IMG/VR virus record: IMGVR_UViG_3300011737_000031
Span: 1 to 26,231 of that record
Reading direction: 5' to 3' (one strand)
From: a virus
DNA length: 26,231 nucleotides
Shown here: piece after piece, positions 1 through 26,231 of the stretch
Layout of the letters: each line of letters begins with the position of its first letter
Position numbering within the stretch: position 1 is the stretch's first letter
The notes under the pieces: generated by a model
What the model was told of the DNA's origin: nothing
Databases searched by the model: none
The model's input: the letters and a program-made list of their open reading frames with translations, nothing else
Position numbers and translations under genes: made by a program

Positions 1-1383
1 TTATAGATTCCAAGCGATTTCTACAGTATCCCCGTTGACATATATCTGTTTTATTAGCTTTTGAACAATAGCTTGTCTTTCGGGAAATTCAGCCGTTAAT
101 AAATCGAGTGAGTACTGTTTTAAATCGTCTTCACTTATCATATTTGTCTTTTTCTTCTCTTGGGCTACTTTCTTCCTGGTGAGTTCTAACTTTTCTTCTT
201 CTAATGCTTGAAATCTTTCAGCTAGCTTATTCTTATCCATTTTTTTAATGGTGTACAGATCAATTAATCGTCCTTCCTTGTCATCTATTTCTCTGAGTAA
301 TCTATCGTAGTCGACTAACTCCATTTCCTGATTAATAAAGGACTTATCAGTGATCATGTTGTTTATTCTATCCACTATTAAAGCTTCTAAGTTTTTTGAG
401 TTCCAATTTTTATTCGTGCATTTCTCATCATATTCAGCATGATACCTTCTTGCACGACACAAGTAATATCGGTACTTTTTTCCTCTGTCAGTACTGGTGA
501 AAGTGACGTAATTTTCTCCGCAGCAACCACACGTTATTAATCCAGTAAAAAGACTTTCTTTTGCTTTATTCGCATTTCTGCCTTTGTTTCTTGTTAATAG
601 CTCCTGGACTCTCTCAAACTGATCTTCAGAAATAATTGGTTCATGCTTACCAACATAATACTCACCTGCAAAACTTACATACCCGCAGTACAATCTATTG
701 TGTAAAATATCATGATATCGTCGGAACCTCCATACTTTGTATCCTAGTTCTTTTAATCGGTTCTGGACCTTAGTAATGGAGAGATATTGCTCGTATAAAT
801 CATATGCAAGTTTAATATGCTGTGCTTCATCTTTTTTTATTTCTAAATTCCCGTTAACTCGAGCATACCCTGCAGGGTCGTAATCTCCTCCGGATGTTCT
901 ATATCCATTTTCAGCACGCTTAATATGACCCATTCTCATACGCTCTGCAATAGTCTCTCTTTCAAGTTGAGCGAATACAGATAAAATACCTATCATAGCT
1001 TTTCCGAACGGTGTGGAAGTGTCTAGCGTCTCTGTAATGGAAACAAAATCCACATTATTCTTTAAAAAATGTTCTTCTATTAAATCAAGTGTATCCCTTT
1101 GAGAGCGTGATAGCCTGTCCAACTTATAAACCACTACAGCATCTACTTTATTTACGTCTTGTAGCATTCTCTGCAGGGCTGGACGGTCTGTATTTGATCC
1201 GGAATAACCAGGATCAATATAAACATCGTAAATGCCCCATCCCTTTGCCTTACAGTATGCTTCGATTCTTTCTTTTTGAGACTCAATACTGTAGTTTTCA
1301 ACTTGTTCTTGGGTACTAACCCGGATATACACCGCCACCTGCATTATTTCTTCTTTCTTATCTTTCTTTTGACGGACCAACAC
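1..1383 (-). CDS. int: Large serine recombinase (phage integrase)
   Basis: N-terminal resolvase-type catalytic domain (VAVYIRVSTQEQ, YKLDRLSRS). Cys-rich recombinase/zinc-ribbon region (CGCCGENY...YYLC) and a C-terminal coiled coil. GTG start at 1383 is preceded by GGGAGGAG at about 5 nt. The stop codon is at bases 1-3. Confidence 0.93.
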   Translation of the reverse strand: MLVRQKKDKKEEIMQVAVYIRVSTQEQVENYSIESQKERIEAYCKAKGWGIYDVYIDPGYSGSNTDRPALQRMLQDVNKVDAVVVYKLDRLSRSQRDTLDLIEEHFLKNNVDFVSITETLDTSTPFGKAMIGILSVFAQLERETIAERMRMGHIKRAENGYRTSGGDYDPAGYARVNGNLEIKKDEAQHIKLAYDLYEQYLSITKVQNRLKELGYKVWRFRRYHDILHNRLYCGYVSFAGEYYVGKHEPIISEDQFERVQELLTRNKGRNANKAKESLFTGLITCGCCGENYVTFTSTDRGKKYRYYLCRARRYHAEYDEKCTNKNWNSKNLEALIVDRINNMITDKSFINQEMELVDYDRLLREIDDKEGRLIDLYTIKKMDKNKLAERFQALEEEKLELTRKKVAQEKKKTNMISEDDLKQYSLDLLTAEFPERQAIVQKLIKQIYVNGDTVEIAWNL

Positions 1384-1401
1384 AATTTCTCCTCCCTATA
1401 C

Positions 1402-1425
1402 AAAAGGAGAGCCGTCGCTCTCCCC
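1402..1425 (-). terminator. Candidate intrinsic terminator between the repressor and integrase genes
   Basis: On the - strand, GGAGAGC-GACG-GCTCTCC (7-bp GC-rich stem, + coordinates 1406-1423) is followed by TTTTG. It lies 20 nt after the repressor stop codon. Confidence 0.5.
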
Positions 1426-1442
1426 GATGATTAAACATCTAG

Positions 1443-2036
1443 CTAGAAATTTAATACTACTTTTTTTAATCTTCCAATGATAAAGCTTTCGTTGGTATTA
1501 TCTACTATTCTAGGTGGGTATTTAGGATTTTCACTCTGAAGGACCAACTTGCCGTCGGAGTAGTAAACTCGTTTTAAGACTGCTTCTCCATCTAACCATA
1601 CGGCCGCAATTTCTCCACTTTCTACTGTTGATTGCTTTCTGATAAGTAGTAAGTCTCCATCAAAAATCCTTGCGTTGATCATGCTGTCACCTTTGGCACG
1701 TAAGTAGAAATATTCTCCTCCATTTAACCAAGATTTTGGCGTATCCTCATATCCTTCGATATCTTGGTATGCAATAGCTCCATTTCCGCAGCTTATCGCT
1801 CCTACGATTGGAAGCTTCACCATCGATTCAACCTTTTCTACACTTTCATCTGCAAATATTGCATCTATATCAACATTGTATGCAGCTGATAATTCTCTTA
1901 TTGTATCTAGGCTTGGTCTTCTTTTTTCATTCTCGTAATGAGAATACGTCTGCTTGCTGACTCCAATCTTCTTTGCAACTTCTTCTTGGGTCCAGCCTTA
2001 TATCTTTCTAAGCTCTCTCAATTTTTCCCCGTACAA
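1443..2036 (-). pseudogene. CI/LexA-like repressor (XRE-type HTH plus S24 peptidase domain) interrupted by an in-frame TAA at codon 13
   Basis: The track ORF 1443..1823 encodes only the S24 autopeptidase half (GDSM...KR). The same frame continues upstream as MYGEKLRELRKI*GWTQEEVAKKIGVSKQTYSHYENEKRRPSLDTIRELSAAYNVDIDAIF, a typical HTH_XRE. The TTG start at 2036 lies 8 nt after GGAGGTG. The TAA is the complement of 1998..2000. The length 1443..2036 is 594 nt, so it is in frame. Confidence 0.85.
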
Positions 2037-2061
2037 TTTTTTTTCACCTCCTTATGACCTA

Positions 2062-2090
2062 ATTTTACTTGATATAATAACGAATGTCAA
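2062..2090 (-). promoter_or_regulatory. Leftward sigma-A-type promoter for the repressor gene
   Basis: On the - strand, TTGACA (complement of 2085-2090), a 17-nt spacer, then TAAAAT (complement of 2062-2067). It sits just upstream of the repressor SD. Confidence 0.55.
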
Positions 2091-2102
2091 CTATGAGGCG
2101 AC
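2086..2102. promoter_or_regulatory. Operator copy 1 (GTCAAC-TATG-AGGCGAC)
   Basis: One of three copies of the 17-bp motif GTCAAC-N4-AGGCGAC. It overlaps the -35 of the leftward promoter. Confidence 0.6.
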
Positions 2103-2131
2103 ATTTTTATAAAAAAATTGTAATTTCTAAG

Positions 2132-2160
2132 TTGACATCAACATTTGGATGATTTATTAT
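2132..2160 (+). promoter_or_regulatory. Rightward early sigma-A-type promoter
   Basis: TTGACA (2132-2137), a 17-nt spacer, then TATTAT (2155-2160). It lies 40 nt upstream of the cro-like ATG. Confidence 0.6.
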
Positions 2161-2163
2161 TAA

Positions 2164-2180
2164 GTCAACAGATAGGCGAC
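2164..2180. promoter_or_regulatory. Operator copy 2 (GTCAAC-AGAT-AGGCGAC)
   Basis: Same 17-bp motif, placed immediately after the -10 of the rightward promoter, at the expected transcription start. Confidence 0.6.
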
Positions 2181-2200
2181 ATAAGAGAGGAAGTGATAAG

Positions 2201-2407
2201 ATGTCTTCATCAAGCATAGTAGAAGCGAAAAGAAAGTTACTAAAGTTAACGCAGGAAGAAATTGCAGCAGATCTGAAAATATCCAGACAGTACTACAACG
2301 CTATTGAGAATTTTAAAAGGGAGCCTTCTGTTGAGCTGGCTAAAAGGATAGCAGATAAGCTGGAGTTGGATTGGACCATTTTTTTTACTTCTGTAGTCAA
2401 CAATTAG
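2201..2407 (+). CDS. Cro-like XRE-family HTH regulator
   Basis: 68 aa with an HTH_XRE signature (LTQEEIAADLKISRQYYNAIENFKREPS). It is divergent from the repressor. SD AGAGGAAGTGA lies upstream. Confidence 0.8.
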   Translation: MSSSSIVEAKRKLLKLTQEEIAADLKISRQYYNAIENFKREPSVELAKRIADKLELDWTIFFTSVVNN

Positions 2408-2412
2408 GCGAC
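2396..2412. promoter_or_regulatory. Operator copy 3 (GTCAAC-AATT-AGGCGAC)
   Basis: Third copy of the 17-bp motif, spanning the stop codon of the cro-like gene, about 230 bp from copy 2. Confidence 0.5.
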
Positions 2413-2431
2413 TTTAAAAAGGAGGGTAAAC

Positions 2432-2533
2432 ATGGAAATCAACGAAAAGCAGAAACGAAAAGAACAAATAATGAGAGAGATTGTAAAGGAGTTGCTATCT
2501 AAGCCTACTCCCAAGAATAGGAGTTCCAAATGA
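2432..2533 (+). CDS. Small hypothetical protein (33 aa, MEINEKQKRKEQIMREIVKELLSKPTPKNRSSK)
   Basis: Not in the ORF track because it is shorter than 60 aa. Strong SD AAAGGAGGG lies 7 nt upstream of the ATG. Its stop overlaps the next ATG (ATGA at 2530-2533). Confidence 0.5.
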   Translation: MEINEKQKRKEQIMREIVKELLSKPTPKNRSSK

Positions 2534-2715
2534 TTGAAGTTACATCTATGAAAATAGGCGAATTTCCAGTAAATGTTCCTGTTGGGTTATCCAAGATGTT
2601 AGATGGTTGCTGGGTGAAGGAAAGAAAAATTCCAGCCATAGTAAACGAATATGAAAGCAAGACAGTTCGAAGAAACGGAGAGCTAGTAACCATCCTAACA
2701 AAGAAAAAAGCATAA
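2530..2715 (+). CDS. Hypothetical early protein (61 aa)
   Basis: Track ORF, translationally coupled to the preceding mini-ORF. No recognisable domain. Confidence 0.55.
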   Translation: MIEVTSMKIGEFPVNVPVGLSKMLDGCWVKERKIPAIVNEYESKTVRRNGELVTILTKKKA

Positions 2716-2808
2716 GTAATTTTGTAAATTGATGCGCTGTTAACCGAGCCAAAGACGGTGTTGTGTTGGTCCTTATAGCTAATAAGACGGTAGCTACGTC
2801 AATAAATT

Positions 2809-3051
2809 ATGGAAGGTGATCAGTTGGAAGCAACTTTAAAAGTAAAAGGCTTTTCTAAATTATCGGAAGTTCAAAAGGTTATGTTCTTACAAATCCATAA
2901 GAATCACATGAAAGCAATGGGCTCAGATAATCAAAAGAAATATGCATTAGAGAATGTTCAAAAAGTTGTTTGGGATAAGAGAGAGAATTGCCTCAAAGTC
3001 TATTACGAGGATAATTGGTGGCACTATGATACACGAGGTACCTGGTATTGA
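2809..3051 (+). CDS. Hypothetical early protein (80 aa; ends ...WWHYDTRGTWY)
   Basis: Track ORF in the early-gene orientation. An in-frame TTG at 2824 after GGAAGGTGA is an alternative start. Confidence 0.55.
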   Translation: MEGDQLEATLKVKGFSKLSEVQKVMFLQIHKNHMKAMGSDNQKKYALENVQKVVWDKRENCLKVYYEDNWWHYDTRGTWY

Positions 3052-3185
3052 TGCAATGTAAGAATCTCGAATGTAATAAGGATGCTAACCCATGGGGATA
3101 CTTTTGCTCCATAGAATGCGAAGTAGAACATACCGAACATCTAAATAGTTTGAACAACGATTCAAATGTTATCAAGGCTGAATAG
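3051..3185 (+). CDS. Small Cys-containing protein (44 aa, MQCKNLECNKDANPWGYFCSIECEV...), possible zinc-binding
   Basis: Its ATG overlaps the previous stop (TGATG). It has four Cys in a CX4C...CX3C pattern. It is below the track length cutoff. Confidence 0.4.
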   Translation: MQCKNLECNKDANPWGYFCSIECEVEHTEHLNSLNNDSNVIKAE

Positions 3186-3248
3186 CCTTTCCTTTTTACC
3201 TATCATGTCGAAAAATGCTGTCATTAAACATAGAAAGAAGGTGAAGTA

Positions 3249-3398
3249 ATGGCAATCAGTAAATGTCTTGTCGACTATGTGTCGGATGGTGACTTCTCAA
3301 CCAAGCTAAGCAACGTTGAGTATTCTACGAATCTTCGTGAGATTTTAACGGTCGGGGATATGCAAGAGCATTATTTGAAGGGAGGTGAGGCAAAGTGA
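3249..3398 (+). CDS. Small hypothetical protein (49 aa)
   Basis: SD GAAGGTGA lies upstream of the ATG at 3249. Its stop overlaps the GTG start of the next ORF (GTGA). Confidence 0.45.
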   Translation: MAISKCLVDYVSDGDFSTKLSNVEYSTNLREILTVGDMQEHYLKGGEAK

Positions 3399-3547
3399 TT
3401 AGCAAAGTAAATGTTTGGTACATGACGGAAGCAGAAAGATTAGCTTATATCAAAAAGCATCCGATTGTTCCAACTAAAAAAGCTAAAGTTGCTGTTTTTT
3501 CTAATATCTATTCATATGGAGAACGTGCAAAAAAGGATAAAAAATAG
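3395..3547 (+). CDS. Small hypothetical protein (50 aa, basic C-terminus)
   Basis: GTG start lies 5 nt after GGGAGGTGAGG. It is coupled to the preceding ORF. Confidence 0.45.
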   Translation: MISKVNVWYMTEAERLAYIKKHPIVPTKKAKVAVFSNIYSYGERAKKDKK

Positions 3548-3620
3548 GACCCTCACGCCAATAAGGGTCCAAGAAATTATGACTTATTAATACTATATCA
3601 CATGAGAGGAAGAAATATAG

Positions 3621-4103
3621 ATGAATTTTACAGTAACAGTTGATTTATCACCAAAATTTGAAAAAGCAATTCTTTTATTAGCATCCGTTTTAGGGGGACA
3701 AGCTGCTCAACCGTTACAGGGAGAAGGTCCTGCAAAGGTACAAGATGCACCAGTAAATAATGTTACACCTATTCAGCAACCGACACAACATGCACCACTG
3801 CAACAACCTGTACAGCAACCAGTATCTGAGCAACCGCAATATCAACAGGCTCCTCCTGTTCAGCAGCCACCTGTGCAACAGCAACAACAGTCTGCAGTAA
3901 CACCTGGAGGAGTTCCAACAACTGCACCTGCTTATAGCATGGAGGATTTAGCTAGAGCTTCCACTCAATTAATGGATGCTGGGAAACAGCAGGACCTTTT
4001 AAACCTATTGGCTCAGTTTGGAGCTCAATCCTTAATGCAGGTACCTCAAGAGCAATACGGGGCATTTGCTACGAAATTACGTGAATTAGGTGCAAAAATA
4101 TGA
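3621..4103 (+). CDS. Hypothetical replication-module protein with a long Q/P-rich low-complexity centre
   Basis: Track ORF with SD GAGAGGAAG upstream. Its stop overlaps the next ATG (ATGA). The central ~70 aa are dominated by Q, P and V (PIQQPTQHAPLQQPVQQPV...QQQQQ). Confidence 0.75.
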   Translation: MNFTVTVDLSPKFEKAILLLASVLGGQAAQPLQGEGPAKVQDAPVNNVTPIQQPTQHAPLQQPVQQPVSEQPQYQQAPPVQQPPVQQQQQSAVTPGGVPTTAPAYSMEDLARASTQLMDAGKQQDLLNLLAQFGAQSLMQVPQEQYGAFATKLRELGAKI

Positions 4104-5275
4104 GTGGTAATATCGCGCATTCCGAACGGTCTCATGCGCTATTATCGGCTAGTGCTTCTAAGCGTTGGCTAGCTTGCACTCCAAGTGTAAGGCTCGAAGA
4201 GCAGTTTCCAGATTCAACTTCTGTGTATGCGGAAGAAGGGACACTTGCCCATGAGATTGCCGAGTTGAAGTTGAGAAAACAATTTACAGAGCCTATGAGT
4301 AAAAGTACCTTCACTCGTCGACTCAACAAAATGAAAAAGCATGAGTTGTTCCAAGATGAAATGCTGCGTCACACAGACACTTACTTGGATTATCTAAAAG
4401 AATTAACGATTGGAATGTCCTCATTGCCTTATGTAGCAGTGGAGAAAAGGTTGAACTATAGCGATTATGCTCCTGAAGGATTTGGAACAGTCGATTGCCT
4501 GATTATAGGAGGGGAAACACTTTACATTACAGATTTTAAATACGGAAAAGGTGTTGCTGTTGATGCCGAGGACAATCCTCAAATGAAGTTATACGCGTTA
4601 GGAGCTTACCTGGAGTATGGATTCTTGTATCCTATTAAAAATGTTCATCTAGCAATCATTCAACCTCGTTTAGATAGTATTTCAGAATACGAGCTTTCTC
4701 TTGCTGATTTACTAGCATGGGGTGAAGAGATTAAGCCAATAGCACAAAAGGCTTTCGCTGGAGAAGGTGAATTTGTCCCAGGAGAACATTGCAAATTCTG
4801 TAAAGCAAAAGCACAGTGCCGAGCACGTGCAGAAGAGTTTAGTGCATTAGCTGATTTTACGGCTCTTAAACCGCCTTTACTTTCAAATGAGGAAGTTGGC
4901 CAAATGCTAGAAAAGGGGCAGCATATTGAAGCATGGATAAAAGCCCTTAAAGAGTACGCTCTTACTGAAGCATTAAAAGGGAATGAGATTGCTGGCTGGA
5001 AAGCTGTTGAAGGTAGAGGAACGCGCAATTATGTGGATATCGATAAAGCCTTTGATCACCTCAGAGTGAATGGTATCGATGAAGCTGTCTTATATGAGCG
5101 TGTACCATTAACCGTTCCTAAATTAGAAAAAGAGTTAGGTAAAAAAGAGTATAAGAGTTTACTAGAAGAGCCAGGACTTGTTGTAAAAACTTCAGGTAAA
5201 CCAACACTTGCACCTGCAGGTGATAAAAGACCAGCTGTAACACTAAATCCTGATGCATCGGAGGACTTTAAATAA
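4100..5275 (+). CDS. PD-(D/E)XK nuclease, DUF2800/Cas4-RecB-like, with a predicted 4-Cys Fe-S cluster
   Basis: Nuclease motifs VDCLII, ITDFKYGKG (D-x-K) and QMKLYALG (QxxxY). One N-terminal Cys (WLACTP) plus a C-terminal CKFCKAKAQC (CX2CX5C), as in Cas4/AddB. It occupies the usual position at the head of a DUF2800-DUF2815-PolA module. Confidence 0.87.
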   Translation: MSGNIAHSERSHALLSASASKRWLACTPSVRLEEQFPDSTSVYAEEGTLAHEIAELKLRKQFTEPMSKSTFTRRLNKMKKHELFQDEMLRHTDTYLDYLKELTIGMSSLPYVAVEKRLNYSDYAPEGFGTVDCLIIGGETLYITDFKYGKGVAVDAEDNPQMKLYALGAYLEYGFLYPIKNVHLAIIQPRLDSISEYELSLADLLAWGEEIKPIAQKAFAGEGEFVPGEHCKFCKAKAQCRARAEEFSALADFTALKPPLLSNEEVGQMLEKGQHIEAWIKALKEYALTEALKGNEIAGWKAVEGRGTRNYVDIDKAFDHLRVNGIDEAVLYERVPLTVPKLEKELGKKEYKSLLEEPGLVVKTSGKPTLAPAGDKRPAVTLNPDASEDFK

Positions 5276-5385
5276 TGGGCGAGATAGCTGAAATGATAAT
5301 AAATGGTCTCTTATGTGAACAATGCGGTTCTTTTATCGATGACGAAGAACCAGGCCATCCAAGAAAATGTGAGGACTGTGATTAA
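5275..5385 (+). CDS. Mini zinc-ribbon protein (36 aa, ...CEQCG...KCEDCD)
   Basis: Two CxxC pairs. TAATG overlaps at both ends (5273-5277 and 5383-5387). It is below the track cutoff. Confidence 0.5.
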   Translation: MGEIAEMIINGLLCEQCGSFIDDEEPGHPRKCEDCD

Positions 5386-5474
5386 TGGGAGACATTGCAG
5401 ATTATCACGTTGATCAATATACCTCAGGTAGATGGGGTATGCCAATAAACCAAACAAAAAGGAGAAATGAAAAC

Positions 5475-6218
5475 ATGTCAAATCCAACTCGAATCGTAAC
5501 AGGTGAAGCAAGATTAAGCTATGTAAATCTATTAACTCCAAGAGCAAGACAAGATGGTGGAGAAGCAAAATACAGCGTAACAATCCTTGTACCAAAATCG
5601 GATGTACAGACGAAACAACGTATCGATGCTGCCATCGATGCAGCAAAACAAATTGGTAAAGATAAAAAATGGAACGGTGTGATTCCTCCGATGGTTGCCC
5701 TTCCTGTCTATGACGGTGACGGGGTAAAACCTTCTGACGGTATGCCATTTGGTCCAGAGTGTAAAGGTCACTGGGTATTCAGTGCATCATCTAAGGCTGA
5801 TCAACCACCTAAAATTGTGGATGCTAACCTTAATCCAATCGTAGATCCAACAGAAGTATATAGCGGAATGTACGGCCGCGTAGCTGTTAACTTTGCACCA
5901 TATGCAGCACAAGGGAAAAAAGGTATCGGTTGCTATCTATCTACTAATGTGCAAAAAACACGTGACGGTGAGCCGTTAGGTGCGGCAGCTCCAGCTGCAG
6001 CTGATGATTTCGGTGGAGGAGCTCCACAGCAACCAGCATACCAACAACCGCAATACCAACAGCCACAGTATCAACAACCGGAACCAAATATTCAAATGCC
6101 TTATGGTATGCAAGGACAACCGCAACAGCCTGCACCTGGTCAATACCAACAACCACAAATTGACCCGATTACTGGACAACCAATTAACAACGGTAACGGT
6201 GGCGTGTACGGAATATGA
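5475..6218 (+). CDS. DUF2815-family ssDNA-binding-like protein with a Q/P-rich C-terminal tail
   Basis: The family-typical N-terminus MSNPTRIVTGEARLSYVNLL starts at ATG 5475, 8 nt after AAAGGAG. The track ORF's extra 30 aa (from 5385) have no such support. The protein follows the DUF2800 gene, as is usual for this module. Confidence 0.8.
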   Translation: MSNPTRIVTGEARLSYVNLLTPRARQDGGEAKYSVTILVPKSDVQTKQRIDAAIDAAKQIGKDKKWNGVIPPMVALPVYDGDGVKPSDGMPFGPECKGHWVFSASSKADQPPKIVDANLNPIVDPTEVYSGMYGRVAVNFAPYAAQGKKGIGCYLSTNVQKTRDGEPLGAAAPAAADDFGGGAPQQPAYQQPQYQQPQYQQPEPNIQMPYGMQGQPQQPAPGQYQQPQIDPITGQPINNGNGGVYGI

Positions 6219-8197
6219 TTAGAAGTTTAAACATCGATATTGAGACTTATTCATCGGTGGATATTAAGAAGTCTGGGCTGTACAAATACGTACAGTCTCC
6301 GGACTTTCAGATACTACTTTTCGCTTATTCCGTTAATGGCCAACCGACAAAGATTGTGGATTTGGCTACAGGGGAGCGCATTCCTTTTGAGATTCATCAA
6401 GCTTTAATGGATCCAATGGTAACAAAGCACGCATATAATGCTGCTTTTGAGTGGTATTGTCTTTCCAAGTTTTTGAGATTACCTGTTCCAGCTAATTGGT
6501 TGAAAGAATGGCGCTGTACGATGTTTCACGGTTTGTATTGCGGATTTACTGCAGGTCTTGGTCCAACAGCAAAAGCTATGGGGCTTCCACAAGATAAACG
6601 CAAAATGAGTGTTGGTACTTCTTTAATTAAATTATTTTGTACTCCTACGAAGCCATCTAAGAAGAATGGAAATCGTACAAGAACCCTGCCACACCACGAG
6701 CCAGAAAAGTGGGAACTATTTAAAGATTATTGTGTTCAGGACGTTGAGGTAGAAAAGGAAATCGAAAGTAGATTATCCAGTTTTCCTATACCTGCGGCTG
6801 AACAAAAGCTTTGGGAATTAGATCAACAGATTAACGCTTTTGGTGTTCGTGTAGATCAACAGCTAATCGATGGAGCTTTGTATATAGATGATTTAGCAAC
6901 TGCAACGCTTACGGAAGAAGCTATAAAAATTACTGGGTTAGCTAATCCAAATAGTTCTCAACAGCTGACAAAATGGCTAGCTGATAAAGGATTAGAAGTA
7001 GAGAATTTGCAGAAGGATACTGTTACTAACCTCCTTGATTCTACAGAAGGAGAAGTCAAAAGAATGCTAGAGATTCGCCAGGAGCTTTCTAAAACGAGTA
7101 CAAAAAAATATGTGGCCATGGAATCAGCAGTTTGCGATGACGGGAGGGTACGAGGTTTACTGCAGTTTTACGGAGCTAATAGAACCGGCAGATGGGCGGG
7201 CAGATTGGTTCAAGTGCAGAACCTTCCGCGTAACTATCTCGAGACTCTAGGGCACGCCAGAGATTGTGTTAAAGAGAAGAAAATAGATGCTTTGAAATTT
7301 GTTTATGGGAATATCCCTAATACTCTTTCTGAATTAATTAGGACTGCGTTTATACCGAGCGAGGGAAACGTTCTATTGATATCTGACTTCTCTGCAATTG
7401 AAGCAAGGGTTATAGCATGGCTAGCTGGAGAACAGTGGCGGTTAGACGTATTTAATACGCACGGAAAAATATACGAGGCTTCGGCTTCTCAAATGTTTGG
7501 AGTGCCTTTAGAAAGAATAAAGAAAGGAAATCCTGAATACGATCTTCGCCAAAGAGGAAAAGTCGCTGAACTGGCATTAGGATATCAGGGCGGTCCATTT
7601 GCTCTCGAGTCTATGGATAGAGATAAGGTTTTAAATCCCTCTGAGTTACCGGATATCGTAAGACGCTGGAGATCCTCCAGTAAGAGAATTGTGGACTTAT
7701 GGTATTCACTAGAGAATGCAGCACTTTCTGTTATGAGAACAGGGCAACCTGCAGGTGTTCGGGGATTAATTTTAGCTCGAGAGAGTGATATTCGAAATGG
7801 GTTAGACTTTTTAACTATTACTCTCCCAAGTGGACGAAAGCTATTTTATGTTAAGCCGTTTCTATCAGAAAATGATTTTGGGAAGGAAGCGCTTCATTAC
7901 TTTGGTCTTAATCAGACTACAAAGAAATGGGAGAAACAATCCACTTACGGCGGTAAATTAGTCGAGAACTGTGTACAAGCAATTGCTCGAGACTGCTTAG
8001 CAGTAACACTGAAACGATTAGCTGTATTGGGATATCAAACTGTCATGCACATTCATGATGAAGTGGTGCTAGACGTGCCAAATAATCAAGCAGACTTGGA
8101 TATGGTCGCTTCAATAATGGGGACTCCAATTGGATGGGCTCCTGGATTACCGCTAACTGCAGATGGTTTTCTATCTGAATATTACAAAAAAGATTGA
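6215..8197 (+). CDS. Family A DNA polymerase with an N-terminal 3'-5' exonuclease domain
   Basis: Exo I DIETYS; motif A LISDFSAIEARV; motif B RQRGKVAELALGYQGG; motif C HIHDEVV. Its ATG overlaps the upstream stop (ATGA). Confidence 0.93.
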   Translation: MIRSLNIDIETYSSVDIKKSGLYKYVQSPDFQILLFAYSVNGQPTKIVDLATGERIPFEIHQALMDPMVTKHAYNAAFEWYCLSKFLRLPVPANWLKEWRCTMFHGLYCGFTAGLGPTAKAMGLPQDKRKMSVGTSLIKLFCTPTKPSKKNGNRTRTLPHHEPEKWELFKDYCVQDVEVEKEIESRLSSFPIPAAEQKLWELDQQINAFGVRVDQQLIDGALYIDDLATATLTEEAIKITGLANPNSSQQLTKWLADKGLEVENLQKDTVTNLLDSTEGEVKRMLEIRQELSKTSTKKYVAMESAVCDDGRVRGLLQFYGANRTGRWAGRLVQVQNLPRNYLETLGHARDCVKEKKIDALKFVYGNIPNTLSELIRTAFIPSEGNVLLISDFSAIEARVIAWLAGEQWRLDVFNTHGKIYEASASQMFGVPLERIKKGNPEYDLRQRGKVAELALGYQGGPFALESMDRDKVLNPSELPDIVRRWRSSSKRIVDLWYSLENAALSVMRTGQPAGVRGLILARESDIRNGLDFLTITLPSGRKLFYVKPFLSENDFGKEALHYFGLNQTTKKWEKQSTYGGKLVENCVQAIARDCLAVTLKRLAVLGYQTVMHIHDEVVLDVPNNQADLDMVASIMGTPIGWAPGLPLTADGFLSEYYKKD

Positions 8198-8206
8198 GGT
8201 GTAAAT

Positions 8207-8626
8207 GTGCTAGAGTTGAAGAATTTTAATGGTGAAGCTTTAAAAGCCGAGATGAAGAAAGCAAAGGCTACGAAAACGATGCTTCCTAAAAGTGTAGATG
8301 CTGTATATGGAAAACTTAAAAATCTAAGTAATTTGGCAGAAAAGCATCGTCAAAATAATAAGTTACGGTTCATGTATTCATCTAAAGAAACTACGCCCGT
8401 TAAGGTTGGGGAAATAACAATCAACTACAAAATTTATAAAAAGCTCATTTCAAAGTTAAAAGGATTTGAAATTTCTACGGAGATTAAAAATAACGTTTTG
8501 GTTGTTCAGTACGAGAAAATTGATTCTAAGGTAAAAGGGCGCGCATTCCTTGATGATATCTCTCATTATTTTAAAGACTTTAAACATGTCCCTGTGGCGG
8601 AATTAAGAAATGGCCAGCAAACGTAA
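8207..8626 (+). CDS. Hypothetical protein (139 aa)
   Basis: Track ORF. GTG start lies 5 nt after TGAGGTG. No domain recognised. Confidence 0.6.
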   Translation: MLELKNFNGEALKAEMKKAKATKTMLPKSVDAVYGKLKNLSNLAEKHRQNNKLRFMYSSKETTPVKVGEITINYKIYKKLISKLKGFEISTEIKNNVLVVQYEKIDSKVKGRAFLDDISHYFKDFKHVPVAELRNGQQT

Positions 8627-8753
8627 ACGCCAGGCAAGATGGTACCTGTTATTCAGAATGGAAGATGGCCAAAAAGTATATATCTATGAACCTTTGAAAA
8701 AAGGGGAATTGAATTCTCGTCTCCGTAAAGGTTGGAAATGGGTGAGAATGTGA
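8610..8753 (+). CDS. Possible small basic protein (47 aa, MASKRKRQARWYLLF...)
   Basis: This ORF fills the gap between 8626 and 8753. Its stop overlaps the next ATG (TGATG). The SD is weak, so confidence is low. Confidence 0.3.
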   Translation: MASKRKRQARWYLLFRMEDGQKVYIYEPLKKGELNSRLRKGWKWVRM

Positions 8754-9511
8754 TGGATAAACAGCAAAAGAAAGCAGCCAGGATAAAAATAGGACTACTA
8801 TTGGATGATCATTGCGATAAGTGCCCCAAGAAAATATCTTCTCAAACCAGTCCGAATCAACGTGAAAAAATATGTAAAGGATGTCCTGTTTTTGATGAGT
8901 TGCAGTATTTAGGAAAAGTCATCGATCAACAAACTACCGATAAGAAAGAAGGGAAATTAATGCCTGTTGAATCTGCGTTTTTTATGCCATTTGATGAGTA
9001 TTTCAAACTTAAGGATCTCGGAATGATGGATAAAGATATTGCATCTCGGAAGGGTGTACCTAAAAGCACTTTTGCAAATTGGAAATTTAAAAATCGTGAG
9101 AGATTAAACGAATTAAAGAAAAAACGTGATCAGAAAAATACCGTATCGGAAGAAAAAGTTGAATTGATTACACAATTTGAGCATTCTAAACCAAAAGCGC
9201 CTCCATGTCCACCAATGTCAGATTGGGAACGGAAATATACCCAATTAGAAGTAGACTACAAAGCATTGGTTACTAAAGCCGGAGAAATGGAAAGAGAATT
9301 TAAAAACGAAATTGGTGTTCTGAAGAGAAAGCTAGATGAGGCTGAATTTGTCGATGGGCGTGATGAAATAAATTCATTAAAATCAAACGAATCGATTCTT
9401 CATCATGAGATATGTGTTCAGCGTGAATATATTAGCTGTCTGGAAAATGACTTATCGGCGCTTCAGGCAGAAGCAAAAGCGATGAGAGACCTACTCCGAA
9501 TTAAATTGTAA
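8753..9511 (+). CDS. Zn-finger / HTH-like / coiled-coil protein (function unknown)
   Basis: CDKCPKK...CKGCPVFDEL Cys4 motif. HTH-like segment DIASRKGVPKSTFANWKFKN. The C-terminal ~100 aa have heptad-like, charged, coiled-coil character. The ATG at 8753 is preferred over the track TTG at 8732. Confidence 0.6.
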   Translation: MDKQQKKAARIKIGLLLDDHCDKCPKKISSQTSPNQREKICKGCPVFDELQYLGKVIDQQTTDKKEGKLMPVESAFFMPFDEYFKLKDLGMMDKDIASRKGVPKSTFANWKFKNRERLNELKKKRDQKNTVSEEKVELITQFEHSKPKAPPCPPMSDWERKYTQLEVDYKALVTKAGEMEREFKNEIGVLKRKLDEAEFVDGRDEINSLKSNESILHHEICVQREYISCLENDLSALQAEAKAMRDLLRIKL

Positions 9512-9550
9512 ATAATTATTACGAAGGAGTGGACGAATGCAGTGGAGAAA

Positions 9551-9691
9551 ATGAGATTTCATTGGGAAGACGTAACTGGAAATAAAGGTTCTTTCACAGT
9601 AGAAGCTTCGACTGTTGAAGCGTGCATCAAATCTGCCGAAAACGAAACTCGTGGAGAAGGTGTATGGATTACTGATTACTATTCTATTTAA
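9551..9691 (+). CDS. Small hypothetical protein (46 aa)
   Basis: Open frame between 9511 and 9732. Its ATG overlaps the stop of a 5-codon mini-ORF that has a strong SD. An in-frame GTG at 9542 is an alternative start. Confidence 0.4.
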   Translation: MRFHWEDVTGNKGSFTVEASTVEACIKSAENETRGEGVWITDYYSI

Positions 9692-9731
9692 TATACAGTT
9701 CAAAACTTATCCGCAGAAAGGAGAATCAAAA

Positions 9732-10016
9732 ATGGGCGATGAAACAAAATTAAAATGGGCTGACAGTTTAAGAGTTGGTATTTTACTAGACATCGATGAC
9801 GAACGTAATCGTCAGAACCTTAAGTGGGGCAGACAACGCCACGATAATGGTAAATGGCTTCAAATATTGGTGGAGGAAGTGGGAGAAGTTGCCCAAGCTA
9901 TGCAAAAAGAAAACGGCTGGGGGAAGGATACCGATGCTTCCGATTTATATACAGAATTGATTCACGTTGCAGCTGTTGCAGTGTCTATTGCAGAGCAGGT
10001 AAGGGAGGAAAAGTAG
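9732..10016 (+). CDS. MazG-like nucleoside triphosphate pyrophosphohydrolase (small all-alpha type)
   Basis: ERNRQNLKWG...WLQILVEEVGEVAQA...LYTELIHVAAVAV matches the MazG EExxE helix pattern. ATG at 9732 lies 8 nt after AAAGGAG. The track's N-terminal extension (9615) overlaps the previous ORF. Confidence 0.6.
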   Translation: MGDETKLKWADSLRVGILLDIDDERNRQNLKWGRQRHDNGKWLQILVEEVGEVAQAMQKENGWGKDTDASDLYTELIHVAAVAVSIAEQVREEK

Positions 10017-10298
10017 TTGGACCAGTTAAAGATTGGCGATTGGGTAAAAGTTAAAGCGATTTTGGGATTGTACTTTTATGGATATGTTACGAGATTATGT
10101 GGAACTTTAGTAGACGTGAAGATTACTAAAGGACTCACATCTAAACTTACTGTCGAACGGAATAAAGTGCAGCCTTGGATAACAGAAGTACAGTCTGTTG
10201 ATTATGATAACTTGATTGATCTTGCCCTTTCAACTCATGATGAAGAATGGTTTAGGGAGCTTACCAGGCAAAAAGAATTATTGGTAAAGGAGGGATAA
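10017..10298 (+). CDS. Hypothetical protein (93 aa)
   Basis: TTG start directly after the upstream stop, preceded by GGGAGGAA. No domain recognised. Confidence 0.6.
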   Translation: MDQLKIGDWVKVKAILGLYFYGYVTRLCGTLVDVKITKGLTSKLTVERNKVQPWITEVQSVDYDNLIDLALSTHDEEWFRELTRQKELLVKEG

Positions 10299-10301
10299 AG
10301 G

Positions 10302-11276
10302 TTGAAGCCGTTAGAGAAGTTGGGGCAGTTACCAGGAATGATAGATGTAAAAAAGCAAGTAGAACAAATAATTCAGTTTAATAGAATTTCTAAATTGCGT
10401 GCAAGTCAAGGTCTTAAAACAGAGAGTCAATCCCTGCACTTAATATTTACCGGCAATCCCGGTACTGGGAAAACAACTGCAGCACGTTTGATTGGCGAGG
10501 CATTTGCTTCCTTAGGGATTCTTAAATCGAATCCGGATCGAAACGATAATTCTTTTAACAATCAAAATAATAATCAGAAGCAAAGACAAAAGAAAGCTCG
10601 TATTCCTTTTGTAGAGATTCATCATGCCGATGTTACCAGTAAATTCGTAGGCGCTGCTGAAAAAACGATATTAGAGAAATTCAAACAGGCTCGTGGAGGA
10701 GTACTTTTTATCGATGAAGCTTATGCTTTTATAGCCGGAGAAACAGAACACAAATCAGGTGAAAAGGTTATTGCAGCCATTGTCCAACAGATGGAAGATA
10801 TGCGCGAAGAAGTAATGGTAATTGCTGCAGGATACGCGAATGAAATGGATAATTTCTTAGATTCTAATCCTGGGTTACGGTCTCGCTTCTCTAATTCTGT
10901 CGCTTTTCCTGATTATTCCGTCCCTGACATGGTTGTGATCGCTCAAAAGATGTTAGATGATAGAGACTATTTTGCTGATAATGATTACCTTAGAGAATTG
11001 GCTAACCGGTTATGGGTGGAAAAAGATAAAAAGGGTTTTGGTAATGCGCGTACAGTAAGGAATATCGTAGAGCAATCTATCCGGATGCAATCGGCAAGGG
11101 TTGCTTATATGGATAACCCTTCTCGTCAAGATTTAATGTTGCTAACAGTATTTGATATAGAAAAAGCTAATGATAAAGCCCTAACTGAAAAAGAAATACT
11201 GTTGAAGTCTTTATCCCAGATACAAGGGAGACTTCTTGAAATTGATTTAATGGAACTATTATCTAAAAGTGGATGA
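10302..11276 (+). CDS. AAA+ ATPase of the SpoVK/CbbX subfamily
   Basis: Walker A GNPGTGKTT and Walker B VLFIDEAY. Subfamily signature VIAAGYANEMDNFLDSNPGLRSRFSNSVAFPDYS. TTG start lies 7 nt after AAAGGAGGG. An N/Q-rich insertion lies between Walker A and B (approx. nt 10524-10601). Confidence 0.87.
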   Translation: MKPLEKLGQLPGMIDVKKQVEQIIQFNRISKLRASQGLKTESQSLHLIFTGNPGTGKTTAARLIGEAFASLGILKSNPDRNDNSFNNQNNNQKQRQKKARIPFVEIHHADVTSKFVGAAEKTILEKFKQARGGVLFIDEAYAFIAGETEHKSGEKVIAAIVQQMEDMREEVMVIAAGYANEMDNFLDSNPGLRSRFSNSVAFPDYSVPDMVVIAQKMLDDRDYFADNDYLRELANRLWVEKDKKGFGNARTVRNIVEQSIRMQSARVAYMDNPSRQDLMLLTVFDIEKANDKALTEKEILLKSLSQIQGRLLEIDLMELLSKSG

Positions 11277-11309
11277 TGAAAAGTTAAAAGTGGAAGGTGG
11301 TGTTACAGC

Positions 11310-13733
11310 ATGATTTATGACAGACAGTTAACGATATCAGCTGCAGGAAGCAGAAAGGCAACCGAGTGGCCATCGCAAACATTATATTGGTCCGAGCTAG
11401 TAGATCGGTTACGTACGGCTGTTAGGGGAACAGAAACCCTAGCCGAATATATGAAGCTCCCTAAGTCTCGTCAAGATGAGCTAAAGGACGTTGGTGGATT
11501 TGTAGCCGGTACCTTAGCAAACAACCGAAGAAAGGCTTCCAATGTAACAGGGAGAGATATCATAACGCTCGACTTGGATAATATTCCTGCAGGTGGAACA
11601 GCAGACGTGCTACGTCGTCTCGAGGCATTAGGGTGCGCCTATGCAACTTACTCCACCAGGAAGCATGAGGAGGGCAAGCCACGTTTACGTGTGCTTGCTC
11701 CTTTAAATCGAACAGCTTCTGCAGATGAGTACGAGCCATTAGCTAGAAAACTATCTTCTATTATTGGTATGAGCTTTGCGGATCCTACCACGTTTGAAGC
11801 TTCTCGGTTGATGTATTGGCCTAGTTGTTCTTCCGATAGTCAGTATGTGTTCCAATATGGTGATAAGCCTTTCCTAGATGCTGATGGTCTATTAAGCCTT
11901 TATAACGATTGGAGAGATATTCAAGAGTGGCCAGAAGTACCTGGAGCTAGTCAATCGCACGTACGAATGGCAGCAAAACAAGGAAACCCTACAGAAAAGC
12001 GCGGTGTTGTTGGAGCTTTCTGCAGACAATACGATATCCACACAGCCATCGAAACTTTTTTACCCGGTGTTTATACGCCAACAGATGACGGTAGCGAGCG
12101 ATATACCTTTATAGGAGGTTCGACGGTTGGTGGAGCTGTTATTTATGATGATGGGTTATTTCTTTACTCTCACCATGCGACAGATCCCTGCAGTGGCCGA
12201 TTAGTAAATGCGTTTGACCTAGTGCGATTGCACAAATACGGAGAATTAGACGATGAAGCAAAGCCGGATACTCCGGTAAACAAATTGCCATCATTTACAA
12301 CAATGGCTGCTTTTGCATTAAATGATGCTGGTGTAGCAGCTATTTTAAACCAGGAACGATATGAAAGAGCTGTAGCCGATTTTGGAGACTCACCGGTGGG
12401 ACAACCAGGATCCCCGGAAGGTGGGGACGATTTAAATTGGATTCAAAAATTAAAAATTAGTCCTTCAACTGGTACCCCTTTAAAGTCTATCGAAAACGCA
12501 TTGGTTGCATTAGAACATGATCCGCGTTTAAAAGGTCGGATTAAGATGGACTCCTTTGCAGATTCTTTAATGGGAGTTGGGCCTTTACCGTGGGTGCCGA
12601 GAGACAAGGAAGAAGTGTTCAGATGGACAGACACAGACGATGCAGGATTGCGGAGTTACCTAGAAAAAATTCTTAATTTCCGCGTGAAAGATATCGTAAA
12701 TGACGCGCTCATTTTGTGTGCTGCAGCTAATCAATTCAATCCAGTTGTGGACTATCTTAATGCGTTACAGTGGGACGGAGTGAAAAGGCTAGATACTTTA
12801 TTTATCGAGTACTTAGGTGCTGCAGATACTCCTTACACAAGAGCAGTGACGAGAAAATCGTTTACGGCAGCCGTTGCAAGAGCGATGAGTCCAGGCATTA
12901 AATACGATACAATGCCGGTTATTACCGGTCCTCAAGGTTTCGGAAAAACAACGCTTATTCAGAAGATGGGTAAGGCTTGGTTTACGAATAGCATTGAGAG
13001 TTTCGAAGGAAAAGAAGCAGCTGAACTGTTACAAGGCGTATGGCTGGTTGAGATCGGTGAAATGAGTGCCTATAACAAGTCAGATGTACAGACTATTAAA
13101 GGGTTCCTCAGTAGAACAGAAGACCAGTATCGTGCTGCCTACGCACGTAAAACAGAGAAGCATCCGAGACGATGTGTATTTTTTGGTACAAGTAATAGAA
13201 GTGATTATTTAAGAGATCCGACAGGTGGTAGACGTTTTTGGCCAATCGATGTTGGTATCCAGCAACCTACTAAACTAGTATTTCGGGATTTAGATGCAGA
13301 AGTGGAGCAGTTATGGGCGGAAGCCGTGATGCATTGGCGATTGGGCGAGTCCCTTTTCTTAACTGGGGAATTGGCAGAAGAAGCAAGACGGCAACAGGAA
13401 GGCCACGCAGAGCAGGATCCACGTGAGAGTCTTATTCGTGATTTTGTGGAAAGAAAAGTACCTGCAGATTGGCAGAAGAAAGATATTGCAACTAGAAGAT
13501 TGTACTGGTCCGGAGAGTTTGGAAGGGCAGAAACAGATACAGAAGAAAGGGATCGTATTTGTGCTGCCGAGGTTTGGGTGGAATGTCTAGGAGGCGATAT
13601 CCGGAATATGAGAAGGATGGATACAATCGCCATCAATGATGTTTTAGAACAAATTGAGGGATGGAAAAAGCAGAAGAACCCACATCGGTACGGTCCCTAT
13701 GGGAAGGTAAAAGGCGGATATATAAGGGTTTAG
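11310..13733 (+). CDS. Bifunctional primase-polymerase / VirE-family (P4-like) helicase
   Basis: 807 aa. N-terminal prim-pol-like region with ITLDLDN. C-terminal VirE-type P-loop ITGPQGFGKTT followed by WLVEIGE. This is the usual partner of the DUF2800/DUF2815/PolA module. Confidence 0.88.
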   Translation: MIYDRQLTISAAGSRKATEWPSQTLYWSELVDRLRTAVRGTETLAEYMKLPKSRQDELKDVGGFVAGTLANNRRKASNVTGRDIITLDLDNIPAGGTADVLRRLEALGCAYATYSTRKHEEGKPRLRVLAPLNRTASADEYEPLARKLSSIIGMSFADPTTFEASRLMYWPSCSSDSQYVFQYGDKPFLDADGLLSLYNDWRDIQEWPEVPGASQSHVRMAAKQGNPTEKRGVVGAFCRQYDIHTAIETFLPGVYTPTDDGSERYTFIGGSTVGGAVIYDDGLFLYSHHATDPCSGRLVNAFDLVRLHKYGELDDEAKPDTPVNKLPSFTTMAAFALNDAGVAAILNQERYERAVADFGDSPVGQPGSPEGGDDLNWIQKLKISPSTGTPLKSIENALVALEHDPRLKGRIKMDSFADSLMGVGPLPWVPRDKEEVFRWTDTDDAGLRSYLEKILNFRVKDIVNDALILCAAANQFNPVVDYLNALQWDGVKRLDTLFIEYLGAADTPYTRAVTRKSFTAAVARAMSPGIKYDTMPVITGPQGFGKTTLIQKMGKAWFTNSIESFEGKEAAELLQGVWLVEIGEMSAYNKSDVQTIKGFLSRTEDQYRAAYARKTEKHPRRCVFFGTSNRSDYLRDPTGGRRFWPIDVGIQQPTKLVFRDLDAEVEQLWAEAVMHWRLGESLFLTGELAEEARRQQEGHAEQDPRESLIRDFVERKVPADWQKKDIATRRLYWSGEFGRAETDTEERDRICAAEVWVECLGGDIRNMRRMDTIAINDVLEQIEGWKKQKNPHRYGPYGKVKGGYIRV

Positions 13734-13738
13734 AAAGT

Positions 13739-13898
13739 GTCTACTTTCATGTCTACTTTGTACTGATTTTGTCTACCTTGAAAAATTTGTAAATGTCTAC
13801 CTTGTCTACCTTGAAAAATAGAAAGTAGACGAGAAAGTAGACAGGGTAAACCCTTGATATATCTATACTTATATTACTTTGTCTACCTTGTCTACTTT
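13739..13898. repeat. Iteron array: nine copies of GTCTACYTT (7 direct, 2 inverted); candidate phage replication origin
   Basis: Direct copies at 13739, 13751, 13771, 13795, 13804, 13881 and 13890. Inverted copies (AAAGTAGAC) at 13822 and 13834. The 16-mer GTCTACCTTGAAAAAT occurs twice (13771 and 13804). A very AT-rich tract follows at 13899-13935. Confidence 0.8.
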
Positions 13899-14025
13899 AA
13901 ATCTATATAAATATAAAAATAAAGGAAATAGAGAGATTAGGCGTATATAGCGTATGCCTAAACCGCCTGTTTTTATTTCATATACGTGTATGTGAAAGAA
14001 AGTATACACATTAGTTTTTGGAGGT

Positions 14026-14328
14026 TTGAAAATGCGAGAAAAAGATATCGAGGAATACTTAAGAAAACAAGTAAAGAAAATAAAAGGCATTGCTTATAAA
14101 TTTGAATCGCCAGGAAACATTGGTGTGCCTGACAGATTAGTTCTTCTGCCAGGCGGACGAATATTCTTCATCGAATTAAAAGCACCAGGGAAAAAGCCTA
14201 GACCTAATCAAGTGCACCAGCAAAGAAAAATTGCAGAGCTAGGAAACGAAGTTTTAGTGATTGATAGTTTTCTAGGAGTGGATTTATTCATAGCAAGAGT
14301 TACAGGGAAAGCGAGTGGTGACCAGTGA
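14026..14328 (+). CDS. VRR-NUC domain nuclease
   Basis: GVPDRLVLLPGGRIFFIELKAPGKKPRPNQ shows the D...ExK PD-(D/E)XK core typical of VRR-NUC. SD GGAGG lies upstream. It is paired with an SNF2 helicase, as in many phages. Confidence 0.87.
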   Translation: MKMREKDIEEYLRKQVKKIKGIAYKFESPGNIGVPDRLVLLPGGRIFFIELKAPGKKPRPNQVHQQRKIAELGNEVLVIDSFLGVDLFIARVTGKASGDQ

Positions 14329-15698
14329 ACTTTACACCCCATAACTACCAAAGGTACTGCATAGAACGTGTTCTTGATACGCCTGCGCTTGGGCTGTTGT
14401 TGGATATGGGATTAGGCAAAACTGTAATCACTTTAACAGCAGTAAACGATCTAAAGTACAACCGTTTTGCCGTTAATAGAATTCTAGTCATTGCCCCAAA
14501 GAAAGTTGCAGAGTCAACATGGGTGAAAGAAGCAAGCAAGTGGGACCATCTTAAGCTATTGCGATTTTCGACTGTTTTAGGATCCCAAGCAAAGAGAATA
14601 AAAGCACTTAATACACCTGCAGATATCTATGTGATTAATCGAGAAAACGTACCTTGGTTGGTAGAATACTACAAGAATGCTTGGCCATTTGACATGGTAA
14701 TTGTAGACGAGTTTTCATCTTTTAAAAATCATCAGGCCAAACGATTTAAGTCTTTGAAATGGGTACGGCCACACATTAAAAGAATCGTAGGATTAACCGG
14801 AACGCCAGCACCAAACGGAATGTTAGATTTATGGGCGCAAGTTTATTTGTTGGATGGGGGAGAACGATTAGGAAAGACGATTACTGGCTTCCGAGAAAGA
14901 TATTTCGAACCGGATCAACGTAATCGAGATAGAGTCTTTACCTATGCACCCAAACAAGGAGCAGACGAACGGATCCAGCAATTAATTGGGGATATATGCG
15001 TATCCATGAAAGCTGAAGACTATTTAGAGCTTCCGGATATTGTTTTTAATACAGTACCAATCATCTTGGATAATAAGGCGGAAAAAGCCTACAACAAATT
15101 AGAAACCGAAATGCTTTTACAGGTGGATGAAACAACCATCGATGCAGGATCGGCAGCTGTATTAACTAATAAACTTCTCCAGCTGTGTAATGGTGCTGTG
15201 TATGATGAAGATAGGAATGTTGTTAGTATCCATGATTGTAAATTAGAAGCCTTTATGGAGCTAATCGAAGGATTAAACGGGAAGCCAGCGTTAGTGTTTT
15301 ACAACTTTCAACACGATAAGAACCGAATCAAAAAAGCATTGGCCAAAACAAATTTAAGAGTAAGAGAATTAAAGACTCCCCAGGATGAGAACGATTGGAA
15401 TAACCGAGAGATTGATATATTACTAGCCCATCCTGCTTCTGCAGCTTACGGATTGAACCTGCAGCAAGGTGGAAATCACGTTGTATGGTTTGGGCTTAAC
15501 TGGTCCTTAGAACTATATCAGCAAGCAAATAAACGTCTTCACAGGCAGGGGCAAACAGAAAAGGTAATCATTCACCATTTAACCGTTTCTGGCGGAGTCG
15601 ATGAGGACGTAGTTAGAGCTTTAGAAAACAAGACGAATACACAAGATGATTTGATGGCAGCACTTAAGGCAAGAATTGAACGTGTGAAGGGAGAATAG
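14325..15698 (+). CDS. SNF2-family helicase/ATPase
   Basis: Motif I LDMGLGKT, motif II VIVDEFS, motif III LTGTPAPN, motif VI QANKRLHRQGQ. The GTG start overlaps the upstream stop (GTGA). Confidence 0.92.
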   Translation: MNFTPHNYQRYCIERVLDTPALGLLLDMGLGKTVITLTAVNDLKYNRFAVNRILVIAPKKVAESTWVKEASKWDHLKLLRFSTVLGSQAKRIKALNTPADIYVINRENVPWLVEYYKNAWPFDMVIVDEFSSFKNHQAKRFKSLKWVRPHIKRIVGLTGTPAPNGMLDLWAQVYLLDGGERLGKTITGFRERYFEPDQRNRDRVFTYAPKQGADERIQQLIGDICVSMKAEDYLELPDIVFNTVPIILDNKAEKAYNKLETEMLLQVDETTIDAGSAAVLTNKLLQLCNGAVYDEDRNVVSIHDCKLEAFMELIEGLNGKPALVFYNFQHDKNRIKKALAKTNLRVRELKTPQDENDWNNREIDILLAHPASAAYGLNLQQGGNHVVWFGLNWSLELYQQANKRLHRQGQTEKVIIHHLTVSGGVDEDVVRALENKTNTQDDLMAALKARIERVKGE

Positions 15699-15700
15699 CA

Positions 15701-16246
15701 ATGAATACGAATGGGAAAAGCAATGAGGAATTGATGGACCACATTATCAAAGTTGCTTCTGAAACAGCCATTGACTATTACAAGAAGCGAGAAAAAGAAG
15801 AACGAAAAAAACGCGTAGATCGTCGTTTGCGAAATACACGGTTATTGTTAGAGAACTATAAAAATTTTAAAATACATTGTACAGAAAATGCTGTAAAGAT
15901 TGATCACCTATTGGATCCTGACGATTTCGAATTTCTTGAATATGGAGACCTGGTGATTGAATCAATTGTCAAAAGTAAAAAACGGACAATTTCTATGGTA
16001 GCATACTTAGACCACATGCTGGAAGTTTATCGAGCTATAGCAGATTCTTCCAACAAAAAAGAAGAGATAAGAAAGTATCATACTGTTCTTAAATATTATA
16101 TTTTGGACCCCAGAGTGGAAATTGAAGAGATAGCAAATGTCCACGGAGTAAGTGTAAAAACAGTTAAACGTGATTTAGACAATGCCGTTAAATCCATTGC
16201 TGCCTTGATTTTTGGAGTAGATAGTGTCAGATTCATAGATTATTAA
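15701..16246 (+). CDS. Late-gene transcriptional regulator, ArpU/RinA-like with a sigma-70 region-4-like C-terminal HTH
   Basis: It is the last gene before the terminase genes. The N-terminal RLLLENYKNFK motif resembles ArpU-family proteins. The C-terminal IEEIANVHGVSVKTVKRDLDNAVKSIAALIFG looks like sigma region 4.2. Confidence 0.65.
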   Translation: MNTNGKSNEELMDHIIKVASETAIDYYKKREKEERKKRVDRRLRNTRLLLENYKNFKIHCTENAVKIDHLLDPDDFEFLEYGDLVIESIVKSKKRTISMVAYLDHMLEVYRAIADSSNKKEEIRKYHTVLKYYILDPRVEIEEIANVHGVSVKTVKRDLDNAVKSIAALIFGVDSVRFIDY

Positions 16247-16264
16247 TTTGATTGCTAGATGTCC

Positions 16265-16293
16265 ATTGACTGGGTTTTGATAAAATGGTATTA
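16265..16293 (+). promoter_or_regulatory. Near-consensus sigma-A-type promoter with an extended -10
   Basis: TTGACT (16265-16270), a 17-nt spacer ending in TGG, then TATTAT (16288-16293). Confidence 0.6.
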
Positions 16294-16324
16294 TGATAAC
16301 ATAAAATAATTCTGAATACGGATT

Positions 16325-16362
16325 AAAAGGCATCTGATACCATGTGTACAGGTGCCTTTTTT
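16325..16362 (+). terminator. Rho-independent terminator
   Basis: AAAAGGCATCTG (16325-16336) pairs with CAGGTGCCTTTT (16349-16360) with one G-U pair. The loop allows an extra TAC/GTA pairing. The T-run spans 16357-16362. Confidence 0.78.
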
Positions 16363-16383
16363 GCGTTTATATGAGGTGACGAT

Positions 16384-16515
16384 ATGAAGGCTACACCTAA
16401 GCAAAAACAGCCAGACAAGAAACCGAAAGAAGAAAAAGTAAACTGGAAAGAGATCATGGGAATGAATCGAGATAGATATGGTCGGGGCCCAGGTGGAGCG
16501 ATGAGAAGAAAATAA
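16384..16515 (+). CDS. Small basic protein (43 aa, MKATPKQKQPDKKPKEEKVNWKEIMGMNRDRYGRGPGGAMRRK)
   Basis: SD GAGGTGA lies 4 nt upstream of the ATG. It is the first ORF of the late block and is below the track cutoff. Confidence 0.5.
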   Translation: MKATPKQKQPDKKPKEEKVNWKEIMGMNRDRYGRGPGGAMRRK

Positions 16516-16534
16516 CAGGAGGTGATGGTATACC

Positions 16535-16963
16535 ATGAGTAAATTAACATTAAAACAACAGAAATTCGCTGATGAGTATATCATCACTGGAGTTGCTGAA
16601 ACTGCTGCATTAAAAGCAGGATATAGTAAATCTTATGCTAGAGCACGATCAAGTGAATTGTTGGCAAATATCGGCATAAAAAAATATATAGATGATCGGT
16701 TAGAAGAAATTAAATCGAAAAAGGTTGCTGATCAACAAGAGATAATGGAATTCCTCACAAGTATTGTGCGAGGAGAGCAAACAGAAGAAACGTTACGAGG
16801 TATTGGTGAAGGAGCACAAACGATTGACGATATTGAAGTTGCTGCTAAAGAACGAATTAAAGCCGCTGAGCTTCTTGGTAAACGATATGCGATGTGGACT
16901 GATAAAGTGGATCAGACGAATACGAACGTAGAAATAAACGTAGGTGAGTGGGATGACGAGTAG
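16535..16963 (+). CDS. terS: Terminase small subunit
   Basis: The N-terminus LKQQKFADEYIITGVAETAALKAGYSKSYARARSSELLAN is the typical Terminase_2-type HTH. SD AGGAGGTGA lies upstream. It overlaps the TerL start. Confidence 0.87.
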   Translation: MSKLTLKQQKFADEYIITGVAETAALKAGYSKSYARARSSELLANIGIKKYIDDRLEEIKSKKVADQQEIMEFLTSIVRGEQTEETLRGIGEGAQTIDDIEVAAKERIKAAELLGKRYAMWTDKVDQTNTNVEINVGEWDDE

Positions 16964-18200
16964 CATCGTTTTAAATTTCCCTAAGCCTAGTAAGGTCTTT
17001 AATAAGCACATTTATACACAGCTTGATGACTACGACACGTTTACAGAAGTCCATTATGGCGGTGCTTCCAGTGGGAAGAGTCATGGAGTTGTACAGAAGG
17101 TCATTCTTAAAGCTTTAAAACCTTGGAGTAAGCCTAGAAGGATGCTTTTTCTTAGAAAAGTAGCAACGACTGTGAAAGACTCCATTTTTGAGGACGTATT
17201 AGCCTGTTTAAGCTCTTTTGGAATATTAGGTAGGTGTAAGGTCAATATGAGTGATTATCGCATCACATTACCTAACAGAGCGACGCTAATTTTCAAAGGA
17301 ATGGATAACCCGGAAAAAATCAAATCGATTAAAGGTGTTTCTGATGTCATCATGGAGGAAGCAACCGAATTTACGCTTGATGACTATACGCAGTTGACTT
17401 TACGTTTAAGGGATAAAGGCCATAAACAAAAACAAATATATTTGATGTTTAACCCAGTTTCTAAAGTGAATTGGGTTTATTCGTATTTCTTTATAAATAA
17501 ACACAAGAACACAAAGATAGTACAGAGCACGTATAAGGATAATCGATTCTTGGACGAAGGAACAAAAGCAAACATCGAAGATCTAGCAAACAGGAATCCT
17601 GCCTACTATAAGATTTATGCTTTAGGTGAGTTCGCAACTCTAGATAAGTTAGTCTTTCCGAAGTACGAAAAAAGACTTCTAAATCGACAGGAATTAGTCC
17701 ATCTGCCTTCTTATTTCGGACTAGACTTTGGATATATAAATGATCCATCAGCATTTATTCACTTGAAAGTGGATGAGGCTAATAAACGAATCTACTTCAT
17801 CGAGGAGTACGTAAGGAAAGGTCTACTGAATGACCAGATTGCCCAGGCTATTGTTGACCTAGGATACTCGAAAGAAATCATTACTGCCGATTCGGCAGAG
17901 AAGAAGTCCATCGCTGAGATTAAGCAAAAAGGCGTTGCTCGAATTAGACCAGCAAAGAAAGTGCCTGATTCAGTAATTCAAGGGATTCAATTTCTATCAC
18001 AATATGAATTTATTGTGGATGAACGGTGTGTAAAGCTTATTGAGGAACTTGAAAACTATACCTGGAAGAAAGATAAGAACACCAATGAATATACAAATGT
18101 TCCAGTAGACAGCTACAACCACGTGATTGATGCGTGTAGATACGCTGTTGAAAATATAAATAACAGAATCAAAATCAAAACATTCAAAGGAGGGTTGTAA
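16953..18200 (+). CDS. terL: Terminase large subunit (PBSX/Terminase_3-like)
   Basis: Walker A YGGASSGKS, a Walker B-like DVIMEEATE, and a C-terminal nuclease region. ATG at 16953 lies 6 nt after AGGTGA (16941-16946) and is preferred to the track GTG at 16944. Confidence 0.92.
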   Translation: MTSSIVLNFPKPSKVFNKHIYTQLDDYDTFTEVHYGGASSGKSHGVVQKVILKALKPWSKPRRMLFLRKVATTVKDSIFEDVLACLSSFGILGRCKVNMSDYRITLPNRATLIFKGMDNPEKIKSIKGVSDVIMEEATEFTLDDYTQLTLRLRDKGHKQKQIYLMFNPVSKVNWVYSYFFINKHKNTKIVQSTYKDNRFLDEGTKANIEDLANRNPAYYKIYALGEFATLDKLVFPKYEKRLLNRQELVHLPSYFGLDFGYINDPSAFIHLKVDEANKRIYFIEEYVRKGLLNDQIAQAIVDLGYSKEIITADSAEKKSIAEIKQKGVARIRPAKKVPDSVIQGIQFLSQYEFIVDERCVKLIEELENYTWKKDKNTNEYTNVPVDSYNHVIDACRYAVENINNRIKIKTFKGGL

Positions 18201-19544
18201 ATGGCTATTTTTATTCATCCAGCGGAAGAAGAAATAACAGCAGAAGTGGTTAAGGAATTTATCGATTTACACGTTGCAGAATTGCCACGATATAACCGTT
18301 TAAAAGAGTTGTATGAAAGTAATGCTCCAATTCTAAGCCAAGAAGACAAGGCAGAATATAAGCCGGATAACCGTTTAGTGGTCAACTATGCAAAGTACAT
18401 TGTTGATACATTTAACGGTTATTTTATTGGGATTCCTGTTAAGGTAAGCCATGATGATGTTGGAATAAATGAGAAAGTAGACGATTTTCTTAAACGGAAT
18501 GACATGGATGATAACCAAGCTGAATTGAGTAAAATTACATCAATTTATGGCCATGGATTCGAACTTCTTTATCAAAATGAGGAAGCAGAAACCTGCAGCA
18601 CATATAATAATCCACTTGATATGTTTATCGTGTATGACGATACAATCGCTCAGAAGCCGTTATTTGCAGTTAGATATCAAACGACAGATGATGAAATGAA
18701 AGGGCAAATTTATAAAAAAGATGAAATTATCCATTTTACTAAAGGTGGAAGTGGTCTTGTATTTGGAGAAGTAGAAGTCCATTACTACGGTGATGTTCCA
18801 GTAATCGAATACATCGAAAATGAGGAAAGGCAATCCATCTTTGAATCAGTAGAATCGTTGATTAATGCTTATGATAAAGCTGTTTCAGAAAAAGCAAATG
18901 ACGTCGATTATTTTGCTGATGCTTATTTAAAAATATTGGGTGTCGAATTAGAAGAAGAAAGCCTTAAAACCATTAGAGACAATCGAATAATTAATCTATA
19001 CGGTGCTGATAACATCAAAGATATAATAGCTGAGTTCATGGAAAAGCCAAATGGAGATGCTTCTCAGGAACATTTATTAGATCGATTAGAACGACTGATT
19101 TATCAGATCAGTATGGTGGCCAATATCAACGACGAGTCATTTGGCAATGCAAGTGGGGTAGCGCTTGAATTTAAGCTGCAGCCTATGAAAAACCTTGCTG
19201 CCATGAAAGAACGCAAATTTACAAGTGGCATGAATCGTCGTTTTAAGATGTTATTTAATGTTCCTTTGTTCGTTGAGGATAGTAAAAAAGACGAGTGGAG
19301 AAACTTAAATTATAAGTTTACTAGAAACATTCCTCGTAACGTTGCGGATGAAGCAGATACAGCTGGAAAGCTCCAAGGTGTTGTATCAAAAGAAACGCAA
19401 TTAAGCGTGCTGTCCATTGTAGATAATCCTAAACAGGAAATTGAGAGAATGGATGCTGAAACAGAAGATCAAGCAAGTGATTTTAGCACAGATCAAGACG
19501 GTGACTTTGTGACAGGAGGGAATGAAAATAATGAAAGTATATAA
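18201..19544 (+). CDS. Portal protein (SPP1 gp6-like)
   Basis: 447 aa, immediately after TerL, with SD GGAGGG. It has an acidic C-terminus and the N-terminal pattern NRLVVNYAKYIVDTFNGYF typical of SPP1-type portals. Confidence 0.9.
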   Translation: MAIFIHPAEEEITAEVVKEFIDLHVAELPRYNRLKELYESNAPILSQEDKAEYKPDNRLVVNYAKYIVDTFNGYFIGIPVKVSHDDVGINEKVDDFLKRNDMDDNQAELSKITSIYGHGFELLYQNEEAETCSTYNNPLDMFIVYDDTIAQKPLFAVRYQTTDDEMKGQIYKKDEIIHFTKGGSGLVFGEVEVHYYGDVPVIEYIENEERQSIFESVESLINAYDKAVSEKANDVDYFADAYLKILGVELEEESLKTIRDNRIINLYGADNIKDIIAEFMEKPNGDASQEHLLDRLERLIYQISMVANINDESFGNASGVALEFKLQPMKNLAAMKERKFTSGMNRRFKMLFNVPLFVEDSKKDEWRNLNYKFTRNIPRNVADEADTAGKLQGVVSKETQLSVLSIVDNPKQEIERMDAETEDQASDFSTDQDGDFVTGGNENNESI

Positions 19545-19794
19545 GCATAAGAATCACAATGTTTATTCACTAACCCAAAAAATACAGTTTATGAAGATGA
19601 AAACTAAAACCATATTTTTTTATAAAGGCAAAACTATTGGCAATATCCGTTTCATAATAAAACCCCACAAACAGTGGAAATATTTCCGTTGGTTTATTAG
19701 ATTACCTTTCTTTTATTTTGAACGTACTAATGTCGCGATATTTGTTGGTACACCTAATTCTTATTTCTGGATTCATTACCGAGGCGGGCTATAA
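19522..19794 (+). CDS. Orphan small basic/aromatic protein (about 87-90 aa), low-GC insert between portal and MuF genes
   Basis: A 90-codon open frame in DNA that is only about 25-30% G+C by hand count, where stop codons should be frequent. GGAGGG lies upstream (the ATG at 19531 has better spacing). I recognise no homology. Confidence 0.45.
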   Translation: MKIMKVYKHKNHNVYSLTQKIQFMKMKTKTIFFYKGKTIGNIRFIIKPHKQWKYFRWFIRLPFFYFERTNVAIFVGTPNSYFWIHYRGGL

Positions 19795-20694
19795 ATGGAT
19801 GTTGAAAGAAAGTCCTACTGGGAACAAAGGATGGTCCAGTTATTCACTGCCCAGGATAAAAGGAATGCCAAATTTGAGAAGAAAATGAGAAAAGAATATC
19901 TTCGTGTGGAAGAACAGATAAAGAAAGAGATAGCGAGCTATTACACGAAATACGGAAAAGATGGAGTTATAGAATACCGTAAACTTGTTCAATCTTTGAC
20001 GGAAAAAGAGCGTGATTTGTTGTTTCAGGATTATGACGAGTTTGTAAGACGTAATCCTAAATACGCTCATTTAATGCCTATCAGGGAGTCGATTTATAAA
20101 CTTAACAGGTTAGAAGGTTTACAGCTTGATATCCGTATGAGAATGGTAGAGCTAGGAGCATTTGAGGAAGAAGGCTTCAGGAAATTGCTTGAAGAAGCAT
20201 ATGAAAATGGATACTTGTCATCGATGAAGGGGTTAAAAAATCCACCTTCTTTTTTTGTTGTCAATAATCTTGCAATGGAGCAGACTCTTAACGAGAAATG
20301 GATCAATGGAGGCAATTTCTCAACCCGTATTTGGGGGAATAAAGAGAGATTGCTTAACGCTTTGAATGCTGAAATTAGAGATGGCATTATTCGTGGAGAT
20401 GATTTTAGGCAGATGTCCCAAGTAATTCAGTACCGAACTGGAGTAGGTGAGAACGATGCTAAAAGGTTGCTGCAGACTGAATACAATTTCGTCATGAATC
20501 AAGCTAATAAGCAGGCATTCTTAGATGCAGGTGTAACTCGTTATGGGGTATCTGCCGTTATGGATAGAAAGACAAGTAAAACATGTAGAAGTTTAGACGG
20601 GGAACAGTTTGATTTTGATAGTGCAAGGGTTGGAGTAAATTATCCTCCATTTCACGCACGCTGCAGAACGACTGTTATTCCAGTGGAGGAGTGA
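19795..20694 (+). CDS. Head morphogenesis protein, SPP1 gp7 / Mu F family
   Basis: It follows the portal gene. The C-terminal CRSLDGEQF...NYPPFHARCRTTVIP is the Phage_Mu_F signature. Confidence 0.88.
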   Translation: MDVERKSYWEQRMVQLFTAQDKRNAKFEKKMRKEYLRVEEQIKKEIASYYTKYGKDGVIEYRKLVQSLTEKERDLLFQDYDEFVRRNPKYAHLMPIRESIYKLNRLEGLQLDIRMRMVELGAFEEEGFRKLLEEAYENGYLSSMKGLKNPPSFFVVNNLAMEQTLNEKWINGGNFSTRIWGNKERLLNALNAEIRDGIIRGDDFRQMSQVIQYRTGVGENDAKRLLQTEYNFVMNQANKQAFLDAGVTRYGVSAVMDRKTSKTCRSLDGEQFDFDSARVGVNYPPFHARCRTTVIPVEE

Positions 20695-20699
20695 GCGAG

Positions 20700-20819
20700 T
20701 TGAAACATTTATTATGTTTGATTGGTATTCATCGATTTAGAAATTATCAATTTGTATTCCATCCCCATCGGGCAGAAGGAACCTGTACAAGGTGTGGGAA
20801 GAAACACATATTTTTATAG
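20700..20819 (+). CDS. Mini Cys/His protein (39 aa, MKHLLCLIGIHRFRNYQFVFHPHRAEGTCTRCGKKHIFL)
   Basis: TTG start lies 9 nt after GGAGGAG. It has a C...H...H...CxxC zinc-ribbon-like pattern resembling small prophage proteins. It is preferred over the overlapping track ORF 20722..20904, which lacks an SD. Confidence 0.4.
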   Translation: MKHLLCLIGIHRFRNYQFVFHPHRAEGTCTRCGKKHIFL

Positions 20820-20922
20820 AGTCCTATTAAAGGCTTTTTATTTTGTCCACAACCGTGCTGGTGACATTAAACTGCATGAGTATAAAAGACAACCAAGTCT
20901 ATAAAAAGTGAGGAGAATAATC

Positions 20923-21582
20923 ATGAAAGATATCATAGAAAAAGCTTGGCCCAAAGTATCACCTAGCAATCTGTTGAAATTAGATTTACAGTTTTTTGCT
21001 GATCCTGATCCAAATCCAACACCGCCAGACCCGGACCCTAATCCGGATCCAAAACCTAACCCTGATCCACCAGCACCAGGTAAAACTTATACGGAGGAAG
21101 AGCTACAGGAGATCGTAAAACAAAGAGTGGCTCGAGAGAAAAAGGCAGCAGAAAAGGCTGTAAAGGAAGCTGAGAAGCTAGCCAAGATGAATGAGGATCA
21201 GAAGAAGCAATATGAGCTGGAAAAGCTTCAGAAAGAGCTAGAAGATTACAAGAAAAAAGATGCTTTCTATTCCCTTTCCAAAGAAGCTACTAAGATGCTA
21301 GCTGAAAAGGATATAGTTGCTGATGATGAGCTTCTTTCCTTTGTCGTAAAAGAGTCTGCAGAAGACACTCAAACAGCCGTTAATACTTTTATTTCTCTTG
21401 TAGATAAAAAGGTACAGGAAGGCGTAAAAAAAGCACTATCCGGAAAAGCCCCAAAAGTGAACACAGGCCAGGGAGCGAAGAATCCGTTTAGTGAAGAACA
21501 TTTCAATTTAACAGAGCAAGGAAGACTTTTAAAAGAAAATCCAGAGCTTTATAAGAAATTAAAATCCCTAGCAGGGAAATGA
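20923..21582 (+). CDS. Scaffolding protein
   Basis: It lies directly upstream of the major capsid gene and is a highly charged, K/E-rich helical protein. The ATG at 20923 lies 7 nt after GAGGAG. It carries an N-terminal LKLDLQFFA motif and then a DP/NP repeat. Confidence 0.8.
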   Translation: MKDIIEKAWPKVSPSNLLKLDLQFFADPDPNPTPPDPDPNPDPKPNPDPPAPGKTYTEEELQEIVKQRVAREKKAAEKAVKEAEKLAKMNEDQKKQYELEKLQKELEDYKKKDAFYSLSKEATKMLAEKDIVADDELLSFVVKESAEDTQTAVNTFISLVDKKVQEGVKKALSGKAPKVNTGQGAKNPFSEEHFNLTEQGRLLKENPELYKKLKSLAGK

Positions 21583-21596
21583 AGGAGAGACATTAA

Positions 21597-22619
21597 ATGA
21601 GTAAACAACTTTTATCGCTAAACTTACAGTTTTTTGCGGAAGTGAAATTAGCAGATGTAATTCAACCGGAAGTATTTACGGAGTATGTAACGAACCGAAC
21701 TGTAGAAAAATCAGCTTTGTATCAATCTGGAATTATCGTAAATGATCCGCAATTTGATACGTTAGCAAGTGGACCGTCTAAATTAATGGATATGCCGTAC
21801 TGGAACGATTTAGCTGATACAGAAGCGACATCTGTTTCAGAAATAAAAGATTTAGAAGCACAAGGAATCACAACCGGCAGAGATGTATCTCGTAAACTTA
21901 TGCGTGCACAAATGTGGGGAGCAAATAACCTTGCAGGGGCATTATCAGGAACAGATCCGATGGCGAAGATTGCTGAATTAGTCTCCGATTATTGGATTCG
22001 TCAAGATCAACGTATTTTATTAGCAATCCTAAAAGGTTTATTCTCATCTGAATCGATGGAAAGTAATATGCTAGATATTTCAGGACTAGCTGCAGGGAAA
22101 AATGTCTTGTCTGCGGAAGCTTTCCTTGACGCTCAACAGCTATTAGGAGATAGCAAAGAATTGCTTACAGCAACGGTGATGAACTCTTATACGGAAACAT
22201 TCTTACGCAAATTGAACTTAATTGAGTATGTCCCAGTTGCAGAACAAGGGAAACCAATCCCTTATTTTATGGACAAACGAGTTATCGTGGATGATGCTGT
22301 AGCTCTTAATACTGAAACAGGAATCGGAGAAATCTTTTTGTTTGGAGAAGGAGCTATTGGTCAAGGTAATGGTTCTGATCCTAACATTGTTGCTACAGAA
22401 GTGGATCGTAACGCGAAAAATTCAGCAGGTATTGATTATCTAATCAACCGTCGTATTCAAATGTTCCATCCTCGAGGAATCAAATGGACAGAAACAGATA
22501 TCGCAGGCGAATTCCCGACGAACGCTGAATTAGGTACCGGAACAAACTGGCAACGAGTCTATGACGCTAAGAAAATTCGTATTGCTAAATTAGTGTTTGG
22601 TACAATTCCAAACGTATAA
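21597..22619 (+). CDS. Major capsid protein
   Basis: 340 aa, following the scaffold gene, with SD AAGGAGAG. It has the N-terminal LSLNLQFFA motif shared with the scaffold. Confidence 0.88.
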   Translation: MSKQLLSLNLQFFAEVKLADVIQPEVFTEYVTNRTVEKSALYQSGIIVNDPQFDTLASGPSKLMDMPYWNDLADTEATSVSEIKDLEAQGITTGRDVSRKLMRAQMWGANNLAGALSGTDPMAKIAELVSDYWIRQDQRILLAILKGLFSSESMESNMLDISGLAAGKNVLSAEAFLDAQQLLGDSKELLTATVMNSYTETFLRKLNLIEYVPVAEQGKPIPYFMDKRVIVDDAVALNTETGIGEIFLFGEGAIGQGNGSDPNIVATEVDRNAKNSAGIDYLINRRIQMFHPRGIKWTETDIAGEFPTNAELGTGTNWQRVYDAKKIRIAKLVFGTIPNV

Positions 22620-22635
22620 GAGGGGATGAAGGAAT

Positions 22636-22935
22636 ATGCCTTATGAAACAACTAGAAATTGGACTGATGCTGAAGACAATAAGCGCTTGAACGAGGTAGG
22701 TCATCCCTATCCTCGTGAAGGTTTAGAAGTTTCCCAGGAGCGCATTGATTATTTATTAAATAAAGGCGGAGACTTTGAACGTCCATTTATTAAATTTGTA
22801 GATAAGCCAAAAGATGAAGAAGATAAAGAATTTCCGAAACACACAGGGGGAGGCTACTACGAGCTTTCGAACGGTGAGAAGGTAAAAGGTAAGGAAGCAG
22901 CTGAAAAAGCCGAAAACGAGCTAAAGGTTGATTAA
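22636..22935 (+). CDS. Hypothetical head-module protein (99 aa)
   Basis: Track ORF with SD GAGGGGATGAAGG upstream. It lies between the capsid and connector genes. Confidence 0.6.
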   Translation: MPYETTRNWTDAEDNKRLNEVGHPYPREGLEVSQERIDYLLNKGGDFERPFIKFVDKPKDEEDKEFPKHTGGGYYELSNGEKVKGKEAAEKAENELKVD

Positions 22936-22936
22936 T

Positions 22937-23269
22937 ATGGCTATTAAAGAAAGAGTATTAATTCGTAAACCAGAAGCTAATCCAGCTCTTTTGGATGAAT
23001 TAATAAAGACAGCTTTGGACCGAATTAATCTAAGATTAGGCGTTACGCTTCTTCCCATTGAACTTGAATCTGTAGCAGTCGAAGTTGTTTGTGCAATGTA
23101 TAATAGGTCTCAATCCAGCAATGAAGGGATTGTATCAGAGAATGTAGATACGTTTTCTGTCACTTTTGTTGATGATGTTTTAGCAGAGTATGAGACTGAT
23201 TTAGCTAGATATCTCGAAATGAAAAACAAACAAGATAACGGAAATAGGGGAGTGGTGAGGTTCTTATGA
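22937..23269 (+). CDS. Head-tail connector (gp6/gp15-like adaptor)
   Basis: Position and size fit, and the N-terminal pattern is typical of phage gp6-like connectors (LLDELIKTALDRINLRLG). The track start TTG at 22928 is an alternative. Confidence 0.7.
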   Translation: MAIKERVLIRKPEANPALLDELIKTALDRINLRLGVTLLPIELESVAVEVVCAMYNRSQSSNEGIVSENVDTFSVTFVDDVLAEYETDLARYLEMKNKQDNGNRGVVRFL

Positions 23270-23586
23270 GATTCTATCCACTCTTTTTATATGCGAACCA
23301 ACAAATCGGAAGCGATCAGCTGAATAATCCTATTTATGAAAGAGTCTTAATAGGAGAATCAATTGGTCGTTTTTCTTCTTGGTCAGATAAAGAAGTAGCC
23401 TTGGATGCAAGAGAAGTAACGGTGAATAACCGTAAAATACTTACTCGTGCATCAAAAGCTGTCATATCTGAAGCTGACAAAGTAAAAATAAACGGGTTGT
23501 ATTATTCAATTAAAGATGTGACTGGTGACGACTTTGATCGATGGCGCTTAGTTATTGTTAATCGCTATGGAAGTGAGAAGCTGTGA
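23266..23586 (+). CDS. Head closure / stopper protein
   Basis: 106 aa. Its ATG overlaps the upstream stop. The call rests on synteny in SPP1/HK97-like head-tail joining modules. Confidence 0.65.
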   Translation: MRFYPLFLYANQQIGSDQLNNPIYERVLIGESIGRFSSWSDKEVALDAREVTVNNRKILTRASKAVISEADKVKINGLYYSIKDVTGDDFDRWRLVIVNRYGSEKL

Positions 23587-23921
23587 GAATAACCATTGAG
23601 GGAGCAGATAAGCTAGCTAGGAAGTTGTTGGATAAAAGTGAAACTGACTTTATCGCTGTTTCTCAAAAGAATGCTCGAGAGATTTATGCCAGGTCTCAAC
23701 GTGCTGGAGGTACTCCTGTTGGAGAAACAGCTCAACTTAGGCTATCAGCTAGGTATCAAGGCGATGAAGTAGGCTACGGTGTCCATTATGCTCCTCACGT
23801 TGAATATGGTCATCGTTTAGTAAATGGTGGATATGTACCAGGTCAGTACTTTTTAAAACAAAATGTTGATACGCAGCGCCCTATTTATAAGCAAGACCTA
23901 TTAGAAAAAATAAGGGAGTAA
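23583..23921 (+). CDS. HK97 gp10-like tail component
   Basis: MRITIEGADKLARKL...HYAPHVEYG is characteristic of the HK97 gp10 family. There is a GTGA overlap with the previous gene. Confidence 0.72.
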   Translation: MRITIEGADKLARKLLDKSETDFIAVSQKNAREIYARSQRAGGTPVGETAQLRLSARYQGDEVGYGVHYAPHVEYGHRLVNGGYVPGQYFLKQNVDTQRPIYKQDLLEKIRE

Positions 23922-23927
23922 TGCCAG

Positions 23928-24335
23928 ATGTTACAAAAATTATCGTTCATATCAGTGCTCGCTGCAGTTATTCAGAAAGTGGAGGATAACACAGATTTAC
24001 GCTGTTATGATGCTGTTCCAAAAGATAATCTTGTACCTTATTATCACGTTGAAATGCTTGGCTCTATTCCGGAAAAAAGCAAAACGATGCAGAAAGATAG
24101 ATATCAGGTGGTTATCCATGCTCACACAGAAGGTGGCGGATCCACCGAAATATTCGAAGCAATCCAAAAACTTGAGGAAGCCTTAACGGAAGACATTGAG
24201 TTGCAAGGTGAGTATGAGGTAACGCTACAGGTACCAAATGGAGTATCTCAAATATTGGACGAAGCAGACGGAACAAAGCACGCTGTAGTAGGCTATGATT
24301 TCGTTGTTTTTTCAGGCTATAAAATGAAAATATAG
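23928..24335 (+). CDS. Tail terminator / tail-to-head joining protein
   Basis: 135 aa, immediately upstream of the major tail gene. The call rests on synteny only. Confidence 0.55.
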   Translation: MLQKLSFISVLAAVIQKVEDNTDLRCYDAVPKDNLVPYYHVEMLGSIPEKSKTMQKDRYQVVIHAHTEGGGSTEIFEAIQKLEEALTEDIELQGEYEVTLQVPNGVSQILDEADGTKHAVVGYDFVVFSGYKMKI

Positions 24336-24346
24336 GAGGGCTAAAT

Positions 24347-24823
24347 ATGAGCCAAACTTTATATACAGAACTATCAGGCAAACTAAACAAAGCTATCGCA
24401 GGTAAAGATATCCTGTTGTCTATTTGGGATACAACAGGTAGCGTATTATTAGCAATAGCAGGCCAGCAAGGTCTTACGATTAACCGTGATAAAGATACAA
24501 TTGAGGTCACATCGAAGGATTCGGACGGCTGGAAACAATTCATTGTCGGATTGAAAGAATGGTCCGTAGATAACGATGGTGTATATGTTCGAGATCATGA
24601 ATCACATAAAAAACTGAAAGCCCTTTTTGAAAGTGACGATCCATTTCTAATTAAGGTTACGAATCAAAAAACACAAACGGATATGTTTGGCGGTTTAGCC
24701 TTACTAACATCCTACCCAATTGAAGCACCATACGATGATGCTGTTACTTACACCATCTCGCTACAAGGAACGGGAGCACTAGTTGATTTAGAAGATGAAG
24801 ATAATGCAACACCAGAAGCATAA
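24347..24823 (+). CDS. Major tail protein (TP901-1/phi13-like)
   Basis: 158 aa with SD AGGAGGG. It contains LAIAGQQGLTINRDKDTIEVTSKDS...W and lies upstream of the chaperone pair. Confidence 0.82.
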   Translation: MSQTLYTELSGKLNKAIAGKDILLSIWDTTGSVLLAIAGQQGLTINRDKDTIEVTSKDSDGWKQFIVGLKEWSVDNDGVYVRDHESHKKLKALFESDDPFLIKVTNQKTQTDMFGGLALLTSYPIEAPYDDAVTYTISLQGTGALVDLEDEDNATPEA

Positions 24824-24840
24824 ATAAGGGAGGAAATTAA

Positions 24841-25143
24841 ATGTTTACAGTTAACGACGTAGTATACACTTTAAAATATAATAAGCAAAAATTAAAAACG
24901 ATTGAATTAGTTACAAAAACAAGTATTGTGGGTGAGGTAACAAAGAATAATGGAATCATGCCTTACGCCACGTTAGAGTCTCTTTTTTCACTTGCTTTGG
25001 TAGAAGAATCAACTAATGAGGTTGTTAAACAAAGTAAAGCAGTTGAAATGTTTGATAAGATAGTCGATGAGAATGGGCTTATTACCGTAAATATGGCCAT
25101 TGTGGAAAAACTTCAGGATGATTTGGGGTTTATGTTCCGTTAG
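24841..25143 (+). CDS. Tail assembly chaperone (G-like)
   Basis: 100 aa with SD GGGAGGAA. It lies between the major tail and tape measure genes. Confidence 0.7.
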   Translation: MFTVNDVVYTLKYNKQKLKTIELVTKTSIVGEVTKNNGIMPYATLESLFSLALVEESTNEVVKQSKAVEMFDKIVDENGLITVNMAIVEKLQDDLGFMFR

Positions 25144-25160
25144 AGCTAATCGAAAGTGAT

Positions 25161-25577
25161 TTGCCTAACGATTATAATCCAACCCCTGCAGATATGAAAA
25201 AAGCAGAATTAGCTAAGTCTTTCAGAGATGAAATGGACTTGGCTTTTTTTGTTGTTCAAATTGGTCTATCTCCATTCGAATACAGGATGTTAACGGAAAA
25301 AGAAAAGATGTTTATTCGTAAAGAACATGAGAATAAGTTTTTACACAATACTACATGGCTACGTAATGCAGTGCTTAATGCAGAAGCAAATATAAACCGT
25401 AAAAAGGGCAAGAAGTTTATTGATTTATTCCCTAAAAAGGCACACAAAGTTGATAAGGATTATAACGAAAATGCGGTTAAAAATATCCTAGGCATGGAAG
25501 AGAAAAAAGGAAAGTCATGGGTAGAAAAAATATTCAAAGCAAATCGAGTGAAATCTCCTGAGAAGGGAGGTAATTAG
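25161..25577 (+). CDS. Tail assembly chaperone T-like extension, probably made as a G-T fusion by -1 frameshift
   Basis: This frame is -1 relative to 24841..25143 and is open from 25122, overlapping the G ORF end by 22 nt. The stand-alone TTG start at 25161 has only a weak SD. Confidence 0.6.
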   Translation: MPNDYNPTPADMKKAELAKSFRDEMDLAFFVVQIGLSPFEYRMLTEKEKMFIRKEHENKFLHNTTWLRNAVLNAEANINRKKGKKFIDLFPKKAHKVDKDYNENAVKNILGMEEKKGKSWVEKIFKANRVKSPEKGGN

Positions 25578-26231
25578 ATGGCAGATTATACGTTAAGTGC
25601 TAAGATAACCGGTGATGCCAGTGGTTTTACTCGTGCTTTTCAGAGTGCGAACGAAACACTTAATAACCTATCTGAAAAGACAAAAGCTGTCGGAGAGAAA
25701 ATCAGTGATTTTGGTAAAAAGACAGCTGTGGCAGGAGCTGCTATTACTGCAGGTATTACCACTCCCTTTGTTGGAGCCATTAAGATGACAGCTGACTTCG
25801 ATAGTGCAATGAGGAAGGCAGGAGCTATCGCTGGGGCAAGTGCAACGGAGTTAGACTTGATGACTAAAGCTGCATTAGATTTAGGTGCTAGTACATCATT
25901 ATCAAGTAGCGAAGTAGCAATTGCCATGACGGATATGGCCGCAAAAGGTTTTGACGCGAACCAGGTTATTGCGGCTATGCCGGGCGTGATCGCTGCAGCT
26001 GAGGCATCAGGTGAGGATTTAGCGTTAACTGCCAATACCGTTGCTGCTGCTTTAAATGGATTCCAGTTAAAAGCTGAGGATTCTGGAAAAGTTGCTGATA
26101 TTTTAGCGATGGCAGCCAATAAAACCGCAGCTGGTGTAAGTGATATGAGTTATGCCTTTAAGTATGCCGCTGCTCCTGCTGCAAGCTTAGGAATCAGTAT
26201 AGAAGAATTATCAGCAGCAACAGGTTTAATG
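25578..26231 (+). CDS. Tail tape measure protein (5' part; truncated by the window end)
   Basis: ATG lies 7 nt after GAAGGGAGG. The frame is open to the end of the window (218 codons). The sequence ...MRKAGAIAGASATELDLMTKAALDLGASTSLSSSEVAIAMTDMAAKGF...YAFKYAAAPAASLGISIEELSAATGLM is the conserved TP901-type tape measure core. This ORF is absent from the track because it has no stop. Confidence 0.9.
   Translation, partial: MADYTLSAKITGDASGFTRAFQSANETLNNLSEKTKAVGEKISDFGKKTAVAGAAITAGITTPFVGAIKMTADFDSAMRKAGAIAGASATELDLMTKAALDLGASTSLSSSEVAIAMTDMAAKGFDANQVIAAMPGVIAAAEASGEDLALTANTVAAALNGFQLKAEDSGKVADILAMAANKTAAGVSDMSYAFKYAAAPAASLGISIEELSAATGLM

Follow-up and report, generated by a model that had tools for sequence, protein, structure and literature searches.

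A private in-frame stop codon in the CI/LexA-type repressor gene of a Niallia circulans phage sequence: a putative repressor-null allele

Introduction

Has a temperate phage of Niallia circulans lost its repressor, or does its genome record merely contain a wrong base? The question is raised by IMG/VR record IMGVR_UViG_3300011737_000031, of which we analysed positions 1 to 26,231; this stretch of 26,231 nt is referred to below as the window. As read from its genes and relatives, the window is 26 kb of a predicted temperate siphovirus of Niallia (Bacillus) circulans of about 36 kb. Its repressor gene is interrupted by a TAA at codon 13. A sequence-only reading of this DNA had offered three explanations for the stop without choosing among them, namely a repressor-null derivative, a decaying prophage maintained in some other way, and a sequencing or assembly error. 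We have kept the sequence-error option, but we now give the three explanations unequal weights: we lean towards the null allele, regard an error as unlikely, and regard a silenced prophage as less likely still.

Results

The disrupted CI/LexA-type repressor gene lies at 1443–2036 on the minus strand and consists of 197 codons plus a natural TAG. It starts with TTG at 2036–2034, continues with TAC GGG GAA AAA TTG AGA GAG CTT AGA AAG ATA, and then runs into TAA at codon 13 (2000–1998). Past this stop the same frame goes on with GGC TGG ACC CAA GAA GAA, reads GWTQEEVAKKIGVSKQTYSHYENEKRRPSLDTIREL..., and stays open down to the TAG at 1445–1443. When the stop is replaced, the translation matches two Pfam domains, HTH_3 at residues 6–59 (profile positions 1–54 of 55, E = 1.3e-20) and Peptidase_S24 (PF00717) at residues 76–190 (E = 9.5e-30). 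This agrees with the claim of the sequence-only reading that a single codon is all that separates the gene from a complete CI/LexA-type repressor of about 197 aa. Since the HTH_3 match begins 5' of the stop and spans the TAA, the 12 upstream codons belong to the gene and do not form a chance open reading frame. The TTG at 2036, the Shine-Dalgarno (SD) sequence GGAGGTG and the in-frame TAA at 1998–2000 described in that reading were all confirmed on the minus strand, and its coordinates were accurate throughout. A terminator-like hairpin with a T run is found 3' of the repressor gene (1406–1425, minus strand).

All that the normal start can now yield is a 12-codon remnant (2001–2036, minus strand; M/L-YGEKLRELRKI), which corresponds to helix 1 of the HTH. 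The earliest ATG, GTG or TTG past the premature TAA is the ATG at 1823, with a weak SD-like AAAGG 8 nt 5' of it. It opens a residual ORF of 126 aa (1443–1823, minus strand; M72–F197), the gene caller's product P0155, which carries the S24 domain alone; the expectation that only the peptidase half would be left from this start was thus borne out. By alignment to E. coli LexA, the 126-aa ORF holds the repressor cleavage site C83-G84 (1790–1785), Ser118 (1685–1683) and Lys155 (1574–1572). As encoded, HTH and S24 domains do not stand on a single unbroken polypeptide, because of the TAA at codon 13. Judged by its domains, the gene belongs by descent to the LexA/CI S24 family, but as recorded it cannot encode the two-domain protein now. 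The gene should be annotated as a null allele (E13*) or pseudogene of the repressor, in place of "S24 peptidase".

Upstream of the TTG, the minus strand carries the SD GGAGGTG (2051–2045), a spacer of eight A residues (A8, 2044–2037), and a predicted repressor promoter made up of TTGACA (2090–2085), 17 nt, and TAAAAT (2067–2062). The SD, the promoter and the 12 codons before the stop match those of the intact relatives base for base. The spacer from SD to start is 6 nt long (A6 or GA5) in all 11 distinct relatives read at this position, and A8 occurs in the window only. In addition, a G at 2068, directly 5' of the −10 hexamer of the repressor promoter, is private to the window, with T in all relatives. 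The surroundings of the lesion had earlier been described as intact, a statement that needs correction, as both the change from A6 to A8 in the SD spacer and the change from T to G beside the −10 box fall in the repressor's expression signals.

The relatives' repressors are called from a GTG within the SD GGAGGTG, which gives proteins of 200 aa (MKKLYG...) in frame with the TTG, while the extra AA in the window spacer puts this SD-internal GTG out of frame with the TTG. Because the GTG shares bases with the SD and MYG opens the more distant homologues, we regard the TTG as the start actually used, and the relatives' 200-aa repressor annotations as probably three residues too long. With the TTG as the real start, we take the spacer change (10 nt vs 8) to be tolerable. 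We further observed a perfect 12-nt inverted repeat at 2032–2043 and 2111–2122 (TACAATTTTTTT / AAAAAAATTGTA), with arms 67 nt apart, which pairs the region of the repressor start codon with a site between both promoters. This repeat is A/T-rich, is extended by the private A8, and may be due to chance.

The context of an immunity region is present, with a divergent cro-like gene, facing promoters, repeated operator-like sites, and an integrase alongside. The cro-like gene (2201–2407, plus strand) runs divergently from the repressor gene and encodes an HTH_3 protein of 68 aa according to Pfam; its predicted promoter lies at 2132–2160 on the plus strand (TTGACA, 17 nt, TATTAT). A direct repeat of 19 nt is found once at 2086–2104, where it reads ATGTCGCCTCATAGTTGAC on the minus strand and overlaps the −35 of the repressor promoter, and again at 2164–2182, just 3' of the −10 of the cro promoter. 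These two copies, overlapping both promoters, are probably the operators of the repressor. The large serine recombinase, or integrase (1–1383, minus strand, 460 aa), is intact and shows 99.8% DNA identity to that of the related contig L012. An identical 68-aa Cro protein is present on at least 21 other contigs, and wherever the neighbouring genes were listed it adjoins an intact repressor of 197–200 aa.

Relatives of the repressor locus were gathered with a pattern carrying N at the variable base, run against viral, genome and metagenome collections, and by exact-protein look-ups. Of the 19 loci obtained, about 13 are distinct in sequence; they come from ENA, JGI, Logan, the N. circulans isolate assembly NPBO01000045.1 and the Bacillus MAG WTKE01000090.1. 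Most of them share 95–98% DNA identity with the window across the immunity region, the lowest value being about 89% over a wider int–cro stretch. Codon 13 is GAA (Glu) in every one of these approximately 13 distinct relatives, including Niallia circulans prophages inserted in comFA, and TAA in the window alone. As GAA stands in every relative sampled, the TAA is best read as a single G>T transversion (Glu13>stop) private to the window. Protein P0151 equals the read-through protein exactly, but with E13, and the intact P0001 is 97% identical to it.

A broader comparison gave a similar picture. Among 58 homologues at 55–97% identity, the residue at codon 13 is E in 45, R in 6, H in 5, N in 1 and K in 1. 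It had been guessed earlier that K, R or E was lost at the broken codon, and E is indeed what all close relatives carry, as do those 45 homologues. Neither a split HTH/S24 pair nor a shared stop was seen among the 120 homologues listed, which are single proteins of 181–232 aa. In the 90% cluster, all 16 other members are single proteins, and the sole member of 126 aa is the window's P0155. A close homologue with the same stop or with a natural split, which the sequence-only reading had named as evidence against its view, was looked for and not found; all are single proteins of 197–200 aa. A megablast search against 50,697 GenBank phage records gave no match for the immunity region or for the other 22.7 kb, so that these records offer no close cultured phage whose phenotype could be compared.

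When compared with five relatives (L010, L013, L009, L014 and L011), the repressor gene shows 13–15 synonymous codon differences, and the stop is the sole non-synonymous one. The absence of any other amino-acid change, against 13–15 synonymous differences, suggests that the repressor was under purifying selection until very recently. The earlier proposal that the lesion is recent is supported by this result. No relaxed constraint is visible in the alignment, and on this evidence the stop is either very recent or not real. Seven further substitutions in the repressor gene are private to the window, and all seven are synonymous. Six of them fall within 40 nt (1731–1770; repressor codons 89–102), and there are no private changes in the integrase or in cro. 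The changes at 1731–1770 probably form a small patch acquired by recombination with a lineage outside our sample, and since the seven synonymous changes look like such a patch, they are unusable as a clock. Between 2000 and 2068, three private changes occur in 69 nt, compared with about 0.6 expected at the regional rate, which is nominally unusual. Selection against repressor expression was considered for this cluster and rejected, since the in-gene private synonymous rate exceeds the intergenic one, leaving no evidence for anything beyond drift.

The window is 91% coding, with tightly packed ORFs. Its replication module comprises a PD-(D/E)XK exonuclease, a Gp2.5-like ssDNA-binding/annealing protein, a family-A DNA polymerase, a primase-helicase and a SNF2-type helicase. 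The structural genes encode the small and large terminase, portal, head morphogenesis, scaffold and major head proteins, followed by small head-tail and tail ORFs, and a tape-measure gene starts in the window and runs past its end. All genes in the 26-kb window are intact save the repressor, and the last 10 kb or so (tail, lysis) lie outside it. P0155 is recorded once, on a JGI/IMG metagenome contig of 36,004 nt, a phage-sized contig of which the window thus makes up the greater part. Exact-protein look-ups with the 126-aa ORF, the DNA polymerase, the major head protein, the integrase and a 61-aa ORF returned no other contig.

The look-up with the exonuclease returned L020 only, a Logan contig of 2,832 nt from run SRR1748882 that is 100% identical to positions 3810–6641 of the window. 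From this identity, public reads of the exact window strain probably exist. The T allele at codon 13 is known from one consensus, and L020, the sole 100% identical contig, spans 3810–6641 only. Another contig, L018 (SRR1748663), is 97.5% identical in the repressor region and has GAA at codon 13. The run accessions of L018 and L020 fall in a range that we take to be that of the urban-surface (NYC subway) metagenome project; when the literature was searched for these run numbers, unrelated 8-digit accessions were all that matched.

In the relatives L007–L011, the integrase module directly follows a shortened comFA (ComFA_N, 182 aa), 3' of degS-degU-degV. In L009, for example, the comFA fragment occupies 7223–7771 and the integrase 7803–9185, so that comFA ends 32 nt before the integrase stop. 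The flanking proteins of these comFA-inserted relatives are named as Niallia circulans in the source records. In these relatives, a large-serine-recombinase prophage therefore splits the competence gene comFA; the comK prophage of Listeria and the SPbeta/skin elements of B. subtilis come to mind as parallels. A full-text literature search found no paper on a comFA-inserted prophage. Other relatives (L012–L016, L003/L005 and L004) are phage-sized contigs (35–38.5 kb) that stop 32–41 nt beyond the integrase stop, which is the att site; NPBO01000045.1, a 38,514-nt contig of an isolate genome, is one of the contigs ending there. These ends suggest that the samples contain integrated as well as excised forms, and hence that the phage family is active.

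We also observed that one int–repressor–cro module (>96% identical, with an identical Cro protein) occurs in combination with either of two unrelated replication modules. The first type (window, L001, L019) carries exonuclease/Enc34-type SSB/PolA and occupies 3500–16300 in the window. The second type (L007–L016) carries AAA_23/AAA_24/DEAD helicase/PriCT_2 primase 3' of cro. Both types co-occur in sample 3300080719 (L010 and L019). Judged from these gene orders, the sharing of int–repressor–cro is clear modular mosaicism.

Discussion

We favour, with moderate confidence, the explanation that the stop is a real and recent repressor-null allele in a lytically propagating variant of the clear-plaque type. 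What was found is what such a variant should display: a loss-of-function lesion unique to this genome, the wild-type and ancestral GAA in about 13 distinct relatives, and, within the 26-kb window, an intact rest of the genome; the reality of the T base and the phenotype are what we infer. According to this explanation, a G>T change would have turned Glu13 (GAA) into TAA in this genome, evolutionarily very recently. Translation from the normal TTG would then end after 12 residues, and the ATG at 1823 would yield at most an S24 fragment devoid of the DNA-binding domain. Without the HTH domain, the cro-side promoter would stay unrepressed. A phage that lacks a working repressor would be unable alone to establish or maintain lysogeny, and would be lytic and of the clear-plaque type. 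The intact ancestor is predicted to have bound its operators via the HTH and to have cleaved itself when RecA was active; since the cleavage bond and the Ser/Lys dyad align to those of LexA, the intact protein is, as far as these residues tell, a standard SOS-inducible repressor. By analogy with TP901-1, E13* should abolish repressor function, and a clear-plaque, non-lysogenising phenotype is to be expected.

The strongest alternative, which we nevertheless consider unlikely, is that the true sequence is GAA and the repressor intact, the T being a miscalled consensus base caused by low coverage or a strain-mixture bubble. The T allele is present in a single assembly only, and the stop has two further private differences no more than 70 nt away. 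In the rest of its sequence the read-through protein equals that of relatives that look functional, as expected if nothing were wrong. Moreover, the source is a JGI/IMG metagenome, and immunity regions that are 94–97% identical co-occur (L010 and L019 in 3300080719), which favours local mis-assembly. However, T at this site is found in no known relative, which rules out a chimeric path as its origin, and the remaining private changes in the repressor are all synonymous, as in evolutionary change and not random noise. The assembly is also unlikely to be generally error-prone: its 50 coding homopolymer runs (>=6 nt) contain zero frameshifts, the ORFs are full length across 26 kb, and the window proteins align with PHROG profiles over almost their whole length. 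As a matter of general knowledge, substitution errors in a short-read consensus are far rarer than natural repressor-null variants.

Were the contig an integrated prophage and not a phage in replication, the repressor-null allele would have to be accounted for differently. One such account, to our mind improbable, is that the mutation is real and that the prophage is kept silent by a homoimmune repressor in trans or by a second defect outside the window, and is in early decay. Homoimmune helpers do exist, given that the int–cI–cro module is >96% identical on two replication types that co-occur in one sample. Many of the relatives' contigs end at the att site 32–41 nt past the integrase stop, which points to integrated forms in those assemblies, and the tail and lysis end of the genome lies outside the window. 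Yet every gene in the 26-kb window is intact and the repressor has no second amino-acid change, so that decay would have barely begun, and the window contains no second repressor gene. Both phage types appear, furthermore, to share the integrase and attB, which would make stable double lysogeny awkward.

A functional stop, acting through readthrough or recoding, or through a split whose S24-only product (M72–F197, from ATG 1823) has its own role, is very improbable: the 126-aa fragment does retain the site of cleavage, the Ser/Lys dyad and the domain for dimerisation behind a weak SD-like AAAGG, but in the aligned close relative L001 this motif is dictated by the codons for VEKVESM and is thus no adaptation, and none of the relatives has the same stop or a split arrangement. 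Recoding or suppression of TAA was rejected because TAA regularly terminates 14 of the 33 ORFs in the window, more than any other stop codon does, and because the window holds no tRNA or suppressor gene and no other interrupted gene. A naturally split HTH/S24 pair was likewise rejected, since the split is not conserved and the sole 126-aa protein is the window's own product. We attach hardly any weight to a further idea, in which the S24-only fragment (M72–F197) is a dominant-negative partner of the full-length repressor in homoimmune lysogens. Re-initiated at ATG 1823, it would keep the dimerisation surface and lack the DNA-binding domain. If true, such a fragment would break the immunity of resident relatives, and virulence would have been gained via a single nonsense mutation.

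Should the favoured repressor-null allele be real, the window would offer a natural snapshot of a temperate phage just turned obligately lytic, of mild interest for ecology and for those who seek lytic phages of Niallia/Bacillus circulans. Before the reads have been checked, the contig should not be counted among lysogeny-competent temperate phages. The lesion belongs to the ordinary, long-known class of cI-null mutations, and is new only as an instance in an uncultured N. circulans phage.

Comparison with known systems

E. coli LexA (PDB 1JHH, 7B5G) and the window repressor in its read-through form share a two-domain layout, with a DNA-binding N-terminus and an S24 C-terminus (MEROPS S24). 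The C-terminal domain of the window repressor aligns with LexA 74–191, which places C83-G84 on A84-G85, S118 on S119, and K155 on K156. S118 and K155 do not vary across 59 sequences, in which C83 and G84 are conserved to >=90%. In contrast, the N-terminus is a winged helix in LexA and an XRE/HTH_3 fold in the window repressor, and the cleavage dipeptide is Ala-Gly in LexA and Cys-Gly in the window repressor. The cleavage dipeptide of UmuD is also Cys-Gly. As in LexA/lambda-CI-type systems, the window repressor gene and a cro-like gene point away from each other, each behind one of two sigma-A-type promoters placed back to back; unlike repressors of that type, the window repressor has its frame broken at codon 13. 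The nearest cultured-phage repressor in a protein search is that of Geobacillus phage vB_GthS_PK5.2 (OP341629.1), any cultured match being at most 53% identical to the read-through protein. Residues 3–60 of the read-through protein also resemble the XRE-type HTH of ICEBs1 ImmR (PDB 7T8I; E = 5e-9), a likeness that concerns the DNA-binding domain only. ImmR is not known to have an S24 domain and is cleaved by a separate protease, ImmA.

To our knowledge, the CI protein of phage TP901-1 lacks an S24 domain, and TP901-1 CI and the window repressor belong to different repressor families. The TP901-1 and phiLC3 mutants are laboratory isolates of known phenotype, whereas the window allele is a metagenome consensus known from sequence alone. 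In the TP901-1 cI mutant C3, an early nonsense mutation led to full derepression, loss of lysogenisation and clear plaques, and in a clear mutant of phiLC3 the repressor gene likewise contains a stop codon (PMC4892519). Other clear mutants of TP901-1 carry changes in the cI promoter and SD (PMC4892519), and since such changes give clear plaques, the private spacer and −10-flank changes of the window are worth mention, although they are not more numerous than expected from drift. TP901-1 C3, the phiLC3 mutant and lambda cI mutants resemble the window allele in having an early repressor stop in a temperate phage that is otherwise intact.

Follow-up and report, generated by a model that had tools for sequence, protein, structure and literature searches.

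A phage-specific SpoVK-like AAA+ ATPase in the early replication region of a Bacillales prophage

The open reading frame at 10302..11276 (+) is confirmed and encodes a 324-aa AAA+ ATPase which, on sequence grounds, is a member of a phage- and prophage-specific subfamily and not a SpoVK orthologue. The gene belongs to the accessory early genes of a temperate prophage of siphovirus type, whose host is a member of the Bacillales. Our best joint explanation, held with moderate confidence, is that the protein is an accessory early AAA+ remodeller whose client is probably linked to replication or to DNA, and that the N/Q-rich insert in one of its loops is neutral or modulatory. The window, by which we mean the whole stretch of 26,231 nucleotides that was analysed, is a prophage: it carries serine recombinase, S24 repressor, terminase, portal, capsid and tail genes and comes from an IMG/VR provirus record. 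The phage origin assumed in an earlier note, which was made from the DNA sequence alone, is thus borne out.

Gene, fold and family of the ATPase

The gene has a TTG start codon, with a ribosome-binding site placed closely upstream.

10302..11276 (+): SpoVK-like AAA+ ATPase gene of the phage-specific clade, identified from the ORF, Pfam, NCBIfam, AF2, Foldseek and dN/dS
10288..10295 (+): ribosome-binding site AAGGAGGG, read from the sequence, within the 3' end of the upstream ORF and 6 nt before the TTG

A TAA stop at 10296-10298 closes the 93-aa ORF upstream, leaving a spacer of 3 nt to the ATPase gene. The ATPase is under strong purifying selection, with a dN/dS of 0.07-0.10 against three relatives, and it has hundreds of homologues; the ORF is therefore a real gene.

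Pfam assigns the product to AAA (PF00004, 1.2e-18) and AAA_lid_6 (PF17866, 6.8e-16). Among the NCBIfam models SpoVK scores 234.2 bits, CbbX 176.8 and EccA 175.4, and in all three cases the insert divides the match in two. Neither the Pfam nor the NCBIfam matches at E <= 0.01 include a family of the DnaC/IstB type. A PDB sequence search with the ATPase returns CbbX (1e-40) and EccA1 (4.9e-32). The AF2 model, with a pLDDT of 88.7, has CbbX as its top Foldseek match (E about 1e-19 to 1e-20), then AFG2, FtsH, ClpX and p97, and classical-clade remodellers make up all of the best 50 matches listed. These searches, together with the tree described below, agree with the earlier note in assigning the protein to the SpoVK/CbbX/EccA group and not to DnaC/DnaI. 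The helicase-loader reading is ruled out by the family, by the fold and by the absence of the gene from 377 of 378 VapE-bearing records.

The motifs quoted in the earlier note, GNPGTGKTT, VLFIDEAY and AAGY..EM..F...NPGLRSRF.....FPDYS, are all present, apart from the spacing between SRF and the following F, which is five residues and not three. The conserved elements lie as follows.

10452..10478 (+): Walker A / P-loop GNPGTGKTT (G51-T59), assigned from sequence; K57 invariant in 111 clade members
10644..10652 (+): pore-loop-1 F115-V116-G117; G117 invariant, V116 in 105/111, position 115 H, L, Y or F across the clade
10701..10718 (+): Walker B VLFIDE (D138, E139); D138 and E139 invariant in 111 sequences
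10830..10886 (+): GY sensor-1 (G177-Y178) to NPGLRSR (N189 and Arg fingers R193 and R195); G177, Y178, N189 and R195 invariant
11040..11063 (+): sensor-2 region GNARTVRN (R250, R253), in AAA_lid_6; R253 invariant, R250 in 110/111
11187..11270 (+): C-terminal amphipathic helix, residues 296-323, a helix in the AF2 model; clade-specific and past the end of the SpoVK and CbbX models

The first Arg finger, R193, is retained in 83 of the 111 clade members. Judged by these motifs, the ATPase should be catalytically intact. The match to the SpoVK model TIGR02881 stops at residue 285, and the C-terminal helix beyond it keeps the pattern EK..L...Q.RL.E.E..E across the clade. At the other end of the protein, the AF2 model has helices at residues 2-9 and 14-35 before the strand at 47-51, with an invariant apex G12-M13, a predicted bihelical hairpin ahead of Walker A. 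Such a hairpin, a GY at sensor 1, an Asn four residues before the first Arg finger and a sensor-2 Arg define the SpoVK-EccA-CbbX higher-order clade (PMC11513918). The AAA module with its lid, the GY, the Asn and Arg finger and the sensor-2 Arg all point to membership of the window protein in this clade.

Relation to SpoVK and to sporulation

Within this clade the ATPase stands apart from SpoVK. The equivalog cut-off of TIGR02881 is 422.95 bits; the ATPase stays at 234.2, whereas Bacillaceae SpoVKs tested in the same way reach 424-460. In a quick, midpoint-rooted tree the phage proteins form a clade with SH-aLRT support of 100 when L010 is included (stem length 1.2) and of 98 for the 28 clade rows, and they fall outside the starred SpoVK group (support 96). 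The outgroups were cellular SpoVK-type genes of 33-40% identity, taken from among the matches listed from a genome-contig scan. The ATPase is therefore placed in a separate phage clade. Compared with true SpoVK, the identity is 36% over the AAA module and lid, and residue 1 of the ATPase aligns with residue 44 of bona fide SpoVK. In B. subtilis, SpoVK depends on its N-terminal domain (residues 2-41) both for MurG binding and for its own accumulation (PMC11513918). The cut-off, the tree and the absent N-terminal domain rule out a captured host spoVK gene.

The earlier note proposed that a phage copy could manipulate host sporulation. We find this link not supported: the ATPase is not a SpoVK orthologue and is devoid of its N-terminal domain, so that only the family name connects it with sporulation. 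In its most developed form, the proposal would be that the protein mimics or antagonises host SpoVK, through mixed, poisoned hexamers or through MurG or coat-checkpoint targets, and thereby alters completion of the spore cortex. Poisoning of SpoVK is mechanistically possible, because dominant-negative SpoVK alleles lower sporulation 100- to 1000-fold (PMC11513918), and SpoVK is the nearest curated family by score. The clade is found in Heyndrickxia, Oceanobacillus, Cytobacillus, Bacillus, Brevibacillus, Paenibacillus, Cohnella and Fontibacillus. Every named source but one thus belongs to an endospore-forming Bacillales genus, the exception being P0008 from Ralstonia pickettii, possibly a contamination. 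The VapE module is common in phages of Staphylococcus, Streptococcus, Enterococcus and Listeria; in phages of non-sporulating Bacillota it is abundant without the ATPase. Some carriers also have sigma-factor-like genes (Emery gp94, L152). The host limits may nevertheless mirror the host range of the phage lineage, and a rough tally of cultured phages, one carrier in ~45 phages of spore-formers against none in ~135 others, is not significant. The bit score (234 vs 423), the separate long-stem clade, the 36% identity and the lack of a MurG-binding domain all argue against orthology. In addition, the gene is part of the early replication operon, has no separate promoter, and is not placed like a lysogenic-conversion gene. 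Taken together, we consider such manipulation of sporulation unlikely. The restriction to spore-forming hosts leaves room for a target specific to spore-formers. A more sweeping version, in which a subfamily without the N-terminal domain and confined to phages of endospore-forming Bacillales acts on the late sporulation or cell-envelope machinery of the host (for example SpoVK hexamers or MurG) and decides spore completion, appears to us quite unlikely.

Setting in the replication region and probable client

The ATPase gene lies in a variable interval bounded by two replication genes.

6215..8197 (+): family A DNA polymerase (PolA), left edge of the variable interval (PF00476; synteny)
9732..10016 (+): MazG-like small ORF in the same accessory stretch (weak MazG match; phrog_2831); it abuts the AAA gene in L139
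10017..10298 (+): 93-aa ORF with a C-terminal IDEAL domain (PF08858, E = 1.3e-5); a neighbour, not a conserved partner
11310..13733 (+): VapE/D5-type primase-helicase, right edge of the variable interval (PF05272, 3.4e-80; phrog_256)

Fourteen loci were compared, comprising that of Brevibacillus phage Emery (gp95) and prophages of Bacillus, Paenibacillus and Heyndrickxia type. The clade gene sits between PolA and VapE in 13 of them (the window, Emery, L004-L007, L009, L137-L139 and L152-L154). The exception is L008, where the ATPase comes before the whole module. The gap to VapE is 33 nt in the window, and the two genes overlap in Emery. A consensus scan finds no + strand promoter of at least 10/12 between 2132 and 16266; terminator-like matches on this strand are confined there to two weak ones, at 3174 and 14381. 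The gene is not set off from the replication genes by a consensus promoter or terminator; together with its position between PolA and VapE, this makes early lytic expression most likely. From these consensus scans, the ATPase would be made early in lytic growth together with the replication module. The VapE module occurs in 378 phage records, among which only Emery has the clade ATPase; absence from the other 377 makes it an accessory gene. The clade is present in one of 401 sampled genomes of the class, and this single carrier gives a 2x2 comparison with spore-forming hosts no statistical power.

The earlier note also suggested that the 93-aa protein encoded immediately upstream may be the adaptor or substrate of the ATPase. 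A phmmer search of all ORFs of 15 related loci recovers the IDEAL ORF only in L137 and L138 and in no other clade locus. L139, the closest relative, has a MazG-like gene in its place. As the neighbour is missing from the closest and from all distant relatives, an adaptor role is unsupported, and the IDEAL ORF is rejected as a conserved partner. The interval between PolA and VapE may itself be a mere accessory hotspot, in which MazG-like, IDEAL and small ORFs vary too.

Could the ATPase serve specifically to load or activate the VapE/D5-type primase-helicase encoded next to it, as a functional DnaC/DnaI analogue built on another AAA+ clade? Its gene immediately precedes VapE in the window, Emery, L004, L007 and L152, and lies within the replication module in 13 of the 14 loci. 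However, in L005, L006, L009, L153 and L154 there are 0.6-2 kb of other genes between the two, and in L008 the ATPase precedes the module. The ATPase is also missing from 377 of the 378 records, so that VapE does not need it, and both fold and motifs place the protein with the classical-clade remodellers and outside the initiator/loader clade. We therefore regard a loader function as improbable.

We give equally little weight to a role in conflict, either as an anti-defence factor dismantling a host immune complex or as an IetA-like ATPase of prophage defence or superinfection exclusion. Defence-system libraries yield only weak matches to IetA, DolB and TRIP13. The gene does lie in a variable early stretch with a MazG-like gene, and both PADLOC (IetA, 39 bits) and NCBIfam (IteA, 37 bits) give a weak match. 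These matches are partial, though, with 37-39 bits against a cut-off of 510 bits (NF042959); no IetS-type protease or effector is found nearby, and the gene belongs to an early lytic operon, whereas prophage defence genes are usually found next to the repressor or the integrase.

The remodeller that we favour would, by analogy with CbbX, SpoVK and EccA, probably form a hexamer and, driven by ATP hydrolysis, pull on a single dedicated client with its pore loop FVG. The analogy suggests an activating or disassembling role for the protein rather than degradation of the client. Threading by the pore loop is not certain, because its aromatic position, residue 115, is H, L, Y or F across the clade. 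The client would be a replication- or recombination-associated or DNA-bound protein, of the phage or of the host, which we favour over a sporulation protein. The longer clade members have an N-terminal domain which in other phages is fused to Sak4-like recombination ATPases or lies beside SSB and PolA; it is also found alone beside DUF2800, SSB and PolA, or fused to AAA_24 or DUF488. The domain has no match in Pfam, PHROGs or PDB sequence or fold searches, and its BFVD matches are uncharacterised phage proteins only. The window ATPase is a short form without this domain, which leaves the lid or the clade-specific C-terminal helix as the parts that would have to recognise the client; hmmsearch finds no separate ORF for the domain in the window. 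The fusion argument thus draws on a domain that the short form does not have. The position of the L008 ATPase outside the PolA-VapE interval also speaks against the preferred role. A search for the client in early lytic growth is a better aim than sporulation assays alone.

The N/Q-rich loop and comparison with known systems

The insert noticed earlier lies in a loop of the AAA module.

10548..10601 (+): 18-aa N/Q/K-rich insert NSFNNQNNNQKQRQKKAR (N83-R100) in the alpha1-beta2 loop; a 54-nt in-frame indel relative to L137 and L139

The earlier estimate of about 25 aa holds for the comparison with bona fide SpoVK, where the gap is 24 residues; the true indel against the nearest relatives is the 18 aa of N83-R100. 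That canonical members do not have it is confirmed by a fixed short loop in 98 of 111 other family members examined. Within the clade, the insert is common only to P0001, a 92%-identical relative in which it has 4 substitutions. P0002, which is the closest relative with 95% identity across the aligned residues, has no such insert; nor do P0003 and 107 further members of the clade, and none of them shows a change that would compensate for its absence. From this alignment, the insert is not a clade feature. In the AF2 model it has a pLDDT of about 50 and is predicted to be disordered, within a length-variable surface loop that the model places at the sheet edge, away from the ATP site. The structure prediction put forward earlier as a check thus locates the insert.

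The 26-residue loop S76-I101 contains 46% N+Q, compared to 9% elsewhere in the protein, and the stretch QKQRQKKAR comes after the N/Q-rich part. This composition could suit a functional element, for instance a nucleic-acid or membrane tether, or a prion-like or condensate segment that relocates the hexamer. The small number of substitutions in P0001 would fit such an element, as would the recurrence of expansions in the same loop: independent polar/basic ones of 15-18 aa in P0007, P0017 and P0037, and poly-Ser inserts in giant-virus homologues. Against it stand the predicted disorder, the many clade members that manage without the insert and without compensation, and the DNA itself, A-rich at 54% against a genomic GC content of 39%, a composition typical of a slippage-type, low-complexity gain. 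A dedicated function of the insert is in our view as improbable as the loader function. Most likely, a loop of variable length has recently expanded here into a disordered low-complexity segment that is neutral or only modulatory, and the insert is not the feature to chase.

Phages have already been annotated with SpoVK-like genes of this kind, and in the papers examined such ATPases of phages are treated only at the level of annotation or phylogeny. The idea of a sporulation function has also been published, as annotation-level speculation: Emery gp95 is only listed as a possible host sporulation factor (PMC4909266). The Emery protein is of the same clade as the window ATPase (53% identity over 93% of the query), and the two phages have the same order of PolA, then AAA, VapE, VRR-NUC and SNF2. 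Unlike the window protein, gp95 has a short loop without the N/Q insert, and its gene follows a sigma-factor-like gene in place of the IDEAL ORF.

Among characterised ATPases, the red-type Rubisco activase CbbX (PDB 3SYL, 3SYK, 3ZUH) is the best match of solved structure, by sequence (1e-40) as well as by fold (E about 1e-20, TM 0.67-0.75), with a single AAA module and four-helix lid, a GY at sensor 1 and two Arg fingers in common. The window protein differs in its score of 177 bits against a 459-bit cut-off (TIGR02880), in having no Rubisco context, and in its 18-aa loop insert and extra C-terminal helix. SpoVK (TIGR02881), the sporulation chaperone that activates MurG (PMC11513918), gives the highest curated score, 234 bits, with 36% identity and all clade signatures in common. 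In contrast to SpoVK, the window protein falls below the cut-off and outside the SpoVK clade, does not have the ~40-residue N-terminal MurG domain, and has its gene among the early operon genes of a phage instead of in a sporulation regulon. SpoVK proper is expressed in the mother cell during sporulation and localises to the forespore. EccA1 (PDB 9LUR, TIGR03922), an AAA+ chaperone of type VII secretion, belongs to the same higher-order clade, with its AAA module matched at 4.9e-32, but the window protein has neither the TPR/beta-helix N-terminal domain nor an ESX context and scores 175 against a cut-off of 467 bits. The copies in Bacillales siphophages therefore appear as a conserved, selected subfamily of their own in the replication module, and not as captured spoVK. 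If the client proves to belong to the replisome, or to be an enzyme of sporulation or of the cell wall, this would be a new phage use of a narrow-client AAA+ chaperone.

The ATPase gene in the early region of a temperate phage

The window is genomic DNA of a temperate tailed phage and belongs to an IMG/VR provirus record of 31,380 bases; its early replication region encodes an intact, selected SpoVK-like AAA+ protein of a phage clade. The gene order and the features of the ATPase gene are as follows.

Features of the window (gene order from gene content; all listed coordinates on the plus strand)
First in the window: large serine recombinase; S24/LexA-type repressor (both minus strand)
2132: early rightward promoter, predicted by consensus scan
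Next after the repressor: DUF2800 PD-(D/E)XK nuclease, Enc34-type SSB, family A polymerase
After the family A polymerase: small-gene stretch of ~3 kb, the last gene being the ATPase
10288-10295: ribosome-binding site AAGGAGGG, six bases before the TTG start
10302..11276: ATPase ORF, a real ORF with start codon TTG
10548-10601: 18-aa insert N83-R100, NSFNNQNNNQKQRQKKAR, an in-frame indel relative to the closest relatives
After the ATPase: VapE/D5-type primase-helicase, VRR-NUC-like ORF, SNF2 helicase
After the SNF2 helicase: small HTH regulator
16266: late promoter, predicted by consensus scan
After the HTH regulator: terminase, SPP1-type portal, MuF, scaffold, capsid and tail genes

The homologue alignment shows conservation across residues 1-13, L4, L7, G12 and M13 being invariant, and the start is therefore correctly placed. 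The dN/dS values of 0.07-0.10 against three relatives (dS 0.22-0.55) reveal strong purifying selection on the gene. Between 2132 and 16266 the consensus scan found no plus-strand promoter-like site scoring at least 10/12, and the plus-strand terminator-like matches there (3174 and 14381) are weak. As no promoter or strong terminator interrupts this interval, we infer from the scans that the ATPase is part of a long early transcript. Following the SNF2 gene, a 181-aa ORF (15701-16246) stops a short way ahead of the late promoter; its SpoIIID-like HTH match is weak (E = 4.4e-4) and does not reach the cut-off. The ORF at this position in the related phage locus L152 contains sigma-70 region 4. 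The 181-aa ORF is probably the late-gene regulator. Some carriers also have a sigma-factor-like gene in the early region (L152:778-1854; gp94 of the Brevibacillus phage Emery, L001:4664-5881). The Emery gene is the immediate upstream neighbour of the ATPase, a position at which the window has none.

Three bases separate the ATPase start from the TAA of an upstream 93-aa ORF with a C-terminal IDEAL domain (PF08858, 1.3e-5). Translational coupling, as stated in the earlier note, is plausible. The adaptor or substrate role that it suggested for the 93-aa protein found no support, an IDEAL-like ORF being found, with unchanged 3-nt spacing, in loci L137 and L138 and in none of the remaining clade loci. 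The two ORFs share one frame across 10017-11276, with TAA and one codon (10296-10301) between them, a one-in-three coincidence; nothing points to read-through. Locus L139, which encodes the closest ATPase, lacks the IDEAL gene, and a MazG-like ORF abuts the ATPase at the same 3-nt-spacer junction. Comparison of L139:330-1535 with window 9732-11276 places the end of the MazG-like ORF at an RBS-like ...GGAGG... junction, which suggests gene gain or loss through exchange at short conserved RBS junctions.

The interval from PolA to VapE contains the ATPase gene in Emery, L004-L007, L009, L137-L139 and L152-L154 as well as in the window, directly after PolA in some loci and directly before VapE in others; in L008 the gene precedes the whole module. 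Homologous VapE (E <= 1e-50) occurs in 378 phage records, including 87 from Staphylococcus and 38 from Streptococcus. A search of phage records with the ATPase found 11, among which Emery alone has a clade member, and 1 of 401 sampled genomes of the class has one. The VapE module thus does not need the ATPase, whose gene is accessory and sits in an interval of variable content.

Family assignment and separation from SpoVK

The protein matches Pfam AAA (1.2e-18) and AAA_lid_6 (6.8e-16) and the NCBIfam SpoVK (234 bits), CbbX (177) and EccA (175) families; its NCBIfam matches include no DnaC/IstB/DnaA-type family. An AlphaFold2 model built from 111 homologues is confident (pLDDT 88.7, pTM 0.81). 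Its top PDB fold matches are CbbX chains (E ~1e-19 to 1e-20, TM 0.63-0.75), followed by AFG2, FtsH, ClpX, p97 and katanin, all classical-clade remodellers. The SpoVK-EccA-CbbX higher-order clade has been defined by a bihelical hairpin ahead of Walker A, a GY signature at sensor 1, an Asn that precedes the first Arg finger by four residues and retention of the sensor-2 arginine (PMC11513918). All four are present, which places the ATPase in this clade: a hairpin predicted in the model (helices 2-9 and 14-35), G177-Y178, N189 four residues before R193 (the second Arg finger being R195), and R250 and R253. They are invariant or nearly so in 111 clade members, except R193 (83/111). Domain matches, fold and clade features thus agree with the earlier assignment to SpoVK/CbbX/EccA rather than DnaC/DnaI. 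The motifs on which that assignment drew are present, with five residues, not three, between SRF and FPDYS.

We rejected the protein as a SpoVK orthologue on three grounds. Against TIGR02881, the NCBIfam SpoVK family, genome-derived Bacillaceae SpoVKs score 424-460 bits; its 234 bits are similar to the 272-285 bits of non-orthologous relatives from Streptomyces-type and Streptococcus genomes. In a 73-sequence tree (IQ-TREE, LG+C20, quick search, midpoint root), it forms one clade with 20 database homologues, Emery gp95 and six IMG/VR loci, outside the true SpoVK group (SH-aLRT is 98 for these 28 sequences and 100 when their sister L010 is included; stem 1.2 substitutions per site). Because the tree is midpoint-rooted and from a quick search, we claim separation from SpoVK and not a direction of transfer. 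Finally, residue 1 aligns with residue 44 of true SpoVK, so the short N-terminal domain with which B. subtilis SpoVK binds MurG, and which it needs in order to accumulate (PMC11513918), is missing from the protein. The ATPases of four "viral" IMG/VR contigs of 114-204 kb (L011, L012, L013 and L018) fall inside the true SpoVK group, and L011, the one scanned, scores 436 bits, above the cut-off; these are probably host chromosome taken into provirus calls.

The N/Q-rich insert

An insert of about 25 aa had been noted next to Walker A, and the gap relative to bona fide SpoVK is indeed 24 residues; the NCBIfam SpoVK, CbbX and EccA matches are each broken in two, with the unmatched stretch within residues 75 to 103. 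The structure prediction that the earlier note called for puts the insert in a loop between helix 57-70 and strand 103-106, the sole low-confidence stretch of the model (pLDDT ~50). Judged by AAA+ topology, this loop would lie on a sheet edge away from both the nucleotide-binding site and the pore loop. The 18-aa indel is common to the homologue P0001 (92% identical) only and is missing in P0002, whose aligned residues are 95% identical, and in P0003 (91%). Within the 111-member clade set, the K75-P102 loop has 26 residues in the window protein and P0001 only, 15-18 likewise polar and basic residues in P0007, P0017 and P0037, and 5-10 in 106 members; 98 of 111 more distant relatives have a short fixed loop. 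Giant-virus homologues (L024-L036, IMG/VR GVMAG contigs) contain poly-Ser inserts of 31-57 aa with a basic KFKK end in exactly this alpha1-beta2 loop, and L023, L030 and L037 have 21-residue loops there that are not poly-Ser. Viral members appear to have gained low-complexity sequence repeatedly in this loop. The insert DNA is 54% A in a genome of 39% GC. We read the insert as a low-complexity stretch that expanded recently in a loop tolerant of such gains, probably neutral or modulatory in effect. The idea of a special insert is unsupported, and a functional role is quite improbable.

Possible clients and comparison with known remodellers

Some relatives are longer, at ~460 aa: eight database homologues, plus the proteins of the three loci L152, L156 and L005 (L155 comes from the L005 contig and is counted with it). 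At the N-terminus they carry a domain of ~135 aa, marked by the motif SIYLKLDYGVCNSIRISDHxGK...KGFW.

Locations of the ~135-aa domain
L152:7001-7420, L155:4001-4420, L156:4001-4420: at the ATPase N-terminus
L157:743-1147, L171:3995-4399 and others: stand-alone ORF

More than 20 IMG/VR phage contigs have the stand-alone ORF, which in several cases adjoins DUF2800, SSB and PolA; fusions of the domain to DUF488 or to a Sak4-like (AAA_24) ATPase also occur. The domain has no match in Pfam, PHROG or PDB sequences; its AlphaFold2 model is confident (pLDDT 90.6), with no analogue in a PDB fold search and only uncharacterised phage proteins in BFVD. As N-terminal domains recruit the client in the SpoVK-EccA-CbbX clade (PMC11513918), the fusion pattern leans toward a client in DNA metabolism, indirectly for the window protein, since the short form lacks the domain.

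With modest confidence, we prefer a client related to replication or recombination. Action on host sporulation, suggested in the earlier note and previously raised for Emery gp95 at annotation level (PMC4909266), finds no support here, the score, tree position and missing N-terminal domain setting the protein apart from SpoVK itself. It keeps some weight because the named clade sources are all endospore-forming Bacillales genera, except one Ralstonia pickettii record (P0008), and phages of non-sporulating Bacillota commonly carry the replication module, although the restriction to Bacillales may simply mirror the host range of the phage lineage. A defence or anti-defence role, to which weak and partial IetA/IteA matches point, is a faint prospect.

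The ATPase is most likely expressed early in lytic growth and, by analogy with CbbX, SpoVK and EccA, probably forms a hexamer that remodels one dedicated client. Genes of this kind are already annotated in phages, further examples being gp596 of Phage G and gp38 of Stenotrophomonas phage DLP3. By sequence, the nearest solved structure is CbbX (3ZUH/3SYL, 1e-40), and EccA1 (9LUR, 4.9e-32) is also close.

Follow-up and report, generated by a model that had tools for sequence, protein, structure and literature searches.

The DNA analysed here, hereafter the window, comprises positions 1 to 26,231 of a 31 kb provirus record (IMG/VR IMGVR_UViG_3300011737_000031). Its replication module starts with a DUF2800 nuclease, an Enc34-type ssDNA-binding protein, a family-A DNA polymerase (PolA, 6215-8197) and accessory genes including an AAA+ ATPase, and continues with a VirE/VapE-type primase-helicase of 807 amino acids (11310..13733, + strand), a gap, a VRR-NUC nuclease and a SNF2 helicase, an HTH regulator and the small terminase (16535-16963), which lies 2.6 kb downstream of the repeat array described below. 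Downstream of the terminase follows a full-length run of + strand ORFs, consistent with a morphogenesis module. The AAA+ ATPase (10302-11276, directly upstream of the primase-helicase) contains an AAA_lid_6 domain and is by Pfam no DnaC/DnaI-type loader. The nearest relatives of the VirE protein in cellular genomes (73-80% identity) belong to Bacillaceae prophages in Paucisalibacillus, Bacillus and Oceanobacillus.

The gap after the primase-helicase gene had been measured as 292 bp in the initial annotation, which is correct when counted to a TTG codon at 14026; the most likely start codon of the next gene is ATG 14032, preceded by a GGAGG ribosome-binding site (14020-14024), and the gap then comprises 298 bp. 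This gene (14032..14328, + strand) bounds the candidate origin and encodes a VRR-NUC-type nuclease (phrog_93 endonuclease, E 1.9e-29); its homologues in Clostridium phage phiCT453A and Enterococcus phage phiFL4A are annotated VRR-NUC. We rejected an overlapping - strand ORF (13869-14090) as a gene: it has no Pfam match, and its weak tblastn similarity (best E 1.6e-5) tracks conserved DNA, so that it looks like the artefact it had been taken for.

A scan of the whole window locates nine exact GTCTACYTT matches within 160 bp (13739-13898), seven direct and two inverted, at precisely the coordinates first reported. Dinucleotide-preserving shuffles of the window yield a mean of 0.38 matches and a maximum of 3. 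The first iteron starts at 13739, 5 nt past the stop codon of the primase-helicase gene. Five proximal direct copies, (T)GTCTACYTT, span 13739..13812 on the + strand (13739, 13751, 13771 and a tandem doublet at 13795/13804) and are followed by an inverted pair on the - strand, 12 nt apart (13822-13830 and 13834-13842), by spacer A (13843..13880), by a distal tandem doublet of direct copies with a 9-nt period (13881/13890, span 13881..13898, + strand), by an A/T-rich tract and by a degenerate inverted copy. This tenth iteron, GTATACTTT (13999-14007, - strand), was found when one mismatch was allowed and stands ∼25 nt before the next gene. Both doublets and the duplicated 16-mer GTCTACCTTGAAAAAT (at 13771 and 13804), which had been noted earlier, were recovered. 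Single exact iteron copies also occur inside coding sequence, at 18474-18482 on the - strand and at record position 31145. They are compatible with chance, and the 31 kb record contains no second iteron cluster, only these single copies outside the array.

The A/T-rich tract, a proposed DNA unwinding element, occupies 13899..13935 and ends in ATAGAGAG. It had been described as almost pure A/T; this holds for its core (24/25 over 13899-13923) but not for its full length (31/37 over 13899-13935). Nearest-neighbour energies calculated across the window place the least stable 30-bp duplex at 13893-13922 (rank 1 of 26,201, ∼4 SD from the mean), and the 40-bp minimum is likewise rank 1 at the same place. 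Spacer A contains the motif AAACCCTTGATA (13847-13858) followed by an A/T-rich part, and 13856-13885 ranks fifth in the window for low 30-bp duplex stability. Beyond the tract lie an inverted repeat, TTAGGC (13937-13942) and GCCTAA (13956-13961), followed by ACCGCCTG (13937..13969 overall), and an alternating purine-pyrimidine tract, ATATACGTGTATGTG (13980..13994), the counterpart of TATACGCGCG in related phages. The inverted repeat folds as a 9-bp hairpin.

Several general scans returned little. GC and AT skew carry no origin signal in the window and follow the direction of transcription; a blastn search of the gap against phage records gave no match; a promoter and terminator scan of 13500-14300 showed no enrichment over shuffles and no sigma-70-like promoter on the + strand. 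Rfam gave only far-sub-threshold matches to miRNA hairpins in the gap, which are due to the inverted iterons.

The primase-helicase and the layout of related gaps

The 807-residue protein contains a Pfam VapE-like_dom (E 3.4e-80) and matches phrog_256 across its full length and phrog_9765, ‘DNA primase’, on residues 2-431. Its domains map to an N-terminal primase (residues ∼1-370), an SF3 helicase (∼376-731) and a winged-helix C-terminal domain (CTD, ∼745-807). The N-terminal domain has no sequence match in the PDB and no NCBIfam match; we assign it as a primase because of the PHROG annotation and of conserved DxD and H motifs. Residues 376-731 align with residues 16-375 of Rep1 from SaPI1 (PDB ID 7PDS) in a phmmer search (E 1.5e-81), and a profile of the CTD, built from the last 120 residues of 66 relatives, matches Rep1 residues 334-465 (E 2.1e-13). 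An AlphaFold (AF2) model of residues 688-807 has a pLDDT of 83.8, and the top Foldseek matches of the CTD model are the six chains of 7PDS (TMq 0.69-0.72), followed by weak matches to winged-helix DNA-binding domains. Judged by these comparisons, the protein is homologous to SaPI1 Rep1 in its helicase core and in its C-terminal winged-helix domain. The wing comprises residues 798-804 and folds in the model as strand, GG turn and strand; its tip, GKVKGGY (Gly-798 to Tyr-804, codons 13704..13724, + strand), includes Lys-799 and Lys-801. The CTD is predicted to recognize the iterons, a prediction whose support is the covariation of wing residues 799 and 801 reported below.

We compared the gap with those of four named phages that contain VirE homologues, Paenibacillus phage Pd_22F, Clostridium phage phiCT453A, Enterococcus phage phiFL4A and Staphylococcus phage 3A. 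All four have a non-coding gap of 280-360 bp between VirE and VRR-NUC, with direct, inverted and doublet repeats of their own. For a larger set of 78 loci, made up of IMG/VR loci and the four named phage records, the 350 nt after VirE were scored for repeated 7-mers. The top 7-mer has a median of 7 copies, compared with a mean of 2.2 and maxima of 3-5 in control windows, and its count exceeds that of every control window from the same locus in 69 of the 78 loci. One frame, tGT(n)nAC-n-TT, accommodates the iterons of 61 loci, with differences at two to three positions. A search of related phages for the 9-mer after VirE had been proposed: repeats occupy the same gap across the family, their sequences are phage-specific, and GTCTAC itself recurs in L174 and L006.

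The repeats follow a common order. Three to five direct copies run from the stop codon, and an inverted pair comes next. A spacer of ∼40 nt separates this pair from a tandem doublet in direct orientation; an A/T peak then leads to one or two inverted copies shortly upstream of the following gene. The inverted pair is found at this place in most related loci, the doublet in 41 of the 78 when exact 7-mer matches are counted, and one or two distal inverted copies are kept in many relatives. The mean A/T content at the offset of the tract amounts to 0.8-0.86 (41 loci). A second, independent clade of 33 Clostridium-type phage loci has the order +++--++-- in most of its members, and the doublet is nearly universal there. 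One subset of this clade (L112-L123 and L141), with the C-terminal tail ...RLRFGKTYGTQRAFVRE, has no array after VirE and contains 2-3 copies per 350 nt, as do controls; the layout is therefore not universal, and these phages may have their origin elsewhere or a different downstream gene order. The spacer-A motif AAACCCTTGATA is found again in many loci, regardless of iteron type, in the interval that separates the inverted pair from the doublet. At the same position, a few relatives (L084, L073 and L044) contain a terminator-like hairpin followed by a T run.

The element downstream of the A/T tract also recurs. GCCTAA is present in 31 of 66 gaps (47%) versus 3.5% of control windows and, in the second clade, in 23 of 33 gaps versus 24 of 425 controls. 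An inverted pair of the form TAGRN/N'YCTA is found in 26/66 gaps (52/2059 controls) and, in a second set, in 31/49 gaps (96/894 controls). The arms vary yet stay complementary (TTAGGC/GCCTAA, TTAGAGAG/CTCTCTAA, TTAGGT/ACCTAA), and some loci have instead two to four direct CGCCTAA units with a 9-10 nt period. RNAalifold returned no consensus structure for the segment after the doublet in related loci. TTAGG/CCTAA is a motif that is repeated in inverted or direct orientation, not a universally aligned hairpin. TACGCG, ACGCGT and CGCGCG are enriched in the gaps of related loci, and the palindrome and the purine-pyrimidine run occur independently of iteron type, at the same relative place in L093-L171 and L001-L084.

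Iteron type and wing residues 799 and 801

The origin regions of the close Bacillaceae relatives L172-L175, L005 and L006 are colinear with that of the window, copy for copy. Within each phage all nine copies are of the same type, namely GTCTAC in the window, L174 and L006, GTATAC in L172, L173 and L175, and GTCAAC in L005, and similarity is kept in the spacers, in the A/T tract and in the palindrome while the iterons switch. That all copies switch in concert indicates that they are under selection by one reader. The distal inverted copy is off-type in this Bacillaceae subclade: it reads GTATAC behind the GTCTAC array of the window and GTCTAC behind the GTATAC array of L173, and off-type copies are also seen at the homologous place in L005 and L175. 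It seems to escape the concerted change of the main array.

Residue 799 is lysine in the phages with GTCTAC or GTCAAC iterons and leucine or methionine in all four with GTATAC iterons, a rule that holds in 8 of 8 loci and fails outside the xVKGGY subfamily (L054). On a tree that leaves out the CTD, the GTCTAC/GTCAAC and GTATAC types are intermixed, with four changes, and the identity of the CTD to that of the window does not sort by iteron type (78% in a phage with GTATAC iterons, 56% in one with GTCTAC).

Plain mutual information (MI) between iteron columns and all VirE columns reflects mostly clade structure, with classes of 5-nt and 6-nt cores; only residue 801 stood out, besides weaker signals at residues 799, 791 and 798. 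Because clade structure dominates this measure, we used phylogenetically independent pairs on a tree and the comparison of close relatives described above. Among the 61 loci, residue 801 pairs with the base after the invariant AC as arginine with A (33 loci) or lysine with C or T (19 loci), with 6 exceptions. Ten independent pairs include ∼8 concordant and ∼0 discordant ones (sign test, median p 0.008). The MI z-score of residue 801 is 11.7, that of the next CTD column 4.6. In the second clade residue 801 is always arginine, and all iterons read ...CA.

Codons 799 and 801 are located 10-30 nt before the first iteron; recombination could therefore pass both on together and mimic co-evolution. 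The high z-score of residue 801 relative to other CTD columns argues against simple hitch-hiking of adjacent DNA. Other CTD columns without association, and a CTD identity that does not follow iteron type, likewise argue against joint inheritance. Wing residues 799 and 801 appear to set iteron specificity.

Known origins and rival readings

The initial annotation had interpreted the array as an iteron origin served by the upstream primase-helicase. This interpretation gains from the homology to Rep1, CTD included, from the position of the array 5 nt past the stop codon and from the layout shared among relatives, and is strengthened further by the concerted change of the iterons, by their covariation with the wing and by an A/T tract that is the easiest-melting segment of the window. 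We conclude that 13734-14031 is very probably the replication origin of the phage, of the self-loading-helicase type known from staphylococcal pathogenicity islands (SaPIs).

SaPI origins lie immediately 3' of rep and consist of 6-12 short iterons in both orientations around an A/T-rich region; the Rep CTD binds the iterons through its winged helix, and Rep loads itself without a loader (PMC9371898; bioRxiv 10.64898/2026.10.17.759575). The pair formed by SaPI1 Rep1 and its origin (PDB ID 7PDS; PMC9371898) resembles the system described here in the SF3 core (E 1.5e-81) and the CTD (E 2e-13, TMq ∼0.7), and in an origin directly 3' of the gene, where an A/T region is set among iterons of both directions, no fewer than two opposed ones to either side. 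SaPI iterons are 5-6 nt long, whereas those of the phage are 9-10 nt, and the SaPI papers cited here mention no constant element like the TTAGGC...GCCTAA palindrome. The phage shares with SaPIs and PICIs an SF3 helicase, a CTD winged helix, an origin 3' of the gene and iterons in both orientations around an A/T region, but it has its own PolA and structural genes, while a SaPI is a satellite without virion genes. The carrier is thus a complete temperate phage using a SaPI-like replicon, and not a SaPI or a PICI.

PriRep5 of SaPI5 is, like the phage protein, a fused primase-helicase. In the cryo-EM structure of PriRep5 with its origin, a β-sheet wing inserted in the major groove reads the iteron bases (bioRxiv 10.64898/2026.10.17.759575), in agreement with the covariation of residues 799 and 801 in the wing of the phage protein. 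PriRep5 has the iteron TGCAAC(C), and its CTD swings round to bind inverted copies. A phmmer search of the 807-residue protein against PDB chains returned no match other than 7PDS at E ≤ 0.01; PriRep5 therefore represents a separate SF3 lineage, and the likeness is mechanistic.

More distant systems share single features with the phage origin. The α protein of P4 combines primase, helicase and a C-terminal origin-binding domain in one polypeptide, as proposed for VirE, and this domain of α reads short repeated octamers; its primase is of a different fold class, and P4 depends in cis on crr, a further repeat cluster at a distance of several kb, whereas no distant cluster is present in the phage record. 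The origins of Streptococcus thermophilus phages (Sfi21/2972 type) are by description alike, being non-coding, repeat-bearing and located downstream of the replication module. Their support is mainly genetic, in the form of an interference phenotype of the origin on a plasmid, and many Streptococcus phages carry VirE homologues. In λ and in RepA-type iteron plasmids, iterons also lie beside an A/T-rich unwinding element, with the initiator gene adjacent. The λ origin, however, is located inside the O gene, and its initiator has no helicase and recruits the host DnaB via a loader; in the phage, the proposed initiator is itself helicase and primase, and the iterons lie downstream of its gene.

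Three other explanations of the array have to be weighed. The repeats could be bound by the VirE CTD and yet be mainly regulatory, in autoregulation or attenuation of the early operon or in titration of the initiator, with replication starting elsewhere. Plasmid iterons also act in copy control, and since no promoter-like site was found on the + strand of the gap, transcription from VirE must cross the array; in L084, L073 and L044 spacer A resembles a terminator hairpin with its T run. We nevertheless consider a mainly regulatory role improbable. The array is coupled with opposed iterons and with the weakest duplex in the window, as in the proven SaPI origins (PMC9371898), the 31 kb record has no second iteron cluster, and the promoter and terminator scans did not rise above shuffles.

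Another DNA-binding protein of the phage might use the array as an operator to control the VRR-NUC/SNF2 middle genes, directly upstream of which it lies; a regulator-like protein of 259 residues (8732-9511) and an HTH protein (15701-16246) are encoded nearby. This appears very unlikely given that the iteron sequence tracks the wing residues of the VirE CTD, that gap and repeats stay beside VirE though the neighbouring accessory genes differ among phages, and that no sigma-70-like promoter is found on the + strand. Least credible is a packaging site (pac or cos) recognized by the small terminase, although some pac sites, such as that of P1, do contain short repeated motifs. Sites of this kind are located at the small terminase gene or at genome ends, but here the terminase gene (16535-16963) is 2.6 kb downstream, separated from the array by the late regulator and two more genes, and Staphylococcus phage 3A has its homologous gap in the interior of the record, ∼2.8 kb from the end; moreover, the covariation is with the helicase CTD. 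Taken together, the link to the CTD, the stability minimum, the distance to the terminase gene, the missing + strand promoter and the missing second cluster disfavour all three alternatives.

A proposed route of initiation

For the candidate origin at 13734-14031, we propose that the 807-residue VirE/VapE protein would bind the ten (T)GTCTACYTT iterons via the β-hairpin wing of its CTD winged helix. The iteron sets on the two sides of the tandem doublet and A/T tract have opposite orientations and would next serve as assembly sites for hexamers; the unstable tract (13893-13922, possibly up to 13930) would melt, and the SF3 helicase would load itself. The first primers would be made by the N-terminal primase domain of VirE itself and extended by the phage family-A polymerase PolA (6215-8197). 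We infer binding, melting, the priming site, bidirectionality and the use of PolA from the SaPI precedent. The earlier proposal that loading on both sides would be possible at opposed repeats agrees with the SaPI model as published, and replication would presumably be bidirectional.

The SaPI model leaves the TTAGG...CCTAA element unexplained. A tentative reading, which we regard as possible though not probable, is that the origin has two parts: a fast-evolving iteron module read by the wing, and a core that is constant across the family of VirE-PolA phages, from Bacillus to Clostridium and Staphylococcus. This core may consist of the A/T tract followed by the TTAGG...CCTAA palindrome around an alternating purine-pyrimidine stretch. 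It would then be the true start site, and could act as a hairpin or cruciform recognized by the conserved primase domain or could be processed by the adjacent VRR-NUC nuclease, switching the mode of replication.

An origin of the self-loading-helicase type is already established for SaPIs and has been predicted for Streptococcus phages; the present analysis adds a further member, two candidate specificity residues and a constant palindrome. It provides a testable origin position for a large, poorly studied group of temperate Firmicute phages, those with a PolA, VirE, VRR-NUC and SNF2 module, which includes phages of Staphylococcus, Enterococcus, Clostridium and Listeria. Residues 799 and 801 open simple swap tests of how self-loading SF3 helicases read their origins, and possible uses include orthogonal phage-derived replicons and phage resistance by origin decoys in laboratory strains.

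Follow-up and report, generated by a model that had tools for sequence, protein, structure and literature searches.

A conserved promoter–terminator unit between a late-gene regulator and the packaging genes of Gram-positive phages, a candidate antitermination switch

Why would a phage place a strong terminator directly behind a strong promoter, at the entrance to its own late operon? We addressed this question in a 26,231-nt viral sequence (IMG/VR record IMGVR_UViG_3300011737_000031, positions 1 to 26,231; hereafter the window), which is a temperate siphovirus-like prophage of a Bacillaceae host. The original prediction, made from the sequence alone, had pointed to a consensus promoter followed about 30 nt later by a terminator, and had proposed either a processive antitermination switch run by a non-Q protein, analogous to the lambda PR'-tR' (6S RNA) unit, or a phage small RNA. 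We therefore first verified the elements in the window, then asked whether they are conserved, and finally compared them with known late-gene control systems.

Sequence elements between the regulator and the late operon

The window carries an integrase and a repressor on the minus strand at its left end, a long rightward block of replication genes, a gene for a 181-aa protein (15701-16246, + strand), a 43-aa basic ORF, the terminase genes, and portal and head genes. The gene for the 181-aa protein, whose closest relatives are in Niallia, is the last of the early rightward operon. The terminase small subunit (terS; 16535-16963, + strand; Pfam Terminase_2, E = 3e-30) starts the packaging and morphogenesis genes and is followed by the terminase large subunit (terL; 16944-18200; Terminase_3, E = 3e-61). 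The 137-nt gap between 16246 and 16384 contained every element that had been described, and the observation is therefore confirmed, although the promoter and TAAAAT coordinates originally given (16265-16293 and 16301-16306) were 1 nt too low. The promoter consists of a -35 TTGACT at 16266-16271, a 17-nt spacer, TGg with the TG at 16286-16287, and a -10 TATTAT at 16289-16294. It matches 10 of 12 consensus positions plus the extended -10, and is the only + strand site of that quality between 10 and 26 kb. The predicted start is A16301, and a -10-like TAAAAT lies at 16302-16307 (+2 to +7), overlapping AATAAT at 16305-16310; together these positions (16302-16310) are a candidate sigma-A-dependent pause signal. 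Only 19 nt separate the stop codon of the regulator gene (16246) from the -35.

The intrinsic terminator at 16325-16362 has arms AAAAGGCATCTG (16325-16336) and CAGGTGCCTTTT (16349-16360), which form 12 pairs with one G-U around a 12-nt loop with a small inner helix, and a T6 run at 16357-16362. The 86-nt fold gave -21.9 kcal/mol (z = -3.1), and the hairpin is the strongest canonical + strand terminator between 3.6 and 23 kb. The hairpin is symmetric, with A4 before the stem and T6 after it, and also scored as a weaker minus-strand terminator, although no convergent gene is nearby. The predicted terminated RNA is about 60-64 nt. The 21 nt that had been placed between the terminator and the Shine-Dalgarno sequence (SD) run instead from the end of the T-run to the ATG at 16384, and the SD (GAGGTG, 16373-16378) starts 10 nt after the T-run. 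The ORF that begins there (16384-16515, + strand) encodes a 43-aa, very basic protein (pI 10.6), which had only weak PHROG hits of unknown function and is conserved in two related loci of the window's clade (L004 and L005; L numbers denote the loci that we compared). No terminator separates the regulator gene from the promoter and there is no room for another promoter after the terminator, so that every late transcript would have to cross it. Further terminator-like hairpins with T-runs (-10.8 to -13.6 kcal/mol) lie at 23284, 24307 and 25244 on the + strand, inside the head-tail gene block; if functional, they would call for processive antitermination.

We also examined whether the segment resembles a known RNA. 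No tRNA or tmRNA was found, and no Rfam 15 family reached its gathering threshold in the window or in 20 related loci. A permissive search gave STnc40 (31.6 bits against a gathering score of 45, E = 6e-4 in a 251-nt search) and ncr1015, both below threshold; the latter maps between pps and xynA in B. subtilis, not in a phage, and was dropped. Neither a complementary target of the leader nor a second operator copy was found in the window. By eye, a 7/8 match would allow the leader to pair with the 3' arm of the terminator in the window, but such an antiterminator is not general in the family.

Conservation of the unit behind homologues of the regulator

A single promoter-like match would not exceed chance, since the scan found 30 such sites against 43.7 in shuffled sequence. 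We therefore collected loci encoding homologues of the 181-aa protein, from one genome per species (80 loci) plus three phage records, and read the DNA after each stop codon. Of 70 non-redundant loci from Bacilli and Clostridia, down to about 30% identity, 59 carried a presumed operator and a promoter in the same register. They span Bacillales, Paenibacillus, Lachnospiraceae, Oscillospiraceae, Faecalibacterium and a C. difficile phage, at 29-96% protein identity. A DNA search against isolated phages matched only terS, with no close relative of the regulator or the leader, whereas a protein search found six distant phage homologues. An exact-motif scan of viral contigs returned mostly chance matches in coding DNA, but all 11 hits in promoter context had a regulator homologue directly upstream. 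The genes after the module are packaging-region genes, namely terS or ParB-like nuclease genes.

The presumed operator consists of hexamers repeated at exactly 11 bp that begin a few bases after the stop codon and flank the -35. Across the 59 loci, identity at a shift of 11 was 4.47/6 between R1 and R2 and 3.56/6 between R2 and R3, against 0.8-2.0 at shifts 7-10 and 12-15, and an A-tract usually lies between R1 and R2. The repeat word changes from phage to phage (TGTCA, GGGCA, TTACA, TCTCA, ATGATA), as expected of operators co-evolving with a helix-turn-helix (HTH). In the window the equivalent positions (16249-16276) are degenerate: R1 is TGATTG (16249-16254), R2 is TGTCCA (16260-16265) and R3 is TGGGTT (16271-16276), of which only R2 is clear. 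L004 and L005 share only R2 and the sequence downstream of it, and a repeat finder detected no direct repeats in 16200-16400. In one Clostridia MAG (L069), three tandem copies of the operator-plus-promoter unit (GGACA-N6-GGACA-ttgcaa-aGGCA ... TGaTAATAT) lie about 85 nt apart in the first ~200 nt after the regulator gene.

Of the 59 loci, 53 have an untranslated leader. In these, the mean -35 match is 4.28/6 with TTGACA or TTGACT the commonest, TG is present in 51 and the spacer is 17 nt in 42. The promoter sits at a fixed offset of about 17-26 nt after the stop codon of the regulator. A hexamer with A at position 2, T at position 6 and at least 4/6 matches lay 7-10 nt after the -10 in 47 of the 53, whereas shuffles gave a mean of 10.7 and a maximum of 21 in 500, and other offsets gave 2-14. 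At 5/6 matches the count was 35, against 3.3 in shuffles. Positions 3 to 5 of the hexamer were A in 76%, 100% and 91% of 33 de-duplicated leaders. A hairpin plus T-run followed 45-125 nt after the -10, mostly at 57-62 nt, in 49 of the 53, compared with 6.5% of 80-nt control windows in the same loci. The hairpins were too different for a MAFFT alignment of the leaders to reveal covariation, and hairpin-anchored pair counts were used instead; these showed 48 distinct hairpin sequences, with pair types varying at every stem position. The loci are related by descent and the counts are not independent events, but they span two bacterial classes and entirely different hairpin and operator sequences. 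The remaining six loci (L036, L037, L039, L056, L067 and L076), all Oscillospiraceae, keep the operator and promoter but have a ribosome-binding site 8 nt after the -10 and start translation of a ParB-nuclease/methyltransferase gene about 20 nt after the -10; they lack both the -10-like hexamer and the leader terminator. These results indicate that the unit is a real, selected element, and that its -10-like element and terminator are gained and lost together.

Many of the longer leaders (L003, L006, L009, L014, L015, L017, L019, L031, L032 and L033) carry a C/U-rich, CCUCC-like (anti-Shine-Dalgarno-like) stretch between the -10-like element and the terminator, and Lachnospiraceae loci have a conserved GCAGTTTTTCCGGGAAAGGAGAG...AGCTCCTCCA segment after the terminator. 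Both may be a second layer of control, and both are absent from the short leader of the window.

The regulator and its relation to known late-gene systems

We next investigated the 181-aa protein (21.3 kDa, pI 7.8), which had been said to look like an ArpU/RinA/sigma-r4-type protein. It belongs to phrog_1558 (E = 1.9e-46), annotated as of unknown function, a sizeable family with 1246 clusters at 50% identity in 1.84 billion proteins. Pfam and NCBIfam gave only sub-threshold SpoIIID, Sigma70_r4_2 and ECF-sigma hits. Among 31 members, none matched the curated RinA (TIGR01636) or ArpU (TIGR01637) models at E <= 1, while Sigma70_r4_2 appeared in 13 and DUF1492 (PF07374) in 3, all below cut-off. 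The RinA model worked on known members, with 80alpha RinA scoring 204.7 bits and Javan633 43.1 bits on TIGR01636, and hhalign against RinA gave a probability of 1.7%. The protein is thus not a member of the ArpU or RinA families by their curated models. Two AlphaFold models (pLDDT 83.7 for the window protein and 78.6 for a 34%-identical homologue) predicted a long N-terminal helical hairpin, a third long helix and a C-terminal three-helix HTH. Foldseek searches reproducibly found sigma region 4 in the PDB, and phage sigma70_r4 and DUF1492 proteins in BFVD. The invariant residues (DRRLRN..LLL.NY) lie at the tip of the predicted N-terminal hairpin while the operators differ between phages, which fits a conserved contact with host machinery, as inferred from the alignment.

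The layout was then compared with the lambdoid Q and Pseudomonas AlpA modules (lambda PR'-tR' and PalpB-tB), whose cis requirements are a regulator-binding element in the promoter, a -10-like sequence at about -1 to +6 that causes a sigma-dependent pause, and a terminator downstream (PMC9371919). The regulator gene likewise lies immediately upstream, a short terminated RNA is expected without the regulator, and the -10-like hexamer and the terminator are both present in the window; for the binding element, the family shows the 11-bp repeats and the window the single clear R2. The differences are that the protein is unrelated in sequence, that the presumed operator flanks the -35, further upstream than the lambda or AlpA sites between -35 and -10, that the terminator is much closer (+25 to +62, against +194 in lambda), and that the hosts are Firmicutes. 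A C-terminal HTH is predicted, but the Q21/AlpA fold, with its N-terminal ring for the RNA exit channel, was not recovered: AlpA (7xyb_G) was the best PDB hit of the first model, but weakly (E = 0.38, TM 0.33, rmsd 9 A), and neither AlpA nor Q was among the 50 matches listed for the second. We therefore rejected this similarity as evidence.

Proteins in the same genomic position in Gram-positive phages form the Ltr superfamily (RinA, ArpU, LtrA/Sigma70_r4, LtrB/DUF1492 and LtrC), described as activators that bind direct repeats just after their own genes (PMC3753634). The phrog_1558 protein shares with them the position as the last gene before terS, direct repeats starting right after the stop codon, as seen across the family, a predicted sigma-4-like C-terminal HTH and a terminator between the regulator and terS, but it is 181 aa and near-neutral, not about 130 aa and basic. 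The same order of repeats, sigma-A-like promoter and hairpin plus U-run was found in phages with RinA or LtrC regulators. In 80alpha (RinA; NC_009526, 1222-1407 of our locus L205), it reads TGGCA-N6-TGGCA, then TATTAT-GATAGTGTAG-GATATT, then a 10-bp hairpin plus T6, followed by terS. Javan633 (L206, about 1010-1200) and Javan47 (L207, about 236-380), both of the RinA family, have TGaTAAATT-GATAGTGTGAAATATTT and similar, followed by a terminator. 80alpha and Javan633 share the TAnnAT-GATAGTGT string with Bacillales members of the window's family. In phi13 (LtrC; L210, 3029-3142), the published repeat and TATA-box coordinates place TSS23 about 28 nt upstream of a 10-bp hairpin plus U-run that precedes the first late gene.

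Candidate mechanisms and their implications

The original interpretation was partly supported. Our best explanation, to which we give a probability of about 0.45, is a Q/AlpA-type, promoter-proximally loaded antitermination switch run by a sigma-region-4-like, non-Q protein. In this view, host RNA polymerase can start at about 16301 on its own, and sigma-A would re-bind the -10-like TAAAAT and hold the polymerase briefly around +17 to +19. Without the regulator, this transcript and any read-through from the early operon would both end at the terminator, leaving a roughly 60-nt RNA, an insulated early operon and silent late genes. With the regulator bound at the operator, the paused polymerase would be modified, ignore this terminator and probably later ones, and transcribe the small ORF, terS, terL and the rest. 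What the analysis establishes is the sequence elements, their fixed register, their conservation and their co-occurrence, whereas the start site, the pause, the binding and loading of the regulator and the read-through are inferred from sequence alone. The reading is favored by the self-sufficient look of the promoters, which is unlike typical activator-dependent promoters, and by a hairpin sequence that varies freely while the -10-like motif is fixed, which points to recognition by conserved host machinery. It could also account for an unexplained finding in 80alpha, where RinA needs DNA more than 155 bp upstream of the mapped 5' end, which lies after the hairpin, and the mechanism was concluded to be 'more complex' than direct contact (PMC3152322); an upstream start plus antitermination would remove that difficulty. 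However, that 5' end came from triphosphate-enriched RNA, which argues for a real start after the hairpin in that phage. The absence of reproducible similarity to Q21, AlpA or lambda Q, the degenerate repeats of the window and the position of the operator also weigh against this reading.

The main rival, which we consider less likely, is ordinary Ltr-type activation, in which the regulator binds the repeats and recruits or stabilizes RNA polymerase. The terminator would then act as an insulator and attenuator that ends the early operon and damps leaky late expression, and a strongly activated promoter would push enough polymerases through an imperfect stop. Related late regulators are documented as activators (PMC3152322, PMC3753634, PMC13123087): RinA, ArpU and LtrA-C were shown genetically to be required and sufficient for terS expression, and the phi13 P23 reporter was silent without Ltr, although the construct ended at +50 (PMC13123087). 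R1 and R2 sit at about -51 to -36, a classic activator position, the predicted C-terminal domain is sigma-4-like as in the Ltr proteins, and the six leaderless loci suggest that the protein also acts at initiation. On the other hand, activation does not explain why a -10-like hexamer is held 7-10 nt after the -10 in 47 of 53 loci, nor why it disappears together with the terminator. The promoters already have an extended -10 and good -35 elements, the window hairpin (12 bp, T6, A-tract) looks efficient, and a strong terminator after the promoter in 49 of 53 lineages would waste most late transcripts.

It is unlikely that the regulator is a sigma-like factor or a surrogate for sigma region 4, with its HTH reading the phage-specific repeats as a '-35' and its conserved N-terminal part working with the TAnnAT-GATAGTGT / TAAAAT region as the '-10' of a private promoter whose sigma-A look is partly coincidental. 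Weak ECF-sigma hits (TIGR02937 in 13 of 31 members, best E = 0.0018), fold hits to sigma-4 and to whole ECF sigmas, the pattern of a variable upstream and a conserved downstream element, and the GATAGTGT shared with RinA phages are in line with such a role. But all scores are far below the curated cut-offs (16-20 bits against 42.9; 16.2 bits in one TIGR02937 search), the N-terminal half is predicted as long coiled helices with no recognizable region 2, three repeats at an 11-bp period suggest an oligomeric DNA binder, the spacing of about 26 nt from the repeats to TAAAAT does not fit a sigma, the promoter looks like a sigma-A promoter, and the terminator remains unexplained. A small RNA with a single-stranded 5' seed (AUAAAAUAAUUCUGAAUAC) as the main product is the least likely reading, despite the compact unit of conserved length, the conserved 5' segment and the sub-threshold Rfam hits, because only a -10-like motif is conserved across Bacilli and Clostridia, no Rfam family reached threshold, no target was found in the window, the unit always sits exactly between the regulator and the late genes, and late genes would still need a way past the terminator.

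Late-gene switching controls virion production, transduction and the mobilization of pathogenicity islands in Gram-positive bacteria, and for RinA-type regulators the accepted model is promoter activation. Antitermination by Q and AlpA is already established; the unit described here is one instance of a widespread, apparently undescribed late-operon control module with Q-type cis logic and a non-Q, sigma-4-like regulator, and no paper linking these regulators to antitermination was found in the library searched. A conserved promoter, pause-like element and terminator behind several regulator families gives a concrete alternative to activation. If the mechanism holds, the unit would be a compact, portable part of about 120 bp and one 21-kDa protein, with phage-specific operators, and it predicts a short RNA in lysogens that could serve as a prophage marker. 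More broadly and still tentatively, the sigma-4-like late regulators of temperate Firmicute phages, namely the phrog_1558 family and, by shared cis layout, at least RinA and perhaps LtrC, would be Q-like antiterminators that load onto RNA polymerase at a sigma-A-dependent promoter-proximal pause and carry it through a leader terminator. This would extend Q-type antitermination to Firmicutes, as a convergent Gram-positive counterpart of lambda Q built from an unrelated protein.

Follow-up and report, generated by a model that had tools for sequence, protein, structure and literature searches.

L27-like leaders on the adjacent scaffold and capsid proteins of a mosaic, SPP1-like and 80alpha-like siphophage as putative substrates of host Prp

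The window, which is the whole stretch of DNA that was analysed (26,231 nt), corresponds to the left-hand 26.2 kb of an IMG/VR provirus record that is 31.4 kb long and free of host DNA. The completeness of the record was estimated by CheckV at about 68%. What is missing lies past the tail genes; from portal to capsid the head module is complete, with each gene accounted for. A serine integrase gene is located at the left end of the window (1-1383, minus strand), and it is followed by a replication module and then by the late operon. A remnant of a repressor with an S24 self-cleavage domain, identified by Pfam, is found at 1443-1823. The late operon contains TerS (16535-16963) and TerL (16944-18200), and the head genes follow. 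These are an SPP1-type portal gene at 18201-19544 on the plus strand (PF05133, E 3e-126; phrog_64), an ORF of 90 aa with no Pfam match at 19522-19794, and a gene at 19795-20694 on the plus strand for a minor head protein of the Mu F/SPP1 gp7/80alpha gp44 type (PF04233, E 3e-16), which carries no protease domain. The scaffolding protein gene (20923-21582, plus strand) encodes 219 aa of the DUF4355/Gp46 family (PF14265, E 6.5e-28). Its ORF is identical to the 219-aa gene call P0121 and is preceded by the ribosome-binding site GAGGAG (20910-20915, plus strand). The major capsid protein gene (21597-22619, plus strand; PF20036) encodes an SPP1 gp13-like protein of 340 aa and has the ribosome-binding site AAGGAG (21582-21587, plus strand). 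Connector, tail-completion and tail-tube genes are found downstream of the capsid gene. These results indicate that the element has the head module of a temperate siphophage, without a protease gene in the 31.4-kb record.

Both the scaffold and the capsid begin with a leader that resembles the N-terminal extension of ribosomal protein L27. From the ATG at 20923, the scaffold reads MKDIIEKAWPKVSPSNLLKLDLQFF/ADPDP, where the slash marks the predicted cleavage site, and the motif LDLQFFA is encoded by 20980-21000. The scaffold leader comprises residues 1-25 (20923-20997, plus strand) and ends in LLKLDLQFF, so that the predicted Prp cut falls at F25/A26. It is followed by the Pro/Asp-rich, low-complexity linker ADPDPNPTPPDPDPNPDPKPNPDPPAPGK (20998-21084, plus strand), which would be the N-terminus of the mature scaffold. 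PxDP-like or acidic linkers similarly follow the motif in homologues of the scaffold. From the ATG at 21597, the capsid reads MSKQLLSLNLQFF/AEVKL, and LNLQFFA is encoded by 21618-21638. In this case the leader comprises residues 1-13 (21597-21635, plus strand), with a Prp cut predicted at F13/A14. The alanine codon at P1' (21636-21638, plus strand) aligns with codon 2 of leaderless relatives and with Ala2 of SPP1 gp13.

When the 31.4-kb record was translated in six frames, the strict motif L.LQFFA was found twice, compared with 0.0 occurrences in 300 shuffles. A loose form of the motif within the first 50 residues was found in 2 of 102 ORFs, the scaffold and the capsid only. The motifs are located at the N-termini of exactly two adjacent head genes, at the positions given in the first-pass annotation of this DNA. 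That annotation also described an identical 14-nt string in the two genes. We recovered this string, TTACAGTTTTTTGC, at exactly two sites, 20986-20999 and 21624-21637; shuffled sequences gave a mean of 0.06 matches, and two or more matches were seen in 0 of 100 shuffles. Such an identity might suggest that the two motifs arose by chance resemblance or by a recent local DNA duplication without function. This explanation is effectively refuted by the absence of the motif from shuffled sequences, by its presence in 103 of the best 120 scaffold homologues, by synonymous variation of the codons among relatives that keep the peptide, and by the overall DNA identity of the two leaders, which is 24 of 36 nt. 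Under the codon usage of the phage, the probability that the shared peptide L-Q-F-F is encoded by identical codons is about 0.05. In a relative with a 92%-identical capsid (L012), the capsid leader has CAA where the window has CAG. The capsid motif core of the window differs from that of L012 by three synonymous and no non-synonymous changes, which argues for selection on the peptide. The possibility that the capsid gene had recently received a copy of the scaffold leader was rejected on the basis of the 24/36 identity, the roughly 0.05 chance of the 14-mer and the synonymous differences in L012. The identity of the 14-mer is largely due to the shared peptide and codon bias, and it does not point to a recent duplication of DNA.

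Prp (YsxB; MEROPS C108) is a cysteine protease of the Firmicutes, and its gene lies between rplU and rpmA. We compared the phage leaders with the Prp cleavage sites of L27 tabulated for Bacillus and Staphylococcus (PMC9405229). Positions P6-P1' of both leaders were identical to Prp sites of L27. The scaffold site, LDLQFF/A, is that of L27 in B. subtilis and B. marasmi, and the capsid site, LNLQFF/A, is that of L27 in S. aureus. Prp has been shown to be essential for L27 maturation (PMC9261936). Both B. marasmi and Trichococcus palustris, which host the nearest prophages, have prp directly upstream of rpmA and long, matching L27 leaders. Unlike the L27 pro-peptide, the phage leaders have additional upstream residues, the cut would be followed by ADPDP or AEVKL rather than by ASKKG or AHKKG, and the substrates are virion proteins. 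As judged from these sequences, it is likely that the scaffold and the capsid are substrates of host Prp by virtue of their L27-like leaders, with putative cleavage of both.

The ancestry of the two tagged proteins was examined by comparison with known head proteins. Across residues 16-169, a span that includes the leader, the scaffold shared 42% identity with 80alpha gp46 (E 3e-27), and its sole match among solved structures was the 80alpha scaffold, PDB 6b0x chain a (E 4e-23). By sequence, its homology to 80alpha gp46 is genuine. The body is gp46-like, whereas the last 33 or so residues are 64% identical to the C-terminus of SPP1 gp11. This gp11-type C-terminal segment (residues 186-217; 21478-21573, plus strand) is a candidate capsid-specific contact. 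The capsid was 45% identical to SPP1 gp13 over the full length (E 3e-89), in an alignment that opens with A14 of the query opposite gp13 residue 2, and it matched PDB 4an5 and 6r3a with E about 5e-76. In a BLASTP comparison with 80alpha gp47, the leader region alone aligned (E 0.012), and no similarity was found beyond it. By the same sequence comparisons, the capsid is of the SPP1 gp13 type and not of the 80alpha type; capsids of the gp13 family form without proteolytic processing. The module is a mosaic in which a scaffold with a gp46-like leader and body ends in a gp11-like tail and is paired with a gp13-like capsid. The likeness to 80alpha-type phages proposed in the first-pass annotation therefore holds for the tagged scaffold but not for the capsid past its leader.

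We also compared the scaffold C-terminus with the capsid type in 39 head modules. In all 11 modules with a gp13-type capsid (11/11), the scaffold C-terminus had the form NP(F/W)..FNLTEQG..(E/D)NPE..K.L, and this signature was absent from both of the other named capsid groups. The 80alpha-type capsids were paired with a scaffold C-terminus of the form ..AEIARQ.RII. Three modules with unclassified capsids (L047, L056 and L065) had a partly similar scaffold tail, NNPELY/DPELY. The leader was found alongside every capsid type among the 39 modules. These results indicate that the scaffold C-terminus tracks the capsid type in this set, and they portray the scaffold as built of exchangeable parts, namely a leader, a gp46-like body and a capsid-specific C-terminus.

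The presence of the two tags was next compared among relatives. The nearest capsids in named genomes belong to prophages of Bacillus marasmi (83% identity) and Trichococcus palustris (82%). Their capsid genes start with MAEVKLADVIQPEVF and MTVVKLTDVIQPEVF, respectively, and they have neither a leader nor space for one. In a DNA alignment of the junction, the leader appeared as a clean in-frame block running from the ATG to the Ala codon, with a length of 36 nt in the window and in L012 and of 48 nt in another relative, L013. In the window, the capsid leader after the ATG amounts to 12 codons, and without this block the gene reads MAEVKLADV..., like that of the B. marasmi relative. A cut at F13/A14 would restore the N-terminus of the B. 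marasmi capsid as it is left by Met removal. The capsid leader of the window is probably a recent, precise add-on. The leader was found in 5 of the best 120 capsid homologues (clusters at 90% identity), compared with the 103 of 120 scaffold homologues that carry the motif. Thus the tag is the norm for scaffolds of the 80alpha-gp46/DUF4355 family, and the capsid tag is a sporadic add-on. In a capsid tree of 122 sequences, which was unrooted and made with the leader columns removed, the six tagged proteins required at least four state changes across well-supported branches. Every tagged tip or small group was nested among untagged sequences. We infer several independent gains of the capsid tag from this tree, in which, being unrooted, the change counts cannot tell gain from loss.

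All four combinations of the tags exist among gp13-type head modules. Both tags are present in L012 (capsid 92% identical) and in L013 (capsid 86%), in which the scaffold reads LNIQRF/A. The scaffold tag alone is present in the B. marasmi and Trichococcus prophages. Neither tag is present in L076, whose capsid is 87% identical and in which no protease was found either. The capsid tag alone is present in L078, L079 and L080, which are more distant gp13-type modules with untagged scaffolds. In addition, two 80alpha-type capsids without a leader (L071 and L073) begin exactly at the cut site. The close relatives of the window, with capsids 82-92% identical, therefore provide natural, near-isogenic variants: some have two tagged proteins, some a tagged scaffold only and some no tag. 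While Prp-processed head proteins are already known from 80alpha, this case stands out by its capsid of the SPP1 type, by an indel placed exactly at P1' and by the existence of natural relatives with and without the tag.

We searched for a protease encoded by the phage itself. Six-frame searches of the whole 31.4 kb, which took in the tail genes past the window, gave no matches to Prp (PF04327), HK97-type S78 (PF04586), ClpP (PF00574) or S49 (PF01343). Pfam scans of the ORFs of the window (1-24823) detected a single peptidase domain, which is the S24 domain in the remnant of the repressor. The interval from portal to capsid holds no gene for ClpP, S78, S49 or Prp. The earlier statement that this interval has no ClpP/HK97-type protease gene was thus borne out, and it could be extended to the rest of the 31.4 kb. 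A phage enzyme could nevertheless make the cuts if the missing third of the genome encoded a Prp homologue or another protease, or if the MuF-like protein had an unrecognised activity. The record is about 68% complete, and the MuF-like protein is matched by PHROG 595, which is labelled 'head maturation protease'. However, this match covers only positions 2-297 of the 513 in the profile (phrog_595) and is confined to its MuF part. The head module is complete and the missing part lies beyond the tail genes, no protease was found in the longer contigs of L012, L013 and L076, and no frame of the record matched any of the four protease families. We consider a phage-encoded protease quite improbable. 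Two candidates within the head module were rejected individually. The MuF-like protein has no protease domain, and its PHROG label stems from the shared MuF part. The 90-aa ORF at 19522-19794, considered as Prp-like or Tad2-like, had no Pfam match and no similarity to the Tad2-like gene that occupies the same slot in L012.

The absence of a protease gene is a property of the head type and not evidence of Prp-dependent maturation. Since L076 has neither leader and also no detected protease, the argument that a phage without a protease must depend on Prp for maturation is too strong. The first-pass annotation had used this argument for reliance on host Prp. Processing by host Prp is supported by the identity of the leaders to L27 sites and by the homology of the scaffold to gp46, but the missing protease is no proof of reliance on the enzyme.

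In 2015, Wall et al. reportedly found that gp46 and gp47 of 80alpha are N-terminally processed by host Prp. The module studied here shares with 80alpha the L27-like leaders on scaffold and capsid, the F/A site and a prohead protease found in neither phage (here, in 31.4 kb). It also shares the homologous scaffold and the gene order TerL, portal, MuF-like minor head protein, scaffold, capsid, small Arc-like ORF and connector. It differs from 80alpha in the lack of gp47 similarity beyond the capsid leader, in the SPP1 gp11 type of its scaffold C-terminus, in a scaffold leader of 25 residues and in a probable Bacillus-like rather than Staphylococcus host. In 80alpha, Prp cuts the capsid and scaffold proteins between F and A, with 13 and 14 residues removed from the two proteins (PMC5744158; Kizziah et al. 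2017). Mutants of 80alpha with a pre-cleaved or uncleavable capsid or with an uncleavable scaffold were still viable, and assembly was blocked only when the scaffold leader was removed (PMC5744158). The earlier claim that 80alpha-type phages rely on Prp for maturation is not supported by these mutants, as cleavage of capsid and scaffold was not needed for viability.

SPP1 has no internal protease for degradation of its scaffold (PMC6813328; Ignatiou et al. 2019). The N-arm of its capsid protein (Ala2-Ala28) lies under the shell and is bound to the scaffold in the procapsid, and the arm then passes through a 20 Å gap, with inter-capsomer contacts formed by its tip (PMC6813328). The module resembles that of SPP1 in its gp6-type portal, its gp7/MuF minor head protein, its gp13-type capsid, the gp11-like end of its scaffold and the internal protease that was likewise not found here. 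Unlike gp11 and gp13, which have no leader, both of its head proteins are tagged. The body of its scaffold is gp46-like, and similarity to gp11 was limited to residues 186-217 instead of the whole length. An equivalent of gene 12 is absent between scaffold and capsid, and the element is temperate, with its serine integrase, whereas SPP1 is lytic.

On this basis, we propose that both head proteins are made with an N-terminal mimic of the removable L27 leader of Firmicutes. Host Prp would very probably cut after the double Phe and remove 25 residues from the scaffold (F25/A26) and 13 from the capsid (F13/A14). By analogy with 80alpha, the proteins would probably be cut while still soluble, either ahead of procapsid assembly or in its course. 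This would leave a mature capsid that begins with AEVKLADVIQPEVF..., the same N-terminus as in leaderless relatives after Met removal, and it would match the start of the gp13 N-arm at Ala2. A hydrophobic extension of 13 residues on this arm would plausibly need to be removed, because an SPP1-like N-arm must thread between subunits at expansion. We infer cleavage, Prp as the enzyme and the timing for this phage. Since an SPP1-type capsid can be built without the tag, cleavage is probably no obligatory trigger of maturation and is probably a tidy-up of a tag that has another role, such as folding, coordination or delivery. It may even be dispensable, as there are leaderless relatives with 83-87% identical capsids and viable uncleavable mutants of 80alpha.

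The leaders might instead be functional tags regardless of their removal, for example in docking to a chaperone or, as an assembly hub, to Prp, or in coordinating the folding of scaffold and capsid, with cleavage incidental or absent. In line with this, 80alpha assembly requires an intact scaffold N-terminus and does not require cleavage of scaffold or capsid (PMC5744158), and gp13-type head modules are found with all four combinations of the tags. We regard this explanation as unlikely. The capsid retains the cut site precisely at its native N-terminus, P6-P1' are identical to those of real Prp substrates, and hosts of this kind make Prp constitutively and cannot do without it, so that an accessible, perfect site would be cut. 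A related proposal, to which we assign a similarly low probability, is that the L27-like leader is a portable tag, repeatedly gained and lost by unrelated families of head genes, whose true function is not maturation cleavage. If this were true, the tag could tie how the most abundant virion proteins are supplied or folded to the host's Prp and ribosome-assembly machinery, and Prp could be a chaperone-like hub or a sensor or sink of ribosome-biogenesis capacity. The present lineage would then be a snapshot of this process on an SPP1-type capsid, which does not require proteolysis.

Tagged late head proteins could also be decoys that load or titrate host Prp and thereby affect the maturation of new host ribosomes. 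Several circumstantial points fit this idea: each capsid takes hundreds of tagged subunits, L27 maturation requires Prp (PMC9261936), and the most abundant virion proteins appear to have acquired the tag repeatedly. However, the phage requires active translation late in infection, and close relatives without tags exist. We therefore consider a decoy role highly improbable, and we favor the reading of both leaders as putative Prp-cleaved L27 mimics. The capsid tag sits exactly at the native N-terminus of the SPP1 capsid type, which is structurally solved and free of a protease. The role of the tag is thus testable in Bacillus subtilis with SPP1.

The first-pass annotation had assigned the phage to a Firmicute host, and all relatives fit this assignment. 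The named homologues were all from Bacillota, including Bacillus, Cytobacillus, Neobacillus, Oceanobacillus and Trichococcus, among others. The G+C content was 39%. Genes for an IDEAL domain and for SpoIIID-like and SpoVK-like proteins were present, and together with the LDLQFF leader they point to a Bacillus-like host. In a literature search, descriptions of Prp processing of phage proteins were found for staphylococcal phages only.

Finally, we compared phage leaders with the L27 leaders of their own hosts. We sampled 401 genomes of the same class, of which 30 had DUF4355 scaffolds; the co-variation set covered 13 genomes, with 18 tagged head proteins between them. Phage leaders had 6.06 of 9 identities with the L27 leader of their own host and 5.31 with those of permuted hosts (p=0.001, with hosts and phages related and kinship uncorrected). 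Of the four leaders in QLF hosts, three had Leu at P2 (QLF), compared with none of the 14 in the other, QFF-type hosts (p=0.005, kinship likewise uncorrected). These results show that phage leaders co-vary with the host L27 leader in the 13 genomes. As the leader follows the host's own L27 leader, it can serve as a marker for host prediction. In one genome (G186), the host has the unusual L27 leader MMKLLLTLDLQFFA, and one prophage scaffold reads ..PKLLLTLNIQYFA. Their DNA was identical at only 27 of 39 positions, so recent capture of the leader from host rpmA was rejected in this case, and the resemblance argues for mimicry rather than recent transfer.

We compared the scaffolds and capsid proteins of 39 head modules and found that the capsid family co-varied with the last ~30 residues of the DUF4355 scaffolds. 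In the window, this C-terminal segment of the scaffold lies at 21478-21573. In both 80alpha and P22, the C-terminus of the scaffold is the contact to the capsid. Since the scaffold ends co-vary with capsid family, the sequence comparison suggests that the scaffold C-terminus may serve as a capsid-specific contact. In the cryo-EM study of SPP1, it was the N-terminal hook of the scaffold gp11, not its C-terminus, that was fitted into the gp13-bound density (PMC6813328).

The L27-like leader was not confined to one arrangement of head proteins. Leaderless 80alpha-type capsid proteins were found at two loci, L071 (host genome G374) and L073 (G284), and in both they adjoined tagged scaffolds. These capsid proteins start with MANVKPQTFNPDNVMMHE and MPTLTPQTFNPDHVMMHE, respectively, both near the 80alpha cut site. 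At locus L068 (G214), a 95-aa ORF (870-1157) downstream of the tagged scaffold begins with an L27-like leader, MMKFNLKFNLQFF, followed after the predicted Prp cut by ADDSASGG; this ORF is a member of a further class of tagged protein. A 515-aa gp13-like capsid (P0119, L079 5001-6548) carries the tag MDLQLF, with the predicted cut before G; 11 additional residues precede its conserved start, and its C-terminus bears a long extension. The gene is located in a prophage, apparently degraded, on a 748-kb NCBI contig.

A single host genome, G186, carried three different DUF4355 prophage head modules (loci L022, L045, L054, and L060). The gp13-type capsid at L060 is tagged, with MSKLLVKLDIQFF before and AKTKISDVIVPE after the predicted cut site. 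The L27 leader of this host is unusual, MMKLLLTLDLQFFA, and it is mimicked by the scaffold of one of the G186 prophages (..PKLLLTLNIQYFA).

The gaps separating the portal, MuF, and scaffold genes form an accessory-gene slot in the window and its near relatives. The slot is occupied in the window by an AT-rich 90-aa ORF (19522-19794), which had no match in a Pfam search and for which similarity to the Tad2-like gene of a relative was not found. The slot genes of the relatives (L012 7943-8206, L013 8945-9229, and L076 6944-7297) include anti-defence genes, either Tad2-like (PF11195) or Acb2/Tad1-like (PF24729).

A 99-aa ORF after the capsid gene (22636-22935) matched PHROGs labelled 'Arc-like repressor'. 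Its position is the same as that of gp48 of 80alpha. The label is doubtful because the ORF lies within the head module. On the minus strand, an ORF at 1443-1823 consists of Peptidase_S24 with no other part. In the record, ten N bases at 26232-26241, directly past the window end, break the tape-measure gene, which spans 25578 to about 28593.
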